From an uncultured Chloroflexia bacterium (lineage in GTDB: Bacteria; Chloroflexota; Limnocylindria; Limnocylindrales; CSP1-4), in contig CAWGQH010000002.1 of the NCBI GenBank assembly GCA_963824735.1, positions 42,066-106,065 on the forward strand: a stretch of 64,000 nucleotides of DNA, written 5' to 3'. Shown piece by piece: positions 1 to 64,000 of the stretch (its first letter is position 1; the number at the start of each line of letters is the position of its first letter). The position numbers and the translations under genes are program-made. The notes below the pieces were generated by a model. The model saw only the letters and a list, made by a program, of their open reading frames with translations. It ran no database searches and was not told the DNA's origin.

Positions 1-1355
1 TCGTGATCGAGCGCGCGGAGCGCGCGGGAGAGGAGCATGCGTGAACGGGCGATCTCGTACGGTGCGCCGACGTCGCGCCAGGCGGCCACGGCGGCACGCA
101 GCTCTCTGGCGGCCCCCTGCGGATCGCCCTCGGCCAGCAGGACCCGACCCTGGGCGAGCCGCGCACCGGCGTCGAGAGCCGGCGACGGATACCCGGCGAC
201 GATGTCTGCAAGCTCGTCGACCGCCCGGCGGGCTTTGGCCACGTCCCCTGCCGCGATGGCGATCTCGGCCTGGGCAGGCAGCAAGCGGGTTCGAGCGAGG
301 TGATCCCAGGTCTCGTCGCCGACGGCGGCATCGATCGCCTTCACGGCCGCCCGCGTGTTCCCCTGCGCGAGGCGGACGAGTGCGAGCGCGGGCTGGGGCG
401 GCTTTCCATGGTGGTGCGCCTCGCGGAGCGCGACCTCCGCGCCATCGAGGTCGCCCATGAGGCGCCGGACGTCGCCGATCGCGTACAGCCCCTCGGCTCG
501 CGGCGGGGCGACGTTGAACCTGCTGAGCTCGCTCGTCGCGCGTACCAGCTCCTGCTCCGCGCGCTCCCATTCGCCGGACACCGCGGCTACCTCGGCGCGA
601 TGGATCCGGCAGATGCCGGGGAAACCATCGAGGTTGTTCCTTGAGCAGTACTTCTCGGTGGCCTCGATCCACTCGGTCGCACGCCGGTAGTCGGTGAGAT
701 CCCGGCAGGCCCCGATCATGCGGCACGCCGTGACGCCGCTGGTGAAAGGCGTCAGTTCGCCGTTGACGGCCGCGAACGAGGCTTCCTCGAGCAGCGCGAA
801 ACCGTCCGACACATCCCCCCGCGACAGCTTGAGCCAGCCGAGATTCGACTGGGCGAACGCAGCGAGGTCACGATCGTCGTTCGTGCTGCCGATGGCGACG
901 GCCCTCTCGGCAAGAGCGAGGGCAGCCTCGAGCTGGCCCGTAGCGGCGGCGCTCTCGCTGCCGACGAGCGCGAGGTAGCCATGGGCGTAGGTATCGCCCT
1001 CGCTGCCGATCAAGCGTTCGGCCCTGCGCGACCAGGCACCGGCCAGGGCTGGCTTCCCCGCGAACGCGTAGGTCCGGGCAATGTACGCGGCCATGTACGC
1101 GGCCCGGACCGTGTTCCCGTCGGCCTCGTGGCGCGCGTAGCCGCGCTCCTTCGCGTCGAGCTCCACCTCGGGATCGGCCACGAAGAACGCCGCCAGGGCG
1201 AGCGACTCGAGGTCGTCCGCCTCGAGCAGGGCCATCTTGTCAGCTTCCCGCAGCCGGTCGAACGCCTCCTGCCACGCGTGGTTGGCGATGGCCAGGCGAC
1301 CCTCGGCGAGGGGGTCTGCGGACGGCGCGCTCCCCGGCGCCACGGTGTCGGTCAT
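1..1355 (-). CDS. TPR-like helical-repeat regulator (N-terminal part); C-terminal domain (LuxR HTH or cyclase) lies beyond the window edge
   Basis: Manual translation: MTDTVAPGSAPSADPLAEGRLAIANHAWQEAFDRLREAD...CRMIGACRDLTDYRRATEWIEATEKYC...GFPGICRIHRAEV...WRDVGAPYEIARSR. No stop seen before position 1. Not in the ORF track because it is truncated. Confidence 0.7.
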   Translation of the reverse strand, partial: MTDTVAPGSAPSADPLAEGRLAIANHAWQEAFDRLREADKMALLEADDLESLALAAFFVADPEVELDAKERGYARHEADGNTVRAAYMAAYIARTYAFAGKPALAGAWSRRAERLIGSEGDTYAHGYLALVGSESAAATGQLEAALALAERAVAIGSTNDDRDLAAFAQSNLGWLKLSRGDVSDGFALLEEASFAAVNGELTPFTSGVTACRMIGACRDLTDYRRATEWIEATEKYCSRNNLDGFPGICRIHRAEVAAVSGEWERAEQELVRATSELSRFNVAPPRAEGLYAIGDVRRLMGDLDGAEVALREAHHHGKPPQPALALVRLAQGNTRAAVKAIDAAVGDETWDHLARTRLLPAQAEIAIAAGDVAKARRAVDELADIVAGYPSPALDAGARLAQGRVLLAEGDPQGAARELRAAVAAWRDVGAPYEIARSRMLLSRALRALDH

Positions 1356-1386
1356 GGCCCGCATTGTGCCACCGGCGTGCGGCGGT

Positions 1387-2385
1387 TCAGGCCTCCGAGT
1401 TGGCGCGTCCCATGCGGACGAACCGGCGTACCTCGAGCGCGGCGTTGATCGCGGTCAGGACGAGCGTCAATGCGACCGAGATCCGGATGATCGTGTTGAT
1501 CAGCTCGACGAGGTCCTGCTCGTCGGCCGTGGCGCTTGCCGGATCGACGAGGACGACCCAGCTGCCGAGCAGGAGGGAGACCGCGAGGATCGCGATCGAG
1601 GCGATGTCGGTCAGCGCGTGACCGGCGACGCGGAAGCGGGTCCAGGTCGGCCGGAACAGGTTGACGACCGCGATGCCGAGCGCGAACAGGATCACCACGG
1701 TGGCCGCGGGCCACACGTCGGTCCAGCCTGGACCGGGCTTCATGAAGCCGATCTGCTCTGGGAGGCCGATCGCGAGCCAGAACGTCAGGGCAATCGCCAG
1801 CAGGCCGATCTCCAGCACCGACGTGGTGACCGCGACCGCGCGCGTGTGCTGCTTGCCGATCAACTGAACCGCGAGGCCATCGAGGGTCGACACGTCGACA
1901 TCCGGACCCATCGAGTTGACGGTCCGCGGGTCCCAGCCGTCCGGGTCGCGCAGCCAGCGCCGGTCCACCCAGATGAAGAGCAGGGTGACGATCGTGAACT
2001 GGATGACGAACGGCACGACGACGCCGGCAATCGCCGACCAGATCGAACCACCGACGATGAGCGCTACGGCGCCGATGATCAGGGTGATCGCGAGGTTGAT
2101 CCGGAGGACGGTGAGGTACGTCGGAAAGAGCTCCGGACCGATCAGCTGGCCGCCGAACCGGACGGATCGGTCGTCTCCGCGATAGCGCGCTGCCACGGCC
2201 ATTGGATGGCCGAGCGAGCGCAGGATCGCGACCTGCTCGTCCTCGGTCAGCGGGCGACCTCGGACCGCCTCCTCGTCCTCGAAGCGGGACTGGATGCTGT
2301 CGGACAGCTCATTCGTGATGTCGTCCTGCTGGCCGCGCGGCAGGAAGTCGCGGACGGCGCGCAGGTAGCGCTCGACCAGGGTCAT
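1387..2385 (-). CDS. HAAS-domain membrane protein (PadR partner)
   Basis: MTLVERYLRAVRDFLP..QDDITNEL..ILRSLGHPMAVAARY N-terminus followed by several TM helices. ATG overlaps the padR stop. Confidence 0.75.
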   Translation of the reverse strand: MTLVERYLRAVRDFLPRGQQDDITNELSDSIQSRFEDEEAVRGRPLTEDEQVAILRSLGHPMAVAARYRGDDRSVRFGGQLIGPELFPTYLTVLRINLAITLIIGAVALIVGGSIWSAIAGVVVPFVIQFTIVTLLFIWVDRRWLRDPDGWDPRTVNSMGPDVDVSTLDGLAVQLIGKQHTRAVAVTTSVLEIGLLAIALTFWLAIGLPEQIGFMKPGPGWTDVWPAATVVILFALGIAVVNLFRPTWTRFRVAGHALTDIASIAILAVSLLLGSWVVLVDPASATADEQDLVELINTIIRISVALTLVLTAINAALEVRRFVRMGRANSEA

Positions 2386-2747
2386 TCGGTTACCTCCCCG
2401 TTGATGCGGCGGATCGTGGTGTCGAGGTCTCGCCACTGCTCCAGCAGGCGAGCCAGGACTTCCTCCCCCACCGGCGAAAGTCGGTAAAAGCGCTTCGGCC
2501 GGCTATCGGTTTCGCGCCACGTGCTGTCGAGCAGCCCCTGGGTCTCGAGGCGCCGCAACAGCGGGTAGAGCGTGTTCTCGTCGATGTCCATGCCCTGGTC
2601 GACCAGCGCCTTGCGCAGCGCATAGCCGTAGTGCTCGGTTCCGAGCCGGGCCAGGACGGCGAGGACCAGTGCGCCGCGACGGAGCTCCAGGCGGAGGTTC
2701 TCGAACGCGGCGTCCGCGCTGGTCGCGGTCGCTTCGACGGCACTCAT
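2382..2747 (-). CDS. PadR family transcriptional regulator
   Basis: ELRRGALVLAVL..HYGYAL..ENTLYPLLRRLE.QGLL.S.W..RPKRFYRLS..G motif. Confidence 0.92.
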   Translation of the reverse strand: MSAVEATATSADAAFENLRLELRRGALVLAVLARLGTEHYGYALRKALVDQGMDIDENTLYPLLRRLETQGLLDSTWRETDSRPKRFYRLSPVGEEVLARLLEQWRDLDTTIRRINGEVTE

Positions 2748-2783
2748 GCCGCACAGTGTGTGTCACACAGTGTGCGATGTCAA
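2748..2783 (-). promoter_or_regulatory. sigma70-type leaderless promoter of padR with overlapping palindromic operator
   Basis: Minus strand TTGACA (2783-2778), 17 nt, CACACT (2760-2755), 7 nt, ATG. Near-palindrome GCACAGTGTGTGTCACACAGTGTGC at 2751-2775. Confidence 0.7.
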
Positions 2784-2818
2784 GTACATCTATTGGCGCC
2801 GCGGCCGACAATCGTGCG

Positions 2819-4144
2819 ATGGCGCTACCGGAGACCCAATACGCGATTACCCCGGACGAGGTGCATCTCGCGTACCAGGTCAGCGGGTCAGGCGACGTCG
2901 ACATCGTGCTGATGCACGGGACGGTTGCCCATCTCGAAATCGCCTGGGAGGACCCGATGCTGCGCCGGTTGTACGACCGGCTCGGCTCGTTTGGCCGCCT
3001 CATCCGGTTTGACCGGCGCGGCATGGGGATGTCCGACACGCTGGACGAGCTGCCTGCTTTCGAGCAGCAGGTCGAAGACTTTGGCGTCGTGATGCAGGCA
3101 GCCGGCACGACTCGCGCTGCGCTCATGGGGACGGGTGATGCTGGCATGCTCGCCCTGTCTTTCGCGGCGGCGCATCCCGCTCACGTCAGCAGAGTCGTTG
3201 CATATGAGGTCACGCCGCGCCTGACGCCATCACCGAACGACGAGTTCGGTGTGGACATGGCCGAGCTGGGTCGAATGGCCGCAGCCAGCGCGGCCCTCGA
3301 CCTCGACGCCCACCTTTCGATCGTGGCGCCAGCCAGGAAGGATGAGCCAGGGTTCAAGGCATGGTTCCGCCGGTTCACCCGGTCGGCATCCAGTGGCTTC
3401 CGGATCGAAGGGTTCATCAGGGATCAGATGACGTGGGATATCACCGGCATTCTCTCCACGATTTCGACGCCCGTCCTCGTGCTGAACCGGACCGGCAACA
3501 CGATCCTCCCGCTGCGCAGCACCCGCGCCCTCGCGGCAGCACTGCCGAATGCGACGAGCGCCGAGATCGAGGGGACCGGGACGACGATCTTCGCCGACGA
3601 GGTCGACCGCATCGCCGACGAGATCCAGGCGTTCCTGACCGGCGCGCGGCCGTTGCCGCGGCCGGACCGCGTGCTGGCGACCGTGCTCTTCACCGACATC
3701 GTCGGTTCGACGCAGCGCGCAGCGGAGCTCGGCGACCACGCCTGGCGGTCGCTGCTGTCACAGCACGATCGGTTGCTGCGGTCCGAGCTCGACCGTTTCG
3801 GAGGACGCGTCATCCACACGACCGGCGATGGCTTGCTCGCGACGTTCGATTCGCCACGACTGGCGATTGAGTGCGCGCGGGCGGCGAGCGAATCCATTGC
3901 CGCCATCGGCCTGGAGATCCGAGCGGGCATCCACACTGGCGAGATTGAACTGGCCGATGGGGACATCCACGGCCTCGCGGTCCACCTCGGTGCGCGAATC
4001 GCAGCGTTGGCAGGCCCGCGCCAAGTCTTCGTGTCGTCGACGGTGAAGGACCTTGTTGTCGGCTCTGGGCTCGAGTTCGCGGATCGTGGCGAGCACGAAC
4101 TCAAGGGCGTGCCCGGGACGTGGCGGGTTTTCGAGGCGGTTTGA
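2819..4144 (+). CDS. alpha/beta-hydrolase + class III adenylate cyclase (LipJ/Rv1900c-like)
   Basis: ETQYA..HLAYQV.G.G, FDRRGMGMSD, then RVLATVLFTDIVGST, TGDG, RAGIHTGEIE, GLAVHLGARI, GEHELKGVPG. Confidence 0.9.
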   Translation: MALPETQYAITPDEVHLAYQVSGSGDVDIVLMHGTVAHLEIAWEDPMLRRLYDRLGSFGRLIRFDRRGMGMSDTLDELPAFEQQVEDFGVVMQAAGTTRAALMGTGDAGMLALSFAAAHPAHVSRVVAYEVTPRLTPSPNDEFGVDMAELGRMAAASAALDLDAHLSIVAPARKDEPGFKAWFRRFTRSASSGFRIEGFIRDQMTWDITGILSTISTPVLVLNRTGNTILPLRSTRALAAALPNATSAEIEGTGTTIFADEVDRIADEIQAFLTGARPLPRPDRVLATVLFTDIVGSTQRAAELGDHAWRSLLSQHDRLLRSELDRFGGRVIHTTGDGLLATFDSPRLAIECARAASESIAAIGLEIRAGIHTGEIELADGDIHGLAVHLGARIAALAGPRQVFVSSTVKDLVVGSGLEFADRGEHELKGVPGTWRVFEAV

Positions 4145-4146
4145 GT

Positions 4147-4863
4147 TCAAGCCTGATCGCGAGCTTTCCTGGCGGCCTTGAGGTCGCTGGCGAGGAGCCT
4201 GATCACACGAGTGGAGTCAGCGGGGCCATCGCGCTCGACGAGCTCCCAGCCCGGCAGGCCACGACGCACCTTCGAGGAGCCGAGCACTTCGACGACGGCC
4301 TCGATCACCGAGTCAGGCTTCGTGGCAGTTCCAACCGCGGCCAGGATCTCGCGCGCAAGCAGGCGCGCCGCGACCACCGGCTGATTCCCCGTGATGTCAC
4401 GCCGCACGAGGGCGTCGGCGTCCTCGATCCCCTCTTCCTCGAGCGCGGCGATCAACCGACGTGCACGGCGCGCGGCCTCGCGGTCGTCGTCCTCGAGCTT
4501 GTCCAGCCAGGTCCGCGGCGGGGGCGGTGGCGGCTTTGGCTCTTCGGCTGGCGGCTTCTCCTTGCCACGCTTGCCGGACGCCGGCCTCGCGCCCTTTGCG
4601 AGCCGGTCGGCCAGCGGCGACGCGGCCGGCGCCTCGTCGCGCAGCGCATCGGCAGCCGCTTTCGCCTCGTCGAGCGTGTCGAACGGACCGACGGTTCGCG
4701 CCAGTCCGAACTCGTCGTGCTGCTCCTCGTCGGTGATGAACCAGCGCGACGGACCCTCGGACCGGATGGAGAATCGCTCGTCGGAGGACTGGTAGACACC
4801 GGCTTCGGCCCGCTTCCACGGCGGCACCGGCTTGGGCTTCTTGGAACGTGCTGTCGGGCTCAC
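4147..4863 (-). CDS. hypothetical protein
   Basis: GTG overlaps the dinB-family stop (GTGA). Protein-like sequence WKRAEAGVYQSSDERFSI..DEFGLARTVGPFDTLDEAK with a Pro-rich linker. Confidence 0.7.
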   Translation of the reverse strand: MSPTARSKKPKPVPPWKRAEAGVYQSSDERFSIRSEGPSRWFITDEEQHDEFGLARTVGPFDTLDEAKAAADALRDEAPAASPLADRLAKGARPASGKRGKEKPPAEEPKPPPPPPRTWLDKLEDDDREAARRARRLIAALEEEGIEDADALVRRDITGNQPVVAARLLAREILAAVGTATKPDSVIEAVVEVLGSSKVRRGLPGWELVERDGPADSTRVIRLLASDLKAARKARDQA

Positions 4864-5405
4864 CCGGGGACTGCAGCCGGGTCGTCGCGGCGGAGCAGGA
4901 TGCCGAGGTACGCCTTCCACGGCCCAACCTCGGCGTCGTACGAGCCCGCCAGTCCCGCGTAGATCTGCGACACGTGGTCGAGGTCGTGCACGGCCCACGT
5001 CGCGAGGAGCTCGCGCAGCGTCACCTCGCCGAGCGACGGATGCGCGCCCCTGCGGTCGAGATCGTTGGTCGCCAGCGCGTCGATCCTGGCCACGTTGCCC
5101 GCCCGCAGGTCCGCGAAACGTTCGATGAGGGCGTCGAGCGGTGCGTCGACGTCGCGCTGGACGTGGGCGAACCGGTCAAACGGGTCGAACGCCTTCGCCG
5201 TGCCGTGCTCGAGGATCCGCTCTGTCCGCGGGATCCAATCGTCAAGTTCGCCGCTGATCAGGTGGCCCACTACGTCGCGGGGGCGCCAGCCGTCGGCCAC
5301 GTCGGGAGTGGCGGTCCACGTCTCGGGCAGCCCTGTCAGCAGCGCCCGCAGCACGTCCGGCGTCCGCCGCAGCAGGTCCCGCGTGTCGCCGAGGAAGTCG
5401 CTCAT
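4860..5405 (-). CDS. DinB family protein
   Basis: WRPRDVVGHL..ELDDWIPR..FDPFDR..GAHPSLGEVTLRELLATWAVHDLDH. Confidence 0.88.
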   Translation of the reverse strand: MSDFLGDTRDLLRRTPDVLRALLTGLPETWTATPDVADGWRPRDVVGHLISGELDDWIPRTERILEHGTAKAFDPFDRFAHVQRDVDAPLDALIERFADLRAGNVARIDALATNDLDRRGAHPSLGEVTLRELLATWAVHDLDHVSQIYAGLAGSYDAEVGPWKAYLGILLRRDDPAAVPG

Positions 5406-5460
5406 CTTCAGCCGATGGTACGCCGCGGGCGCAGCCGGTAGCAGTGGCCCGCGGGCGTGC

Positions 5461-5487
5461 CGGAGGCCGCCGAACGGGCGGCCTCCG
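5461..5487. terminator. GC-rich hairpin downstream of the VOC gene
   Basis: CGGAGGCCGCC-gaacg-GGCGGCCTCCG, perfect 11-bp stem, no U-tract. Confidence 0.5.
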
Positions 5488-5501
5488 ACTACAGCTGCGC
5501 T

Positions 5502-6005
5502 TCAGCGGCTCGTTGCGATCGAGTGCTCCTTGCCCGCATACGCGGCCTCGAGCTCGGCGACGTCCAGCTTTCCCATCTGGAGCATCGCCTGCATGGCGCG
5601 CTCCGCTCCGGCGGGATCTGGTCCTTCGAGCACCTCGTAGAGCTGCTTCGGGACGACCTGCCACGACAGGCCGAAGCGGTCCTTGAGCCAGCCGCACGGG
5701 CCGTGCTCGCCGCCGCCCTCGACGAGGGCGTCCCAGTAGCGATCGACCTCGGCCTGGTCCTCGCAGTCGATGACGAACGAGACCGCCTCGTTGAACTTGA
5801 AGTCCGGGCCGCCGTTCAGGCCCACGAATGGCTGCCCACGCAGCGTGAAGTTGATGGTCAGGACGTCGCCCTTCTTGCCGGAGGGGTTGTCGGCGGTCGC
5901 GCGAGACACCTTGTCGATGTGGCTGTCGGGCAGGAGCTTGGTGTAGAACTCGGCGGCCTCTTCGGCCTGGCCGTCGAACCAGAGACAGGCTGAGAGCTTC
6001 GACAC
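5502..6005 (-). CDS. VOC family protein (PhnB / 3-demethylubiquinone-9 3-methyltransferase-like)
   Basis: CLWFDGQAEEAAEFY, LNGGPDFKFNEAVSF, CGWLKDRFGLSWQVVP. GGAGG RBS before GTG. Confidence 0.92.
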   Translation of the reverse strand: MSKLSACLWFDGQAEEAAEFYTKLLPDSHIDKVSRATADNPSGKKGDVLTINFTLRGQPFVGLNGGPDFKFNEAVSFVIDCEDQAEVDRYWDALVEGGGEHGPCGWLKDRFGLSWQVVPKQLYEVLEGPDPAGAERAMQAMLQMGKLDVAELEAAYAGKEHSIATSR

Positions 6006-6505
6006 AGATGTTCCTCCATGGGTGCGCCGCTGGGTTTCGCCGCGGCATTCACCAGTAGAACGCCTGAGGCGGCTGGAACTCATCGGCCGCGGGACCCAAA
6101 CGTTGCATCGGGCGAACGAAACTCTCCCTTCAGCGAGCCGACTGACTTCGGCTTCTCTTGGCGAGCGTTCGCCATCAACGAACGAAACGGCACATGAGCG
6201 CGGCCGACCGGCAGACATCCCGTCCAGACGTTCGGCCGCGGCGAACAGCCACGTTCAGGAAGCGCGGTCAAGTGCGGTCAATTGGCCATGCGTCAACGTT
6301 CGTGCAGCAATTCGTTCGGTCGGAGCGAACAGCAACGTCAGCAGGCGTGATTACGCCTCGTAATCGATTTGGATGAGCGCGCACGCCCATCTGCCCGGAC
6401 TGCACCGTAGGCGTCCTGGCGTGCGGGCTCGTCGCGATGCGATGAGAGTCGGAGTAATCGGCGGCCCGTCCGACGGCGAAGCTACCGTCGCGCTCGGAAA
6501 GGGCC

Positions 6506-7840
6506 CTACAGAATCGGCGAGATCGCCGAGATCGCCCGGTTCACGGCCCGTTCGCGGCGGCCGGTCGGGATACGCGCCGGCGTGGCGACGAGGAGGTCCC
6601 GATCGAACAGCTCCTTCGCGACGTGATCGGCCACCTCGCGGTCGGCGATCCGGAGCTGGAGCTCCCAGTTGCGGCGCAGGCTCAACCCATCGAGATTGGC
6701 GGTCCCCGCGAAGACCGTGTCGTCGGCGAGGACGACCTTGGCGTGGGCCATGCTCGGGTGCTCGCGAATGTCCACGCCGGCTTCCTGGAGCGCCGGGAAG
6801 AACGCTCGGACGGCGGCCTTGGCGGGGAACGACTTGGGGTCGGCCGGGACGATCACCCGGACGTCAACTCCGCGCCTGCCTGCCTCGACGATCCCCTTCA
6901 GGATCGCCCGGTCGGCGAGGTACGGGTTGATCACGTAGAGCCGCTTCGTTGCACCGTCGATCGCCGCCTGGAACGCCGGCGCGATCGGCAGGTGCTTCTC
7001 GCCCGGGTTGTTCGCCAGGATCTCCATCTCGACCCCCGGCCCGTCGGGCTGGATCGGGAAGTAGCGGTCCAGCTCCCCGGCCGTCGCCGGCAACGGCCCG
7101 CCCTGGAAATGCCAGGACAAAAGGAAGACGGCCTGCAGCTGGCTCACGATCGGGCCTTCGAGGCGGAGCATGATGTCGTGGAACCGCTCGTCGTTGTAGT
7201 GGTCCTCGATCCCCGGTCCGCCGACGAACGCCACGCGGCCGTCAACGACGACGATCTTGCGGTGGTCGAAATGGCCGAAGTCGTCGAACCGCCAGTCGAT
7301 CCTGCGCTCGCCGAGCAGGCCGTCGAGGTCGAGGAAGCCACCCTGGTTGGCCACGATCTGCACGCCACCCTCGCGCATCTCGCGGTACAGCGCGCGTGAC
7401 CCGAGGCCGGGCTGACTGTAGGCCGCTTCCACGATCAACCGGACGGGGATTCCCTCCCGCACCTTGCGGATCAGCAGGTCGCGGAAGCGGCTGCCGATCT
7501 CGCCCGCCTTGAAGCCGAAGATGATGATGTGGACGTCCGATTGGGCGGCCTCGATGTCGGCCAGCATCCGCGGGAAGAACGCCGGCCCATCGATCAGCAG
7601 CTCCCATGCCGTCGCCGTCGCGGGAGCGAAATCGATCGTCAGCGGGCGACGTTCCGGCCGCTGACCGAGGACGGCTTCGACCAGCGCCCGCGCACCCTCG
7701 GGCGTGACGCCGCCCGGCACGTCCGTTTCCGTGCCTGCGCCGAGCGCCACCGACTCGGCCGCGCGGGCGGCCCGCCGGCGTCGGAAGGCGAGGACGCCCG
7801 CCACCGCTGCCGCGGCCAACAGGAACAACCGGACGATCAC
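6506..7840 (-). CDS. phospholipase D / cardiolipin synthase-like protein
   Basis: Two HKD motifs (DHRKIVVVDG, HAKVVLADD) and an N-terminal TM. TATCCT 7 nt before GTG. Confidence 0.88.
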   Translation of the reverse strand: MIVRLFLLAAAAVAGVLAFRRRRAARAAESVALGAGTETDVPGGVTPEGARALVEAVLGQRPERRPLTIDFAPATATAWELLIDGPAFFPRMLADIEAAQSDVHIIIFGFKAGEIGSRFRDLLIRKVREGIPVRLIVEAAYSQPGLGSRALYREMREGGVQIVANQGGFLDLDGLLGERRIDWRFDDFGHFDHRKIVVVDGRVAFVGGPGIEDHYNDERFHDIMLRLEGPIVSQLQAVFLLSWHFQGGPLPATAGELDRYFPIQPDGPGVEMEILANNPGEKHLPIAPAFQAAIDGATKRLYVINPYLADRAILKGIVEAGRRGVDVRVIVPADPKSFPAKAAVRAFFPALQEAGVDIREHPSMAHAKVVLADDTVFAGTANLDGLSLRRNWELQLRIADREVADHVAKELFDRDLLVATPARIPTGRRERAVNRAISAISPIL

Positions 7841-7935
7841 GGGCGCAAGGATACCGGCAGCGGTGCGGCGCAGGATCGCTGGACGCAGCGGGCGCGGACG
7901 CGTGAGAATCACGTGTGAAGCTGGAGGCCTGCCCG

Positions 7936-8553
7936 ATGCCCGCTGAACTCCCAAGCGATCAGATCGAGCTTCGCCACGCGGCGACCGACCGCGCCACGAT
8001 CGTCGTGGTGCCCGAGCGGCGGATGTTCGCCATCGACGGCCTGGGCGACCCGCGAACGAGCGGGTTCGTGCTCGCGAGCGAGACGCTACGCGCCACTGAC
8101 GAAGCCCTGCGGGCGCGCGTGCAGCGGGAGCACGGCCGGAAGGTTGCAGCGGGGGTCCTCGAGTGCGCGTGGTGGACCCACCCCGAGCCGCCGAGCCAGG
8201 AACTTGCCGAATCGTTCGCCGACCGTTCGACGTGGCACTGGCAGCAGATGCTTGAGATCCCTGCCGAAGCCGGCGACGAGGACGCGCAGGCGGCGATCGA
8301 GGCGTCCCATTCGGGCCTCGGCCCTTCGTCCCCGCCGGTGCGGGTGATCCAGTTCGCGGAAGGTCGCTCGGCGCAGATCCTCCATGTCGGTGGTCCAGCC
8401 ACCGAACATCAATCTGTCGTGGCCCTGTTCGACGCGGTCTCGAGCGCGGGTCTGCGACCGCATGGCCACCTGCACGAGATCCGCCTCTCGGACTACGAGC
8501 GCGTTCCCGGCCACCGGGCGCGTTCGATCCTGCGCCTCCCGATCGAGGCCTGA
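7936..8553 (+). CDS. GyrI-like small-molecule-binding protein
   Basis: FAIDGLGDP, LECAWW, WHWQQML, EGRSAQILHVG, HLHEIRLSD, ILRLPI. Confidence 0.8.
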   Translation: MPAELPSDQIELRHAATDRATIVVVPERRMFAIDGLGDPRTSGFVLASETLRATDEALRARVQREHGRKVAAGVLECAWWTHPEPPSQELAESFADRSTWHWQQMLEIPAEAGDEDAQAAIEASHSGLGPSSPPVRVIQFAEGRSAQILHVGGPATEHQSVVALFDAVSSAGLRPHGHLHEIRLSDYERVPGHRARSILRLPIEA

Positions 8554-8555
8554 GC

Positions 8556-9149
8556 GTGGCGACGAGGCGCGTGGCATGGCGACGTTCGGACGAGGTGGCG
8601 ACCGACGAGCATTGCACGCTGACCCAGCGGGACAGTGGCCTGTCGCTGGTCGGGACGGTCCTCGGCTCGGAGGGTGGCGTCCCGGTCCGGATCGAGTACC
8701 GGGTCCTGGCCGACGCGGAGGGCCTCACCAACGCCGCGCACGTCCGCGACCTGCGCGGGTTCGAACAGCGGACGCTCGTGCTCGAACGTGACGCGAAGGG
8801 TGGCTGGTCCGTGGACGGCAAGACCGTCCGAGGGCTCAAGGGTGCGACCGACGTGGACCTCGGCTGCAGCCCGTCGACCAACACCCTCCCGATCCGCCGG
8901 CTGCGGCTCGGCGTCGGCGCATCGAAGACGATCAAGGCGGCATGGGTGAGCTTCCCGGAACTGACCGTGGTCAAGGCCGACCAGAATTACACGCGGCTCG
9001 ACGAGTTCACGTACCGCTATGCGAGCGGAGACTTCGAGGCGGAGCTCACCGTCGACGACGAGGGCCTCGTCGCCGCCTACGCGGATTGGGCACGGACGGG
9101 CGTCGCCATCGGCCCGGGTGATACGGAGCCGCTGGATGTCCAGCGCTGA
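8556..9149 (+). CDS. putative glycolipid-binding domain protein
   Basis: LKGATDVDLGCSPSTNTLPIRRL..AWVSFPEL..QNYTRL..FEAELTVDDEGLV. Confidence 0.88.
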   Translation: MATRRVAWRRSDEVATDEHCTLTQRDSGLSLVGTVLGSEGGVPVRIEYRVLADAEGLTNAAHVRDLRGFEQRTLVLERDAKGGWSVDGKTVRGLKGATDVDLGCSPSTNTLPIRRLRLGVGASKTIKAAWVSFPELTVVKADQNYTRLDEFTYRYASGDFEAELTVDDEGLVAAYADWARTGVAIGPGDTEPLDVQR

Positions 9150-9171
9150 GAAATACAGACGAAGGAGCGGC

Positions 9172-9891
9172 ATGGAATCACTCCAGGACCAGGTCGTCGT
9201 CATCACCGGGGCAAGCGCCGGGATCGGGCGCGCTACCGCTCGGGAACTGCTCGATGGGGGGTCACGGGTTGTCGTCGGCGCCCGGCGAAGAGAGCGCCTC
9301 GACCAGCTCGAAGCGGAGTTCCCCGATCGAGTAGCCGCGGTCACGATGGACGTCCGGGTCCCGGCCGACAGCCAGCGACTGGTGTCAACGGCGCTGGAGC
9401 GGTTCGGCCGCCTCGACGCCCTCGTGGCGAACACGGGCATCGGGATGTACGGCGGGATCCTCGACAACACCGACGAGGCGCTGGCCGCCATGATCGACAC
9501 CAATATCGCCGGAACGGTGTGGCCAATCCGGGCTGCCGTCCCGCACATGATCGAGGCCGGTCGCGGCGACATCGTGATCGTGGCGTCGGTCGCCGGGTTC
9601 CGCGGAGGAGCCGACGAGGCGGTCTACGCCGCGACGAAGTTCGCCCAGGTCGGCCTTGCCGGCTCGCTCGACCGCGAGCTGCGTGAGAAGGGCATCCGGG
9701 TCACGACCATCGGGCCGGCCGGCACGTCGACCGAGTTCGCCATCGGCACCGGACGGACCGAGGACATGCCCGAGCTGCAGACGTACCTGCGCCCGGAGGA
9801 CATCGCATTCGCGATCCGGACCGTGCTCGAGCAGCCGCGCCGCCTGCGCACGCAGTACTGGACGATCTGGAGCATGGCCCAGGGCTCGTGA
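9172..9891 (+). CDS. SDR family oxidoreductase
   Basis: TGASAGIG, ASVAG, YAATK. AAGGAG RBS. Confidence 0.92.
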   Translation: MESLQDQVVVITGASAGIGRATARELLDGGSRVVVGARRRERLDQLEAEFPDRVAAVTMDVRVPADSQRLVSTALERFGRLDALVANTGIGMYGGILDNTDEALAAMIDTNIAGTVWPIRAAVPHMIEAGRGDIVIVASVAGFRGGADEAVYAATKFAQVGLAGSLDRELREKGIRVTTIGPAGTSTEFAIGTGRTEDMPELQTYLRPEDIAFAIRTVLEQPRRLRTQYWTIWSMAQGS

Positions 9892-10574
9892 CCATCGAAC
9901 GCATCCTCGCCTGGTACCGGGTGGGCTCGTCGGTCGGCGCCGTGGTGGCGCTGATCGTCGCGAACCTGGTCCCGCTGTTCGGGGTGCTGTTCCTCGGCTG
10001 GAGCGTCTGGAACATCCTGATCGTGTACTGGCTCGAGAACGGGGTCGTCGGCGCCTTCAACGTCCTGAAGATGGCGACCGCGCAGGGAGCCGGCCTGCCC
10101 GAGGGGATGACCGCCCACAACCGCCCCGTTGCCGAAACCAGGAAGACGAGGCTCATCCCGTTCTTCATCGTCCACTACGGCCTGTTCTGGGTGGTGCACG
10201 GCATCTTCGTGCTGACCCTGCCGTTCCTGTTCACTGGTGAGCCCGGGTCGGCGTCCGGTGTCGATCCGGTCACGATCCTGTTCGCCGCGATCGTCCTCGG
10301 GATCAGCCACGGCGTGTCGTACTGGTGGAACTACCTGCACGGTGGCGAGTACCGCCGGATCAGCGCCGCGCAGTTGATGTTCGCTCCGTACGGGCGACTG
10401 ATGGTGCTCCACATGACCATCATCCTCGGCGCCGTCGCGATCGGCACGACGGGCGCCCAGTCGGCGGCCATAGCCGTCCTCGTCACGATCAAGATCGCCA
10501 TCGACCTCGGGTTGCACCTCGCCGAGCACCGTCGCGCAGCCCCAATCCCCGAAACGATGACCGCCCTCCCGTGA
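9888..10574 (+). CDS. DUF6498-like membrane protein
   Basis: LIVANLVPLFGVLFLGW, YWLENGVVG, FFIVHYG, PYGRLMVLH. Confidence 0.78.
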   Translation: MTIERILAWYRVGSSVGAVVALIVANLVPLFGVLFLGWSVWNILIVYWLENGVVGAFNVLKMATAQGAGLPEGMTAHNRPVAETRKTRLIPFFIVHYGLFWVVHGIFVLTLPFLFTGEPGSASGVDPVTILFAAIVLGISHGVSYWWNYLHGGEYRRISAAQLMFAPYGRLMVLHMTIILGAVAIGTTGAQSAAIAVLVTIKIAIDLGLHLAEHRRAAPIPETMTALP

Positions 10575-11149
10575 GCCCGATGGCCGATGCCCAGGAAGTG
10601 TTCGTCGAGGACCGCGCGACATGGCGCGCGTGGCTCGAGAACAACCACGACACGTCGGCAGGCGTGTGGCTCGTCACGTGGCGGACGCGAGCGCGCCGCA
10701 CGGGACTCCCTTACGAGGCGGCCGTCGAGGAAGCGCTCTGCTTCGGCTGGGTCGACGGCACCGCCGGCACCATCGACGAGGAACGCGGCAAGCAGTACTT
10801 CGCGCCGCGAAAGCCGCACAGCGGCTGGGCGGCAACCAACAAGGCCCGCGTCGAGCGGCTCATCGCCGAGGGCCGCATGGCGCCGGCCGGCGTGGCCGCC
10901 ATCGAGCGAGCCAGGGCGAACGGGTCGTGGGAGCTCCTCGACAGCGTCGAACGGCTGGAGGTGCCGCGCGACCTGGCCGTCGCGCTCGACGCTCAGCCAC
11001 CGGCCGCGGCCAACTTCGCCGCCTTTCCGCCGTCGGTTCGCAAGCAGTTGCTGACGTCGCTCGTGATGGCACGCCGACCCGAAACGCGCGCCGAGCGCGT
11101 CCGCCGGATCGCCGAGGCTGCCGCGCGAAACGAGCGAACGCCGGCCTGA
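10571..11149 (+). CDS. YdeI/OmpD-associated family protein
   Basis: WRAWLENNH..GVWLV..EEALCFGWVDG..FAPRKPHSGWAATNKARVE. Confidence 0.9.
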   Translation: MSPMADAQEVFVEDRATWRAWLENNHDTSAGVWLVTWRTRARRTGLPYEAAVEEALCFGWVDGTAGTIDEERGKQYFAPRKPHSGWAATNKARVERLIAEGRMAPAGVAAIERARANGSWELLDSVERLEVPRDLAVALDAQPPAAANFAAFPPSVRKQLLTSLVMARRPETRAERVRRIAEAAARNERTPA

Positions 11150-11188
11150 TCCAGGCAGCGGTGGGAGAATCGCACAAAAGGAGACCGC

Positions 11189-11557
11189 ATGAACTTCAAC
11201 AGCATCCTCATCGGCTCGGAGGACCCAGCACGCCTCGCGGGGTACTACGAGAAGCTGTTCGGGAAACCAACCTGGGACGACGGCGGCTACACCACGTGGC
11301 TGCTCGGCGGCGGTGCGGTGAGTATTGGTCCGCACAGCGAGGTGCACGGCAGGAACCCGCAACCTGGCCGATTGATCTGGAACATCGAGAGCAACGACGT
11401 CCAGGGCGATTTCGAGCGGTTCAAGGCTGCCGGGGCCACGGTCGTCCGCGAGCCATACGGGTTCGAGGAGGCGCCGGGCTCACTGATCGCGACCTTCGCC
11501 GACCCGGACGACAACTATTTCCAGCTCATGACCCCGATGGAGCCACCCGAGCGCTGA
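11189..11557 (+). CDS. VOC family protein
   Basis: ILIGSEDPARL..YY, IATFADPDDNYFQL. AAGGAG RBS. Confidence 0.88.
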   Translation: MNFNSILIGSEDPARLAGYYEKLFGKPTWDDGGYTTWLLGGGAVSIGPHSEVHGRNPQPGRLIWNIESNDVQGDFERFKAAGATVVREPYGFEEAPGSLIATFADPDDNYFQLMTPMEPPER

Positions 11558-11572
11558 TCGGGCCGGGCTCGG

Positions 11573-14273
<2,701 letters not shown>

Positions 14274-14299
14274 GAAGCCGAACGGTACACGGCGCGGCG

Positions 14300-15631
14300 C
14301 TACAGGCGGACCGCGAATACCCGCCAGGTTCCGGGTACCCCCTTGAGCTCGTGCTCGCCCCGCTCGTCGAACTCGAGCCCCGATCCCACCACGAGATCCC
14401 GCACTGTGCTCGAAGCGAGAATCTCACGTGGACCGGCGAGCGCCGCGATCCTCGCCCCGATATGGACTGCCAGCCCGGCAACGTCCTCGGGTTGGACTTC
14501 GATCTCGCCCGTGTGCAATCCGGCCCTGATGTCGATGCCCAGCTGGGCGACGTCATCCCGGATGCCCGCGGCGCAGCGGACCGCTCTGGCCGGGCCGTCG
14601 AACGTGGCCAGGACGCCATCGCCAACCGACTTCACGGCACGTCCGCCAAATCGCTCGATCTGCCGCCGGGCCAGGTCATCGTGCTCGCTGAGCACCGCCC
14701 GCCAGCGCGCATCGCCCAGTTCCGCGGCGAGCTTGGTGGACCCCACGATATCGGTGAACAGGATCGTCGCGAGTACCCGGTCAGACTCGGGTGCCGGCCG
14801 AACCCCGGTCACGAAGTCGGCGATCTCGGCGACGATAGCGTCCTGGTTGCCAGCCCAGATCAGGTTGTCCGTTCCGGGCAGCTCGACATACCGGGCCCCC
14901 TCGATGTGCTCGGCCAGGTAGCGGCCGTGGTCCGCCGCGAAGCCGACCGCGTCCTTCCGGTGGATGACCAGCGTCGGGACGTGGATGGCCGGAAGCACGT
15001 TGCGGACGTCGCTCTCGTAGATCAGTCGAACGATCGCGACGGTGCTGCCCGGCGTGGCGGCATGGCGCTCGTAGCGCGACCAGGCGCGTCGCAGCCGCTC
15101 GTCACCGGACACGCTTGGCGCAAAGAGGTCGAGCATGACCCCTTGCCCCGTTCGCGCCTCAGCCGTCGCGAGCGCTTCGGCGACGGCCGCCTCGGGAGCA
15201 CCGATCGGATAGTCGTCCGCGACCTGGAACCGGGCGAAACAATCCACCAGGATCAGGCTCGTGACGCGCTCGGGATGGGCGGCAGCGAACGGAATGGCGA
15301 GGATCCCGCCCCCGATGTTCGCGATCACCGCTGCGCGAGCCGACCCAACCTCGTCGAGCACGGCCGGGATATCGGCCATGAACTCCTCGAGTGTCGGGAG
15401 CGCGGATGTCGGGATCGGGTCCGAAAGGCCCGTGCCGCGCTCGTCGAACATGATCAGCCGGCCGAACGACGCGAGTCGTTCGCGCAGCGTCGCCATCGGC
15501 TGGACTTCCCACTGTGCCTCGACGTTGCCGAACCATTGGTCGAGCAGGAGAATGTCGGGCGGGCCCTCGCCCATCACCTGGTACGCCAGGTGCAGGTCTC
15601 CGAGGCGGGCGTAGCGCGTTTCGGGCTGCAT
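14300..15631 (-). CDS. alpha/beta-hydrolase + class III adenylate cyclase (second LipJ-like paralogue)
   Basis: MQPETRYA, FDERGTGLSDP, RVLATILFTDIVGST, KSVGDG, GLAVHIGARI. Confidence 0.9.
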   Translation of the reverse strand: MQPETRYARLGDLHLAYQVMGEGPPDILLLDQWFGNVEAQWEVQPMATLRERLASFGRLIMFDERGTGLSDPIPTSALPTLEEFMADIPAVLDEVGSARAAVIANIGGGILAIPFAAAHPERVTSLILVDCFARFQVADDYPIGAPEAAVAEALATAEARTGQGVMLDLFAPSVSGDERLRRAWSRYERHAATPGSTVAIVRLIYESDVRNVLPAIHVPTLVIHRKDAVGFAADHGRYLAEHIEGARYVELPGTDNLIWAGNQDAIVAEIADFVTGVRPAPESDRVLATILFTDIVGSTKLAAELGDARWRAVLSEHDDLARRQIERFGGRAVKSVGDGVLATFDGPARAVRCAAGIRDDVAQLGIDIRAGLHTGEIEVQPEDVAGLAVHIGARIAALAGPREILASSTVRDLVVGSGLEFDERGEHELKGVPGTWRVFAVRL

Positions 15632-15692
15632 CGGCCCAAGCCTACCGTTCGGAAATTGGGGCTGAGGGTCGCGGTCGGTGATACTGGGCGCC

Positions 15693-15917
15693 ATGCCCGA
15701 GCAGGCATCGCCGGATCCCGAAGTCACCTACTACGCGAACGGCAAGGTGAAGTACCGCGGCGCGAACCTCGACGGGCAGATGCACGGTCCCTGGGAGTTC
15801 TTCCGGACCGACGGATCGCTGATGCGCGCGGGAAGCTTCGATCGCGGCCGGCAGATCGGAACGTGGAAGACCTTCGACCGGGACGGCCGCGTCGTCAAGG
15901 AGACCGAGTTCGGATGA
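15693..15917 (+). CDS. small MORN-variant / YwqK-like repeat protein
   Basis: YYANGKVKYRG..DGQMHGPWEFFRTDG..GSFDRGRQIGTWKTFDRDG. Confidence 0.75.
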   Translation: MPEQASPDPEVTYYANGKVKYRGANLDGQMHGPWEFFRTDGSLMRAGSFDRGRQIGTWKTFDRDGRVVKETEFG

Positions 15918-16715
15918 GCGTATCGACCGGTGACCGCTGGGCGAGCGGCGCCGCCTACGAGGGATACATCGGCCGCTGGAGCCGGCTTGTCGCGCCCGAA
16001 TTCGTCGACTGGCTCGCGCAGCCCGCCGGTTTGAGCTGGCTCGACGTCGGGTGCGGGACCGGGATCCTCACACGGACGATCCTGGACCGCAGCGACCCGG
16101 CTTCCTTGGTCGGCGTCGATCCGGCGCAACCGTTCGTCGACCACGCCCGGGAGGCGGTGCCGGACCCGCGCGTCACGTTCCGTGTCGCCAGCGCCGACGC
16201 AACAGGGTGCGAAGACGCCTCGGTCGACGCCGTGGCGGCCGGCCTCGTCCTCAACTTCGTGCCGGATCTCGGAGCGGCACTGGCGGAAGCGCAGCGGGTC
16301 GTCCGGCCAACAGGGATGGTCGCGGGCTACGTGTGGGACTACGCCGCCGGCATGCAGCTGCTGCGCCGGTTCTTCGATGCGGCCATCGCGCTGGATCCCG
16401 GGATGCGCGCCCATGACGAGGGTGTCCGCTTCCCGATCACCCACGAGGGCCGGCTCGCCGCGGCATTCGAAGCGGCGGGCCTGGTCGACGTCAATCAGCG
16501 CCCGATCGACGTGCCCACGGTTTTCCGCGATTTCGACGACCTGTGGACGCCGTTCCTGCGCGGCACCGGCCCGGCGCCCGCGTACGTCGTCTCGCTCGAC
16601 GAGCCGGCCCGCACGGCCCTGCGCGACCGGCTTCGCGCGTCGTTGACCGAGGAGCCCGACGGGACCATCCGACTCACCGCTCGCGCGTGGGCGGTGCGGG
16701 GCCGTCTGCCAGAAG
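15914..16715 (+). CDS. class I SAM-dependent methyltransferase (stop codon apparently lost; end approximate)
   Basis: YEGYIGRWSR, WLDVGCGTG, GLVLNFVPD, GYVWDYA, IRLTARAWAVRG typical C-terminus. Confidence 0.85.
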
Positions 16716-16825
16716 GCCCTGGGACAGAGCACGGCGGCCCGGCCCTCAGGGACGAATGGACCTGCCGGTCACGCAAACGAGGCGTACGATGGCGGTTACC
16801 GTCGGGGCGCCCGGAGGGTGGGGAA

Positions 16826-18700
16826 ATGAATGCCCGGCTCTCGCGACGCGCGTTCATCAAGCTCGGTGCCGCCGGCGGAGCGGCGCTGTTCCTGCCTTGG
16901 CGGTTCGGACCAGCCATAGCCCGTGCCCAGATTCCAGGCCCGACACTCCCTCCGGGGTCGATCCCGAAGTACGCGACGCCGCTGCTCGTTCCTCCTGCCA
17001 TGCCGCGGGCCGGCAAGATCAAGGTGAAGGGCGGCAAGAACATCGACTACTACGAGATCGCCGTCCGCCAGTTCGAGCAGCAGATCCTACCGGCCGAGCT
17101 GCCGGCAACAACCGTCTGGGGCTACGGTCCGCGGGTAGCGCAGGGTGGACCCATCATCTTCAATGCGCCCTCGCTCACGATCGAGGCGAAGCATCGCACG
17201 CCGGTCCGCGTGAAATGGGTCAATGAGCTGCGTCGAGGACCCGGCTGACCCGATGTCCCCGTACCTCTCCCACCTGCTGCCAGTGGACCCGACGCTCCAC
17301 TGGGCGAACCCGCCCGGCGGGACGGGCGGCCGCGACATGCGGCCGGAATTCGCCGCGACACCCGGCTCCTACACCGGCCCCGTCCCCATCGTGACCCACG
17401 TGCACGGCTCCGCCGGCGTGGGCGACGAGAGCGACGGGTACGCAGAGGCCTGGTACCTACCCCGGGCCGGCAACATCCCCGCCGGCTACGCCACCGAGGG
17501 CACCTGGTACGACTTCTTCCGGGGCAAGGCGGCGAGCCGCGGCTACGTCGCCCCGGACACGTCCGAGTGGGACCCGGGAACGGCCGTCTTCCAGTATCCC
17601 AATAGCCAGCGCGCGTCGACGATCTGGTACCACGACCACACGCTGGGGATGACCCGGCTCAACGTGTATGCCGGGCCGGCTGGGTTCTTCCTCATTCGCG
17701 GCGGGCCTGGCGACGAAGTGTTCGACAGCCGGACGGGGCGCCCCGCATTCCTGCCCGGCCCTGCGCCCGGAGATCGGCGATCCGCCGGGTATCGACCTAT
17801 TACGAGATCCCGATCGCCGTCCAGGATCGGTCGTTCGACGCCGACGGCTCGCTGTTCTATCCGGACACGCGGGCGTTCTTCGACGAGATCGAAGGTCCGT
17901 TCATCCCGGAAACCGACCTCTCCCCGATCTGGAACCCGGAGTTCTTCGGCAACACGATGATGGTCAACGGGAGCACCTGGCCATATTTAGCTGTCGAGCA
18001 GCGCCGCTATCGGTTCCGCTTCCTCAACGGCTGCGACTCCCGCTTCTTGATCCTGGACTTCTCGAACATCCCCGGGATCGAGGTCTGGCAGATCGGCAAC
18101 GAGGGCGGGTTCCTTCCGGCCCCGGTCAACCTGACCGAATTCAATGGCGGTCGGCTGCTCATGGCGCTCGCCGAGCGCGCCGATCTCATCGCGGACTTCA
18201 CGAACGTCCCGCTCGGAGGCCACGTGCTCACCAACATCGGTCCGGACGAACCCTTCGGCGGCGGCGAGCCGGACGAGGATTACGACTCGTCCGACCCCAA
18301 TACGACCGGGCAAGTCATGGAGTTCCGGGTCGTGCCATTGAGCGGACGCGATCAGAGCACGCCACCGCAGTTCCTCCAGCTTCCCTCGATCACGCCGCTC
18401 GGGCCATCGACCACGACGCGGCCGCTGGCGTCCTCGAGGTGCACGGCTCGAGCGACAGCGAGGGTCTCGACGACGCCATTGATGTGGATGGAGCCGGTGA
18501 CCGACGAACCCGAACGTCGGCGACGTAGACGTGGGATACAACGCGAGACCCGCCCCCGTTCCAGTTCGAGGTCCGAGACCAACCGATCCGTCGAGGAGGA
18601 GGGAGGTACCAGCTCGAGCCTGTTCGAGTGAGGCCGGCGAAACGGTGACGGCCTATCCGCGAGGACAACGAGATGCGGCCATACCGGATTCCTGCGCAAC
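16826..18700 (+). pseudogene. Tat-exported multicopper oxidase (CotA / bilirubin oxidase-like), frameshifted, C-terminal domain degraded
   Basis: SRRAFIK Tat signal, IPKYATPL, VTHVHG, WYHDHTLGMTRLNVYAG, RYRFRFLNGC. The domain-3 HPxHxH and HCH motifs cannot be recovered. Confidence 0.75.
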
Positions 18701-18711
18701 GGCTAACGGGG

Positions 18712-19113
18712 TCAGCGGCTGCGGCGGGTCGCTAGGCGGGCGGACATGCGTGGCGCGTCCCTGGCATCCACCTCGGCCACCCTGATCTTCACGATTCGCT
18801 CGACGAGCCCGGTCGGGATCGGGCGGTCGGCCGGGAACCGGATCGTCCCCTTGCCAGCCAGGAATGGTCTGAGCTCGTCGCCGAGCTCGGCCTCCATTTC
18901 GTTCGTGGACGGGAACAGGCTGTAGTGCGCCTTGTACGCGTCGTACGAGACGAGGAAGCGGCCCGTCGGGCTGCGGAAGGCAGGCATCGCGTACGCGATC
19001 GTCTCAATGGCAGCAGGCGCGGCACGACGGATCGTCCGACGCAGCTCTTCCATGGGGCCACGCCGTTCCTCGGGAAGCGCCGCGAGATATTCGTCGACGG
19101 TCGCGACCGGCAC
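18712..19113 (-). CDS. DUF1801 / YdhG-like protein
   Basis: VDEYLAALP..LRRTI..APAAIETIAYAMPAF..GKGTIRFP. Confidence 0.85.
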   Translation of the reverse strand: MPVATVDEYLAALPEERRGPMEELRRTIRRAAPAAIETIAYAMPAFRSPTGRFLVSYDAYKAHYSLFPSTNEMEAELGDELRPFLAGKGTIRFPADRPIPTGLVERIVKIRVAEVDARDAPRMSARLATRRSR

Positions 19114-19249
19114 GTGAACCTTTCCGCCTCCTGCTCCATCTGTGTAATTGAAGCGGTGGCCGGTGACGCAGTACGGACATCGGCCGATGCTGCCGATCCG
19201 CCTTTAGGCAGAGTCTGGTGGCTACCGACGCCAACAGCAACACAAGGGG

Positions 19250-20080
19250 ATGTCCATGGCCATTGCCACAGCCGACGCGCCGGACCTCGCCGCCATCAAG
19301 CAGCGCCAGCAGGCGACCTGGGCGAGCGGCGACTATCACATGATCGGCACGCAGATCCTGCTCACTGCCGAGCAGCTGATCGAGTCGCTCGACGTCCACT
19401 CCACCGACCGCGTGCTCGACGTCGCCACGGGCAGCGGGAATGCGGCCCTCGCGGCGGCCCGCCGCAGCTGCGAGGTCGTCGGGATCGACTACGTGCCGTC
19501 GCTGCTCGAGCGGGCGCGCGAACGCGCGATCGCCGAAGGCGTGCAGGCGCAGTTCGAGGACGGCGACGCCGAGGCGATCCCGTTCGAGGACGACAGCTTC
19601 GACGTGGTCACCTCGGTCTTCGGCGCGATGTTCGCGCCGAGCCAGGAGGCTGCCGCATCGGAGCTTGCCCGGGTCACCAGGCCCGGCGGCAAGATCGGGC
19701 TCGTGACCCACACGCCCGAGGGCTACATCGGGAACCTGTTCAAGGTGATCGGCAAGCACGTGCCGCCGCCCGCGGGCCTCCGCTCGCCGATCCAGTGGGG
19801 CACCGAGGAACGCCTTCGCGAGCTGTTCGGGGACGCGATCGCCGAGCTTCGCGTCGAGAAGCGGCACATGACGTTCCGCTACCGCTCGCCACAGACGTGG
19901 GTCGACTACTGGCGGCGCTACTACGGTCCGACGCTGAAGGCGTTCGAAGCCGTCGGCGAGGAGGGGCGCCCTGCCCTCGAAGCCGACGTGCTCGAGAACA
20001 TCGCGCGCTTCAATCGTGCCGACGACGGCACGATGGTCGTGCCGAGCGAATATCTCGAGGCCGTGATCGTCGTGCGCTGA
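19250..20080 (+). CDS. class I SAM-dependent methyltransferase
   Basis: KQRQQATWASGDY, VLDVATGSGNAA, GDAEAIPF, SVFGAMFAP, EYLEAV. Confidence 0.92.
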   Translation: MSMAIATADAPDLAAIKQRQQATWASGDYHMIGTQILLTAEQLIESLDVHSTDRVLDVATGSGNAALAAARRSCEVVGIDYVPSLLERARERAIAEGVQAQFEDGDAEAIPFEDDSFDVVTSVFGAMFAPSQEAAASELARVTRPGGKIGLVTHTPEGYIGNLFKVIGKHVPPPAGLRSPIQWGTEERLRELFGDAIAELRVEKRHMTFRYRSPQTWVDYWRRYYGPTLKAFEAVGEEGRPALEADVLENIARFNRADDGTMVVPSEYLEAVIVVR

Positions 20081-20104
20081 CCCGGCGACCACGCCAGCCC
20101 GTTC

Positions 20105-20138
20105 GGAGCGGCGAGCCCCTGCGCTCGCTGCTCCTTCT
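20105..20138. terminator. hairpin between convergent genes
   Basis: GGAGCGGCGAGC-ccctgc-GCTCGCTGCTCC followed by TTCT. Confidence 0.5.
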
Positions 20139-20149
20139 GGTTCTCAGCG

Positions 20150-20766
20150 CTCAGTCGCCAGGGCGACCGGGCCATCCACGCGGCGAGGCCTGTCTCGTTC
20201 AGGAGTCGCGCACTCTGGCAGTCGCGGCGTACGGCGGCCTCCCGCGTGATCGCATCGAGAAAGTGACGGTCGAACGCGCCACGTGGGTACTCGCGCACGA
20301 CCGCTTCACGAACGTCGTCCACGAGCTCGAACTCCGCGCCTCGAACATCCAGGCCTGTCGCGCGGTCGAGGAGGACGGCCTCGACGCCATCGTCGAGGGT
20401 CACGCCAGGCTGCATGTGGAGGATGATCGAGACCGCGACGCGCTCGGCCTCGTCCGCGGGCATTCCCATCCGTTCGAGAAGCCGCCGCGCGAGCTCCGCT
20501 CCCTCGACCTCGAAGCACATCGTGTTGCGGCCGAGGCGGCGCAGGCCATTGTCATGGAACAGCGACGACGTCCACAGGATCCGCTGGTCGAAGTGCCAGC
20601 CCTCCCCTGCCCCGATCGCGGCACCCCAGCAATACGCGCGGATCGAGTGCGCGAGCAGGTATCGCGGCAGCGAGCGGTTGGCCCATGTCCAGGTCGCGGC
20701 CGAGACCTCGTCCTGCGGGACCGCGATGCCGCCGATGCGCCTCGGCAGGGGCGGTACGCGGCTCAT
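20150..20766 (-). CDS. HD domain protein (cyanamide hydratase-like); true stop probably near 20150
   Basis: LLAHSIRAY, LFHD.GL, FEVEGAELA, IILHM, YPRGAF. The ORF as read runs on into the convergent gene (probable indel). Confidence 0.8.
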
Positions 20767-20885
20767 TGGGAATCGGAGCCGTGTTGCGGGAACATCAGGC
20801 CATCCTCGGTTGTTCGTCCGCGATCGTCCGCGATGCACGATCATGATGGACGGCGGCTGCCCTCGCCATCACCCCGGAGGCCAAC

Positions 20886-21824
20886 GTGAAACCGTGGTTC
20901 GGCCTGCATCTTCCGTACTACACGTCCACGGACGCACCCGACGAGCGCCTGTTCGACCGGGTCGTCGAGCAGGCGCGTGCCGCGGAGCAGGCGGGGTTCA
21001 GCCTCGTCACGGTGATGGATCACCTGTACCAGATCCCGGGCGTCGGTCCCGTTACCGATCCGATGCTCGAGGGCTGGTCGGTCCTTGCCGCGCTGTCCCG
21101 CGAGACCAGCCGTGTCCGGCTCGGCACGCTCGTGACCGGCGTCACGTACCGCAACCCGGCGCTCCTCGCGAAGACTGCGACGACCCTCGACGTGCTGTCG
21201 GGGGGCAGGGCGATCTTCGGGCTCGGCGCCGCCTGGAACGACGTCGAGCACGCGGGCTACGGTTTCGAGTTTCCGACCCTGCGTGAACGGATGGATCGTC
21301 TCGACGAGGCGCTCACGATCGTGCGCGCCATGTTCACCGAGGACCGCCCGTCCTTCGAGGGCCGCCACTATCGGATCAGCGCAGCGCTCAACATGCCGCG
21401 CCCGGTCCAGCCCAACGGACCGCCGATCCTCGTGGGCGGAGGCGGCGAGCAGCGGACCCTGCGGATCGCGGCCAGGCACGCCGACATGACGCACTGGTTC
21501 GCGCTCGGTCTCGATGTGCTTCGCCACAAGACCGAGGTGCTCGAACGCCACTGCGCGGAGATCGGGCGCGATCCCGGAGCGATCGAGCGGACGATGGGGG
21601 CACCGGTCATCGTCGCCGCCGACGACGCCGAAGCGCGCGCCTTTCTGGAGCGGATGCCCGAGGACCGCCGACCGTTCGTCAAGATCGGCACGCCCGAGCA
21701 GATGGCCGATGAGATGCGGACCTACGTGGACGCCGGTTTCACCGGTTTCACGTTCAACAACTCGCTGTATCGGACACCCGAGCAGATCGCCCGCGTCGGC
21801 GAGCTGCTCGCCCTGATCACCTGA
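20886..21824 (+). CDS. LLM class F420-dependent oxidoreductase
   Basis: VMDHLYQI, MLEGWSVL, LGTLVTGVTYRNPALLAK, GLGAAW, GGGGEQRTL. Confidence 0.9.
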   Translation: MKPWFGLHLPYYTSTDAPDERLFDRVVEQARAAEQAGFSLVTVMDHLYQIPGVGPVTDPMLEGWSVLAALSRETSRVRLGTLVTGVTYRNPALLAKTATTLDVLSGGRAIFGLGAAWNDVEHAGYGFEFPTLRERMDRLDEALTIVRAMFTEDRPSFEGRHYRISAALNMPRPVQPNGPPILVGGGGEQRTLRIAARHADMTHWFALGLDVLRHKTEVLERHCAEIGRDPGAIERTMGAPVIVAADDAEARAFLERMPEDRRPFVKIGTPEQMADEMRTYVDAGFTGFTFNNSLYRTPEQIARVGELLALIT

Positions 21825-21985
21825 CGACGGCCCTCGACGCGGCGTCGGACCGCCGAAACACCCGGAGTCGGCTGTTGACCGAAAGCACCAGGCCGTTCCA
21901 GGACGACTGATCGGTCGCAATCGGGTGGACGACTGGCCGATGCTGCCGTCACAATCGTCGCACAGGGGCCCAGGAGGGGCGGACC

Positions 21986-23833
21986 ATGACCGCCGTCAGC
22001 GACATCCAGCAACCGGCGCTCGAGACGCCGGTCGGTAAGGCGATCCACCGCAGCAGGGCACGCGTGGTGCAGCGCCTGTTCGTCGCGTTCCTCATCGGGC
22101 TCGCCCTCACGTTCATGCTGGCCGCTGGCGCGCTCGTCGCCTGGGACCTCGGATACGAGGGCCGCGTCCTCCCGGGCGTACGCGTGGGCGCGACCGATCT
22201 CTCGGGCCTTGACCGGACGAGCGCCACGGCCGCGCTCGAGCAGGCCTATCGCGGATATGGCGAGGGCCGGGTCGTCATCAGCACGATCGCCGGCGATGTG
22301 GCGGTGGACTACAGCACGTTCGCGCGGCGCGCCGATGTCGGTGCGCTCGTCGATGCCGCCCTGTCGACCGGCCGTGACGGGAGTGTCGTGGAGCGCGCCC
22401 TGGGCGAGGTCCGGCTCGCGCTGCGCGGAGCATCGCTCGAACCCGCCGTCGTGTTCGACGAGGCCGCGCTGCGAGCGGCGGTCGCGGCGGGCCTCGCCCC
22501 GCTCGAGGCGCGCCCTGTCAATGCCGAGATCGGGATGGGTCCGCGCGGCGTCCGGGTGCTCCACTCGCGTCCAGGCTGGACGTTCGATGTCCCGACAGTC
22601 CAGTCGAACGCCGTAGCGCTCGTCGGGAACGCAAGCGCCCCGCCGGAGATTCCCATCCAGGCCGCCGCCATGCCGGTCGAGCCTGACCGCAGCGACGAGG
22701 ACGTCCTCCACGCGCAGAAGGCGGCGACGTGGGTCGGCAAGGCCGTCGTCATCAAGGGGGCCGGCGGACGCTGGAAGATCCCCGCCGCCAAGGTTCGCAG
22801 CTGGATCACGTTCACGACTGCGCCCGGCGGTGCGCTCGGACCGGTCATCGATGAGGCGGCCATCCCGAAGGCGTTGCGCGCGACGAAGAAGGACGTTGCC
22901 CGGGCGCCGGTCTCGGCCCAGTACCTGCGCAGCAAGTCAGGCTCGATCTTCGGGGTCATCGCCGGCGCAGACGGCCGGAGACTCGCCACGAAGGCGACGA
23001 CCGCCGCGATCGTCGCCGAGCTCGCACGACGTGCGGGTGGCGAGACGCCGAAGACGGTCAAGCTCAAGATCGCCCGCCACGCTCCGGAGCTCACAACCGC
23101 AGAGGCCACCAGGAAGGCGCCGCTCATGACGCGGCTCGGTTCGTGGCAGACCTACTTCCCGATCAGCGAGCGCAACCACTTCGGCGCCAACATCTGGCTG
23201 CCCGCGCAGATCATCAACGGGACCGTGCTCAAGCCTGGCCAGCGCTTCGAGTGGTGGAGCGGCCTGGGGCCGGTGACCACGGCGCGCGGATTTGGCCTCG
23301 GCGGCTTCATCGCCGGCGACCACACGGATCCGACTGGAGCGATGGGTGGTGGAATGTGCTCGGCGTCGACGACGCTGTTCAACGCCGCGCTTCGTGCCGG
23401 GCTCACGATCGGTGCCCGCGACAACCACCGTTACTACATCGATCGCTATCCCCTCGGCCTCGACGCCACGGTGTCCAACGCCCAGACGCTGTCGTTCACG
23501 AACGACATGAAGACCCCGATCCTGATCCGGGGCGTCAAGCTCCGCGGCTCCGGCGGCGCCGGCTACGTTCGGTTCGAGATCTGGGGCACCGACGACGGGC
23601 GGACGGTCAGCATCGGCCAGCCGCAGGTGCGCAACGTCCGCCAGGCAACGACACACACCGTGAAGGTCTCGACGCTCAAGCCCGGCCAACGCGAGCAGAC
23701 CGAGTACCCGGCGAACGGGATGAACGTGGCGGTGACCCGCGTCGTGCGCAACAAGAACGGCAAGGTCATCCACCGTGATTCGTACTTCTCGCCGTACCAG
23801 CTCTGGAACGGCCGGATCGAGGTTGGCCGCTAG
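21986..23833 (+). CDS. VanW family protein with PG-binding-4 repeats
   Basis: N-terminal TM, RVLPGVRVG..DLSGL, INGTVLKPG, GGGMCSASTTLFNAAL, YPLGLDATV. Confidence 0.88.
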   Translation: MTAVSDIQQPALETPVGKAIHRSRARVVQRLFVAFLIGLALTFMLAAGALVAWDLGYEGRVLPGVRVGATDLSGLDRTSATAALEQAYRGYGEGRVVISTIAGDVAVDYSTFARRADVGALVDAALSTGRDGSVVERALGEVRLALRGASLEPAVVFDEAALRAAVAAGLAPLEARPVNAEIGMGPRGVRVLHSRPGWTFDVPTVQSNAVALVGNASAPPEIPIQAAAMPVEPDRSDEDVLHAQKAATWVGKAVVIKGAGGRWKIPAAKVRSWITFTTAPGGALGPVIDEAAIPKALRATKKDVARAPVSAQYLRSKSGSIFGVIAGADGRRLATKATTAAIVAELARRAGGETPKTVKLKIARHAPELTTAEATRKAPLMTRLGSWQTYFPISERNHFGANIWLPAQIINGTVLKPGQRFEWWSGLGPVTTARGFGLGGFIAGDHTDPTGAMGGGMCSASTTLFNAALRAGLTIGARDNHRYYIDRYPLGLDATVSNAQTLSFTNDMKTPILIRGVKLRGSGGAGYVRFEIWGTDDGRTVSIGQPQVRNVRQATTHTVKVSTLKPGQREQTEYPANGMNVAVTRVVRNKNGKVIHRDSYFSPYQLWNGRIEVGR

Positions 23834-23842
23834 CCGGAGCGC

Positions 23843-24925
23843 TCAGCCGGCGATGATCTCGGCCAGCCAGAGTTCCGTATGGTCGCCCCCGAGGATTTCG
23901 AGCAGCGCGGCGGGCTGGCCGTCGCGGTCGAACGTCTGGAACGTGTGGACGGAGTTGGAGCCGCTGAACTGCTCCAGACCGGCCACGGGGCCCTCGCCGG
24001 CGCACGTCCACGCCCGCCCATCAGGGCTCGTCGCGGCGAAGACCTGCGTCCGGCCACCTGCCTCCACGAGGCCGCCAAACAGCATCAGGTAGCCGTCGTC
24101 AATGGCGAGCACGTTCGGCTGGAAGACCGCCGCGTCCGCTGCGCTGCCGCAGGCCCCGGCCGGGATGACCGGGTCGGCATCCTTCGTGAACGTGACGCCA
24201 TCGCTTGACGTGGCGAGCCCGATCGATTCCGGGCCGGGCTGCTCGGGATAGCCCTCGTACCACAACATGAAGCCGTCCGGAGTCGCGACGACCGCAGAGG
24301 TGACGGCGCCGCCGCCGTCCCATGCGCCGGGCGCCCCCGGGTCGAGGCGCATCTGTTCGTCCACGGTCCACGGCCCGGTCGGAGACGGCGCAGTCCCCCG
24401 CCAGGAGGCGTCGGCTCGCTGCGCACCGATGGATGCCCCCCAGCCGTACATGACCCATTGGTCGTCCAGGAGGAGCGCTTCTGCAGGCATTGGGCCGGGA
24501 TAGCGCATCTCGAGCCCGAGGTCCTCGTAGATCGGTTCCGTGCCGACAATCCACTCCGCTCCATCGCTCGACGTTGAGTGGGTCACGACCTCGTCGCCCG
24601 GAGCGGCCGCGAACCAGGCGATGTAGAGGTGGTACGTACCGTCCGCATCGCGGACGATCGCGCCCGGGTAATCGTTCGGGTAGCCCTCGGGTCCGTCGAC
24701 GCCTCCCTCGATGACCGGGCCGTCTCCCACCACACGGATGGTCAGCGGCTCGCCGATTGGCAGCGCCGGCGAGCTGCTCGGCGCGATCGATGCGCTCGAT
24801 TCGCTCGCTGGTGGGGCCGGCGTGATCGACGGGAGGGTGGCCGATCCGGCCGTCGACGGCGTGCCACCGCAGGCCGCGACCATGAACGTCAGGGCAGCGG
24901 TCGCGGTCACGCCCTTCAGTTTCAC
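23843..24925 (-). CDS. lipoprotein with five-bladed beta-propeller (GH43/32-like) domain
   Basis: Lipobox MVAAC, Ser/Pro linker, GAWDGG, LWYEG, IGLATSSDGVTFTK, ATSPDGRAW. Confidence 0.65.
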   Translation of the reverse strand: MKLKGVTATAALTFMVAACGGTPSTAGSATLPSITPAPPASESSASIAPSSSPALPIGEPLTIRVVGDGPVIEGGVDGPEGYPNDYPGAIVRDADGTYHLYIAWFAAAPGDEVVTHSTSSDGAEWIVGTEPIYEDLGLEMRYPGPMPAEALLLDDQWVMYGWGASIGAQRADASWRGTAPSPTGPWTVDEQMRLDPGAPGAWDGGGAVTSAVVATPDGFMLWYEGYPEQPGPESIGLATSSDGVTFTKDADPVIPAGACGSAADAAVFQPNVLAIDDGYLMLFGGLVEAGGRTQVFAATSPDGRAWTCAGEGPVAGLEQFSGSNSVHTFQTFDRDGQPAALLEILGGDHTELWLAEIIAG

Positions 24926-25251
24926 TTGGGCGGGAGCGTTGCCGCGAACGCAGCGCCGGCGTCAACCCAGCGGGAGAGATCCGGATCGGAGACGACGCCT
25001 TCGGGCGCAACGTAGATCATCCCCTTCATCGGCTTCCCGGCGAAGTCCATGATCCGGACGTGCGGCTCGGCAAGCGCCGCGTCGTGGGCGTCCTGGCCGA
25101 TCCGGACCATCAGATCGTCGCGGATCACGCCAACCGCCATGTTGCCGCCGACCATGAACGCGATCCCACCGAACATCTTTCGTTCGGTGACGCCGTCCCG
25201 GCCGCGCAGCGCAGCGCGGATCCGCTCGGCAAGCTGCTCGTCGTAGGCCAT
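24922..25251 (-). CDS. TfoX N-terminal domain protein
   Basis: MAYDEQLAERIR..ERKMFGGIAFMVGGNMAVGV..LMVR..PMKG..LPPK. Confidence 0.9.
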   Translation of the reverse strand: MAYDEQLAERIRAALRGRDGVTERKMFGGIAFMVGGNMAVGVIRDDLMVRIGQDAHDAALAEPHVRIMDFAGKPMKGMIYVAPEGVVSDPDLSRWVDAGAAFAATLPPK

Positions 25252-25470
25252 CTCGATCCTCCCGTGTGCTCGATCCGGCGCCCAGATCCCGAGACGTCCG
25301 GGACCCGCCGGCTGGTTCCCGTTGCGACCTGGAAACGATGCGCGAAATTGGCAGGTGACGCCGAGTCGCCGCGGGAGGTACTGTGCGCTCAGCGACCGGG
25401 TCAGACAGTGGGGCGCGCGTCGGGGAGCGTGGAACGCGCGGAGGGGCCGTCCGCCCGGGTTGGAGGGACC

Positions 25471-28409
25471 ATGGTTCGGCGTCTGGCGCTTGTCGTGTCT
25501 GGTCGCGCTGTGCGCGCTCGTACTCCCGGCGGCGAAACCGCCCGTCACGTTCACGCCTGGAGCGGCCGGGGTGGGCGATCCGTATTTCCCGCTCGACGGG
25601 AACGGCGGGTACGACGTCAAGCACTACGACCTCGACCTCAGCTACGACCCGGAAACCGACGTGCTGGCAGGCGACGCCACGATCGAAGCGCGTGCGACCC
25701 AGCACCTCTCCAGCGTTCAACCTGGATTTCGTCGGCATGACCGTCGAGTCCGTTCAGCGTCGACAACCGAGCGGCCGACCTGGGCACGCGACGGTCAGGA
25801 GCTGACGATCACGCCGACCAAGGGCATCCAGAACAAGGCCAAGTTCACGGTGGCGATCGCCTACCACGGCATCCCGGAGGCTGGTCAACGGAACTCGGCG
25901 ATCTCGGGCTTCATGCACACCAACGACGGCGCGGTGATCGTGGGCGAGCCGCACGTGGCGGCGACCTGGTTCCCGGCCAACGATCACCCGACCGACAAGG
26001 CCTCGTTCACGTTCCACTGGACCGTGCCCGAGGGGCATCGAGGCCGTCGGCAACGGCGTGCTCAACGGGTCAGAGGACGAACGGGCGGCTGGACGACCTG
26101 GACGTGGGATGCCCGGCGATCCGATGGCCCCTACCTCGCGACGGCGTCCATCGGCCAGCTCGAGATCGACGCGTACAAGGCCCGAGGCCTGCCCTACTGG
26201 GACGCGATCGACCCGGCGCTGTTCGAGCCGCCGTCGCCGCCGCCGAGCCGATCCGCCGACCGATGGGGACCGATGCTGTTCTCGCAGGCCACTCGCAGGA
26301 AATCCGCGTCCTACAAGCGCCTGACGCGCGTCCTCACGGTGCCGTCGGGCGGGGCCACACTGTCGTTCGACACCTTCCATGACACCGAACCCGGCTTGGA
26401 CTTCCTGTTCGTCGAGAAGCGGACGGCCGGCGGTGACGACTGGACCACGCTGGAGGAACAGGGCGGCCATCACCACCCAGGACCCGGGTGCATGCCCGGG
26501 GATCCTCTTCGACCACCCGTTCCTCGAGCACTACCTGGCACGCCGCCGGAAGACGCGGGGGCGGAAGCCGGATGACGACCAGTCGCCGGATCGCGGCACG
26601 TCCGGCGATTGGTGGGCGGCCAGCGGGCGAGGGCTTCGACTGGGAGCCATGGCTGTTCGACGCTGCCGAACGGCAGGAGCCGACCCGATCGAGCTCGAAA
26701 TCTCCATCACCTACGCCAGCGACGGCGTGCTTCCAGCTCCGCGGCGTCACGCTCGACAACCTCGTCGTCTCGACGGGCGAGGGCTGCACGTCGTTCGAGG
26801 ACGACGGCGGACACGCTCGACGGCTGGGTGGCGGCGACCCGCCGGAGGGCAGCCCACCGAACGAGAACACCTGGACGACGATCAGCGTGCTCGAACCGCC
26901 CCCGCCGCCGCCCGAGCCGCCACGGTCACGCCGACCGACGGCGCGCAGATGCTCTTCTCGGATGTGGCCGAGCACGCCTACAAGCGGCTGACGCGCGTCC
27001 TGACGATCCCGCCGGGCGGGGCGACGCTGTCATTCGACACCTTCCACGACACCGAGGGCGGCCGGGACTTCCTGTTCGTGGAGAAGCGCACCGCCGGCGG
27101 CGACGACTGGACGACGCTCGAGGAGCAGAGCGGCCACACCAGCCAGGATCCGCGGTGCGTGCCCGTCGACGATCGACTTCAACCAGTTCCTGGACCATTA
27201 CCTGACGCCCTTCCTCGATCCGGGCGACCCGGAAGATCCCGATGACGACTTCTTCACCTGTGCTCGCCATCCGGCACGTCCGGCGACTGGTGGGCGGTCA
27301 GCGGCGAGGGCTTCGACTGGGAGACCTGGCAGTTCGCGCTGCCGAACGCGGGGCCGGACCCGATCCAGCTCGAGGTCTCGATCACCTACGCGAGCGACGG
27401 GGCGGTCCAGGCTCCGTGGCGTCACGCTCGACAACCTCGTCGTCTCACCGGCGAGCGGCTGCACCTCCTTCGAGGACGACGGCGACACGCTCGACGGGTG
27501 GGTCGTCGCCGACGCGCCGGACGGCAGCGGGCCGAACGAGAACTCGTGGACGACGATCACCGAGCTCCAGCCACCCCCTCCGCCGCCGCTGGCCGGCGTG
27601 ACTCCGCTCAGGCATCGTTCGCTCGTCAGCCGGAGATCATCGACTTCCTGGCCGAGCGTGTTCGGGAGCTATCCGTTCAGGACCGCCGGGGGCATCGTCG
27701 ACGACAGTCCGGCCGGGTTCGCCCTCGAGACCCAGACGCGTCCGGTGTACTCCCCGGTGTTCTTCTTCGGCGGTCCGAATGACGGCGTGGTCGTCCACGA
27801 GCTGGCCCACCAGTGGGTCGGCGACTCGCTCGCGGTCGAGGCGTGGCAGCACATCTGGCTGAACGAGGGTTTCGCCACGTACGCCGAGTGGTTGTGGAGC
27901 GCCCACGAGGGCGAGGCGACCGAGCAGGAGATCTTCGAATTCTGTTGTACAAGGAGTTCTTCCCGGCCGAGGACAACGTCTTCTGGGAGCTGCCGATCGG
28001 CGATCCCGGGCCGGAGCGCCTTTTCGATAGTCGCCGTCTACTTCCGCGGCGCGATGACACTTGCACGTCCTGCGCATGCAGGTCGGCGATCGTGCGACTT
28101 CTTCAGGATCCTGCAGGGATTGGGCCCGCAAGCAGGCCGGCGGCAACGTCACCACCGACGAGTTCATCGCGCTTGCCGAGAAGGTGTCGCGGCGAGCAGC
28201 TCGACGCGCTGTTCGACACCTGGTTGTTCGGGACCGACGGCCGTCGCGGCGCGAGCGCCGCTGCCGTTCAGGCGCAGCGCTCGATCGCGAAGGGCAAGAG
28301 CAAGGAAGCACGCCGTGAGGCGGTGCGGCCGATGCTCGAGCGGCTAAGCTCGGGCACAAGGCCGCCGACCACGGGAAGCATCTCGCGAAGGCACGCTCGG
28401 GGCCGCTGA
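25471..28409 (+). CDS. secreted M1 family aminopeptidase with duplicated beta-sandwich insert (multiple frameshifts)
   Basis: GVGDPYFPLDGNGGYDVKHYDL, WFPANDHPTDKA, FALETQTRP, HELAHQW, IWLNEGFATYAEW, YFRGAMTL. Confidence 0.85.
26256..27595 (+). repeat. tandem intragenic duplication (~675 bp x2)
   Basis: Copies start at ~26256 and ~26931 and share TACAAGCG.CTGACGCGCGTCCT, TTCGACACCTTCCA.GACACCGA, GACTGGAC.ACGCT.GAGGA, ATCACCTACGC.AGCGACGG and GTCACGCTCGACAACCTCGTCGTCTC. Confidence 0.85.
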
Positions 28410-28450
28410 GCCCCGGCGAACGATCTTGCGCCGGGTGCGATGATCCGCAC

Positions 28451-28660
28451 ATGATCGAATACGGGAACGCGGTCGATCAGGGCTCGAAGGCCGCCGGGCA
28501 GGGTTCGGGCGTCGGGAGCGGCGGAGCCGATCTCGGCGCCGGCGCGGTGAACTTCGTGAACGACACCGTCGACCAGGTCGCCGCGCTCCCGCCCGGGATG
28601 CTCCTGCTCCTGGCGGTCGTCATCCTTGGGGGGCTGTACTTCCTGCGGCGCGCCCTCTAG
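28451..28660 (+). CDS. small Gly-rich protein with C-terminal TM
   Basis: 69 aa, hydrophobic C-terminal helix followed by RR. Fills the intergenic gap. Confidence 0.6.
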   Translation: MIEYGNAVDQGSKAAGQGSGVGSGGADLGAGAVNFVNDTVDQVAALPPGMLLLLAVVILGGLYFLRRAL

Positions 28661-28666
28661 GTCGGG

Positions 28667-29065
28667 CTACCGGTTCGGCGTCTCCTGCAGGAGCCAGCCG
28701 TTGCCGTCGGGGTCGGCGAAGCTCGCGAACGAATTCCACGGCCCGCCCTTGCCGTCGAGCCACTGGCCGTTCTCGAAATGGCGGATCGGTCCCACGTCCA
28801 CGCCGCGCCCTGTCAGCTCGGCGCGAGCCGCCTCGATGTCCGTAACGACGAGCTGCAGGCCCTGGTAGGAGCCCGGCTGCGAGGTCGTGATCCCGGTGCC
28901 GATCGTGACCGAGCAGCCCGAGCCGGGCGGTGTCAGCTGCACGATGCGCATCCCGCCGTTCGTGTCGTCGAGATCGACGTTGAACCCGCACTGCTCGCCG
29001 TAGAAGTGCTTCGCGCGGTCGACGTCGCTCACCGGGATGACCACGACTTCGAGCTTGTAGTCCAT
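28667..29065 (-). CDS. VOC family protein
   Basis: LEVVVIPVSDVDRAKHFY, VQLTPPGSGCS, FADPDGNGWLLQE. GGAGG RBS. Confidence 0.9.
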   Translation of the reverse strand: MDYKLEVVVIPVSDVDRAKHFYGEQCGFNVDLDDTNGGMRIVQLTPPGSGCSVTIGTGITTSQPGSYQGLQLVVTDIEAARAELTGRGVDVGPIRHFENGQWLDGKGGPWNSFASFADPDGNGWLLQETPNR

Positions 29066-29134
29066 CGCGCCCTCCACCGATGAATCCCTGCAACGCCGCA
29101 AGTCTGACGCTGTACAGGGTACAGAGGAGGTCCC

Positions 29135-29509
29135 ATGCTCACGAACTCCCCGCTCTACGCAAGCTTCGGCGTTGACGACATTCCCGCGGCCAAGGCGTTC
29201 TATGCCGACACGCTCGGTGTCCGCGTCATCGAGATCGGCGACGGTCTGCTCTCGCTGCAGGCCGGCAACGGCTACTCGGTGCTGGCCTACATCAGGCCCG
29301 AGCACGTGCCCGCCGAACACACGATCGTGAACTTCCCGGTCGACGACATCGAGGCGACCGTGGACCGGCTCACGAAAGCCGGCGTCACGTTCGAGCGCTA
29401 CGACGAGGGGCCGATCAAGACCAACGAGAAGGGCATCGCCCATCCCGGTCCGTGGCAGGCCTGGTTCCGGGATCCTGCCGGCAACATCCTGTCAGTGATC
29501 CAGGAATAG
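29135..29509 (+). CDS. VOC family protein
   Basis: SFGVDDIPAAKAFY, NFPVDDIE, AWFRDPAGNILS. Confidence 0.9.
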   Translation: MLTNSPLYASFGVDDIPAAKAFYADTLGVRVIEIGDGLLSLQAGNGYSVLAYIRPEHVPAEHTIVNFPVDDIEATVDRLTKAGVTFERYDEGPIKTNEKGIAHPGPWQAWFRDPAGNILSVIQE

Positions 29510-29512
29510 CGA

Positions 29513-29920
29513 TCAGCTTTCCCCGGCAGGCAGCGGCGCGAACAGGTCGACGCTGTTGCCGTCGGGGTCGAGGACCGTGGCGTAGCGCTGGCCCCAGAAG
29601 GCATCCCAGGGCTCGAGATGGCCGTGATACCCGGCCGTCACCAGCTCCCGATAGGTGGCGTCAACGTCCGACGCATCCGCGCACGCGAATGCCAGCCCGA
29701 TCCGGTGCCCACCACCAGATGGCGGGGTCCAGCCCGGGTCGAACGAGCGAATGGTGTCGGCTGTGTCCCAGGCGACGCGCAGGCCGCCCGGCAGCGACGC
29801 CTCCACGTGCGGCTCCCCGTCCGCCTCCGGAGCGATTTCCAGGCCGAGCCGCCGATAGAACGCGAGTGAGCTGGCCATGTCGTCAACGACGATGCCGACG
29901 ACGTCGAGTCGAGCAGTCAT
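29513..29920 (-). CDS. VOC family protein
   Basis: GIVVDDMASSLAFYRRLG, PWDAFWGQRYATVLDPDGNSVDL. Confidence 0.9.
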   Translation of the reverse strand: MTARLDVVGIVVDDMASSLAFYRRLGLEIAPEADGEPHVEASLPGGLRVAWDTADTIRSFDPGWTPPSGGGHRIGLAFACADASDVDATYRELVTAGYHGHLEPWDAFWGQRYATVLDPDGNSVDLFAPLPAGES

Positions 29921-30140
29921 ACAGACACGGTACCCCGTCTCCGAGACCGCCGTCCTGAGCGAATTTGAGAGGCGGCTGCAAGCGGACACGTGGCGCATGC
30001 GGGGTACGATTCCGGCACCAGCGGCGAACGACCGCGCACATGCGACCGGAAGAACCATCTCGGTCCTCGGCGATTCTCGGGGGCATCTCGCGGAGGGGGA
30101 TGTGCCTGTCCGGCTCCGGCATGCGACAGGAGAGCCTCCT

Positions 30141-32045
30141 ATGAGTCACCTGCCCCGCTCCCGCGAGCGCGTCCTGCTCGCTCTCGCCTCCGCGCTGATC
30201 CTCGCGATGGGATCCGTCGGCGGCGCGATCGCCCAGACACCGAGCGCCGACGGCGACGACAAGGTGACCGGCCAGCCATATGTCCGCCACGACGGGGGAA
30301 CGGACGCCGGCATCGACCACTGCAATGACGCCTCAACTGATGAGGCGGCGGACGACGACCCCGATGACGGGGATGTGGACTCGAACGACGGCGGCAGCCG
30401 CCGCCAGGGGAACGAGCCTTTTACGGTCGTCGATCCCACGAACCCGGACTTCGTCGCCGCCGGCTGGAACGACTACTGCCTGACCGACCTCGGCGCCGGC
30501 TGGCAGGGCTTCGCTTACTCGCTCGACGCGGGCGAGACCTGGACGGACTCGATCGTCCCGGGTTACCCGATGGACACGTCGGACGAGGGGATGGATTCGC
30601 CCTTGTTCGGCACGCACACGGACGCGGGCGACCCGATCGCCGCGTTCGACAACGACGGCAACCTCTTCGTCGGCGGTATCTCGTTCAACCGGGTCAAGCC
30701 GTCGAATGGCGATGTCTACGTGGCGACGTATGGCACCGAGCCGCACGAAAGCGGGTTCCCGGTCGACTACGAGCGGACAGTCATCGTCGGCGAGGGAACG
30801 CCGTCGAACCCGATTGCCGGCATCTTCCAGGACAAGCCCATGCTCGAGGTCGACCGGACCGGCGGCGAGCATGACGCCAACGTATATGTGTGCTGGTCCC
30901 GCTTCACTGGCGTCGGCGGACAGAACAAGGTCTACTTCAGCCGCTCGACCGATTCGGGGGCGACCTTCTCGAAGCCGATCGCGATCTCGCGCTCAAACGA
31001 GGTCAAGTCGATCCAGGGCTGCGACATCGCGATCGAGGCAGACGGCGACGTCTTCGTCACGTTCCGCACGTTCACCTCGAACAAGAACTTCCAGGATGGA
31101 CTGGCGTTCGCTCGCTCCACGGACGGCGGCGAGAGCTTCTCGACGGCGCAGCTGATCCGCAATATCGTCCCCTATGCGCCAGCCAACCCAACGCGTGACT
31201 GCGGTGACGGTGCGTTCCTGTGCACGGACGAGTTCGTGTTCCCGCGCGTGCCGCTCGAGCCCCGCTCGACGGCGGACCAGACCGGCGAGCTCGACGGCGT
31301 CTACCTGACCTACAACGCGATCAACCCGGACAGCGTCGAGGACAGCGAGACCTCGTACAGCTCAGCCGGTGGCGGCCTGGTAGGCCAGTCACTGGTCTAC
31401 GTGGTCAGCACGACCAACGACGGCGCGACCTGGAGCGACCCAGTGGCCGTCGATCCTGCGGAGACCGGACACCAGTTCTTCCCGGACGTCGACGCCCTGG
31501 CCGGCACGCTTGCGCTGGTCTGGCAGGACAACCGCACGGACGGCGACTACAGCGTGCAGCTGCCGCTCGGCAACGCCTTCGATGACGAGGGCCGGCCCGT
31601 GTCGTCGGGCACCGACGTGGTCAACACCTTTGCGGCCTATTCGACCGACGGCGAGACGTACACGCCAGTCGCCGGGCCGATGTCGTCCACGAGCCACCAG
31701 CCCTCCTACGAGATGTTCGGCAGCCGCGACGTCCCGTTCCAGGGCGACTACAACTGGATCTCGCTCGCCGAGCGAGAGGACGGATCACTTCTCGGTTACA
31801 TGTCGTGGACGGACAACCGCGACGTTGTCGAGGGCGACGACCTGCGCGAGACGACCGCCGAGGGCGGGTACGACGACAATTTCGACGTGCTCCAATGTCG
31901 GATCGACCTCGGCGCACCCAGCGAGGACGACATCCTCGAGGGCGTGCCACTCGCCCGAGCTGACGCGCCTTTCAGCGGCGACAACTGTGGCAACGCAGGC
32001 GGCCTGGACCAGAACATCTACGGCACGTCGATCACGTTCCCGTAG
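30141..32045 (+). CDS. secreted sialidase-like (BNR / Asp-box) protein
   Basis: Signal peptide. Asp-boxes YSLDAGETW, SRSTDSGATF, ARSTDGGESF, STTNDGATW. GDY and WTDNR near the C-terminus. Confidence 0.75.
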   Translation: MSHLPRSRERVLLALASALILAMGSVGGAIAQTPSADGDDKVTGQPYVRHDGGTDAGIDHCNDASTDEAADDDPDDGDVDSNDGGSRRQGNEPFTVVDPTNPDFVAAGWNDYCLTDLGAGWQGFAYSLDAGETWTDSIVPGYPMDTSDEGMDSPLFGTHTDAGDPIAAFDNDGNLFVGGISFNRVKPSNGDVYVATYGTEPHESGFPVDYERTVIVGEGTPSNPIAGIFQDKPMLEVDRTGGEHDANVYVCWSRFTGVGGQNKVYFSRSTDSGATFSKPIAISRSNEVKSIQGCDIAIEADGDVFVTFRTFTSNKNFQDGLAFARSTDGGESFSTAQLIRNIVPYAPANPTRDCGDGAFLCTDEFVFPRVPLEPRSTADQTGELDGVYLTYNAINPDSVEDSETSYSSAGGGLVGQSLVYVVSTTNDGATWSDPVAVDPAETGHQFFPDVDALAGTLALVWQDNRTDGDYSVQLPLGNAFDDEGRPVSSGTDVVNTFAAYSTDGETYTPVAGPMSSTSHQPSYEMFGSRDVPFQGDYNWISLAEREDGSLLGYMSWTDNRDVVEGDDLRETTAEGGYDDNFDVLQCRIDLGAPSEDDILEGVPLARADAPFSGDNCGNAGGLDQNIYGTSITFP

Positions 32046-32069
32046 CCAATCAACAGCTACCTCCGCGTG

Positions 32070-32105
32070 GTGGGCCCGTCCGCAAGCCGGACGGGCCCAC
32101 TTTCT
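32070..32105 (+). terminator. intrinsic terminator
   Basis: GTGGGCCCGTCCG-caagc-CGGACGGGCCCAC followed by TTTCT. Confidence 0.75.
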
Positions 32106-32214
32106 CGCCAACTACGCACACCACGCGTGTTGGACGCCTAGACGCGGCTCCGTCCGGCCGGACTCAGCCGAGATTGACCAACTCGTCTCCCACGAGCCCG
32201 AGTCCCGCCAGATA

Positions 32215-32228
32215 GTTGCATACGCAAC
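32215..32228. promoter_or_regulatory. palindromic operator candidate upstream of the LLM / FMN reductase operon
   Basis: GTTGC-ATAC-GCAAC in AT-richer intergenic DNA about 45 nt before ATG. Confidence 0.45.
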
Positions 32229-32272
32229 AATCATGGTGTACGCTTGTGTCACGCACAAAACGAGGAACAGCA

Positions 32273-33370
32273 ATGCAGTTCGGGGTCTTCACGGTCGGCG
32301 ATGTCACGCCGGACCCCACGACCGGGCGCACGCCCAGCGAGGAAGAGCGGATCCGCCTGATGATCGAGCTCGGCCTGCGGGCCGAGCAGGTCGGCCTGGA
32401 CGTCATCGCCTTCGGCGAGCACCACAACCCGCCGTTCGTCCCCTCCTCGCCCACGACGATGCTCGGCTACGTTGCGGCGCGGACCAACCGGATCATCCTG
32501 TCGACGGCAACGACGCTGATCACCACGAACGACCCGGTCAAGATCGCCGAGGACTACGCGATGCTCCAGCACCTGGCCGACGGTCGCGTCGACCTGATGC
32601 TGGGTCGCGGCAATACGGGCCCCGTGTACCCCTGGTTCGGGCAGGACATCCGCAATGGGATCGCGCTCGCATTCGAGAACTACGCGCTGCTTCATCGCCT
32701 GTGGCGCGAGGACGTCGTGGACTGGGAGGGCAAGTTCAGGACGCCGTTGACCGGCTTCACGGCCACGCCGCGACCGCTGGACGGCGTGCCGCCGTTCGTG
32801 TGGCACGGCTCCATCCGGAGCCCCGAGATCGCGGAACAGGCCGCCTACTACGGCGACGGCTTCTTCCACAACAACATCTTCTGGCCGAAGGAGCACACCG
32901 AGCGGATGGTGCGGCTCTACCGCCAGCGCTTCGAGCACTACGGCCACGGCCCGGCCGACCAGGCGATCGTCGGGCTCGGCGGACAGGTGTTCATGCGTGC
33001 CAACAGCCAGGACGCCGTCCGCGAGTTCCGCCCGTACTTCGACAAGGCCCCGGTCTACGGTGGCGGTCCATCGCTCGAGGATTTCATGACCCAGACACCG
33101 CTCACCGTCGGGAGTCCGCAGGAGGTCATCGACCGCACGCTGAGCTTCCGCGAGTACGTCGGCGACTACCAGCGCCAGCTGTTCCTCATCGATCACGCCG
33201 GGCTGCCACAGGCCGCGGTCTTCGAGCAGCTCGAGATGCTCGGCGAGCTCGTCATTCCGGTGCTGCGCCGCGAGTTCGCGGCCGTCCGTGCCCCGAACGC
33301 GCCCGATGCGCCAGTCCATCCGCGTGCCGCCGCCCAGCGACCTGTGGCGGCTGGGACAGGGGCGGTCTAG
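32273..33370 (+). CDS. LLM class flavin-dependent oxidoreductase (CE1758-like)
   Basis: MQFGVFTVGDVTPDPTTG, GEHHNPPF, TTNDPVKIAEDY, GRGNTGPVYPWFG. Confidence 0.92.
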   Translation: MQFGVFTVGDVTPDPTTGRTPSEEERIRLMIELGLRAEQVGLDVIAFGEHHNPPFVPSSPTTMLGYVAARTNRIILSTATTLITTNDPVKIAEDYAMLQHLADGRVDLMLGRGNTGPVYPWFGQDIRNGIALAFENYALLHRLWREDVVDWEGKFRTPLTGFTATPRPLDGVPPFVWHGSIRSPEIAEQAAYYGDGFFHNNIFWPKEHTERMVRLYRQRFEHYGHGPADQAIVGLGGQVFMRANSQDAVREFRPYFDKAPVYGGGPSLEDFMTQTPLTVGSPQEVIDRTLSFREYVGDYQRQLFLIDHAGLPQAAVFEQLEMLGELVIPVLRREFAAVRAPNAPDAPVHPRAAAQRPVAAGTGAV

Positions 33371-33371
33371 C

Positions 33372-34019
33372 ATGGCGACCCCCACCCGCTCGCTTGTCGC
33401 GGTCAGCGCCGGCCTCGGCCAGCCGTCGTCCACGCGCTTGCTGACTGACCGTCTGGTCGTCGCTACCGAACGCCACCTGCGTGACGCCGGCATCGAGGCC
33501 GTTACCGAGGTGATCGAGCTGCGGGAGCATGCGCCGGACCTCGCGAACAACCTGCTCACGGGCTTCCCGAGCCCGGCGCTGCAGGTCGCAATCGACCGCG
33601 TGATCGACGCCGACGGCCTGATCGTCTCGAGCCCGATCTTCAACGCGTCCTACAGCGGGCTGTTCAAGATGTTCTTCGACGTGATCGAGCACGACAGCCT
33701 CGATGGCCAGCCCGTCCTCCTCGCCGCAACCGGCGGGACGGCTCGCCATTCGCTGGCGCTCGAGCACGCGCTGCGCCCGCTGTTCTCGTACCTCGGCGCC
33801 GACTCGATGCGGACGGCCGTCTACGCGGCGTCGGAAGACTGGGGCCGGGCCGGCGTGCCGGCCGACGGCACGCTGGTCCAGCGCATCGACCGCGCGGCGC
33901 GCGAACTCTCCCATGCGATGGCCATGCGCGAGCCGACACCGAGGCGGGACCCGTTCGCGGAGCCCGCACCGTTCGAGCAGCTGCTGCGCGACCTCGAAAG
34001 CCGGCCGCAGGGCGACTAG
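33372..34019 (+). CDS. NADPH-dependent FMN reductase (CE1759-like)
   Basis: VSAGLGQPSSTRLL, PIFNASYSGLFKMFFD, ATGGTARHSL. Confidence 0.92.
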   Translation: MATPTRSLVAVSAGLGQPSSTRLLTDRLVVATERHLRDAGIEAVTEVIELREHAPDLANNLLTGFPSPALQVAIDRVIDADGLIVSSPIFNASYSGLFKMFFDVIEHDSLDGQPVLLAATGGTARHSLALEHALRPLFSYLGADSMRTAVYAASEDWGRAGVPADGTLVQRIDRAARELSHAMAMREPTPRRDPFAEPAPFEQLLRDLESRPQGD

Positions 34020-34495
34020 CCGGGGCCCGCTCGAAGCTGTTTCCGGAAGAAGACAAGATCGGTGCCCTGGTGCGCCACCCGCTGCGTCTCCCGGTATCCG
34101 TAGCGCGTGTACATCGCGATGTTGTCGTGATAGCGCTCGTTGGTGAGCAGGCCGATCTCGCGAAGGCCGAGGCGGGCGGCCTCGACCTCGGCATGGCGCA
34201 GCAACAGGCGGCCGAAGCCGCGGCCCTGCCAGCGTGGGGCAATGGCCACGTTCTCGACCCACAGGTGATCGCCTCGCGGATCAAGCTCGATCACGCCGAC
34301 CAGCCGACCGTCCAGCTCGAGCACCCAGACCTCGTGCTCGCGTACCGCGTCCGCATAGTGCACGAGCATGGGCAGCGGGGTGCGACCGATGAGTGGTTCG
34401 TAGTGGCGATAGGCAGCAGCCACGAGCTCCGTGATCGCCTCGGCATCGGCGTCGATGGCCAGCCGCAGCGCCGGCGTGAGGTCCGAGTCGGCCAT
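34016..34495 (-). CDS. GNAT N-acetyltransferase
   Basis: ENVAIAPRWQGRGFGRLLL, NIAMYTRYGY. Confidence 0.9.
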   Translation of the reverse strand: MADSDLTPALRLAIDADAEAITELVAAAYRHYEPLIGRTPLPMLVHYADAVREHEVWVLELDGRLVGVIELDPRGDHLWVENVAIAPRWQGRGFGRLLLRHAEVEAARLGLREIGLLTNERYHDNIAMYTRYGYRETQRVAHQGTDLVFFRKQLRAGPG

Positions 34496-34518
34496 GGCGT
34501 GCGATGGTACGGCTTGCG

Positions 34519-34845
34519 ATGCAGATCAAGCTGACGACGACCGGCCGGAAGTCCGGCCGGGACCGCACGGTCACCCTGTACGGTTGGGAGGACGACGAAG
34601 ACATCCTCGTCGTCGGTTCGTGGGCCGGCCGCGAACGCGACCCCGATTGGGCGGGCAACCTGCGGGCCGAACCGAAGGCGTCGGTGACCATGGGCAAGGA
34701 GACGTTCGAGGTGACCGCGCAGGAGCTGTCCGGAGGTCTGCGCGAGCGCGCCTGGGAGCTCGTCGTCGAGCGCTTTCCGATGTACGCGACGTACCAGCGA
34801 AAGACGACGCGTCAGATCCCGGTCTTCTCCCTGAAGCGCCCCTGA
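34519..34845 (+). CDS. F420H2-dependent deazaflavin nitroreductase family protein
   Basis: LTTTGRKSGRDR, VGSWAG..DPDWAGNLRAEP, YQRKTTRQIPV. Confidence 0.85.
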   Translation: MQIKLTTTGRKSGRDRTVTLYGWEDDEDILVVGSWAGRERDPDWAGNLRAEPKASVTMGKETFEVTAQELSGGLRERAWELVVERFPMYATYQRKTTRQIPVFSLKRP

Positions 34846-34852
34846 CGCGCCG

Positions 34853-35356
34853 TCAGCCGAACCGGAAGCGCGTTGGGTCCTTGGCGAAGTCGCGCCAGGC
34901 GACGACCACCCGCGGCCGAATCGCGATCGAGCCCTGTACCGCCAGATCCTCAGCCTTCGGGCGGCCGTACGGGAATCGCTCGCCGAGCAGATCCGCCAGC
35001 CGTTCCGCGGCGTCGCCCGAGATCCCGCCTCCCCCACTCGCCGCGACACCCTCGACGATAACGACGCCATCGGTGCTGTCGAGGTGGACGCTGACGTTCG
35101 GGTTCGCGAGCAGGTCCCGCACCCAGGCCGTCTCCGGGCTGCCGCCGACGTAGATCACTCCCTCGAACCATGTGCCGTCGACCGGGCGCACCCGCGGCTT
35201 GCCGTCCGCGTTCGTCGTCGCCACCCAGAACAGCCTGGCTGCAGCGAGCTGGGCTTCGACGGATGACCACGGGAGCATGCCCTCTGGGCCGCTGGCGACA
35301 CCGTACTCGCGCGGGATGCCCGGGCGGTCGGCGATCGGTTCGGGCGGCGTGGGCAT
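34853..35356 (-). CDS. pyridoxamine 5'-phosphate oxidase-like protein
   Basis: MLPWSSV..FWVATT..DGKPRVRPVDG.W, NPNVSVHL, VVIVEG. Confidence 0.85.
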   Translation of the reverse strand: MPTPPEPIADRPGIPREYGVASGPEGMLPWSSVEAQLAAARLFWVATTNADGKPRVRPVDGTWFEGVIYVGGSPETAWVRDLLANPNVSVHLDSTDGVVIVEGVAASGGGGISGDAAERLADLLGERFPYGRPKAEDLAVQGSIAIRPRVVVAWRDFAKDPTRFRFG

Positions 35357-35410
35357 GGGTCACCTCTCGGCAGACTCGCGGTATCCCATTGTCGTCGTAG
35401 CATCCAACCC

Positions 35411-35773
35411 GTGAGCGGCAAGGACGCGAAGCAGGCTCCCCCGAACCTGGAGCGATACGAGCGGCTGGTCGCGACGGTCCCTGGCGTGGAGCGCAAGGGT
35501 GTGACGCTTCCATACACGTCGCTCAACGGCCACATGTTCAGCTTCGTGGCGGAGGACGGGACGGTGGTCCTCCGGCTTGCCGCCGACGACCGTGCGGCGT
35601 TCATGGAGCGCTACGCCGCCCGCCTGCACCAGGCTCATGGAACCGTGATGCGCGAGTACGTCGCTGTGCCCGATGCCCTGGCGAATGACACGACGTCACT
35701 GGCGCCGTGGTTCGAACGCAGTCGCTCCTACGTGGCCGGCCTCAAGCCGAAGGCGACAAGACGCGCTGGATGA
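35411..35773 (+). CDS. TfoX-like hypothetical protein
   Basis: RKGVTLPYTSLNGHMFSF, VMREYVAVP, LKPK. Confidence 0.7.
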   Translation: MSGKDAKQAPPNLERYERLVATVPGVERKGVTLPYTSLNGHMFSFVAEDGTVVLRLAADDRAAFMERYAARLHQAHGTVMREYVAVPDALANDTTSLAPWFERSRSYVAGLKPKATRRAG

Positions 35774-36269
35774 CAGTCCGGGCGACGTCACGGATCGAGC
35801 CGGTGTTGGCGATGACAAGGTCCTCGAAGCCGGTCCCCTGCCCTGCGCGGATCCATTCCCGCGCCCGTCGCAGGTCATCCTGGCGTCCGGTCGTGATGTC
35901 TGCGCCGAGCCGTGCCTCGATCTCGGCGAGCGGCGCCTCGAGCCGCACCACGGTCACCGGCATCGGCAAGGCGGTCTTCAGCAACGCCAGCTCGCCAGCG
36001 TCCTCCACTGCGCCGGCGATGACGAACAGTCGCACGCCGGCGTCGAAATAGTTCCGCACCACGTCGGAAAGGTTCTTCAGCCCGACGGCACCCAGCTCGT
36101 GTTCGGGCGAGCCATCAATCGCGTCGTACCAGGCCAGCCAGTCGAGATCGATGGCCGCGTACGGCAGCTCACCTTCGACGATGTCGGCGATCTCGGCCGC
36201 AAGCGACGACTTGCCGACGCCGAATGGGCCCGTGAGGAGGATCGCGTGTGGCGCGTCCAGCTTGAGCAC
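35742..36269 (-). CDS. P-loop nucleotide kinase-like (AAA) protein
   Basis: LLTGPFGVGKS Walker A, AIDLDW, VVRLEAP..RL. Confidence 0.75.
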   Translation of the reverse strand: MLKLDAPHAILLTGPFGVGKSSLAAEIADIVEGELPYAAIDLDWLAWYDAIDGSPEHELGAVGLKNLSDVVRNYFDAGVRLFVIAGAVEDAGELALLKTALPMPVTVVRLEAPLAEIEARLGADITTGRQDDLRRAREWIRAGQGTGFEDLVIANTGSIRDVARTVIQRVLSPSA

Positions 36270-36291
36270 GCGCGAAGCGTACGATCCCTCC
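36270..36291. promoter_or_regulatory. bidirectional leaderless promoter
   Basis: Plus: TACGAT (36280-36285), 6 nt, GTG 36292. Minus: TACGCT (36281-36276), 6 nt, GTG 36269. Confidence 0.6.
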
Positions 36292-37869
36292 GTGGCTCGT
36301 GCGCTGATCCTGCGCGTTGGACGCGTCGTGCTCGCGGCGAGCGCGGGCGTGGCGCTGTCGTCGATCGCCGTCGCGTTCCTCGAGGGGACCGTTGGCGTCC
36401 CGAATGCCTCGAGCATCTATCTCGTCGCCGTGGCGGCGATCGCGATCCGTTTCGGCATCCCGGGCGCCATCCTGACGGCCGTTGCGTCGGTGCTCGTGTA
36501 TGACTTCCTGTTCGTCAACCCGCTGCACACGCTCACCGTCTCGGACCCCGGGGAGTGGCTGAACCTCGTCCTCCTGCTGTTCGTGGCGGTTACCGTCGGC
36601 CAGCTGGCGGCGATGGAACGCGGCCGGGCGGAGGCGGCGCTGGAACGCGAGCGCGAATCGCGGGCGCTCTTCGACATGACCCGCGCGCTCGCCGTCGGCG
36701 AGTCCACCGGTGACGCATTGCCCGCCATCTCCGCTGCGCTTGCCCGGGATGCCGGGATGGACCAGGTGTGGATTGCGTTCGGTGCCGACGACGCAGCCGA
36801 ACGGGTCGCCGCCCGGAGCGATGATCGGGCCCAGCCCTGGCCGCCGCGCTCCGTCGCCGTGCTGCAGCGGCCCACCGAGCGTGGCGGGTCGGGCTGGACG
36901 ATCGTTCGACCGCCCCAGATGCGCGGCGCCTCCGGTTCGCCCGTCCGCCACTTCCGAGTCCGCATCGAGGAGGCTGGACGGCCGATCGGGTCGATCTGGG
37001 GAGTCCGCCCGCCGTCCGCACCGGAGCCCGGCGCGTCCACGAGCCGGCTCCTCCAGGTCGCCGCGGACCTCGTCGCGCAATCGCTGGCGCACGAGCGGCT
37101 GATCGAGGAGCGCCGCCGGGCCGAGGTCGCGCGCCAGAGCGACGAGCTGAAGACGGCACTCCTGGAATCGGTCTCGCACGATTTCCGGACGCCACTCGCG
37201 ACCATCCGTGCGGTCGCGGGAACACTGATCGATCCGGAGGTCCCCGTCACGGCCGGTGACACGCGCGCGGCCGCGGCGTCGATCGACCGCGAGGCCGAAC
37301 GACTGAACCGGCTGGTTGGCAACCTGCTCGACCTGAGCCGGATCGAAGGTGGGGCGCTCCGCGCGGCCGACGAGGCGATCGACGTCGAGGACGTGGTGAC
37401 CCACGTCGTGGAGCGCGACCTGGGCGCCGCGGCAACCCCGGATCTGGAGGTGATCGTCCCGGCAGGCACGCTCGTCCGTGGCGATCCGGTGCTGCTGGAA
37501 CAGGCGCTGGTCAACCTGCTCGAGAACGCCGTCACGCACGGGGGGCCGACGTCCCGGATACGAGTCTCAGCCGCACCGGCCCCGGACGACGGCCTCGTGT
37601 GCCTGACCGTCGAGGATTCGGGACCCGGCGTGGCCGATGCCGCGCTGCCTCGGGTGTTCGACCGCTTCTACCGCGGCGACGCCCGTCGAAGTCGCACGTC
37701 GGGCACGGGCATCGGCCTGGCTGTCGTTCGGGGCTTCGTCGAGGCGATGGGCGGGCGGGTCTCGGCGCGCCGCGGCGAGCTGGGCGGGCTCGCGATCGAC
37801 ATCGAGCTCCCAGCCACGTCGATCCCGGCCGACGTGCCCGAGCTCGCGGACGCGGACGCGGTCCGTTGA
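36292..37869 (+). CDS. KdpD-like sensor histidine kinase (DUF4118 TM + GAF + kinase; lacks the N-terminal KdpD/USP domains)
   Basis: YDFLFVNPLHTL, LKTALLESVSHDFRTPLATI, NLLDLSRIE, NLLENA, DSGPG, GTGIGL. Confidence 0.88.
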   Translation: MARALILRVGRVVLAASAGVALSSIAVAFLEGTVGVPNASSIYLVAVAAIAIRFGIPGAILTAVASVLVYDFLFVNPLHTLTVSDPGEWLNLVLLLFVAVTVGQLAAMERGRAEAALERERESRALFDMTRALAVGESTGDALPAISAALARDAGMDQVWIAFGADDAAERVAARSDDRAQPWPPRSVAVLQRPTERGGSGWTIVRPPQMRGASGSPVRHFRVRIEEAGRPIGSIWGVRPPSAPEPGASTSRLLQVAADLVAQSLAHERLIEERRRAEVARQSDELKTALLESVSHDFRTPLATIRAVAGTLIDPEVPVTAGDTRAAAASIDREAERLNRLVGNLLDLSRIEGGALRAADEAIDVEDVVTHVVERDLGAAATPDLEVIVPAGTLVRGDPVLLEQALVNLLENAVTHGGPTSRIRVSAAPAPDDGLVCLTVEDSGPGVADAALPRVFDRFYRGDARRSRTSGTGIGLAVVRGFVEAMGGRVSARRGELGGLAIDIELPATSIPADVPELADADAVR

Positions 37870-38594
37870 CGGAGCCAGGGCCGCGCGTCCTGCTCGTCGA
37901 GGACGAGGATGCAACGCGGAGCGCGCTCCAGCGGCACCTTGCTGCCCGGGGCTACCGCGTCGACGAGGCACACGACGTGGGATCGGCGCTCATCCGCTGG
38001 GCGGCGCGCCGACCGGACGTGATCCTGCTCGATCTGGGCCTGCCGGACCGCGACGGGACGGACCTGATCCGCCGTGTCCGACGCGAGGCCGAAACGCCGA
38101 TCCTCGTGCTGTCGGCCCGCGACGCCGAGCGGACGAAGGTCGAGGCCCTCGAGCTCGGTGCCGACGATTACGTCACCAAGCCCTTCGGGACGGCCGAGCT
38201 GCTGGCCCGTCTTCGAGCGCTCCTGCGCCGGGCAGCGGGTCCGGCGGCCGACTCCGTGGGTCGGATCGGCGTCGGGCCACTCGTGCTCGACGCCGGACGC
38301 CATGCGGTCACGGTCGACGGTCGACCGGTGGAGCTCACGCCCCGCGAGTTCGAGGTCCTCCGGGTTCTGCTCACGCACCAGGGCCGGCTCGTGACCCGCG
38401 GTCGGCTGCTGCGCGCGGTCTGGGGCGAGGCGTACCAGGACGAGGATCACTACGTCCACGTCTACGTCAGCCAGCTGCGGCGCAAGCTCGCCGCCGCGGA
38501 CGAGACCGGTGCCCTGCGCGACCTGATCGTCACCGAGCCCGGCATCGGGTATCGCGTCCAGGGCCCTGAGCGCGAAACCTTGAGCCGCCCTTGA
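37866..38594 (+). CDS. KdpE-like OmpR-family response regulator
   Basis: LLVEDE, DLGLPDRDG, GADDYVTKPFG, HYVHVYVSQLRRK, IVTEPGIGYR. Confidence 0.9.
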   Translation: MTEPGPRVLLVEDEDATRSALQRHLAARGYRVDEAHDVGSALIRWAARRPDVILLDLGLPDRDGTDLIRRVRREAETPILVLSARDAERTKVEALELGADDYVTKPFGTAELLARLRALLRRAAGPAADSVGRIGVGPLVLDAGRHAVTVDGRPVELTPREFEVLRVLLTHQGRLVTRGRLLRAVWGEAYQDEDHYVHVYVSQLRRKLAAADETGALRDLIVTEPGIGYRVQGPERETLSRP

Positions 38595-38647
38595 GGGGCT
38601 CGGCTCGCGCGGGCTCGGCCCGGCACCTTGGAGCCCGCGCGTAGCGT
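38578..38647 (+). promoter_or_regulatory. tandem response-regulator box and -10 element of the small ORF-kimA operon
   Basis: CCTTGAG at 38578 and 38589 (11-bp period). TAGCGT (38642-38647), 6 nt, GTG 38654. Confidence 0.55.
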
Positions 38648-38653
38648 GGAGAC

Positions 38654-38909
38654 GTGGACAGCCCACGTGTGATCCGCCTGCCGTTCGGAGGTCCGGAAGC
38701 AACCGCTGATCTCCTGGAGGAGCTCATCGCTGCCGCCGACCTCGTCGCCAGCGGTGCCGTGCGCCGCATCGTCCTCGCCTCGTTCCCCGGCGTGGAGGAT
38801 GTGGCTGCGGGCGCGCTCGCCTACGCCCAGGGAATCGGGGTCGCCTTCCGCCTGTCGCGGGACGACAGCGGGCGCGGTGACGGTCCACATCGGTCCGCGC
38901 GAGGCATGA
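38654..38909 (+). CDS. small hypothetical protein (~84 aa; one extra G near 38870 fuses it to kimA)
   Basis: Removing one G gives ...SRDDSGAVTVHIGPREA* with TGA overlapping the permease ATG (ATGA). Confidence 0.55.
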
Positions 38910-40925
38910 TCGGCGGTAGACGGCCGCTGCAGGGGCGCAAGGCAGGCGACCGGCGGGTCCGGGTCGAGCGGCCGCACACCGCCTATTTCCGGTACACCGG
39001 CCCTGGCCAGATGGTCGCCCGCGAGGCGGCGTCGCGCCCGCGATCGCGGTCGGGACGTGCGTTCGCCAGGGCCCGCGGCGCGCTGTTCGGGCGTCCGCTG
39101 GCGAACTACGAGGACATCGAGGAGCGGCTGCCGAAGAAGAAGGCGCTCGCGATCTTCAGCTCGGACGCCATCAGCTCGTCGGCCTACGCGACCGAGGAGA
39201 TCCTCCGCGTCCTCGTGCTCGCGGGGGCAGGCGCGCTGTTCCTCAGCCTGCCCGTGGCGATCGCCATCGCGCTGCTGCTCGCGATCGTCGCCGCAAGCTA
39301 TCGCCAGATCGGCTTCGCCTACCCGTCCGGCGGCGGCGCCTACGCCGTGGCACGCGCAAATCTCGGCGTGCTGCCGGCTCTCGTCGCGGCAGGCGCCCTG
39401 CTCGTGGACTACATCATGACCGTCGCGGTGTCGACCTCGTCGGCCGTCCAGCAGATCACGTCGGCCGTGCCGGAGCTGTTTCCGCTCACGGTCCCGATCG
39501 GCGTCAGCGCGATCCTGCTGATCACCGTCGGGAACCTGCGCGGCCTGCGCGAGTCGGGAAACATCTTCGCGATCCCGACCTACCTGTTCGTGGGCTCCGC
39601 GCTGCTCATGATCGGGATCGGCATGTTCCGCATCCTCGTCCTCGGTGAAAGCGCACCGCCGCCCGACCCGCTGCCCGGCGCCCCGGACCCGCTCGAGGCG
39701 GTCGGGATCCTGCTGCTGCTCCGGGCATTCGCCTCGGGTTCGGTCGCGCTGACCGGTACCGAGGCCATCGCCAACGGCGTGCCGGCGTTCAAGCCGCCCG
39801 AGGCGAGGAACGCCGCCCAGACGCTCGTGGCGATGGCAGTGCTCCTGGCGATCCTGTTCGTCGGCATCACGTTCGTCGCCGACAGCTTCGGCATCGTGCC
39901 GCTCGACGAGCCCGTGACCAAGACGGTCATCAGCCAGGTCGCCGCGACGATCTACGGCGACGGCAGCATCGCCTTCTACCTGTTCCAGGCGTTCACTGCG
40001 CTGATCCTGTTCCTCGCCGCGAACACCAGCTACAACGCGTTCCCGCGCCTGGCCGCCATCCTGGCGCAGGACGGGTTCATGCCGCGCCAGTTCTCCTTCA
40101 AGGGCGATCGCCTCGCCTTCACCGCCGGGCATCCTCATCCTGTCGGCCGTGGCGATCGTGCTGATCGTGGTCTTCGCCGGCGACACGCACGCACTGATCC
40201 CGCTCTATTCGGTCGGCGTCTTCCTGGCGTTCACGATCAGCCAGAGCGGCATGGTGCGGCACTGGCTGCGCGTGCGCGAGCCCGGCTGGCGCGGACGCCT
40301 CGCGCTCAACGGCTTCGGTGCGGTGCTGACCGGCGTCGTGGCCGTGGTCGTGACCGTCGCCAAGGCACCGACGTCGCTGCTGGTGGCGATCGTCATCCCG
40401 ATCCTCGTCCTGATGATGCTGTTCATCCACCGCCAGTACCGCGCCTCGCGCGAACGGCTCGCGGTCCCCGACGAGGGGGTCCTGCCCGGTCCGTCGCGGG
40501 AGGAACGGGCGGTCGTGCCGGTGCCCGGGATCAACCGCGCGGTCGTCAACGCGGTCAACGTCGGCCGCTCGATCGCGTCTGACGTGCGGGCCGTGTATGT
40601 CGCCGATGACGCCGAGGAGGGCGCGCGCATGCGCGATCGCTGGGTGCGGCAGATGCCCGACGTCCCGCTGGTGGTCGTCGAGTCGCCGTACCGCGCCCTC
40701 GTCGGGCCGCTGCTGTCCTATCTCGACGTGCTGGCGGCCGCCTGGCCACCCGACAAGCCGGAGCCCATCACCTTCGTCGTGATCCCCGAGTACGTTGCTC
40801 GCAGCTGGTGGGAGCGCATGCTCTACAACCAGTCGGCGAAGCGTCTGCGGACCGCCCTGATCGGCCGGCCGCATACCGTGGTCGTCGACGTTCCCTACCG
40901 GCGCGACGAATCGCCCGGCGCTTGA
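38906..40925 (+). CDS. KimA/YdaO-like APC-fold K+ transporter (frameshift near 40128)
   Basis: LAIFSSDAISSSAYATEEIL, YPSGGGAY, LLVDYIMTVAVS, TGTEAIANGVPAFK, FPRLA, LIPLYSVGVF, ESPYR, LYNQSA. Confidence 0.88.
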
Positions 40926-40963
40926 CCTCGCCCTGCTCGACACCACGACCGTAAGATCAGCAC

Positions 40964-42598
40964 ATGACGACAGCCGCTCCGGGGGAGCGGGCGGCGGCCG
41001 GGACCCCGTGGCCGTGGATGCTCCTCCTCGCGCTCCCGGTCATCGGTCTGCTCCTTCTGTTCGTCCGGCCGGAGCTCGACATGCGATGGGAGCATCACCC
41101 GAGCCATTTCTGGCTGGTCCTCCTGACGGCCGCCGGCAGCGTCGCGCTCGCCTACATCACGAACGTCGTCGCCACGCGGCAACGCGACGCCCGCCTGATC
41201 CTCGTGTCCCTGGCGTTCCTCGCGAGCGCGGGCTTCCTGGGCCTGCATGCGCTCGCGACACCGGGTGTCCTGCTGGGCACGCCCAACGCCGGTTTCGTCC
41301 TCGCCACGCCGATCGGGCTGTTCATCGCGTCCCTGTTCGCGGCCGCATCGGTGACAGCACTCGGCGGGCCCCGCGCGGTCGTCGTGCTCCGCCTGAGCCC
41401 GTTCCTGCTCGGGTTCGTCCTCGGACTGATGCTCCTCTGGGCCGTCGTGTCGCTCGCGGCGATCCCGCCGTTGAACGGACCGCTTCCACCAACCGAGGCC
41501 GCCGGCCCGCTCGCCGGGCTGGCCGTCGCCGGCGTGGTGCTGTTCGGTTTCGCGGCGTTCCGCTCTTCGCGCTTCTACGTCGAGCGGGGTGGCGTGCTGG
41601 TCCTGGCGGTCGCGGTCGCGCTGGCCCTGCTCGGTGAGGCGATGCTGGCGATTGCCCTGAGCCGCAACTGGCAGCTGAGCTGGTGGCTGTGGCACGTGCT
41701 GATGCTCGTCGCGTTCCTTGCGATCGCGCTTGGCACGCGGGCCGAGTACCGGCGGAGCGGCTCGCTCACGGGGGCATTCGGGGGCCTTTACCTCGAGGCA
41801 ACCCTGGCCCGGATCGATCGCTGGCACGCACGCGCGATCGCCGCGGTCGCGGCCGCGGGCGACCGGCCCGAGGCGGCCGATCGAGTGCTCGATGACCTGC
41901 GCCGCGAGGGTGCCAGCAGCGACGAGATCGCCCTCGTCTCCGAGGCGGCCGGCGAGGTCAAGCGTCTCGACGCACTGTTCCGCCCGTACCTTCCCTCGCA
42001 CGTGGCGCGCGACCTGCGTCAGGAGCCGAGCATCGGGCGCCTTGGCGGGGTGGAACGTGAAGTGAGCGTGATGTTCGCCGATCTGGCGGGCTTCACCACG
42101 TTCAGCGAGACGCGCTCGCCGTCCGAGGTGATCGCGATGCTCAACCGCTATTGGGCCGACGTCGTCCCGTTGATCGATGCGTCGGGCGGCGTCGTCGAGC
42201 AGTTCGCCGGGGACGGGGTGATGGCCAGCTTCAACACCACCGGCGAGCTGGCAGACCATGCCAGCCGCGCCGCCGGGACCGCACTCGCGATCGTCGGCGC
42301 GGGGCGCCGACTTGCCGCCGAGCACCCGGGCTGGCCGCTCTTCCGCGCGGGCGTCAACACGGGAACGGCTGTCGTGGGCACCGTCGGTTCGACCGAGCGC
42401 CGCAGTTTCGCGGTCATCGGCGATACGACGAACACCGCGGCGCGCCTCCTCGCGGTCGGCGAGGCGGGACAGGTCGTCGTCGCGCAGTCGACGTGGAGCG
42501 CGCTGGGCGAGGGTCGCGACGGCATCCCGCTGGGACCGACGCGCGTGAAGGGCCGCCGCCGCCCGGTCGAGGCGTGGGTCCTCCGCGCGACGGGTTGA
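40964..42598 (+). CDS. multi-TM class III nucleotide cyclase
   Basis: About 8 TM helices, then VSVMFADLAGFT, FAGDG, GVNTG, IGDTTNTAARL, VKGR. Confidence 0.88.
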   Translation: MTTAAPGERAAAGTPWPWMLLLALPVIGLLLLFVRPELDMRWEHHPSHFWLVLLTAAGSVALAYITNVVATRQRDARLILVSLAFLASAGFLGLHALATPGVLLGTPNAGFVLATPIGLFIASLFAAASVTALGGPRAVVVLRLSPFLLGFVLGLMLLWAVVSLAAIPPLNGPLPPTEAAGPLAGLAVAGVVLFGFAAFRSSRFYVERGGVLVLAVAVALALLGEAMLAIALSRNWQLSWWLWHVLMLVAFLAIALGTRAEYRRSGSLTGAFGGLYLEATLARIDRWHARAIAAVAAAGDRPEAADRVLDDLRREGASSDEIALVSEAAGEVKRLDALFRPYLPSHVARDLRQEPSIGRLGGVEREVSVMFADLAGFTTFSETRSPSEVIAMLNRYWADVVPLIDASGGVVEQFAGDGVMASFNTTGELADHASRAAGTALAIVGAGRRLAAEHPGWPLFRAGVNTGTAVVGTVGSTERRSFAVIGDTTNTAARLLAVGEAGQVVVAQSTWSALGEGRDGIPLGPTRVKGRRRPVEAWVLRATG

Positions 42599-42602
42599 AC
42601 GC

Positions 42603-43481
42603 CTACGAACCGCCGGATCCGTCGCGCGGGTCGTCGCCCCACGCCTCGCCGAAGAGCGCCCGTCCCCAACCCTTCTCGGGCAAGCCATGTTCCGCACGCT
42701 GCTCGGGCGTCATCGCCGCCCAGTAGGCACGGGTGACCTCCGGAACGCTCGTCATCGCCGACACGGCTTCGGCCTGGCGCGTCGCCTCGCGCTCGGCCGG
42801 GGTCGGCTTGTTCGCCCACTCCGCCAGCCAGCCCTCGAATGACGGCGCCACGTCCCGAAAGGCTCGCGACCAGCCCCCGTCCCGACCTTCCTCGTCGAGC
42901 TCCTCGAAGTCGAACTCGACGATGCGGTGGGGAGTCATCGCGGCATCGATGCAGGTGTAGACGCCGCTCAGGTCGACGATCGGGAGGAGGCCAGCGGGCC
43001 ACACCCACTGTCGATTCTCCTGGACCGCATCGAGCATCTCCTCGTAGAGGTCCTCGACAGTCTGGCGGCGGTCCGTGGACCAGCCACTGGCAATGCCGAG
43101 GATGCCGGCACCCGGCCCGAAACCGCCGTTCGCGACCTCGGCATACAGCCGGCGCAGCAGCGGCGGCAACGCGAAGCCGAGGCGGCGTTCCGCGGCCGCC
43201 AGCTGCGCTTCGCTCGCGGCGGCAGGCAGAGGGATGTCCACGGGGGTCGTCATCGAGCGCTCGATCGACTCGGCCCGGGCATTGATCTCGGCGTCGGGTC
43301 CCTGTCGCAGGAGCCGCCCGAGGTCGGCGGCGAGCGAGCGACCCATTCCCATCAGGTCGCCGACACCCATGGTCGTGACCGACGACCACAGCTCGGACTG
43401 GCGCTGCTCGACGCGGCTCGCCGGGTCCGCCACCCGTTCGCGGACCCGCTGGACGAGGTCGTCGGTGCGTGCCGGCTCCAC
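42603..43481 (-). CDS. SMI1/KNR4 family protein
   Basis: ASEAQLAAAERRLGFALPPLLRRLY.EVANGGFGP, SFEGWLAEW. Confidence 0.8.
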   Translation of the reverse strand: MEPARTDDLVQRVRERVADPASRVEQRQSELWSSVTTMGVGDLMGMGRSLAADLGRLLRQGPDAEINARAESIERSMTTPVDIPLPAAASEAQLAAAERRLGFALPPLLRRLYAEVANGGFGPGAGILGIASGWSTDRRQTVEDLYEEMLDAVQENRQWVWPAGLLPIVDLSGVYTCIDAAMTPHRIVEFDFEELDEEGRDGGWSRAFRDVAPSFEGWLAEWANKPTPAEREATRQAEAVSAMTSVPEVTRAYWAAMTPEQRAEHGLPEKGWGRALFGEAWGDDPRDGSGGS

Positions 43482-43490
43482 GGTTCGATG

Positions 43491-43967
43491 CTAGTGCAGC
43501 GCCTGCCGAAGCGCCTCCTCGGCCTCCTCGTCGAGACTGGTCTGGATCACGTCGCCCTCGAAGTCCCGGAGCGCCGGCATCAGCGCATCCGCGTCGGCGT
43601 CCTTCACGACCAGGAACAGTGCAGAGCGGCCGGGTTGCAGCGTGTCCTTGACCTCGTCGACGAACTTGCCGCTCACGCCTTTGTCGAGCAGCGCCCCGAA
43701 CGCCGCACCGACGGCGGCCCCGATCGCGATCCCCACGACCGGCATGGCGAACACCAGGAGACCACCGAGGACCGCGCCGACTGCGGCACCGGTCTCGGTC
43801 GTGCCGCTTGCCTCGTTGCGAACGTGCGCCTTCCCGTCCTCGGCACGTTCGACGATCGCGGTGTCCTCGAAGCGGATCTTGCCGGCGCGCTCCAGGTCCC
43901 GGAGCCGACGCATCGCGTTGCGGGCGTCCTCGAGATGGTTGAAGCCGACGACCACGAGCTGGCTCAT
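43491..43967 (-). CDS. DUF1269 family protein
   Basis: MSQLVVVGF, EDTAIVER, Gly-rich helices, LQPGRSALFL, VIQTSL..E..LR. Confidence 0.88.
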   Translation of the reverse strand: MSQLVVVGFNHLEDARNAMRRLRDLERAGKIRFEDTAIVERAEDGKAHVRNEASGTTETGAAVGAVLGGLLVFAMPVVGIAIGAAVGAAFGALLDKGVSGKFVDEVKDTLQPGRSALFLVVKDADADALMPALRDFEGDVIQTSLDEEAEEALRQALH

Positions 43968-44014
43968 CCGGTGCTCCTTCGATCATTCTTCACAGGGCAC
44001 GGCTGAGGGTATGG

Positions 44015-44042
44015 GCACAGGCGACTGTCAGCAACTTGTCAG
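44015..44042. promoter_or_regulatory. OmpR-type tandem direct repeat
   Basis: GCACAG / TGTCAG / TGTCAG at 44015, 44026 and 44037 (11-bp period). Confidence 0.45.
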
Positions 44043-44095
44043 GATCGGCGCCCACCATCGCACCAGCGTTTTGACCGTTCCGGAGGCTCGTCCAG

Positions 44096-44941
44096 ATGAT
44101 CCAGCCGCCCGCCACCCACGACGACCACGAGCTCGAGGAACATGACCGCGGGCTCGTCTACGACCTCGGCACCCTGGACCGGCGGCGCGTCCTCAAGCTG
44201 CTCGGGTTCGGTGGCCTCAGCGCCGGCCTGTTCACGCTCGTCGGCTGCGGGCCGGACGGCGCGACCGGCAGTGCGAGCGCCGCGGTCGCGGCGACGGACG
44301 CGACCGGGGCCAGCTGTGCACTCGTGCCCGAAGAGACCGCCGGGCCGTTCCCGGGCGACGGCTCCAACGGTCCGAACATCCTCGCCGAGAGCGGTGTGGT
44401 TCGAAGCGACATCCGCTCGAGCTTCGGCTCGTCGACGACCGTGGCCGAGGGCGTCCCGCTCACGATCCAGCTGACCGTCCAGGACGCGGAATGCGCGCCG
44501 CTGGCGGGCGCGGCGGTCTACCTCTGGCACTGCGACCGGGACGGCAACTACTCGATGTACTCGGAGGCTGCGGCGGACGAGAACTACCTGCGCGGCGTCC
44601 AGGAGGCCGACGACGCGGGCCTCGTCACGTTCAGCAGCATCTTCCCGGCCTGCTACCAGGGCCGCTGGCCGCACATCCACTTCGAGGTCTACCCGAGCCT
44701 CGAGCTGGCGACCGACGAGCAGAACAAGATCGCGACGTCGCAGATCGCGCTGCCGCAGGACGCCTGCGAGACCGTCTACGCGACCGCCGGCTACGAGCAG
44801 AGCGTCCGAACCCTCGACCAGGTGTCACTCGAGGGCGACAACGTCTTCGGCGACGACGGCGGGGCGCGCCAGCTCGGCACGGTGACCGGCAACGCGGCGG
44901 ACGGCTTCACGGTGGCACTGACGGTGGCCGTCGAGGGCTGA
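44096..44941 (+). CDS. Tat-exported intradiol ring-cleavage dioxygenase-like protein
   Basis: DRRRVL Tat-like signal, PEETAGPFPGDGSNGP, WHCDRDGNYS, YLRGVQ, YQGRWPHIHFEV. Confidence 0.88.
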   Translation: MIQPPATHDDHELEEHDRGLVYDLGTLDRRRVLKLLGFGGLSAGLFTLVGCGPDGATGSASAAVAATDATGASCALVPEETAGPFPGDGSNGPNILAESGVVRSDIRSSFGSSTTVAEGVPLTIQLTVQDAECAPLAGAAVYLWHCDRDGNYSMYSEAAADENYLRGVQEADDAGLVTFSSIFPACYQGRWPHIHFEVYPSLELATDEQNKIATSQIALPQDACETVYATAGYEQSVRTLDQVSLEGDNVFGDDGGARQLGTVTGNAADGFTVALTVAVEG

Positions 44942-44993
44942 CCCCGGTCCCGGCCTCGGGTATCGTGTCGGTGACCCCATCGGATCCCGCCAC

Positions 44994-46293
44994 ATGCCCG
45001 ATCATCGTGACCTGTCGCACCGAGGTTCATGGCGCGCCTCAGCCGCCCTGATCCTGCTCGCGGTCGCCGTTTCCGGCTGTGGACGCGACGATGGGGTCAC
45101 CACGGCCGGACCGTCGGTCGTGGCGATGCCGGCTTCCACCGCTCCCGCCACGCCCACGCCATCGGAGGTCTCGATGCCAGCCGCTCCGACGGGCGATTTC
45201 TACGCGATCCCGGATCCGCTGCCCGCCGGCCCGCCCGGTGCACCGATCTGGGCGGAGCGCGTCGCCGCACCGCCTGGTGCGCTCGCCTGGCGGATCCTGT
45301 ACCACTCGCGCACCATCCACGACGAGGACATCGCGGTCTCGGGCCTCGTCGTCGCGCCCGAGGCTGCGCCCCCGGAAGGCGGATTCCCGGTGATTGCCTA
45401 CGCCCACGGGACGACGGGCCTGGCCGATCCCTGCGCTCCCTCGAAAGCGGCGCAGCCGCTCGTCACTGACGACGATGCCGCGGGCGACCTGCCGCTGCCA
45501 CCGTTCTGGGAGGAAGGCTACGTCGTCGTGGCGACCGACTACGAGGGACTCGGAACGCCGGGACGGCACCCCTACATCGTCGGAGGCAGCGAGGGTCGTG
45601 GCATCCTCGACAGCATCCGCGCGGCGCGTGCCCTGCCCGACGCGCACGCGGGTGATCAGGCCGTGGTGGTCGGCATCTCGCAGGGAGGGCACGCGGCGCT
45701 CTTCACGGGCGAAGCTGGCCGACGCCTATGCGCCGGACGCGGGCCTGCTCGGGGTCGTGGCCTTGGCCCCCGGTGCCGAGCTCGCGCAGGCGGCCATGCT
45801 GCTGCTCGGCGACGAGTCGGTCGTCGGTTTCGCGGTCGCAATCGGCGCCGGGTTTGATGCCGCCTACCCCGACGTTCGACTCGCGGACATCCTCACCCCC
45901 AAGGCGCTGGCGGCCATCGACGTGGTCGACACCGGCTGCATCGACGACATCCTCGCGACGTACGCCGGGCCGGTCGCGGAAACCCTCAGGCTCGAGGGCT
46001 TGATGCAGCCACCGTGGCCGGCGCTGCTCGACGAGAACACGCCTGGGCGAGCGGCGACGAGCGTGCCCGTCTTCGTCGGCCAGGGAGACGCCGACGCCCT
46101 CGTCGTCCCCGAGCTCACCGATGCGCTCGTCGTGCGGCTGTGTGCGATCGGCGACGACGTCACGTATCGCCGCTACCCGGGTGCCTCGCACGGGGGCGTG
46201 GTGGAGGCCGCGCACGAGGACGTCCTCGGCTGGATCGAGGACCGGCTCGCCGGCCGCCCGACGGGCACGGCCGGCGGTGACTGTCCCGGCTGA
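44994..46293 (+). CDS. secreted lipase (LIP family) lipoprotein (frameshift near 45712)
   Basis: Lipobox VSGC, RILYHS, AHGTTG..CAPS, VATDYEGLGTPG, GISQGG, QGDAD, H.G. Confidence 0.85.
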
Positions 46294-46296
46294 GCG

Positions 46297-48767
46297 TCAG
46301 CCGGCCGACGGGTTCGGAGCGAGCGAGCTGCGGGTCCGGGTGCGCCGGCGGCGCGCCGGGCGCTCTTCCGGCGCCGGGTCCGTCGCCGCTTCGGCCGGCG
46401 CGACGATCGCGGCGATCGCATCGCCGGTCTGCGCCCGGAACTGCGCACCGGCCAGCGGACGGCTGAACAGGTAGCCCTGGCCATACGCGCAGCCGAGCGA
46501 TCGCATGTGCTCGGCCTGTTCGAGGGTCTCGATGCCCTCGGCCACCGCCTGGATGTCGAGCGAGCGCCCGAGCGCCACGATCGCCCCGGCAAGGGCCGAC
46601 GAGCGGTCGCCGGCGTCGGCGCCCTGGACGAACTCGCTGGCGATCTTGAGCACATCGACCGGGAACTGGCGGAGATGGCTCAACGAGAAGTAGCCCGTCC
46701 CGAAATCGTCGATGGAGATCCGGACGCCGAGCCCGCGCAGTTCGTCGAGCGTGGCGACCGTTGCCGGCGTCGCTCGCAAGAGGGCGGTCTCCGTGATCTC
46801 GAGGACGAGACGCTTCGGGTCGATGCCGGATTCTGCGAGCGTCTCCTTCACGCCGTTGACGAAGCCTGCGTGCTGGACCTCACGGGCGGACACGTTGACG
46901 CTGAGGAACAGGTCATCGGGCACCGCGCCGTCGCGTTGCCACGCCCCGGTCTGCCGGCACGCTTCGCGGAGGACCCAGCGACCGATCGGCAGGATCGCGC
47001 CGTTCTCCTCGGCGATCTCGATGAACTTCCCCGGCGGGATCGTGCCGCGCGTCGGGTGGTCCCAGCGGACGAGCGCCTCGGCGCCGGCCATCCGGCGTGT
47101 CGCGAGCTCGACGATGGGCTGGTAGACGAGGCGCAGCTGGTCGAGTTCGACGGCGCGCTGGAGGTCTCCGGCGAGCTCGTGGCGATCACGGATCGCAGCA
47201 TGCATCCCAGGGTCGAAGACCGCGAATGCGGCCTTGCCATTGGCCTTGGCCATGTACATCGCCACGTCGGCGTTGCGGACGAGGTCGCGCGCACCGTCGA
47301 CCGCGTCGCGGGCGCTCGCGACGCCAATGCTCGCGCTGACGTGGACGGGCTTCCCGTCGATCAGGTATGGCGCGCGCAACTCGCGCACGAGGCGCTCGGC
47401 CATGGCGCGGGCGCGGGCCAGGTCGGGCTGGTCCACCGTGAGCACGGCGAACTCGTCGCCACCGAGGCGGGCCACGAGGTCGTTCCCCCGGACGAGACCC
47501 GAGATCCGTTCCGTCACGGCGACGAGGAGTGCATCGCCGGTCGCGTGACCAAGGGTGTCGTTGACGACCTTGAAGTCGTCGAGGTCGATGAAGAGCACGG
47601 CGCTGACGGTCTCCGCAAGGTGCGGTGCCGCGTGCGGATCGAGCACCTGCTCGAGGCTCAGCTGGAACATGCGGCGGTTCGCCGCCCCGGTGAGCGAATC
47701 ACGCTCGGCGAGGTCCTGGACGTGACGCAGCAGGACGGCATTGCGCAGGTTGAGCGCGGCGATCGCGCCGAGCTGGCCGACCACCGACACGACCCGTCGC
47801 TCGATGCCGAGCGAGCGGCGCCGTCCGTACTCGAGGACGATCGCGCCGACCGCCCTGCCGTCCGCGAGCATCGGCGAGACCAGGACGTTCCGCGCGTCCG
47901 GCAGCACCGAGGCGAGGAAGGGGTTCACCGCGGCGTCCAGCCGTCGAACCGGCAGCGGATGGCGCTGGTCCCACGAACGGGTCACGATGGCGTCAGGGTC
48001 GACAGGGGCCGTGGGGGCGTCGTCAACGCCGTGCGACGCAAGCACGAGCAGCTGGCCCTCGGATGCGCCGAGGACCAGCCCGCGCACGAATCCGAAGCGC
48101 TCGACCAGGCCGTCGAGGACGATCCGCGACTGGACGACGGGATCGCGCGCCTCGTCGAGGCGAGCGCCGATGTCGACCATCGCCTGCAGGTCGCCCCGCC
48201 GCTGGCGCAGCTCCCGCTCGTTGATCGCCGAGAAGACCGACGTCGCAAGCGCAAACAACCAGAATGCCGACACGCTCAGGAGGGGCATGCGCTCGAACTC
48301 GATCTCGCGTCCGGGAACGACGTCCACCGGCGGAAGGAGGTGCGCGGCCTGCGCGTACAGGACGACGAACAGCAGCAGCGAGTGCCACAGCGCGATCTTG
48401 AGGCCGGTTCGATACGAGGCCAGGAGCGAAACGGCGACAAGATGGAGGTAGATGAAGAAGCGGAACGGGCTCTGGCTTCCGCCGGTCACGTACATCGCCG
48501 TGGCCAGGAAGGCACCGTCGATCAGGAGCATGACCGTGAGGAGGCTGTAATTGAAGCGCGTGGAACGTCGCCGCGCGCCTTCGAAGATGATCGAGATCGC
48601 GGCGTAGCCAACCACCACCGAGGCGACCGTGCTGTATGGGACGCCCAGCGCTTCAGGCCGGACGGCCCCGCCGATCAACGTCACGACCGCGACCGCGATG
48701 CGGATCCCGAAGAGGTAGCCCATCCGGTCGTTGAGGGACGCGTGGTCATCCCTGTCGAGGGTCGCGT

Positions 48768-48771
<4 letters not shown>
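46297..48771 (-). CDS. membrane GAF-GGDEF-EAL diguanylate cyclase / phosphodiesterase
   Basis: N-terminal TMs, [29 protein letters not shown]-site, GGDEF, EAL, EITE, DDFGTG. Confidence 0.93.
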
Positions 48772-50186
<1,415 letters not shown>

Positions 50187-50504
50187 CCCCGGACCCCTCA
50201 TGTGTCCCGCCGGAGGGCCCAACAGCGGGCTCAACGACCTCAGTTGGAGCGCCACCCCCGGATGGCGCTGGCAAAGGAATACGGCACCCGCCCTAGTCCT
50301 CTCCACTGCTCGTTGGTCGCCTATGGGGCTATGTGCGCGGGCGCACCTCGCCGGGGCGCAGGGGCACCGCCTTGCGGAGTACCAGCCGGGCGCTGGTACG
50401 AGTGGCGGGCGCGGCGCGACGGAGACGCCACGGAACCCCCCGAAACCGTCCGCATCCGACCCGACAGCGGGACCCGCTTCAGCGTCGGGGCGAGGGCGAT
50501 GGCG

Positions 50505-51734
50505 TCAGAAGAACGTCGAGCACCACGGCTCGTCGGGCATTCGCAGCAGCGCTTCGACCGCGGCAAGCGCGCCATTCCGGTGCTCGTCGACACCGTGGAC
50601 GAGGACCGCGTCGCGCAACCTCGTCCCACCCAGGTAGGCCGCACTAAGCGCCGCAACGTCAAGCGACAGATCCGGGCTCCGGTCGGTGGGCCGGCAGGAG
50701 GTGCCGGCCGGACCGGCATCGAGGTCGACTCGGAGGCGGCCGGCCGGGGCCTCGGCGTCGACGACCTCCAGGACGACCCGCGTCTCCCGGTCGTACGTCC
50801 GTGTCTCGAGCGCTCGTGGGACATCGAAGATGCGGACCCACATCCCATCGCCCACGTCCGACACGACCGCCGCGCGCCCGTTCGTGAGCAACCATGGCAG
50901 CGGGTCGGACGGGCTGCGCCGCGGGGCCTTCACGGTGGCGACCCAATCGACCTCGGCGAGGAACCGCCACAACGCCGCGCTGGCTTCCTGGGTCAGTCCG
51001 TGGAGCTCGTCGACAAGGAGTGTGTTGCGTGGCTGGCGCTGCTCCCAACGCTCCTCCGGCCGGTAACGCGCGTAGCCGTCCACTTCGCCGGCGGCGTCGT
51101 GGTGGATGGCCAGGAAGCCGCTCCACTTCGCTCCCCAGAACTCGTCGCGGAGCCCGAGCTCGAAGTCCCAGGAGTGGTCGCGCCGGCGGATCTCGCCGAC
51201 CTGGCGGAAGCGCCACGCGTCGAAAACGCTGCGGAGGGCGGCGCGCGCGTCGTCGCCCGGTGTCACCAACTCCACGGACCCCTCCGGCGACCCGTGGAAC
51301 GTCGTCCGCTCGGCATCCAGCGTCCAGGTCGCCTCGCGGCAGGCCGGCCCGTAGCCGAAGCGTCCATAGATCCGGTACTCCGAGGCGTACAGCATGCCGA
51401 ACACCTGGCCGTGCTCGCGGATCGCCGCGTGCTCCGTAGCAACCATTGCGCGGAGCACGCCCTGTCGTCGATGCGTCGGGAGCACCGTCACGGCCGACAC
51501 GCCAGCGGCCGGGAGGCAGGCCAGCCCCGGGACGGTCAGCTCGGTTGGCCAGCTCCGGAACGTGCCGCAGATCTGCCCGTCGACCACGGCGGCCCAGGTG
51601 CGACTGCCCTCCCAGAGCGGCCAGATCTCGCGGGCGACCTGCTCGACGTCAGGTCGCTGGAGGAACGCGGTGCTGAGGGCTTCAACGTACGAGGCGGTTT
51701 CGTCCTCGCGGACGGGGCGAATCTCCAGGGCCAT
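50505..51734 (-). CDS. Eis-like GNAT acetyltransferase with SCP2 C-terminus
   Basis: VTVLPTHRRQGVL, LYASEYRIYGRFGYG, DGMWVRIFDVPRAL, AAYLGG, C-terminal FF. Confidence 0.92.
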   Translation of the reverse strand: MALEIRPVREDETASYVEALSTAFLQRPDVEQVAREIWPLWEGSRTWAAVVDGQICGTFRSWPTELTVPGLACLPAAGVSAVTVLPTHRRQGVLRAMVATEHAAIREHGQVFGMLYASEYRIYGRFGYGPACREATWTLDAERTTFHGSPEGSVELVTPGDDARAALRSVFDAWRFRQVGEIRRRDHSWDFELGLRDEFWGAKWSGFLAIHHDAAGEVDGYARYRPEERWEQRQPRNTLLVDELHGLTQEASAALWRFLAEVDWVATVKAPRRSPSDPLPWLLTNGRAAVVSDVGDGMWVRIFDVPRALETRTYDRETRVVLEVVDAEAPAGRLRVDLDAGPAGTSCRPTDRSPDLSLDVAALSAAYLGGTRLRDAVLVHGVDEHRNGALAAVEALLRMPDEPWCSTFF

Positions 51735-51803
51735 CGAACGGACGATAGCATCCGACCGACGTTGCGGTCCGACCCGCTCGCCCGGGCGATTTCCGGGCTG
51801 CCG

Positions 51804-53144
51804 CTAGGCCGCGAATACGTCCTGTGGCTCGCCGATCTCGATCGGGTTGTTGACCGGGTCCGCACTCCACTCGAACCAGCCCCCGTCATAGACTGCCGCG
51901 CGCGGCCAGTCCTGGAGGTAGGCGTAGAACCACGTCTCACTGGCCCGCCAGCCGGTGCCGCAGTAGAACGCAACCCACTTCTCGGGGACGATCCCGGCCT
52001 CCGCCCAGTTGGCGGTGATCTCGGGATACGGCCGCATCGTGTTGTCGATGTTCCGGTAGTGCTGCATGTGGTAGGCGTCGGAGCCGCAGTTGCCCCAGAC
52101 GTCGCCCTTGATCCGTCCCGCCGGGCCGATGTAGTTGTAGCCGCTCACCGCGCCGATATGCTCGCGCCACGTCCGGATGCTGACGAGTGCCGCGCCGTCG
52201 GGATCGGCCAGCATCTCCTTGGCCTCCGCGATGTCGACGATCAGCTCCGGGCGCTGCGGGATTGTTGCGCCGAACTCCGGCACCGAGACGGGCTGGCGCG
52301 GCGTCGTCTCGACCGGGTTGCCTTCCCGGACCCACCAGTCGTACCCGCCGTCGAGGAGGCGGACATCGTCGACGCCCGCGTAGCGCAGGATCAGCGCGGC
52401 GCGGGTGGCGGCGATCTGCCCTGCCCGGCGCCCTGGCCACTTCTCGTTCGCATCGCCCTCGGTGTCGCGCCCGTAGAGGATCACGGTCGTATCGGCCGTG
52501 ATCCCGAGCGACCGCAGCGCATGATCGAGCTCGGCCGGCGTCCGGCGATTCCAGTCGGCCGGCGACTCGAGCCAGTTGGTGTCGAGATAGTGGGCGCCCG
52601 GGATGTGACCGTCGGCGTACTCCTCGGGTACCCCGAAGTTCACGTGAAAGAGCACGTGGCGGGTCGCCGGGGGCGCCTCGGGCCGTTCGCCTGCGAGCAC
52701 GGCCTGCAGCCAGGCGATGTGCACCAGCTTGTCGTAGTTCGCCAGGCCCTCGACGGGCAGGCCTTCGTCGGCCGCCCACGCGGCCCAGCCGGCGTCATAG
52801 CTGCGCACGTCCTCGAGGCCGCTCGCAAGCAGATGGTTCGCGAGCGGGACCGTGTCGTCCGGCCCGTCGCCATAGATCACGATGGAACGGCCGGGCTCAA
52901 CGCCCTTCGAACGGAGGAGGCGTTCGATCTCGGGCGCATCCACGGATCGCAGCCAATCGCCCGGGAACGCCACAGCGCCCGGGACGTGGCCGCCGCGAGC
53001 CTCGCCTCGGAGGCGCCAACCGTTGTAGGCGGCCAATGGGCGCACGTCGACGATCGTCAGTGCCGGGTCGCCCAGCCGGTCACGAAGCTCGTCGGTCGAA
53101 ATTGCCAGGCCGGTTCCCTCTTGAACGATGTGGAGCGTGCTCAT
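51804..53144 (-). CDS. three-domain rhodanese / thiosulfate sulfurtransferase (YnjE-like)
   Basis: GHVPGA, GHIPGAHYLDTNWLES, SGYNYI..AGRIKG, FYCGTGWRASE active loop, YDGGWFEWS. Confidence 0.92.
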   Translation of the reverse strand: MSTLHIVQEGTGLAISTDELRDRLGDPALTIVDVRPLAAYNGWRLRGEARGGHVPGAVAFPGDWLRSVDAPEIERLLRSKGVEPGRSIVIYGDGPDDTVPLANHLLASGLEDVRSYDAGWAAWAADEGLPVEGLANYDKLVHIAWLQAVLAGERPEAPPATRHVLFHVNFGVPEEYADGHIPGAHYLDTNWLESPADWNRRTPAELDHALRSLGITADTTVILYGRDTEGDANEKWPGRRAGQIAATRAALILRYAGVDDVRLLDGGYDWWVREGNPVETTPRQPVSVPEFGATIPQRPELIVDIAEAKEMLADPDGAALVSIRTWREHIGAVSGYNYIGPAGRIKGDVWGNCGSDAYHMQHYRNIDNTMRPYPEITANWAEAGIVPEKWVAFYCGTGWRASETWFYAYLQDWPRAAVYDGGWFEWSADPVNNPIEIGEPQDVFAA

Positions 53145-53323
53145 GGGTGGATCCCTCTGGATTGTCGTGCTGCAGTCAAACAAAAACCCCGCTCGGATCG
53201 AGCAGGGGTGACGGTGGGTGCTGCGCGGTTCGTCAGGCGCGTTCCGCGCTCATGGACACCATCTGCCCTGCCCGGTAGGGGGCAACAGCAACAGTTGAGG
53301 CGGATGCGCGTCGCGTGATCCAT
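53141..53323 (-). CDS. poly-cysteine leader peptide (MDHATRIRLNCCCCP...)
   Basis: TGT TGC TGT TGC at 53293-53282, directly downstream of a promoter and upstream of a sulfurtransferase. 60 aa as read, 29 aa if one C is removed from a C5 run. Confidence 0.7.
   Translation of the reverse strand: MDHATRIRLNCCCCPLPGRADGVHERGTRLTNRAAPTVTPARSERGFCLTAARQSRGIHP
53178..53209 (-). terminator. attenuator terminator upstream of the sulfurtransferase
   Basis: ACCCCTGCTCG-ATC-CGAGCGGGGT followed by TTTTGTTT on the minus strand. Confidence 0.8.
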
Positions 53324-53333
53324 CTGGCGCGGC

Positions 53334-53362
53334 ATTGTGCCACCTATATCTCCGATAAGCAA
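53334..53362 (-). promoter_or_regulatory. sigma70-type promoter of the leader / sulfurtransferase transcript
   Basis: TTGCTT, 17 nt, CACAAT with an extended -10 TG, 10 nt before the leader ATG. Confidence 0.6.
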
Positions 53363-53409
53363 GGTAGAACTTCGTTTCGTGGCGCAACCGCCGATCCGAG
53401 ATCGTTCGA

Positions 53410-53781
53410 TTCTCATCAGCCTGCTGGTCGGATAGCGTTCCGTCATCAACACGATGGCCATGTCGATCGCCGAACGAACGAGGGAGATCGGCATCAAGCG
53501 CGCGATCGGCGGAAGTCGCTTCCGCATCGTTCGCGAGCTCGTCACCGAGGCTGCGCTCATCGGGTTCATCGGCGGCGCCATCGGTCTGGTGCTCGGAACG
53601 CGTCGTCGTGCAGTTCGCGAACGAGGCGGGTCGTGAGTCGGGCACGGTCCTGTTCGAGATGACGATCGGGACCGCGCTGACAGCCGTGCTGTTCTCGACG
53701 ATCCTCGGCGCGGTCGCCGGGTTCGTCCCAGCTCTCCATGCCGCCCGGTTGGATCCGGTCACGGCACTGCGCTACGAATGA
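53410..53781 (+). pseudogene. C-terminal fragment of an FtsX/MacB-type ABC permease
   Basis: [54 protein letters not shown]. 5' part absent. Confidence 0.75.
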
Positions 53782-53796
53782 CCGGAGGACAGACCG

Positions 53797-54561
<765 letters not shown>

Positions 54562-54605
54562 GCCGATGCAACGTCGCATCGCCTATGGGCGGAGGAGGTG
54601 CCGGC

Positions 54606-54998
54606 ATGCCACACGCGACGGGAACGTTCGAGATCACGGGAATGCACGAGGACCCCTGGCACCAGGACGACGGTGAGCCGCGCCTGACGCGGGCCGGCGG
54701 CACGCAACGGTTCAGCGGCGACATCGAGGGTGACGGTGTGGTGGAGTGGGTCGCCTGCTACGGGGACGCCGGCGCGCGGCTCGTCGGCCTGCAGCACGTC
54801 CACGGGACGATCGATGGGCACAGCGGCGCATTCGTGATCGAGGCAACATCCAACCACGACGGAAAGCAGTCGTCCGGAACCTGGAAGGTCGTTGGTGGCA
54901 GCGGCAGCGGCGAACTCAGCGGGATCGCGGGAAACGGCAGTTTCGAGGCGGCCGGCGGCCGGTCCGTCGCCTACCGGCTCGACTACCAGCTCCGCTGA
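54606..54998 (+). CDS. DUF3224 family protein
   Basis: [48 protein letters not shown]. Confidence 0.85.
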
Positions 54999-55008
54999 CA
55001 GCCCTCCG

Positions 55009-56652
55009 TCAGGCCTCAGCCGCCAACGCGTCCGACACCAGCTGCTGTGCCTCCTCGATCAGCCGGCCAAGGTGCGCTTCGCCGCGGAAGCTCTCCGCGT
55101 AGACCTTGTAGACATCCTCGGTCCCGGACGGCCTCGCGGCGAACCAGCCCGATTCGGTCGCGACCTTCAGGCCACCGATCGGGGCGCCGTTGCCGGGCGC
55201 CGTCGTGAGGATCGCGCTGATCGGCTCGCCGGCGAGGGTGGCGGCACGCACCGCGTCGGGGGCCAGCCGGCCCAGCACCGCCTTTTCCGCGGGCGTCGCG
55301 CGCGCGTCGATCCGCCGGTAGGCAGGCGACCCGAAGCGTCCGGTCAGCTCCCGGTACGCTGCCCCCGGATCGCGACCGGTGCGCGCCGTCAGCTCCGCGG
55401 TGAGGAGACACGCAATGATCCCGTCCTTGTCGGTGGTCCACACGGTTCCGTCGCGGCGCAGGAACGACGCCCCGGCACTCTCCTCGCCGCCGAAGCCAAC
55501 CGTGCCGTCGACCAGCCCATCGACGAACCACTTGAACCCCACTGGCACCTCGAGCAGGCGCCGCCCCAGGTCGGCCGTGACGCGATCGATCATCGCGCTC
55601 GAGACGAGCGTCTTGCCGACGGCGACGCCCGGGTCCCAGGCGCGGCCGCCGCCGAACAGATAGGCGATCGCTGTCGAGAGGACATGGTTCGGATTGAGCA
55701 GCCCGTCGGACGGCGTGACGATCCCGTGGCGGTCGGCGTCGGCATCGTTGCCGAACGCGATATCGAACCGATCGCGGAGCCCGACCAGGCGGGCCATGGC
55801 ATAGGGTGACGACGGATCCATCCGGATGCGCCCATCCCAGTCAACGGTCATGAACCCGAACTGCGGGTCCACGACGCCGTTGGTCACGGTCAGGTCGAGG
55901 CCGTAGCGCTCCGCGATGGCCGGCCAGTAGTCGACCGACGCGCCCCCGAGCGGATCGACCCCGATGCGCAGCCCCGAGCCGCGGATCGCGTCCATGTCGA
56001 GGACCGAACCCAGATCGTCGACGTAGCGCGCGACGAAGTCGTAGCGCCCCGCCTGGGCGATCGCGCGCTCGAACGGCACCCGCTCGATCCGCTCGACCCC
56101 GGCCTCGAGGAGGCGGTTCGCCTCTTCCTGGATCCAGCCCGTCACGTCGGTGTCCGCGGGCCCGCCGTTCGGCGGGTTGTACTTGAAGCCACCGTCCTCG
56201 GGCGGATTGTGCGACGGCGTCACCACGATGCCGTCGGCCAGCCCGTCGTGCCGGCCGCGGTTGTGGGTCAGGATCGCGTGCGAGAGCGCCGGCGTCGGTG
56301 CCGGGCGGTCCGCGGTGTCGACGAGGGCGTCGACACCGCCGGCCACCAGGACTTCGAGGGCCGTCCGCGTGGCGGGCTCCGAGAGCGCGTGCGTGTCCCG
56401 GGCAAGAAACAGCGGACCGTCGATGCCCCGCGAGCGGCGGTAGCGCACGACCGCTTCGCTCGCGGCGAGGATGTGCGCCTCATTGAACGACGTGCGCAGC
56501 GAGGACCCGCGGTGTCCGGACGTTCCGAACGCGATCCGCTGCCCGGCGATGGCCGGGTCAGGGACTGCATCGTGGTACGCGGCGAGCAGCCGCTCGACGT
56601 CGACGAGCGAAGCAGGGTCGGCCGGGTGTCCGGCCCGGGTGTCGACCGTCAC
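55009..56652 (-). CDS. pgm: phosphoglucomutase
   Basis: FGTSGHRGSS, TPSHNPP, DADADRH, FGGEESAG, RPSGTE. Confidence 0.95.
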   Translation of the reverse strand: MTVDTRAGHPADPASLVDVERLLAAYHDAVPDPAIAGQRIAFGTSGHRGSSLRTSFNEAHILAASEAVVRYRRSRGIDGPLFLARDTHALSEPATRTALEVLVAGGVDALVDTADRPAPTPALSHAILTHNRGRHDGLADGIVVTPSHNPPEDGGFKYNPPNGGPADTDVTGWIQEEANRLLEAGVERIERVPFERAIAQAGRYDFVARYVDDLGSVLDMDAIRGSGLRIGVDPLGGASVDYWPAIAERYGLDLTVTNGVVDPQFGFMTVDWDGRIRMDPSSPYAMARLVGLRDRFDIAFGNDADADRHGIVTPSDGLLNPNHVLSTAIAYLFGGGRAWDPGVAVGKTLVSSAMIDRVTADLGRRLLEVPVGFKWFVDGLVDGTVGFGGEESAGASFLRRDGTVWTTDKDGIIACLLTAELTARTGRDPGAAYRELTGRFGSPAYRRIDARATPAEKAVLGRLAPDAVRAATLAGEPISAILTTAPGNGAPIGGLKVATESGWFAARPSGTEDVYKVYAESFRGEAHLGRLIEEAQQLVSDALAAEA

Positions 56653-56984
56653 CGACCGGCGCCCGGCGGCCGGGAGCCCGTCGCGTGGCGCAGGAACCGG
56701 TACTGCGGATAGCCGATGCCCACGACCACCAGCCAGGCGAACCCGCCCAGCAGCCGGACCGCGCTGGCCGCCAGACCATCCTGGCCGATCACGATCGCGA
56801 TGGCATGCACGCCCAACGCGACGACGAGCACGACCGTTGCGAGGAGCCCGAGCCGGAGCGCCAACGGTTCGGCGTGCAGGGCGACAAGGATCGGCCGGGC
56901 ACGCCGAGCCCAGAACCAGATCACGGCGGCGATCACGACGGCGTCGAACAGGAGCTGGACGGTCGTCCCGCTGGGCAGATCCAT
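56649..56984 (-). CDS. hypothetical 3-TM membrane protein
   Basis: Hydrophobic helices. TATCCT 7 nt before ATG. Stop overlaps the pgm GTG. Confidence 0.65.
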   Translation of the reverse strand: MDLPSGTTVQLLFDAVVIAAVIWFWARRARPILVALHAEPLALRLGLLATVVLVVALGVHAIAIVIGQDGLAASAVRLLGGFAWLVVVGIGYPQYRFLRHATGSRPPGAGR

Positions 56985-57006
56985 CCGTAACAGGATAGCC
57001 GCGACG

Positions 57007-57210
57007 TCAGCCGGCCTGGATCCCTCCGAAGCGTCGGATGATCTCGCGGAGCTGGGGGTCGCGCCACGTGTGCGCCGGCAACGTCATCTCGGCGCGCTCC
57101 CCTACCCGCCGCACCTCGATCTCACCCCAGGTCTGGGCGGTATACAGGCGCTTCAGCTCGGCGGCGGCGCCATACGCATTGGCGGCGGCAACGAAGACGA
57201 TGATGACCAC
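57007..57210 (-). CDS. small hypothetical protein
   Basis: MVIIVFVAAANAYGAAAELKRLY..., with an AGGA RBS-like sequence upstream. Confidence 0.5.
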   Translation of the reverse strand: MVIIVFVAAANAYGAAAELKRLYTAQTWGEIEVRRVGERAEMTLPAHTWRDPQLREIIRRFGGIQAG

Positions 57211-57360
57211 GGATCCTGCGCCCTCCGATCCTTCGACGTGGAGCGTGACGGTTGACGGGTGACAGGGACGTGAATGCCTGCCCTGATCGGGCGACAAGCC
57301 GGACAAGATCAGCGCCCGGGCCATTGGCTCGGGCGCTGTCTGCGTCACGGTGCGGGAGCG

Positions 57361-57638
57361 TCAGACCGTCCCGCCAGTTCCTCTCCTCCCGGCGACCAGG
57401 TTGTAGCCGAAAACGACGATCACAGCACCAACCGTGGCGACGATGATCGTGGTCAGGTTGATCCCGGTGAGGTAGTCGCCGCCGGTGCAGCAGCGCCGGC
57501 GATGAAGCCGCCGACCACCGCGCCGACGATCCCGAGCAGGATCCGGCCGATGATCCCCAGGCCCTCGTCACCCGTGACGAGGAACCCCGCGAGGATGCCG
57601 GCGATCGCGCCGACGACGATCCACGAAACGATTCCCAT
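57361..57638 (-). CDS. GlsB/YeaQ/YmgE (transglycosylase-associated) membrane protein (frameshifted)
   Basis: MGIVSWIVVGAIAGILA..ILLGIVGAVVGG..TGINLTTIIVATVGAV. AAGGAG RBS. Confidence 0.85.
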
Positions 57639-57936
57639 CTTGGCTCCTTCTCTCGGCGGCTGGGCGGCTGCCGTCTTCATAGTTGTGCCGAGTTTCCCGG
57701 CAGAGCGTGCGCGATGCCCCCTTTCGCGCCCGCCATAGCCGGAGCATCCGGAGATTGCGCGCGGCTGACGAACCGCCCGGCCCTGCACGAATGGGCCGGC
57801 TCCGGTGCGACGCGTAATGGTTCTGTAATGTCGATGCGGCGGGCGCGGGGCGGACCGCAAGCGGCGCTGGTGATCCTGAACGTGCCTGTATTGGTCTTGA
57901 GCGAGCGCGCGCCGTCGTCGCCCGAGCGGAGGAGCC

Positions 57937-58284
57937 ATGCCGAATCGGCCTGCCACCGCCGTCTCAGGCCCGCTCCTCCCCGAGCTGCAGCCCGGCGAGG
58001 ATGTGTGGGCCTTGCTCGCCCTGCCCTCGCTCACGCTGCTCGCCACGGATCGACGGCTCCTCACGCGAAGCGGCGACCGCGTCGAGACGTGGGACTACCG
58101 GGCGATCACCCAGGTAGGCCCGGCCGGGATCGAGGGTGACGTGGTGATCTCGTTCCTCGACGGCCATCGTCCGCTGGTCGTTCACGCCAAAGGCGACGAG
58201 GGTGCGATGCAGGCGTTGACCGTGATCGGGCTGCTCGTGGCCCAGTCACGGCGCCTCGAACGCGTGCAGGCGGCGACGCGCTGA
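57937..58284 (+). CDS. hypothetical protein (PH-like fold possible)
   Basis: GGAGGAG RBS, LQPGEDV..LLATDRRLL pattern. Confidence 0.6.
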   Translation: MPNRPATAVSGPLLPELQPGEDVWALLALPSLTLLATDRRLLTRSGDRVETWDYRAITQVGPAGIEGDVVISFLDGHRPLVVHAKGDEGAMQALTVIGLLVAQSRRLERVQAATR

Positions 58285-58331
58285 ACCGCGGCCAATCTCG
58301 GGGCGCTCGCCCGGCCTAGACTCGGGCGCAC

Positions 58332-59192
58332 ATGCATGAGCCGCATCCGGACGCAGACGACATCCGCCCGGCGTCCGACGCCGAGCGAGCGGACGCGGCC
58401 GGGATGCACCGGGCGAACCGCGCCGCGTGGGACGAGGCCGCGGAACGTTACGAGCGCTGGCTGCCCGAGGCCATCGAGCTGATCCGGGCGGGCGGGAGCA
58501 ACCTGTTTCCCGTCGAGGAAGCGCTCATCGGCGACCTGCGCGGTCGCTGCCGGCGCGCCATCCACCTGCAGTGCGCGGGCGGACGGGACACCTTGTCACT
58601 GTGGAACCTGGGTGCAGACGAGGTGATCGGCATCGACTTCAGCCCGCGCATGCTCGAGCTCGCCGGGATGCTGTCTGCCGCGGTCGGCGCGCCGGCCCGC
58701 TGGGTCCTCGCCGACGTCATCGACGCACCGGCCGAGCTGGATGGCACGGCCGACCTCGTGTACACGGGCCGGGGGGCGCTCATCTGGCTGCACGACCTTG
58801 ATGCCTGGGCGGCGGTGATCTGTCGGCTCCTCGCCGCCGATGGCCGGCTGGTCCTGTTCGACGGCCACCCCGCCGAATGGCTCTTCGACGGCGACGCCGA
58901 CGGCCACTGGGTCGCGACGGGATACGACTACTTCGGCGGCACGGAGGCGTCGCGCGGATGGGCGCCCGAGTACATCGACCGGCTGTCGATCCCCGACGCC
59001 GAGCAGAGCTGGAAGTTCGCCCGGGCATGGACGATCGGGGAGGTCGTCACCGCCCTCGTCGGCGCCGGCCTCCGGCTCGAACGGCTCGCCGAACATCCGG
59101 TGGACTGGTGGGGCGGCCACGACGACGTCCGGCCCGAGGAGCGCGGTCGAGTTCCGCTGTCGTTCTCGGTCGTCGCGAGACGCGCCGGCTGA
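58332..59192 (+). CDS. class I SAM-dependent methyltransferase
   Basis: NRAAWDE, IHLQCAGGRDTLSL, GIDFSPRML, DLVYTGRGALIWL, DGHP. Confidence 0.9.
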   Translation: MHEPHPDADDIRPASDAERADAAGMHRANRAAWDEAAERYERWLPEAIELIRAGGSNLFPVEEALIGDLRGRCRRAIHLQCAGGRDTLSLWNLGADEVIGIDFSPRMLELAGMLSAAVGAPARWVLADVIDAPAELDGTADLVYTGRGALIWLHDLDAWAAVICRLLAADGRLVLFDGHPAEWLFDGDADGHWVATGYDYFGGTEASRGWAPEYIDRLSIPDAEQSWKFARAWTIGEVVTALVGAGLRLERLAEHPVDWWGGHDDVRPEERGRVPLSFSVVARRAG

Positions 59193-59200
59193 CGGTCGCC

Positions 59201-61139
59201 TCAGCGCTCGGGCCGGTCACCCACCGAGATCCATGCCTGATCGAGCGCGACCTGGATGACCGTCGGCAGTTCGGCCACGAGCGCCTGCCGGAGGGCCGGC
59301 TCGAACTCGTCATCGCGCTCCACGACGGCACCTCGCGCGCCACACGCGCGGGCGACGGCGGCGAAATCGACCGGACCGAGCTCCGTCGCGACGCCCTGGC
59401 CGCTGCCGCGCCGCTCCTGCCACATCCGGATCGTGCCGTAGCGCTGGTTGTCGAAGACGACGACGATCACACGTGCCCGCTCGCGCACGGCGGTTTCGAG
59501 CTCGGCGAGCGTCATCCCGAGGCCGCCATCGCCGACGAGCGCAACCGCCGGCCGATCGCGATGGACCAGCGCCGCGGCGATCGCGGCCGGCAGCCCGTAG
59601 CCCATGGCTCCCGAGGTTGGGCCCAGGAAGGTGCCCGGCTTGCGGAACCGGAACCCGCGGTTGAGCCAGCCGGCGAAGTTGCCGGCATCACTCGTGACGA
59701 TCGCATCGTCAGGCAGCACGCGGCGGAGCGTGGCGATCGTGCGTCCCGGATGGACGCCGGGCCCGTCCCACGTGCCGTCGTCGACGACCGTGGCCGCCTC
59801 CCAGGCTGCCCGGTCGGCCACGTTGCGGGCCTGGCGCCCGTCGACGGACGCGGCGTCGAGCACCGCGTGATTGAGGAGCCGGTCGATCGACGCGCGCAGG
59901 AATGACCGCGCATCGCTGGCGATCGAGAGGGTCGGAGTGGGCAGGCCAGGCGGCACCCGTGGATCGATGTCGACGTGCGCCCAGTGGCTGCCCGCAGCCG
60001 GGACGCGGTATTCGAAGGTCGTCGTCTCGGACAGGCGGCAGCCCAGGACCAGGAGCGCATCCGCGGCTTCGATCCGCTCGCGGACGATGTCGGGGGCGCC
60101 GAGGCCGGCCATGCCGAGGTAGAGCGGGCTTTCGTTCGAGATCACGTCCCCGCGCCGCCACGACGCGACAACCGGGACGCGCAGCAGCTCGGCGAATCGC
60201 GTCAAATCCGTCGAGGTGCGGGCCCGCAGGACGCCCGCCCCGGCCAGGATCAACGGTCGCTCCGCACTCGTCAGCAGACGGAGCACGGCGCGGACGTCCT
60301 CGTCCGTCGGACGGGCCGTCGGTGGACGGCTGATCTCGAGCCGGGTCTCGCCCGGGACGGTCTCATCGAGCAGGTCCTCGGGGAGCGACAGCAGGACCGG
60401 GCCGGGCCGGCCGCCGAGGGCCTGCCGGACGGCTTCCGGGAGCGCCGCTACGAGCTCATCGACAGATGCTGGCTCGGCGCTCCACTTGGCAAGTCGCCCG
60501 AAGGACTCGGTCTGGTCGACCTCCTGGAATGCCTCACGGCCGCGATAGGTGCGCTCGACCTGGCCGACGATCGCGAACATCGGTGTCGAGTCCTGCAATG
60601 CGGTGTGGATCCCGATCGCCAGGTTCGCCGCACCGACCGCGCGCGTCCCGAGGCAGGCGGCGGGTCGGCCGGTCAGTTGTCCGTAGGCCTCGGCCATGAA
60701 CGCCGCCGCGCCCTCGTGGCGGGTCGCCACGACGCGAATCCCCACGTCGCCGAGCGCCTCGAGGACGCCGAGGAAGCTCTCCCCGGGAACCGTAAATGCG
60801 TAACGGACACCGGCGGCACGCAGGGCTTCGGCCACGAGATGACCCGCCGAACGCGGCGCTGCCGGTGCCTCGACCGCAGGGGGCTCGGGTTCGAAGCGCT
60901 GACTCCTCGCCAGGCACGGCTGCGTCGTCCGGCTCGAGCGTTTCGGATTCGGCGGCCGGCGGCGCATCGTCGGCGTGCTCACCTTCGTGCTCCTCCGCAT
61001 CCGCCTCCTCCGGCATCCAGGATTCGAATTCCTGTGGTTCGGGCGCCGGGGGCGCCTCGAGGGTCGGGCTCGGCTCCGGCGGGGCGGGCTCGGGGTCGTC
61101 GACCTCGAGCGGGGCGGCCGGCTGCTGCGGTTCGGTCAC
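59201..61139 (-). CDS. thiamine pyrophosphate-binding enzyme (acetolactate synthase-like) with acidic N-terminal extension (frameshift near 60893)
   Basis: FTVPGESFL, TRHEGAAAFMAEAYG, EAFQE, SGAMGYGLPAA, GDGG..NQRYG. Confidence 0.9.
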
Positions 61140-61163
61140 GACACGCTCCTGAGGGTTGTGACG

Positions 61164-61265
61164 CTAGAGGGCCATGGGCGCGATGACGGCGGACAGGATG
61201 AGGCCGAAGATGACGACGATGACGACCACGATCATGACGATGCGGCTGACGCGCTCACTCGGCAT
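61164..61265 (-). CDS. 33-aa single-TM small protein
   Basis: MPSERVSRIVMIVVVIVVIFGLILSAVIAPMAL* between yajQ and the TPP gene, below the ORF-track length cutoff. Confidence 0.6.
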   Translation of the reverse strand: MPSERVSRIVMIVVVIVVIFGLILSAVIAPMAL

Positions 61266-61276
61266 CGACGCTGCCC

Positions 61277-61768
61277 TCAGCGGTAGTTCTGGAACTGGAG
61301 GGGAACCGGCTCGTCGAGCTCGCGCAGGCGGGCGATCACCTTCTGGAGGTCGTCCTTGCTCTTGCCCGACACCCGGACCGAGTCGCCCTGGATCTGCGAC
61401 TTGACCTTCGGAAACTCGTCGCGGATCAGCTTCGTCAGGCGCTTCGCGAGGTCGTCGGGCAGGCCACGCCGCAGGCCGATCTCCTGGCGGACCTTGCTCC
61501 CGCCCGCCGGCTCGACCTTGCCCCAGTCGAAGATCTTGAGCGACAGGTTGCGCCGGATCGCCTTCGATTCGATGAGGTCCCGGACGGCGGCCGCGCGATG
61601 CTCGTCGTCGGTGAGCAGGGTCAGCTCGGTTTTGCCCTGGGTCAGCTCGACCGTGACGCCCTTGAAGTCGTAGCGCTGCTGAACCTCGCGACGCACCTGG
61701 TCGAGCGCGTTGCGAAGCTCCTGCTCGTCGAAGTCGCTGACGACGTCGAAGGAACTCTCCCCTGCCAT
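61277..61768 (-). CDS. yajQ: YajQ family cyclic di-GMP-binding protein
   Basis: SFDVVS..QELRNALDQ..RYDFKG, KVKSQIQGD.VRVSGKSKDDLQ, LQFQNYR. Confidence 0.95.
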   Translation of the reverse strand: MAGESSFDVVSDFDEQELRNALDQVRREVQQRYDFKGVTVELTQGKTELTLLTDDEHRAAAVRDLIESKAIRRNLSLKIFDWGKVEPAGGSKVRQEIGLRRGLPDDLAKRLTKLIRDEFPKVKSQIQGDSVRVSGKSKDDLQKVIARLRELDEPVPLQFQNYR

Positions 61769-61802
61769 CGATCCTCCTCCTGCGGCACGCCAGTATCCCG
61801 GA

Positions 61803-63383
61803 TCAGCCGGTTTGACGCGACCCCAGCCGTTCGAGCAGCAGCTCCCCGATGCGGTAGCTCCGGCCGCCGCCCATGACGAGCACGGCGTCCCCGCTCCGGA
61901 CCTCGCCGGCCAGCCATGCCGCGGTGTCCTCCACGGAGCCTGGTGCGCCGACGGGGATCTCCGGACGACGAGCCCCGACGGCTTCAGCGAGGCCCGCCGC
62001 CGATGCGACCGTCGTGTCCGGGTCGCGGCCTGCCCAGATGTCGGCCACCGCCACCGCGTCTGCCTCGGCAAGGACTTCCGCGAAGTCGTCCAGCATGGCC
62101 GCAGTCCGGTGGAAGGTCAGCGGCTCGTACACGGCCCACAGCCGACGGCCCGGCTCGCGCTGGCGCAGGGCGCCGATCGTCTCGCGGATCGCCGTCGGGT
62201 GGTGCCCGTAGTCGTCGTACACGGTCACGCCGCTCGCCTCGCCCTTCCGTTCGAGGCGCCGTCCGACGCCGGCGAACGAAGCAGCGCCCGCGAGCACCGG
62301 CTCCGACGCGAGATCCAGCGCGCGTGCCGCCGCGATGACGCCAAGCGCATTGGCGACGTTGTGGCGCCCGGCCGTCGCCAGGCGGATGGTGCGGGGCTCG
62401 CCGAGGAGCGCACGGCTGAACAGCTCAACGGTCGTGCCATCGGGGTCGGCCGCGGCGATCCGAGCGAGCAGCACCGGCACCGGATCCCCGCCGTCGGCAA
62501 ACTCCTCGGCGAGCCCACGGGCGAAGCCGTCGAGCCGCTGCGCGGAAGCGTCGATCACCGCGGTCAGGATCAGGCTGCCAGGCCATGAGCCGACCAGCCG
62601 CCGAACCAGCGCCGCCACGTTGGGGTCGCCGACGTTGGCGATGAGCGTCGGCCGGACCCGGGCGTTGCCGGCGGCCGCGGACCGGATCCACGTCTCGAAG
62701 ACACCGCTCACGGCGGCAGTGTCGGCGAACACGTCCGGGTGGTCCCACTCGACGGATGTCAGCACAGCCAGGTCCGGCCGGTATGGGTCGAAGTTGCCGG
62801 CGTACTCGTCGGCCTCCACGACGAACGGGCCCGAGCCCCAGCGGGCGGTTGCGGGCACACCACCGGTCACCGACGTGGGCAGCAGTGCCCCGACAAACGC
62901 AGCAGGATCGGCGCCGGCGGCCACGAGCGTGTGCACGAGCCAGCCCGAGGTGGTGCTCTTCCCGTGCGTCCCGGCAACCGCCACGAGCGTCCGCCCAAAC
63001 GCCGCGTCGGCGACCACCTGCTGCCACGGCTCCAGCGGGATCCGCGCCGACCGGGCGGCGGCCAGCTCCGGGTGGTCGGGATCGACCGCCGTCAGGGCCT
63101 TGGTGACGGCAAGCCGGTGCGGCGGGTGGGGACCGCTCACATGCGTGGGGTCGTGGGCCCAGGCGAGCGGGATCCCGGCCGCTTCGAGGGCCGGCGTGTA
63201 CTGCGACGGTCCACCGGGATCGCAACCACTCACGACACCACCGGCGCGCTGGGCGAGGAGGGCCGCGGCGCTCGCCCCGGCCCCCGCGGCACCGACCACG
63301 TGGATCCGCTCCCCGGCCACGATCGGCCGGGTGGCCCGAGCCCGGGCGAGGCCGGACCCGACCGCCGCCGCGTCGCGCGTCAC
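61803..63383 (-). CDS. murC: UDP-N-acetylmuramate--L-alanine ligase-like Mur ligase
   Basis: AGTHGKSTT, VEADEY, EWDHPD, GRHNVANA, GVGRRLE, DDYGHHPTAI. Confidence 0.8.
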   Translation of the reverse strand: MTRDAAAVGSGLARARATRPIVAGERIHVVGAAGAGASAAALLAQRAGGVVSGCDPGGPSQYTPALEAAGIPLAWAHDPTHVSGPHPPHRLAVTKALTAVDPDHPELAAARSARIPLEPWQQVVADAAFGRTLVAVAGTHGKSTTSGWLVHTLVAAGADPAAFVGALLPTSVTGGVPATARWGSGPFVVEADEYAGNFDPYRPDLAVLTSVEWDHPDVFADTAAVSGVFETWIRSAAAGNARVRPTLIANVGDPNVAALVRRLVGSWPGSLILTAVIDASAQRLDGFARGLAEEFADGGDPVPVLLARIAAADPDGTTVELFSRALLGEPRTIRLATAGRHNVANALGVIAAARALDLASEPVLAGAASFAGVGRRLERKGEASGVTVYDDYGHHPTAIRETIGALRQREPGRRLWAVYEPLTFHRTAAMLDDFAEVLAEADAVAVADIWAGRDPDTTVASAAGLAEAVGARRPEIPVGAPGSVEDTAAWLAGEVRSGDAVLVMGGGRSYRIGELLLERLGSRQTG

Positions 63384-63868
63384 GAGCCGAGCCGTTCGAG
63401 CAGCAGCTCGAGCGCCGCGGCCGCGCTGTCGCGCTTGTTCGCCGAGCGGTCGCCGGACCACAGGTGGCGGCGGACGTCGGCACCTGCCTGATCGACCACG
63501 GCGACGTACGTCAGCCCCACGGGCTTCTCGTCGCTCCCGCCGCCGGGTCCGGCGATCCCGGTGATCGAGACCGCGGCCGTCGTCGCGAGCCGGACCCGGG
63601 CACCCTCGGCCATGGCTCGCGCAACCTGCGCCGACACGGCGCCGTGCGAGGCGAGGAGCTCGGGAGCGACGCCGAGCTGATCACGCTTGGCCTCGTCGGC
63701 GTAGGTGACGAATCCGCCGAGGAAGTACGCGCTGGAGCCGGCGATCTCGGTGATCGCGTGCGCCACCAGACCCCCGGTGCACGACTCCGCCGTCGCGATG
63801 GTCAGACCGCGCTCGGCGCAGACGGTGTACAGGCGCTCGGCAAGGGCGACGAGGCGTTCGTCGGTCAC
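63380..63868 (-). CDS. CinA C-terminal / PncC nicotinamide-nucleotide amidohydrolase
   Basis: ATAESCTGG, GSSAYF, HGAVS..A.AMAEG, ITGIAGPGGG..KPVG. Confidence 0.92.
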   Translation of the reverse strand: MTDERLVALAERLYTVCAERGLTIATAESCTGGLVAHAITEIAGSSAYFLGGFVTYADEAKRDQLGVAPELLASHGAVSAQVARAMAEGARVRLATTAAVSITGIAGPGGGSDEKPVGLTYVAVVDQAGADVRRHLWSGDRSANKRDSAAAALELLLERLGS

Positions 63869-63874
63869 CGGCTG

Positions 63875-64000
63875 CTAGTTGCGATTGGTCTGGTGCCGTT
63901 CGTCCGGAGACTCGAAGAGCCACGTCTCCGGGATCCCCGACTTGCCCAGTGCGCCAAGCTTCGTGCCATTGAGCGTGAACAGCGTCACGCCGGATGAGCC
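63875..64000 (-). CDS. C-terminus of an upstream gene (RodZ / DUF4115-like, tentative)
   Basis: ...GSSGVTLFTLNGTKLGALGKSGIPETWLF...*. The NG..LG.LG..G pattern and the position before cinA fit this call. Confidence 0.5.
   Translation of the reverse strand, partial: GSSGVTLFTLNGTKLGALGKSGIPETWLFESPDERHQTNRN

Follow-up and report, generated by a model that had tools for sequence, protein, structure and literature searches.

The window, by which we mean the whole 64,000-nucleotide stretch of DNA that was analysed, carries on its minus strand a gene for an EanB-like rhodanese-like sulfurtransferase and, upstream of it, a candidate leader with a short open reading frame (uORF), alternative RNA helices and a predicted intrinsic terminator. 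The features are as follows.

53357 to 53362, minus strand: -35-like hexamer TTGCTT, read in the sequence, with a 17-nt spacer to the -10-like box
53334 to 53342, minus strand: extended -10-like element, TGG plus CACAAT (CACAAT itself at 53339-53334)
53323-53321, minus strand: ATG start of the uORF, read in the sequence
53141 to 53323, minus strand: uORF as assembled, 60 codons, whose TGA (53143-53141) overlaps the sulfurtransferase ATG
53250 to 53323, minus strand: leader frame according to the family, of 24 codons provided that the assembly lacks one base near 53274-53282
53252-53250, minus strand: stop codon TGA of the family; read backwards from it, the window yields the family's C-terminal motif
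53282 to 53293, minus strand: four Cys codons in a row, TGT TGC TGT TGC, where stalling is proposed
53263 to 53278, minus strand: candidate 1:2 hairpin, CTACC...GGCAG in the window with one mismatch, CTGCC-GAGCAG-GGCAG in the family
53257 to 53273, minus strand: segment 2, the putative antiterminator 5′ strand, within the uORF, GGGCAGGGCAGATGGTG, complementary to 53216-53200
53271-53266, minus strand: core of segment 2, GCAGGG
53222 to 53250, minus strand: middle hairpin, beginning at the stop codon, with core GCGCGG/CCGCGC (53249-53244 / 53228-53223)
53199 to 53216, minus strand: segment 3, common to the antiterminator and the terminator 5′ arm
53178 to 53207, minus strand: predicted intrinsic terminator, 9-bp stem CCCTGCTCG-ATC-CGAGCGGGG at 53207-53187 with loop ATC
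53186-53178, minus strand: U-run of the terminator, TTTTTGTTT
51804 to 53144, minus strand: EanB-like three-domain rhodanese-like sulfurtransferase, 446 amino acids, with its ATG at 53144-53142

A sequence-only reading of this DNA had already described the boxes, the ATG, the Cys codons, the helices and the terminator, and each was found where that reading had placed it. The 60-codon uORF with its TGA over the gene's ATG was also confirmed for the sequence as assembled. The gene start needed a slight adjustment: the ATG is 53144-53142, and position 53141 of the reading closes the overlapping TGA.

The enzyme is matched by Pfam PF00581 in three stretches and scores above the cut-off of no NCBIfam family. 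The earlier label “YnjE-like” is imprecise, as the enzyme scores 293 bits against YnjE (3IPO/2WLR) versus 433 bits against PDB entries 6H98/6KTV, its closest solved relatives (432.8 for 6H98); its likeness to YnjE, likewise a rhodanese of three domains, is at the level of the fold only. We take 6H98/6KTV, which are listed as “Sulfurtransferase”, to be EanB, the O2-independent ergothioneine synthase of Chlorobium limicola. About half of the residues are identical between the enzyme and 6H98 across 428 residues, and SGYNY and YCGTGWR are kept in the alignment. With a deduced numbering offset, the equivalents of Tyr353, Cys412 and Arg417 are Y336, C395 and R400 in the window, whose spacings of 59 and 5 fit those of the EanB residues. 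Roles of these residues in EanB, the catalytic Cys412 among them, are described in PMC10903977. For many EanB-like enzymes, the function is not known (PMC9516567).

Despite this identity and the retention of the key residues, the enzyme differs from EanB of C. limicola in having no detected EgtD/EanA partner. This methyltransferase (PF10017) was not found in the window's own genome, which is 80% complete, and a search of 111 genomes of the family gave no more than 12 partial matches, all of them marginal and none above 24.6 bits. Because no EgtD/EanA was found, a role of the enzyme as an ergothioneine synthase is doubtful. The enzyme does not belong to the recognised enzymes of cysteine biosynthesis, which counts against a cysteine-sensing attenuator. 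An Eis-like GNAT gene downstream was considered as a conserved operon partner and rejected, as it is present in close relatives only. Elsewhere, the next gene encodes a GFO/IDH/MocA oxidoreductase at 8 of 16 loci tested, an MFS transporter at 3 and other proteins at the rest.

We built a covariance model, R1, from the leaders of orthologues. The leader occurs upstream of the orthologous sulfurtransferase gene in 52 of 88 loci, although the leader sequences are related and counts across loci overstate their independence. Collecting the upstream regions of orthologues had been proposed as a check, and its outcome is favorable: the architecture of Cys-codon uORF, alternative helices and terminator is conserved across these 52 loci. 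The window's leader scores 72.1 bits (E about 1e-17) and the 51 further orthologous loci score 48.9-120.8 bits. Given these scores, the family is, as judged by sequence comparison, more than chance. Its elements are arranged in the order -10-like box, ATG, a frame some 24 codons long that holds 2-4 Cys codons, covarying hairpin and nearly invariant terminator.

Two alignments were used, a MAFFT alignment of 48 leaders (A2) and a covariance-model alignment of 52 leaders (A5), which replaced A2 for questions of structure. RNAalifold applied to A2 recovered just five terminator pairs, with the hairpin arms misaligned, and this result was set aside.

Among 151 genomes of the order, R1 found the leader in 25, with one copy in each, and the orthologue begins just downstream in all 12 loci retrieved from this search. 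When R1 was run on 150 other genomes across the phylum, a single weak match of 28 bits resulted. In the window's own genome, an nhmmer profile found no second copy, leaving one copy only, and a “Cys ribulon” scan for Cys-containing uORFs before terminator-like sites returned only the C-terminus of an ordinary ORF. The sequence-only reading had pointed to Actinobacteria as the lineage for comparison; the relatives instead carry the labels Chloroflexia, Ca. Limnocylindrales or Chloroflexota.

In A2 and in A5, the latter including 51 other leaders, every relative is one base longer than the window. Contigs of close relatives that bridge 53273-53282 carry the extra base in three of three cases, and a second one-base discrepancy relative to the relatives, at about 53601, also breaks a neighboring gene. 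These observations point to indel errors in the assembly, and most likely the window's copy of the leader is mis-assembled by one base. Adding one base would give the 24-codon frame ending at the TGA at 53252-53250. The earlier suggestion had been to remove one C, giving a 29-amino-acid peptide with its stop at 53235-53233, but this is the opposite direction, since the window is one base short rather than long. A search for sequencing runs gave not one run that contained half of the sequence words. Contigs of relatives from RNA libraries span 53166-53368; such contigs cannot show RNA starts, ends or levels, and they were left out of the evidence for expression and termination.

If the frameshift were genuine, the leader frame would be translated through the terminator and coupled to the gene by the ATGA overlap, and the attenuator would be disabled or rewired. 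The assembled sequence does read this way, and the TGA/ATG overlap is neat. However, the overlap arises only from reading an unrelated frame, the 51 other A5 leaders and all three bridging contigs have one more base, and the break near 53601 also suggests assembly indels. We therefore consider a genuine frameshift unlikely.

The promoter that had been proposed stands in part. Both boxes and the 17-nt spacing are present, but TTGCTT shares no more than 3 of its 6 positions with the TTGACA consensus, and a promoter scan called zero promoters. Close relatives show a similar TTG box at the -35-like position. The -10-like hexamer has A at position 2 and T at position 6 in 48 of 48 leaders of A2, and TGN precedes it in 26 of the 48. 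Between this box and the start codon lie 8-10 nt in 46 of 48 leaders, and the start codon is ATG in 46 of 48. Such a spacing is compatible with a 5′ leader of 0-3 nt before the ATG.

At least two in-frame Cys codons are present in 51 of the 52 leaders, and three or four in 26 of them. They lie in the middle of the frame, about ten codons ahead of the stop, mostly with a C-x-C spacing. At each of two Cys positions the codon is TGT in about 49 of 52 leaders, compared with 21% of Cys codons genome-wide. Cysteine makes up 18.6% of the N-terminal part in 42 leader peptides, and the Cys positions persist among otherwise variable N-terminal residues. In 45 of 52 leaders the stop occupies one and the same column, where TAG, TGA and TAA alternate; the other seven frames end a few codons further on. 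The codon at A5 columns 30-32 has G at its third position in 52 of 52 leaders, with variable first and second positions, and the GCAGGG(C) inside the uORF is a copy of the terminator 3′ arm. For these two reasons, the 3′ half of the uORF appears to be under constraint at the level of RNA.

This constraint bears on the idea that the short frame stands alone as a gene encoding a functional, Cys-rich micropeptide. The hairpin and U-run would then be the terminator of that gene, and the sulfurtransferase would have its own promoter or depend on leaky readthrough. A C-terminal part of the form A-x-Q-G-R-W-C-x is indeed kept across the 52 loci together with the Cys pattern, the terminator is strong and nearly invariant, and trans-acting leader peptides have a precedent in peTrpL, since papers on it reportedly describe leader peptides with a function in trans. 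However, the C-terminal conservation tracks RNA pairing rather than codons, in a segment that copies the terminator 3′ arm, and the N-terminal half of the peptide is not conserved except for Cys. Moreover, the distance from the U-run to the gene start is only about 33-110 nt across leaders, and we noticed no second promoter-like box in this interval. A micropeptide gene in place of an attenuator is thus very unlikely, although the peptide may have a dual role, being functional while also serving an attenuator. Examples of what a micropeptide could be are a sulfur carrier, a metal binder or a partner of the sulfurtransferase.

The terminator at 53207-53178 is the only terminator-like site in 52900-53700 and one of just 14 strict sites of this type across the 3.35 Mb genome. 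Over the 52 leaders, 95% of its cells are paired; the stem is nearly invariant and the U-runs are visible in A5. The middle hairpin has compensatory changes in five of its eight pairs, including the swaps UA 30 / CG 16, CG 30 / GC 14 and GC 30 / AU 5. Taken jointly, the middle hairpin and the terminator have 91.6% of cells paired, versus 37-51% when slid. The corresponding values for the core 2:3 helix are 97.4% versus 39-64%. The distal 2:3 helix reaches -9.33 kcal/mol with its own partners versus -8.61 kcal/mol with foreign ones, and 7 of 5000 permutations were as good. No covariation was found in the antiterminator core and the terminator across the 52 leaders, because both sides are conserved, and we infer their pairing from complementarity alone. 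The covariation check suggested earlier for the helices therefore favors the middle hairpin but not the antiterminator core.

The protector helix TGCCC/GGGCA, previously proposed for the leader, exists in the window but is not conserved in orthologues, which have CTGCC/GGCAG instead (A5 columns 25-29 / 36-40). This hairpin, a candidate for the 1:2 helix that would sequester segment 2 while the leader is untranslated, is paired in 88.4% of cells versus 24-54% when slid, two of its pairs have compensatory changes (7 cells), and 1 of 500 shuffles was as good. A long helix between the region of the first Cys codon and segment 2 was also considered, and was rejected: it is paired in 78.3% of cells, yet shuffles equal it.

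A covarying middle hairpin and highly conserved sequence blocks could also be expected of an RNA that binds a ligand or protein, either like a riboswitch or as the target of an antiterminator protein, in which case the open frame would be incidental. A search of 52800-53800 against Rfam with E up to 10 gave three chance-level matches only, far under the gathering scores, so that there is room for an undescribed RNA class. On the other hand, the ATG, the in-frame Cys codons and a stop that alternates among TAG, TGA and TAA are kept together, the Cys positions persist amid varying neighbors, and the one helix that covaries is a plain hairpin whose loop varies, with no conserved junction resembling a pocket. 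We consider an RNA switch of this type very unlikely.

The minimum free energy (MFE) fold of 53330-53130 is the antiterminator, with a z-score of only -0.8. We also folded the 52 leaders with a mask in place of the ribosome. Full-length MFE folds do not split the states cleanly: free RNA gave 23 terminators versus 23 antiterminators, and a ribosome on Cys 2 gave 31 terminators versus 15-20 antiterminators. These ambiguous state calls were replaced by folds of RNA cut before segment 4. In the cut RNA, segment 3 pairs with the 3′ part of the uORF in 51 of 52 leaders with the ribosome on Cys 2, in 47 with the ribosome on Cys 1 and in 33 with no ribosome. A control with segment 2 shuffled paired in 46% of cases (475/1040), from the composition of G-rich versus C-rich sequence alone. 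With the ribosome at the stop codon, the masked folds contain the terminator in 43 of 52 leaders and the antiterminator in 0 of 52. Masking the Cys codons, as the sequence-only reading had recommended, is thus informative for the RNA that precedes segment 4, but ambiguous for the full-length leader. The alternative pairings in these folds engage the terminator arm, not the gene's ribosome-binding site.

Every part of the leader is conserved, the middle hairpin covaries, and the pairings are mutually exclusive. We consider it likely that the leader is a ribosome-mediated, trp-type transcription attenuator that senses the supply of Cys-tRNA and controls the EanB-like sulfurtransferase gene. We infer the transcription start, actual termination and the response to cysteine from the sequences compared here. 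Transcription would begin at the ATG or a few bases before it, leading to leaderless or near-leaderless translation. When Cys-tRNA is scarce, the ribosome would stall on the 2-4 Cys codons, and its footprint would cover the small 1:2 hairpin while leaving segment 2 (GCAGGG and a G-rich stretch) free. Once segment 3 is made, segment 2 would pair with it, the middle hairpin bringing the two together, so that no terminator would form and RNA polymerase would read into the gene. When Cys-tRNA is plentiful, the ribosome would reach the stop codon and cover segment 2 together with the middle hairpin's 5′ arm. Pairing of segment 3 with segment 4 would follow, and transcription would end at the U-run.

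The earlier proposal of an attenuator based on stalling at Cys codons is supported, as far as sequence comparison reaches, in its architecture (52/88 loci), its Cys codons (51/52 leaders) and its pairing in masked folds (51/52), but the invariant antiterminator core adds no covariation to this. On this model the enzyme would be wanted under cysteine shortage, probably for sulfur acquisition.

Leader-peptide attenuation is a textbook mechanism. The trp, his, pheA and ilv leaders of Proteobacteria and the trp and ilvB leaders of Actinobacteria are classical attenuators (see also PMC1262725; 10.1101/834739). Like these attenuators, the Chloroflexota leader has a short uORF with codons for the amino acid that it is predicted to sense, mutually exclusive 2:3 and 3:4 helices with a candidate 1:2 helix, and a predicted intrinsic terminator ahead of the gene, and its stop codon is placed such that a terminating ribosome would cover segment 2. 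Unlike them, it would sense cysteine, it precedes a sulfurtransferase gene and not a biosynthetic operon, it has an extra covarying hairpin nested in the antiterminator, and it belongs to the lineage Chloroflexota. A further difference is that, with the -10 box 8-10 nt ahead of the ATG, a Shine-Dalgarno leader does not fit in front of its uORF.

Polycysteine leaderless sORFs in mycobacteria respond to cysteine supply, as described by Canestrari et al. 2020 (10.1101/834739). In the same account, the sORF Ms5788A heads an operon that includes the thiosulfate sulfurtransferase gene cysA2; in the mycobacterial sORFs generally, the run of Cys codons is at the 3′ end. These sORFs are reported there to sequester the downstream Shine-Dalgarno sequence and act on translation, and to have been shown not to terminate transcription. 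The Chloroflexota leader resembles the sORFs so described in having a predicted sensory uORF with Cys codons at the 5′ end of the message. However, it has a canonical terminator and antiterminator and Cys codons in the middle of the frame, and it occurs in another phylum. There is no sequence similarity between the leader and the mycobacterial sORFs.

In Actinobacteria, short ORFs with runs of Cys codons were observed before sulfur-metabolism genes, “without obvious terminators” (Seliverstov 2005, PMC1262725), and their mode of regulation is left unknown in that description. The Chloroflexota leader likewise places Cys codons before a sulfur gene, and adds to the arrangement described there an explicit, conserved terminator and antiterminator. 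The other cysteine-sensing uORFs presented in these sources are either translational, in mycobacteria (10.1101/834739), or predicted, in Actinobacteria (PMC1262725). A search of one literature collection found no paper on leader-peptide transcription attenuation in Chloroflexi.

If the proposed attenuator is real, it would carry the classical terminator/antiterminator design over to cysteine, and would be evidence that near-leaderless leader peptides and attenuation by intrinsic terminators operate in an uncultured soil lineage of Chloroflexota. It would also be a clue to the role of the widespread EanB-like sulfurtransferases, namely that they are wanted when cysteine is short. With about 150 nt, the leader is a compact, well-defined part suited to reporters.

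About half of the leaders alternate Met codons with Cys codons, and many have His codons ahead of Cys (H-H-H-C-M-C-H). Ergothioneine and other 2-thio-histidine compounds are assembled from three precursors, namely Cys, Met (via SAM) and His. The cargo, moreover, has the ergothioneine C-S bond-forming enzyme as its nearest relative, in genomes where the methyltransferase was not found. A speculative reading, to which we give only a slim chance, is that the leader senses several of these precursors and that an EanB-like enzyme, rather than a plain thiosulfate sulfurtransferase, would be turned on under starvation for sulfur amino acids. Its C-S chemistry on an imported thio-imidazole or related heterocycle would then feed cysteine synthesis. 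An example would be sulfur stripped from environmental ergothioneine.

A second leader in this organism lies upstream of the gene for DAHP synthase. It has an FYFY peptide and a terminator, and its fold has a z-score of -5.1. From this leader, it appears that leader-peptide attenuation is used in this organism.

A leader on the minus strand, immediately upstream of a sulfurtransferase gene, is quite probably a cysteine-sensing leader-peptide transcription attenuator, judging from its sequence. A sequence-only reading had already placed the elements of this leader, and we found all of them on the minus strand of the window as it described.

Elements of the leader and the gene that follows it (leader elements and gene start as read from the sequence)
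53362-53357, minus strand: -35-like TTGCTT, separated by 17 nt from the -10-like box
53339-53334, minus strand: -10-like CACAAT, with TGG directly before it
53323-53321, minus strand: ATG of the upstream open reading frame (uORF)
53293-53282, minus strand: four consecutive Cys codons
53273-53257, minus strand: G-rich segment
53249-53244 with 53228-53223, minus strand: hairpin GCGCGG/CCGCGC
53216-53200, minus strand: C-rich segment
53207-53178, minus strand: terminator CCCTGCTCG-ATC-CGAGCGGGG, then TTTTTGTTT
53144-53142, minus strand: ATG of the sulfurtransferase gene (446-aa product)
51804-53144, minus strand: sulfurtransferase gene, an EanB-like rhodanese

The terminator is the sole terminator-like site in window positions 52900-53700, and one of just 14 strict sites of this kind in the genome (3.35 Mb, both strands). 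In its MFE fold, the leader adopts the antiterminator; the z-score, -0.8, is unremarkable. No Rfam family was found for the leader.

The leader is a real, conserved, single-copy cis-regulatory element. Of 8 full-length orthologues in relatives, 7 have the same layout upstream, and a regular-expression pass detected it in 47 loci. A covariance model built from orthologous leaders matches 52 of 88 orthologous loci (48.9-120.8 bits), always directly upstream of the sulfurtransferase gene and on its strand, although the relatedness of the leader sequences compared is a weak point of these and the following counts. Two more matches in the 88 loci are weak (27.5 and 22.5 bits). In an order-wide search, 25 of 151 sampled genomes matched, with exactly one copy each; the window's family accounts for 24 of them (108 genomes sampled) and a small-genome family for none (42 sampled). 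The orthologue begins directly downstream of the leader in all 12 loci fetched from this search. A search of 150 further genomes from the phylum gave a single weak match, and no second copy was found in the window's genome (19 contigs, 80% complete).

The best 80 loci with protein relatives in the species collection are labelled chiefly as MAGs of Chloroflexia, Candidatus Limnocylindrales and Chloroflexota, with a minority labelled Gaiellaceae, Thermoleophilia, Actinomycetes, Acidimicrobiia or Dormiibacterota. The window's family belongs to Chloroflexota, class Ca. Limnocylindria, and an actinobacterium is excluded. One locus labelled Acidimicrobiia is a strong match to the model; no locus labelled Gaiellaceae, Thermoleophilia, Actinomycetes or Dormiibacterota is.

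In the family, position 2 of the -10-like hexamer is always A and position 6 always T (48/48 for both), and TGN precedes the hexamer in 26/48. An ATG follows the hexamer in 46/48, at a spacing of 8-10 nt in 46/48, which leaves no space for a Shine-Dalgarno leader. The frame is about 21-27 codons long, with variable N-terminal residues and retained Cys. The sequence-only reading had proposed comparing orthologues for the Cys codons and for helix covariation; the Cys codons are indeed kept, with at least two in frame in 51 of 52 leaders and three or four in 26. A Met codon lies between Cys codons in 26 of the 52, and His codons occur in 20. In the N-terminal part of 42 leader peptides, Cys accounts for 18.6% of residues and His for 11.8%. 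TGT is used at the second Cys position and at the last Cys in about 49 of 52 leaders each, compared with a TGT share of 21% among the Cys codons of long ORFs genome-wide.

The 3′ half of the frame is conserved as GCC-NNG-CAG-GGC-AGG-TGG-TGT. The third position of its NNG codon is G in 52/52 while the first two vary, and its GCAGGG(C) block repeats the terminator 3′ arm, GCAGGG(G). Therefore, this half appears to be conserved at the RNA level. The stop codon (TAG, TGA or TAA) occupies a fixed column in 45/52 leaders, and lies a few codons further on in the remaining 7.

As assembled, the window's uORF is 60 codons long, with a TGA that overlaps the sulfurtransferase ATG. In both a MAFFT alignment and the covariance-model alignment, the window is one base shorter than every relative directly after the fourth Cys codon. 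Reading backwards from a TGA at 53252-53250 recovers the family's C-terminal motif, with the Cys codons out of frame. In public runs, three of three bridging contigs from close relatives (one from DNA, with 9 differences over 405 bases, and two from an RNA library) carry one extra base at 53273-53282; the contigs covering this stretch are all from relatives, and none is identical to the window. A second one-base discrepancy, at ~53601, where the relatives' contigs have one base fewer, breaks the neighbouring FtsX-like gene, which makes an assembly indel the likely cause of the base missing from the uORF. On this sequence comparison, the correct frame is likely 24 codons. The sequence-only reading had instead removed a C to obtain 29 codons, but the window is probably too short by one base, not too long. 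On the plus strand, 53454-54561 holds an FtsX-like permease and an ABC ATPase split into several reading frames, which suggests assembly indel errors or real pseudogenes.

Segment 2 is the antiterminator 5′ strand within the uORF, segment 3 is shared by the antiterminator and the terminator 5′ arm, and segment 4 is the terminator 3′ arm. In the family, the terminator reads ACCCCTGC-loop-GCAGGGGT with a U-run after it; it is nearly invariant and 95% paired. A middle hairpin, which starts at the stop codon, has compensatory changes in 5 of 8 pairs (UA 30 / CG 16; CG 30 / GC 14; GC 30 / AU 5). Jointly, the middle hairpin and terminator have 91.6% of cells paired, as opposed to 37-51% with slid partners. 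The antiterminator core GCAGGG/CCCTGC is paired in 97.4% of cells (39-64% when slid), but, unlike the middle hairpin, it never covaries; being invariant, it is uninformative in this respect, which is neutral evidence. Distally, a G-rich stretch pairs with a C-rich one that precedes the terminator, in a register that differs between clades. Here, energies are -9.33 kcal/mol with own partners and -8.61 with foreign ones, and the observed mean is reached by only 7/5000 permutations, a figure inflated by relatedness.

A small hairpin directly after the Cys codons, CTGCC-GAGCAG-GGCAG, is paired in 88.4% of cells, with compensatory changes in two pairs (7 cells; reached in 1/500 shuffles). Unless its 5′ strand lies beneath a stalled ribosome, this hairpin would tie up part of segment 2. 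The protector helix TGCCC/GGGCA of the sequence-only reading is present in the window, but not in orthologues. A longer helix, joining the first Cys codon with segment 2, was no better than shuffles.

At full length, MFE structures differ little in energy and fail to separate the states cleanly: free RNA gives 23 terminators vs 23 antiterminators, and a ribosome on the second Cys codon 31 vs 15-20. With the ribosome on the stop codon, 43/52 leaders form the terminator and 0/52 the antiterminator. We judged truncated folds, which model the moment when segment 3 has been made but segment 4 has not, to be more relevant. In these, segment 3 pairs with the 3′ part of the uORF in 51/52 leaders with a ribosome on the second Cys codon, 47/52 with one on the first, and 33/52 without a ribosome. 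This pairing persists in 475/1040 trials (46%) when the segment-2 region is shuffled, so composition accounts for part of it, but not all.

The leader would work in the same way as a trp-type attenuator, and would sense the same thing as the polycysteine leaderless sORFs described in mycobacteria (Canestrari et al., 10.1101/834739). One of these stands at the head of an operon that contains the sulfurtransferase gene cysA2, and the control shown for the sORFs is translational rather than by termination; the authors call uORF-mediated attenuation for cysteine previously undescribed (10.1101/834739). By contrast, our leader has a terminator, mid-frame Cys codons and no sequence similarity to the sORFs, and occurs in another phylum, which places it outside their class. 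Cys leader peptides were predicted in Actinobacteria ‘without obvious terminators’ (Seliverstov et al. 2005, PMC1262725). Our literature search for cysteine-codon leader peptides with an antiterminator retrieved nothing closer than that study, and a search for leader peptides with transcription attenuation in Chloroflexi retrieved no paper.

The sulfurtransferase has three rhodanese stretches in Pfam. It had been called YnjE-like, but the 6H98 and 6KTV series of structures, named ‘Sulfurtransferase’, are much closer (433 bits, about half identity over 428 residues, vs 293 bits for E. coli YnjE). We take these structures to be Chlorobium limicola EanB, an ergothioneine synthase that works anaerobically. 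Catalytic equivalents are kept: the conserved SGYNY tyrosine, YCGTGWR cysteine and an arginine are spaced by 59 and 5 residues, which fits Tyr353, Cys412 and Arg417 as named in PMC10903977. PF10017, the partner methyltransferase EgtD/EanA, had no match in the window's genome (80% complete), and 111 genomes of the family gave just 12 marginal partial matches (≤24.6 bits). Many EanB-like enzymes are without known function, according to PMC9516567. If the gene is induced when cysteine is short, as proposed, the enzyme may serve to acquire sulfur. No downstream neighbour is conserved across the loci compared. An Eis-like GNAT acetyltransferase (Acetyltransf_9/17 + SCP2_2; 50508-51734, minus strand) lies 70 nt downstream, a neighbourhood retained in close relatives only.

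The same sulfurtransferase seems to be under at least three different controls in different lineages. The leader is absent from the orthologues of MAGs labelled Gaiellaceae, Thermoleophilia or Actinomycetes; these genes are preceded instead by an AT-rich, partly palindromic box, probably a transcription factor operator. This box (core TTTACTTTGTA) lies 40-110 nt before the gene in loci L059, L067, L069-L071, L074, L081, L082, L084, L088, L097, L104, L105, L107 and L110. Another inverted repeat, TGTTGAC ... GTCAACAAT, occurs upstream in L061, L065, L075, L078 and L080. Diverged leaders that the model does not match precede the gene in L054, L101, L083, L087 and L109; the L054 and L101 peptides read M-I-A-H-R-C-x-R-D-M-C..., and the L054 terminator is of unrelated sequence. 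In Dormiibacterota-labelled loci, uORFs end in ...C-S-C-(T/N)-stop with a hairpin directly after and no clear U-run.

A second classical leader occurs in the same genome, outside the window (contig C9, ~149250-149420, minus strand; L127:1290-1420). A short ORF, M-S-H-F-Y-F-Y-R-G-P-A, comes first and a strong terminator second (11-bp stem with U-run; fold z-score -5.1). The leader lies 51 nt upstream of a DAHP synthase (PF00793, E 8e-84), and probably senses Phe/Tyr and attenuates the synthesis of aromatic amino acids. Other strict terminator-like sites outside the window precede long ORFs by 1-71 nt and may be further 5′ attenuators: contig C7 ~19451 (minus; purA-like), C14 ~301796 (minus; ORF unknown), C18 ~128377 (minus; ABC ATPase after a 27-codon ORF) and C4 ~10164 (plus; infC-like).
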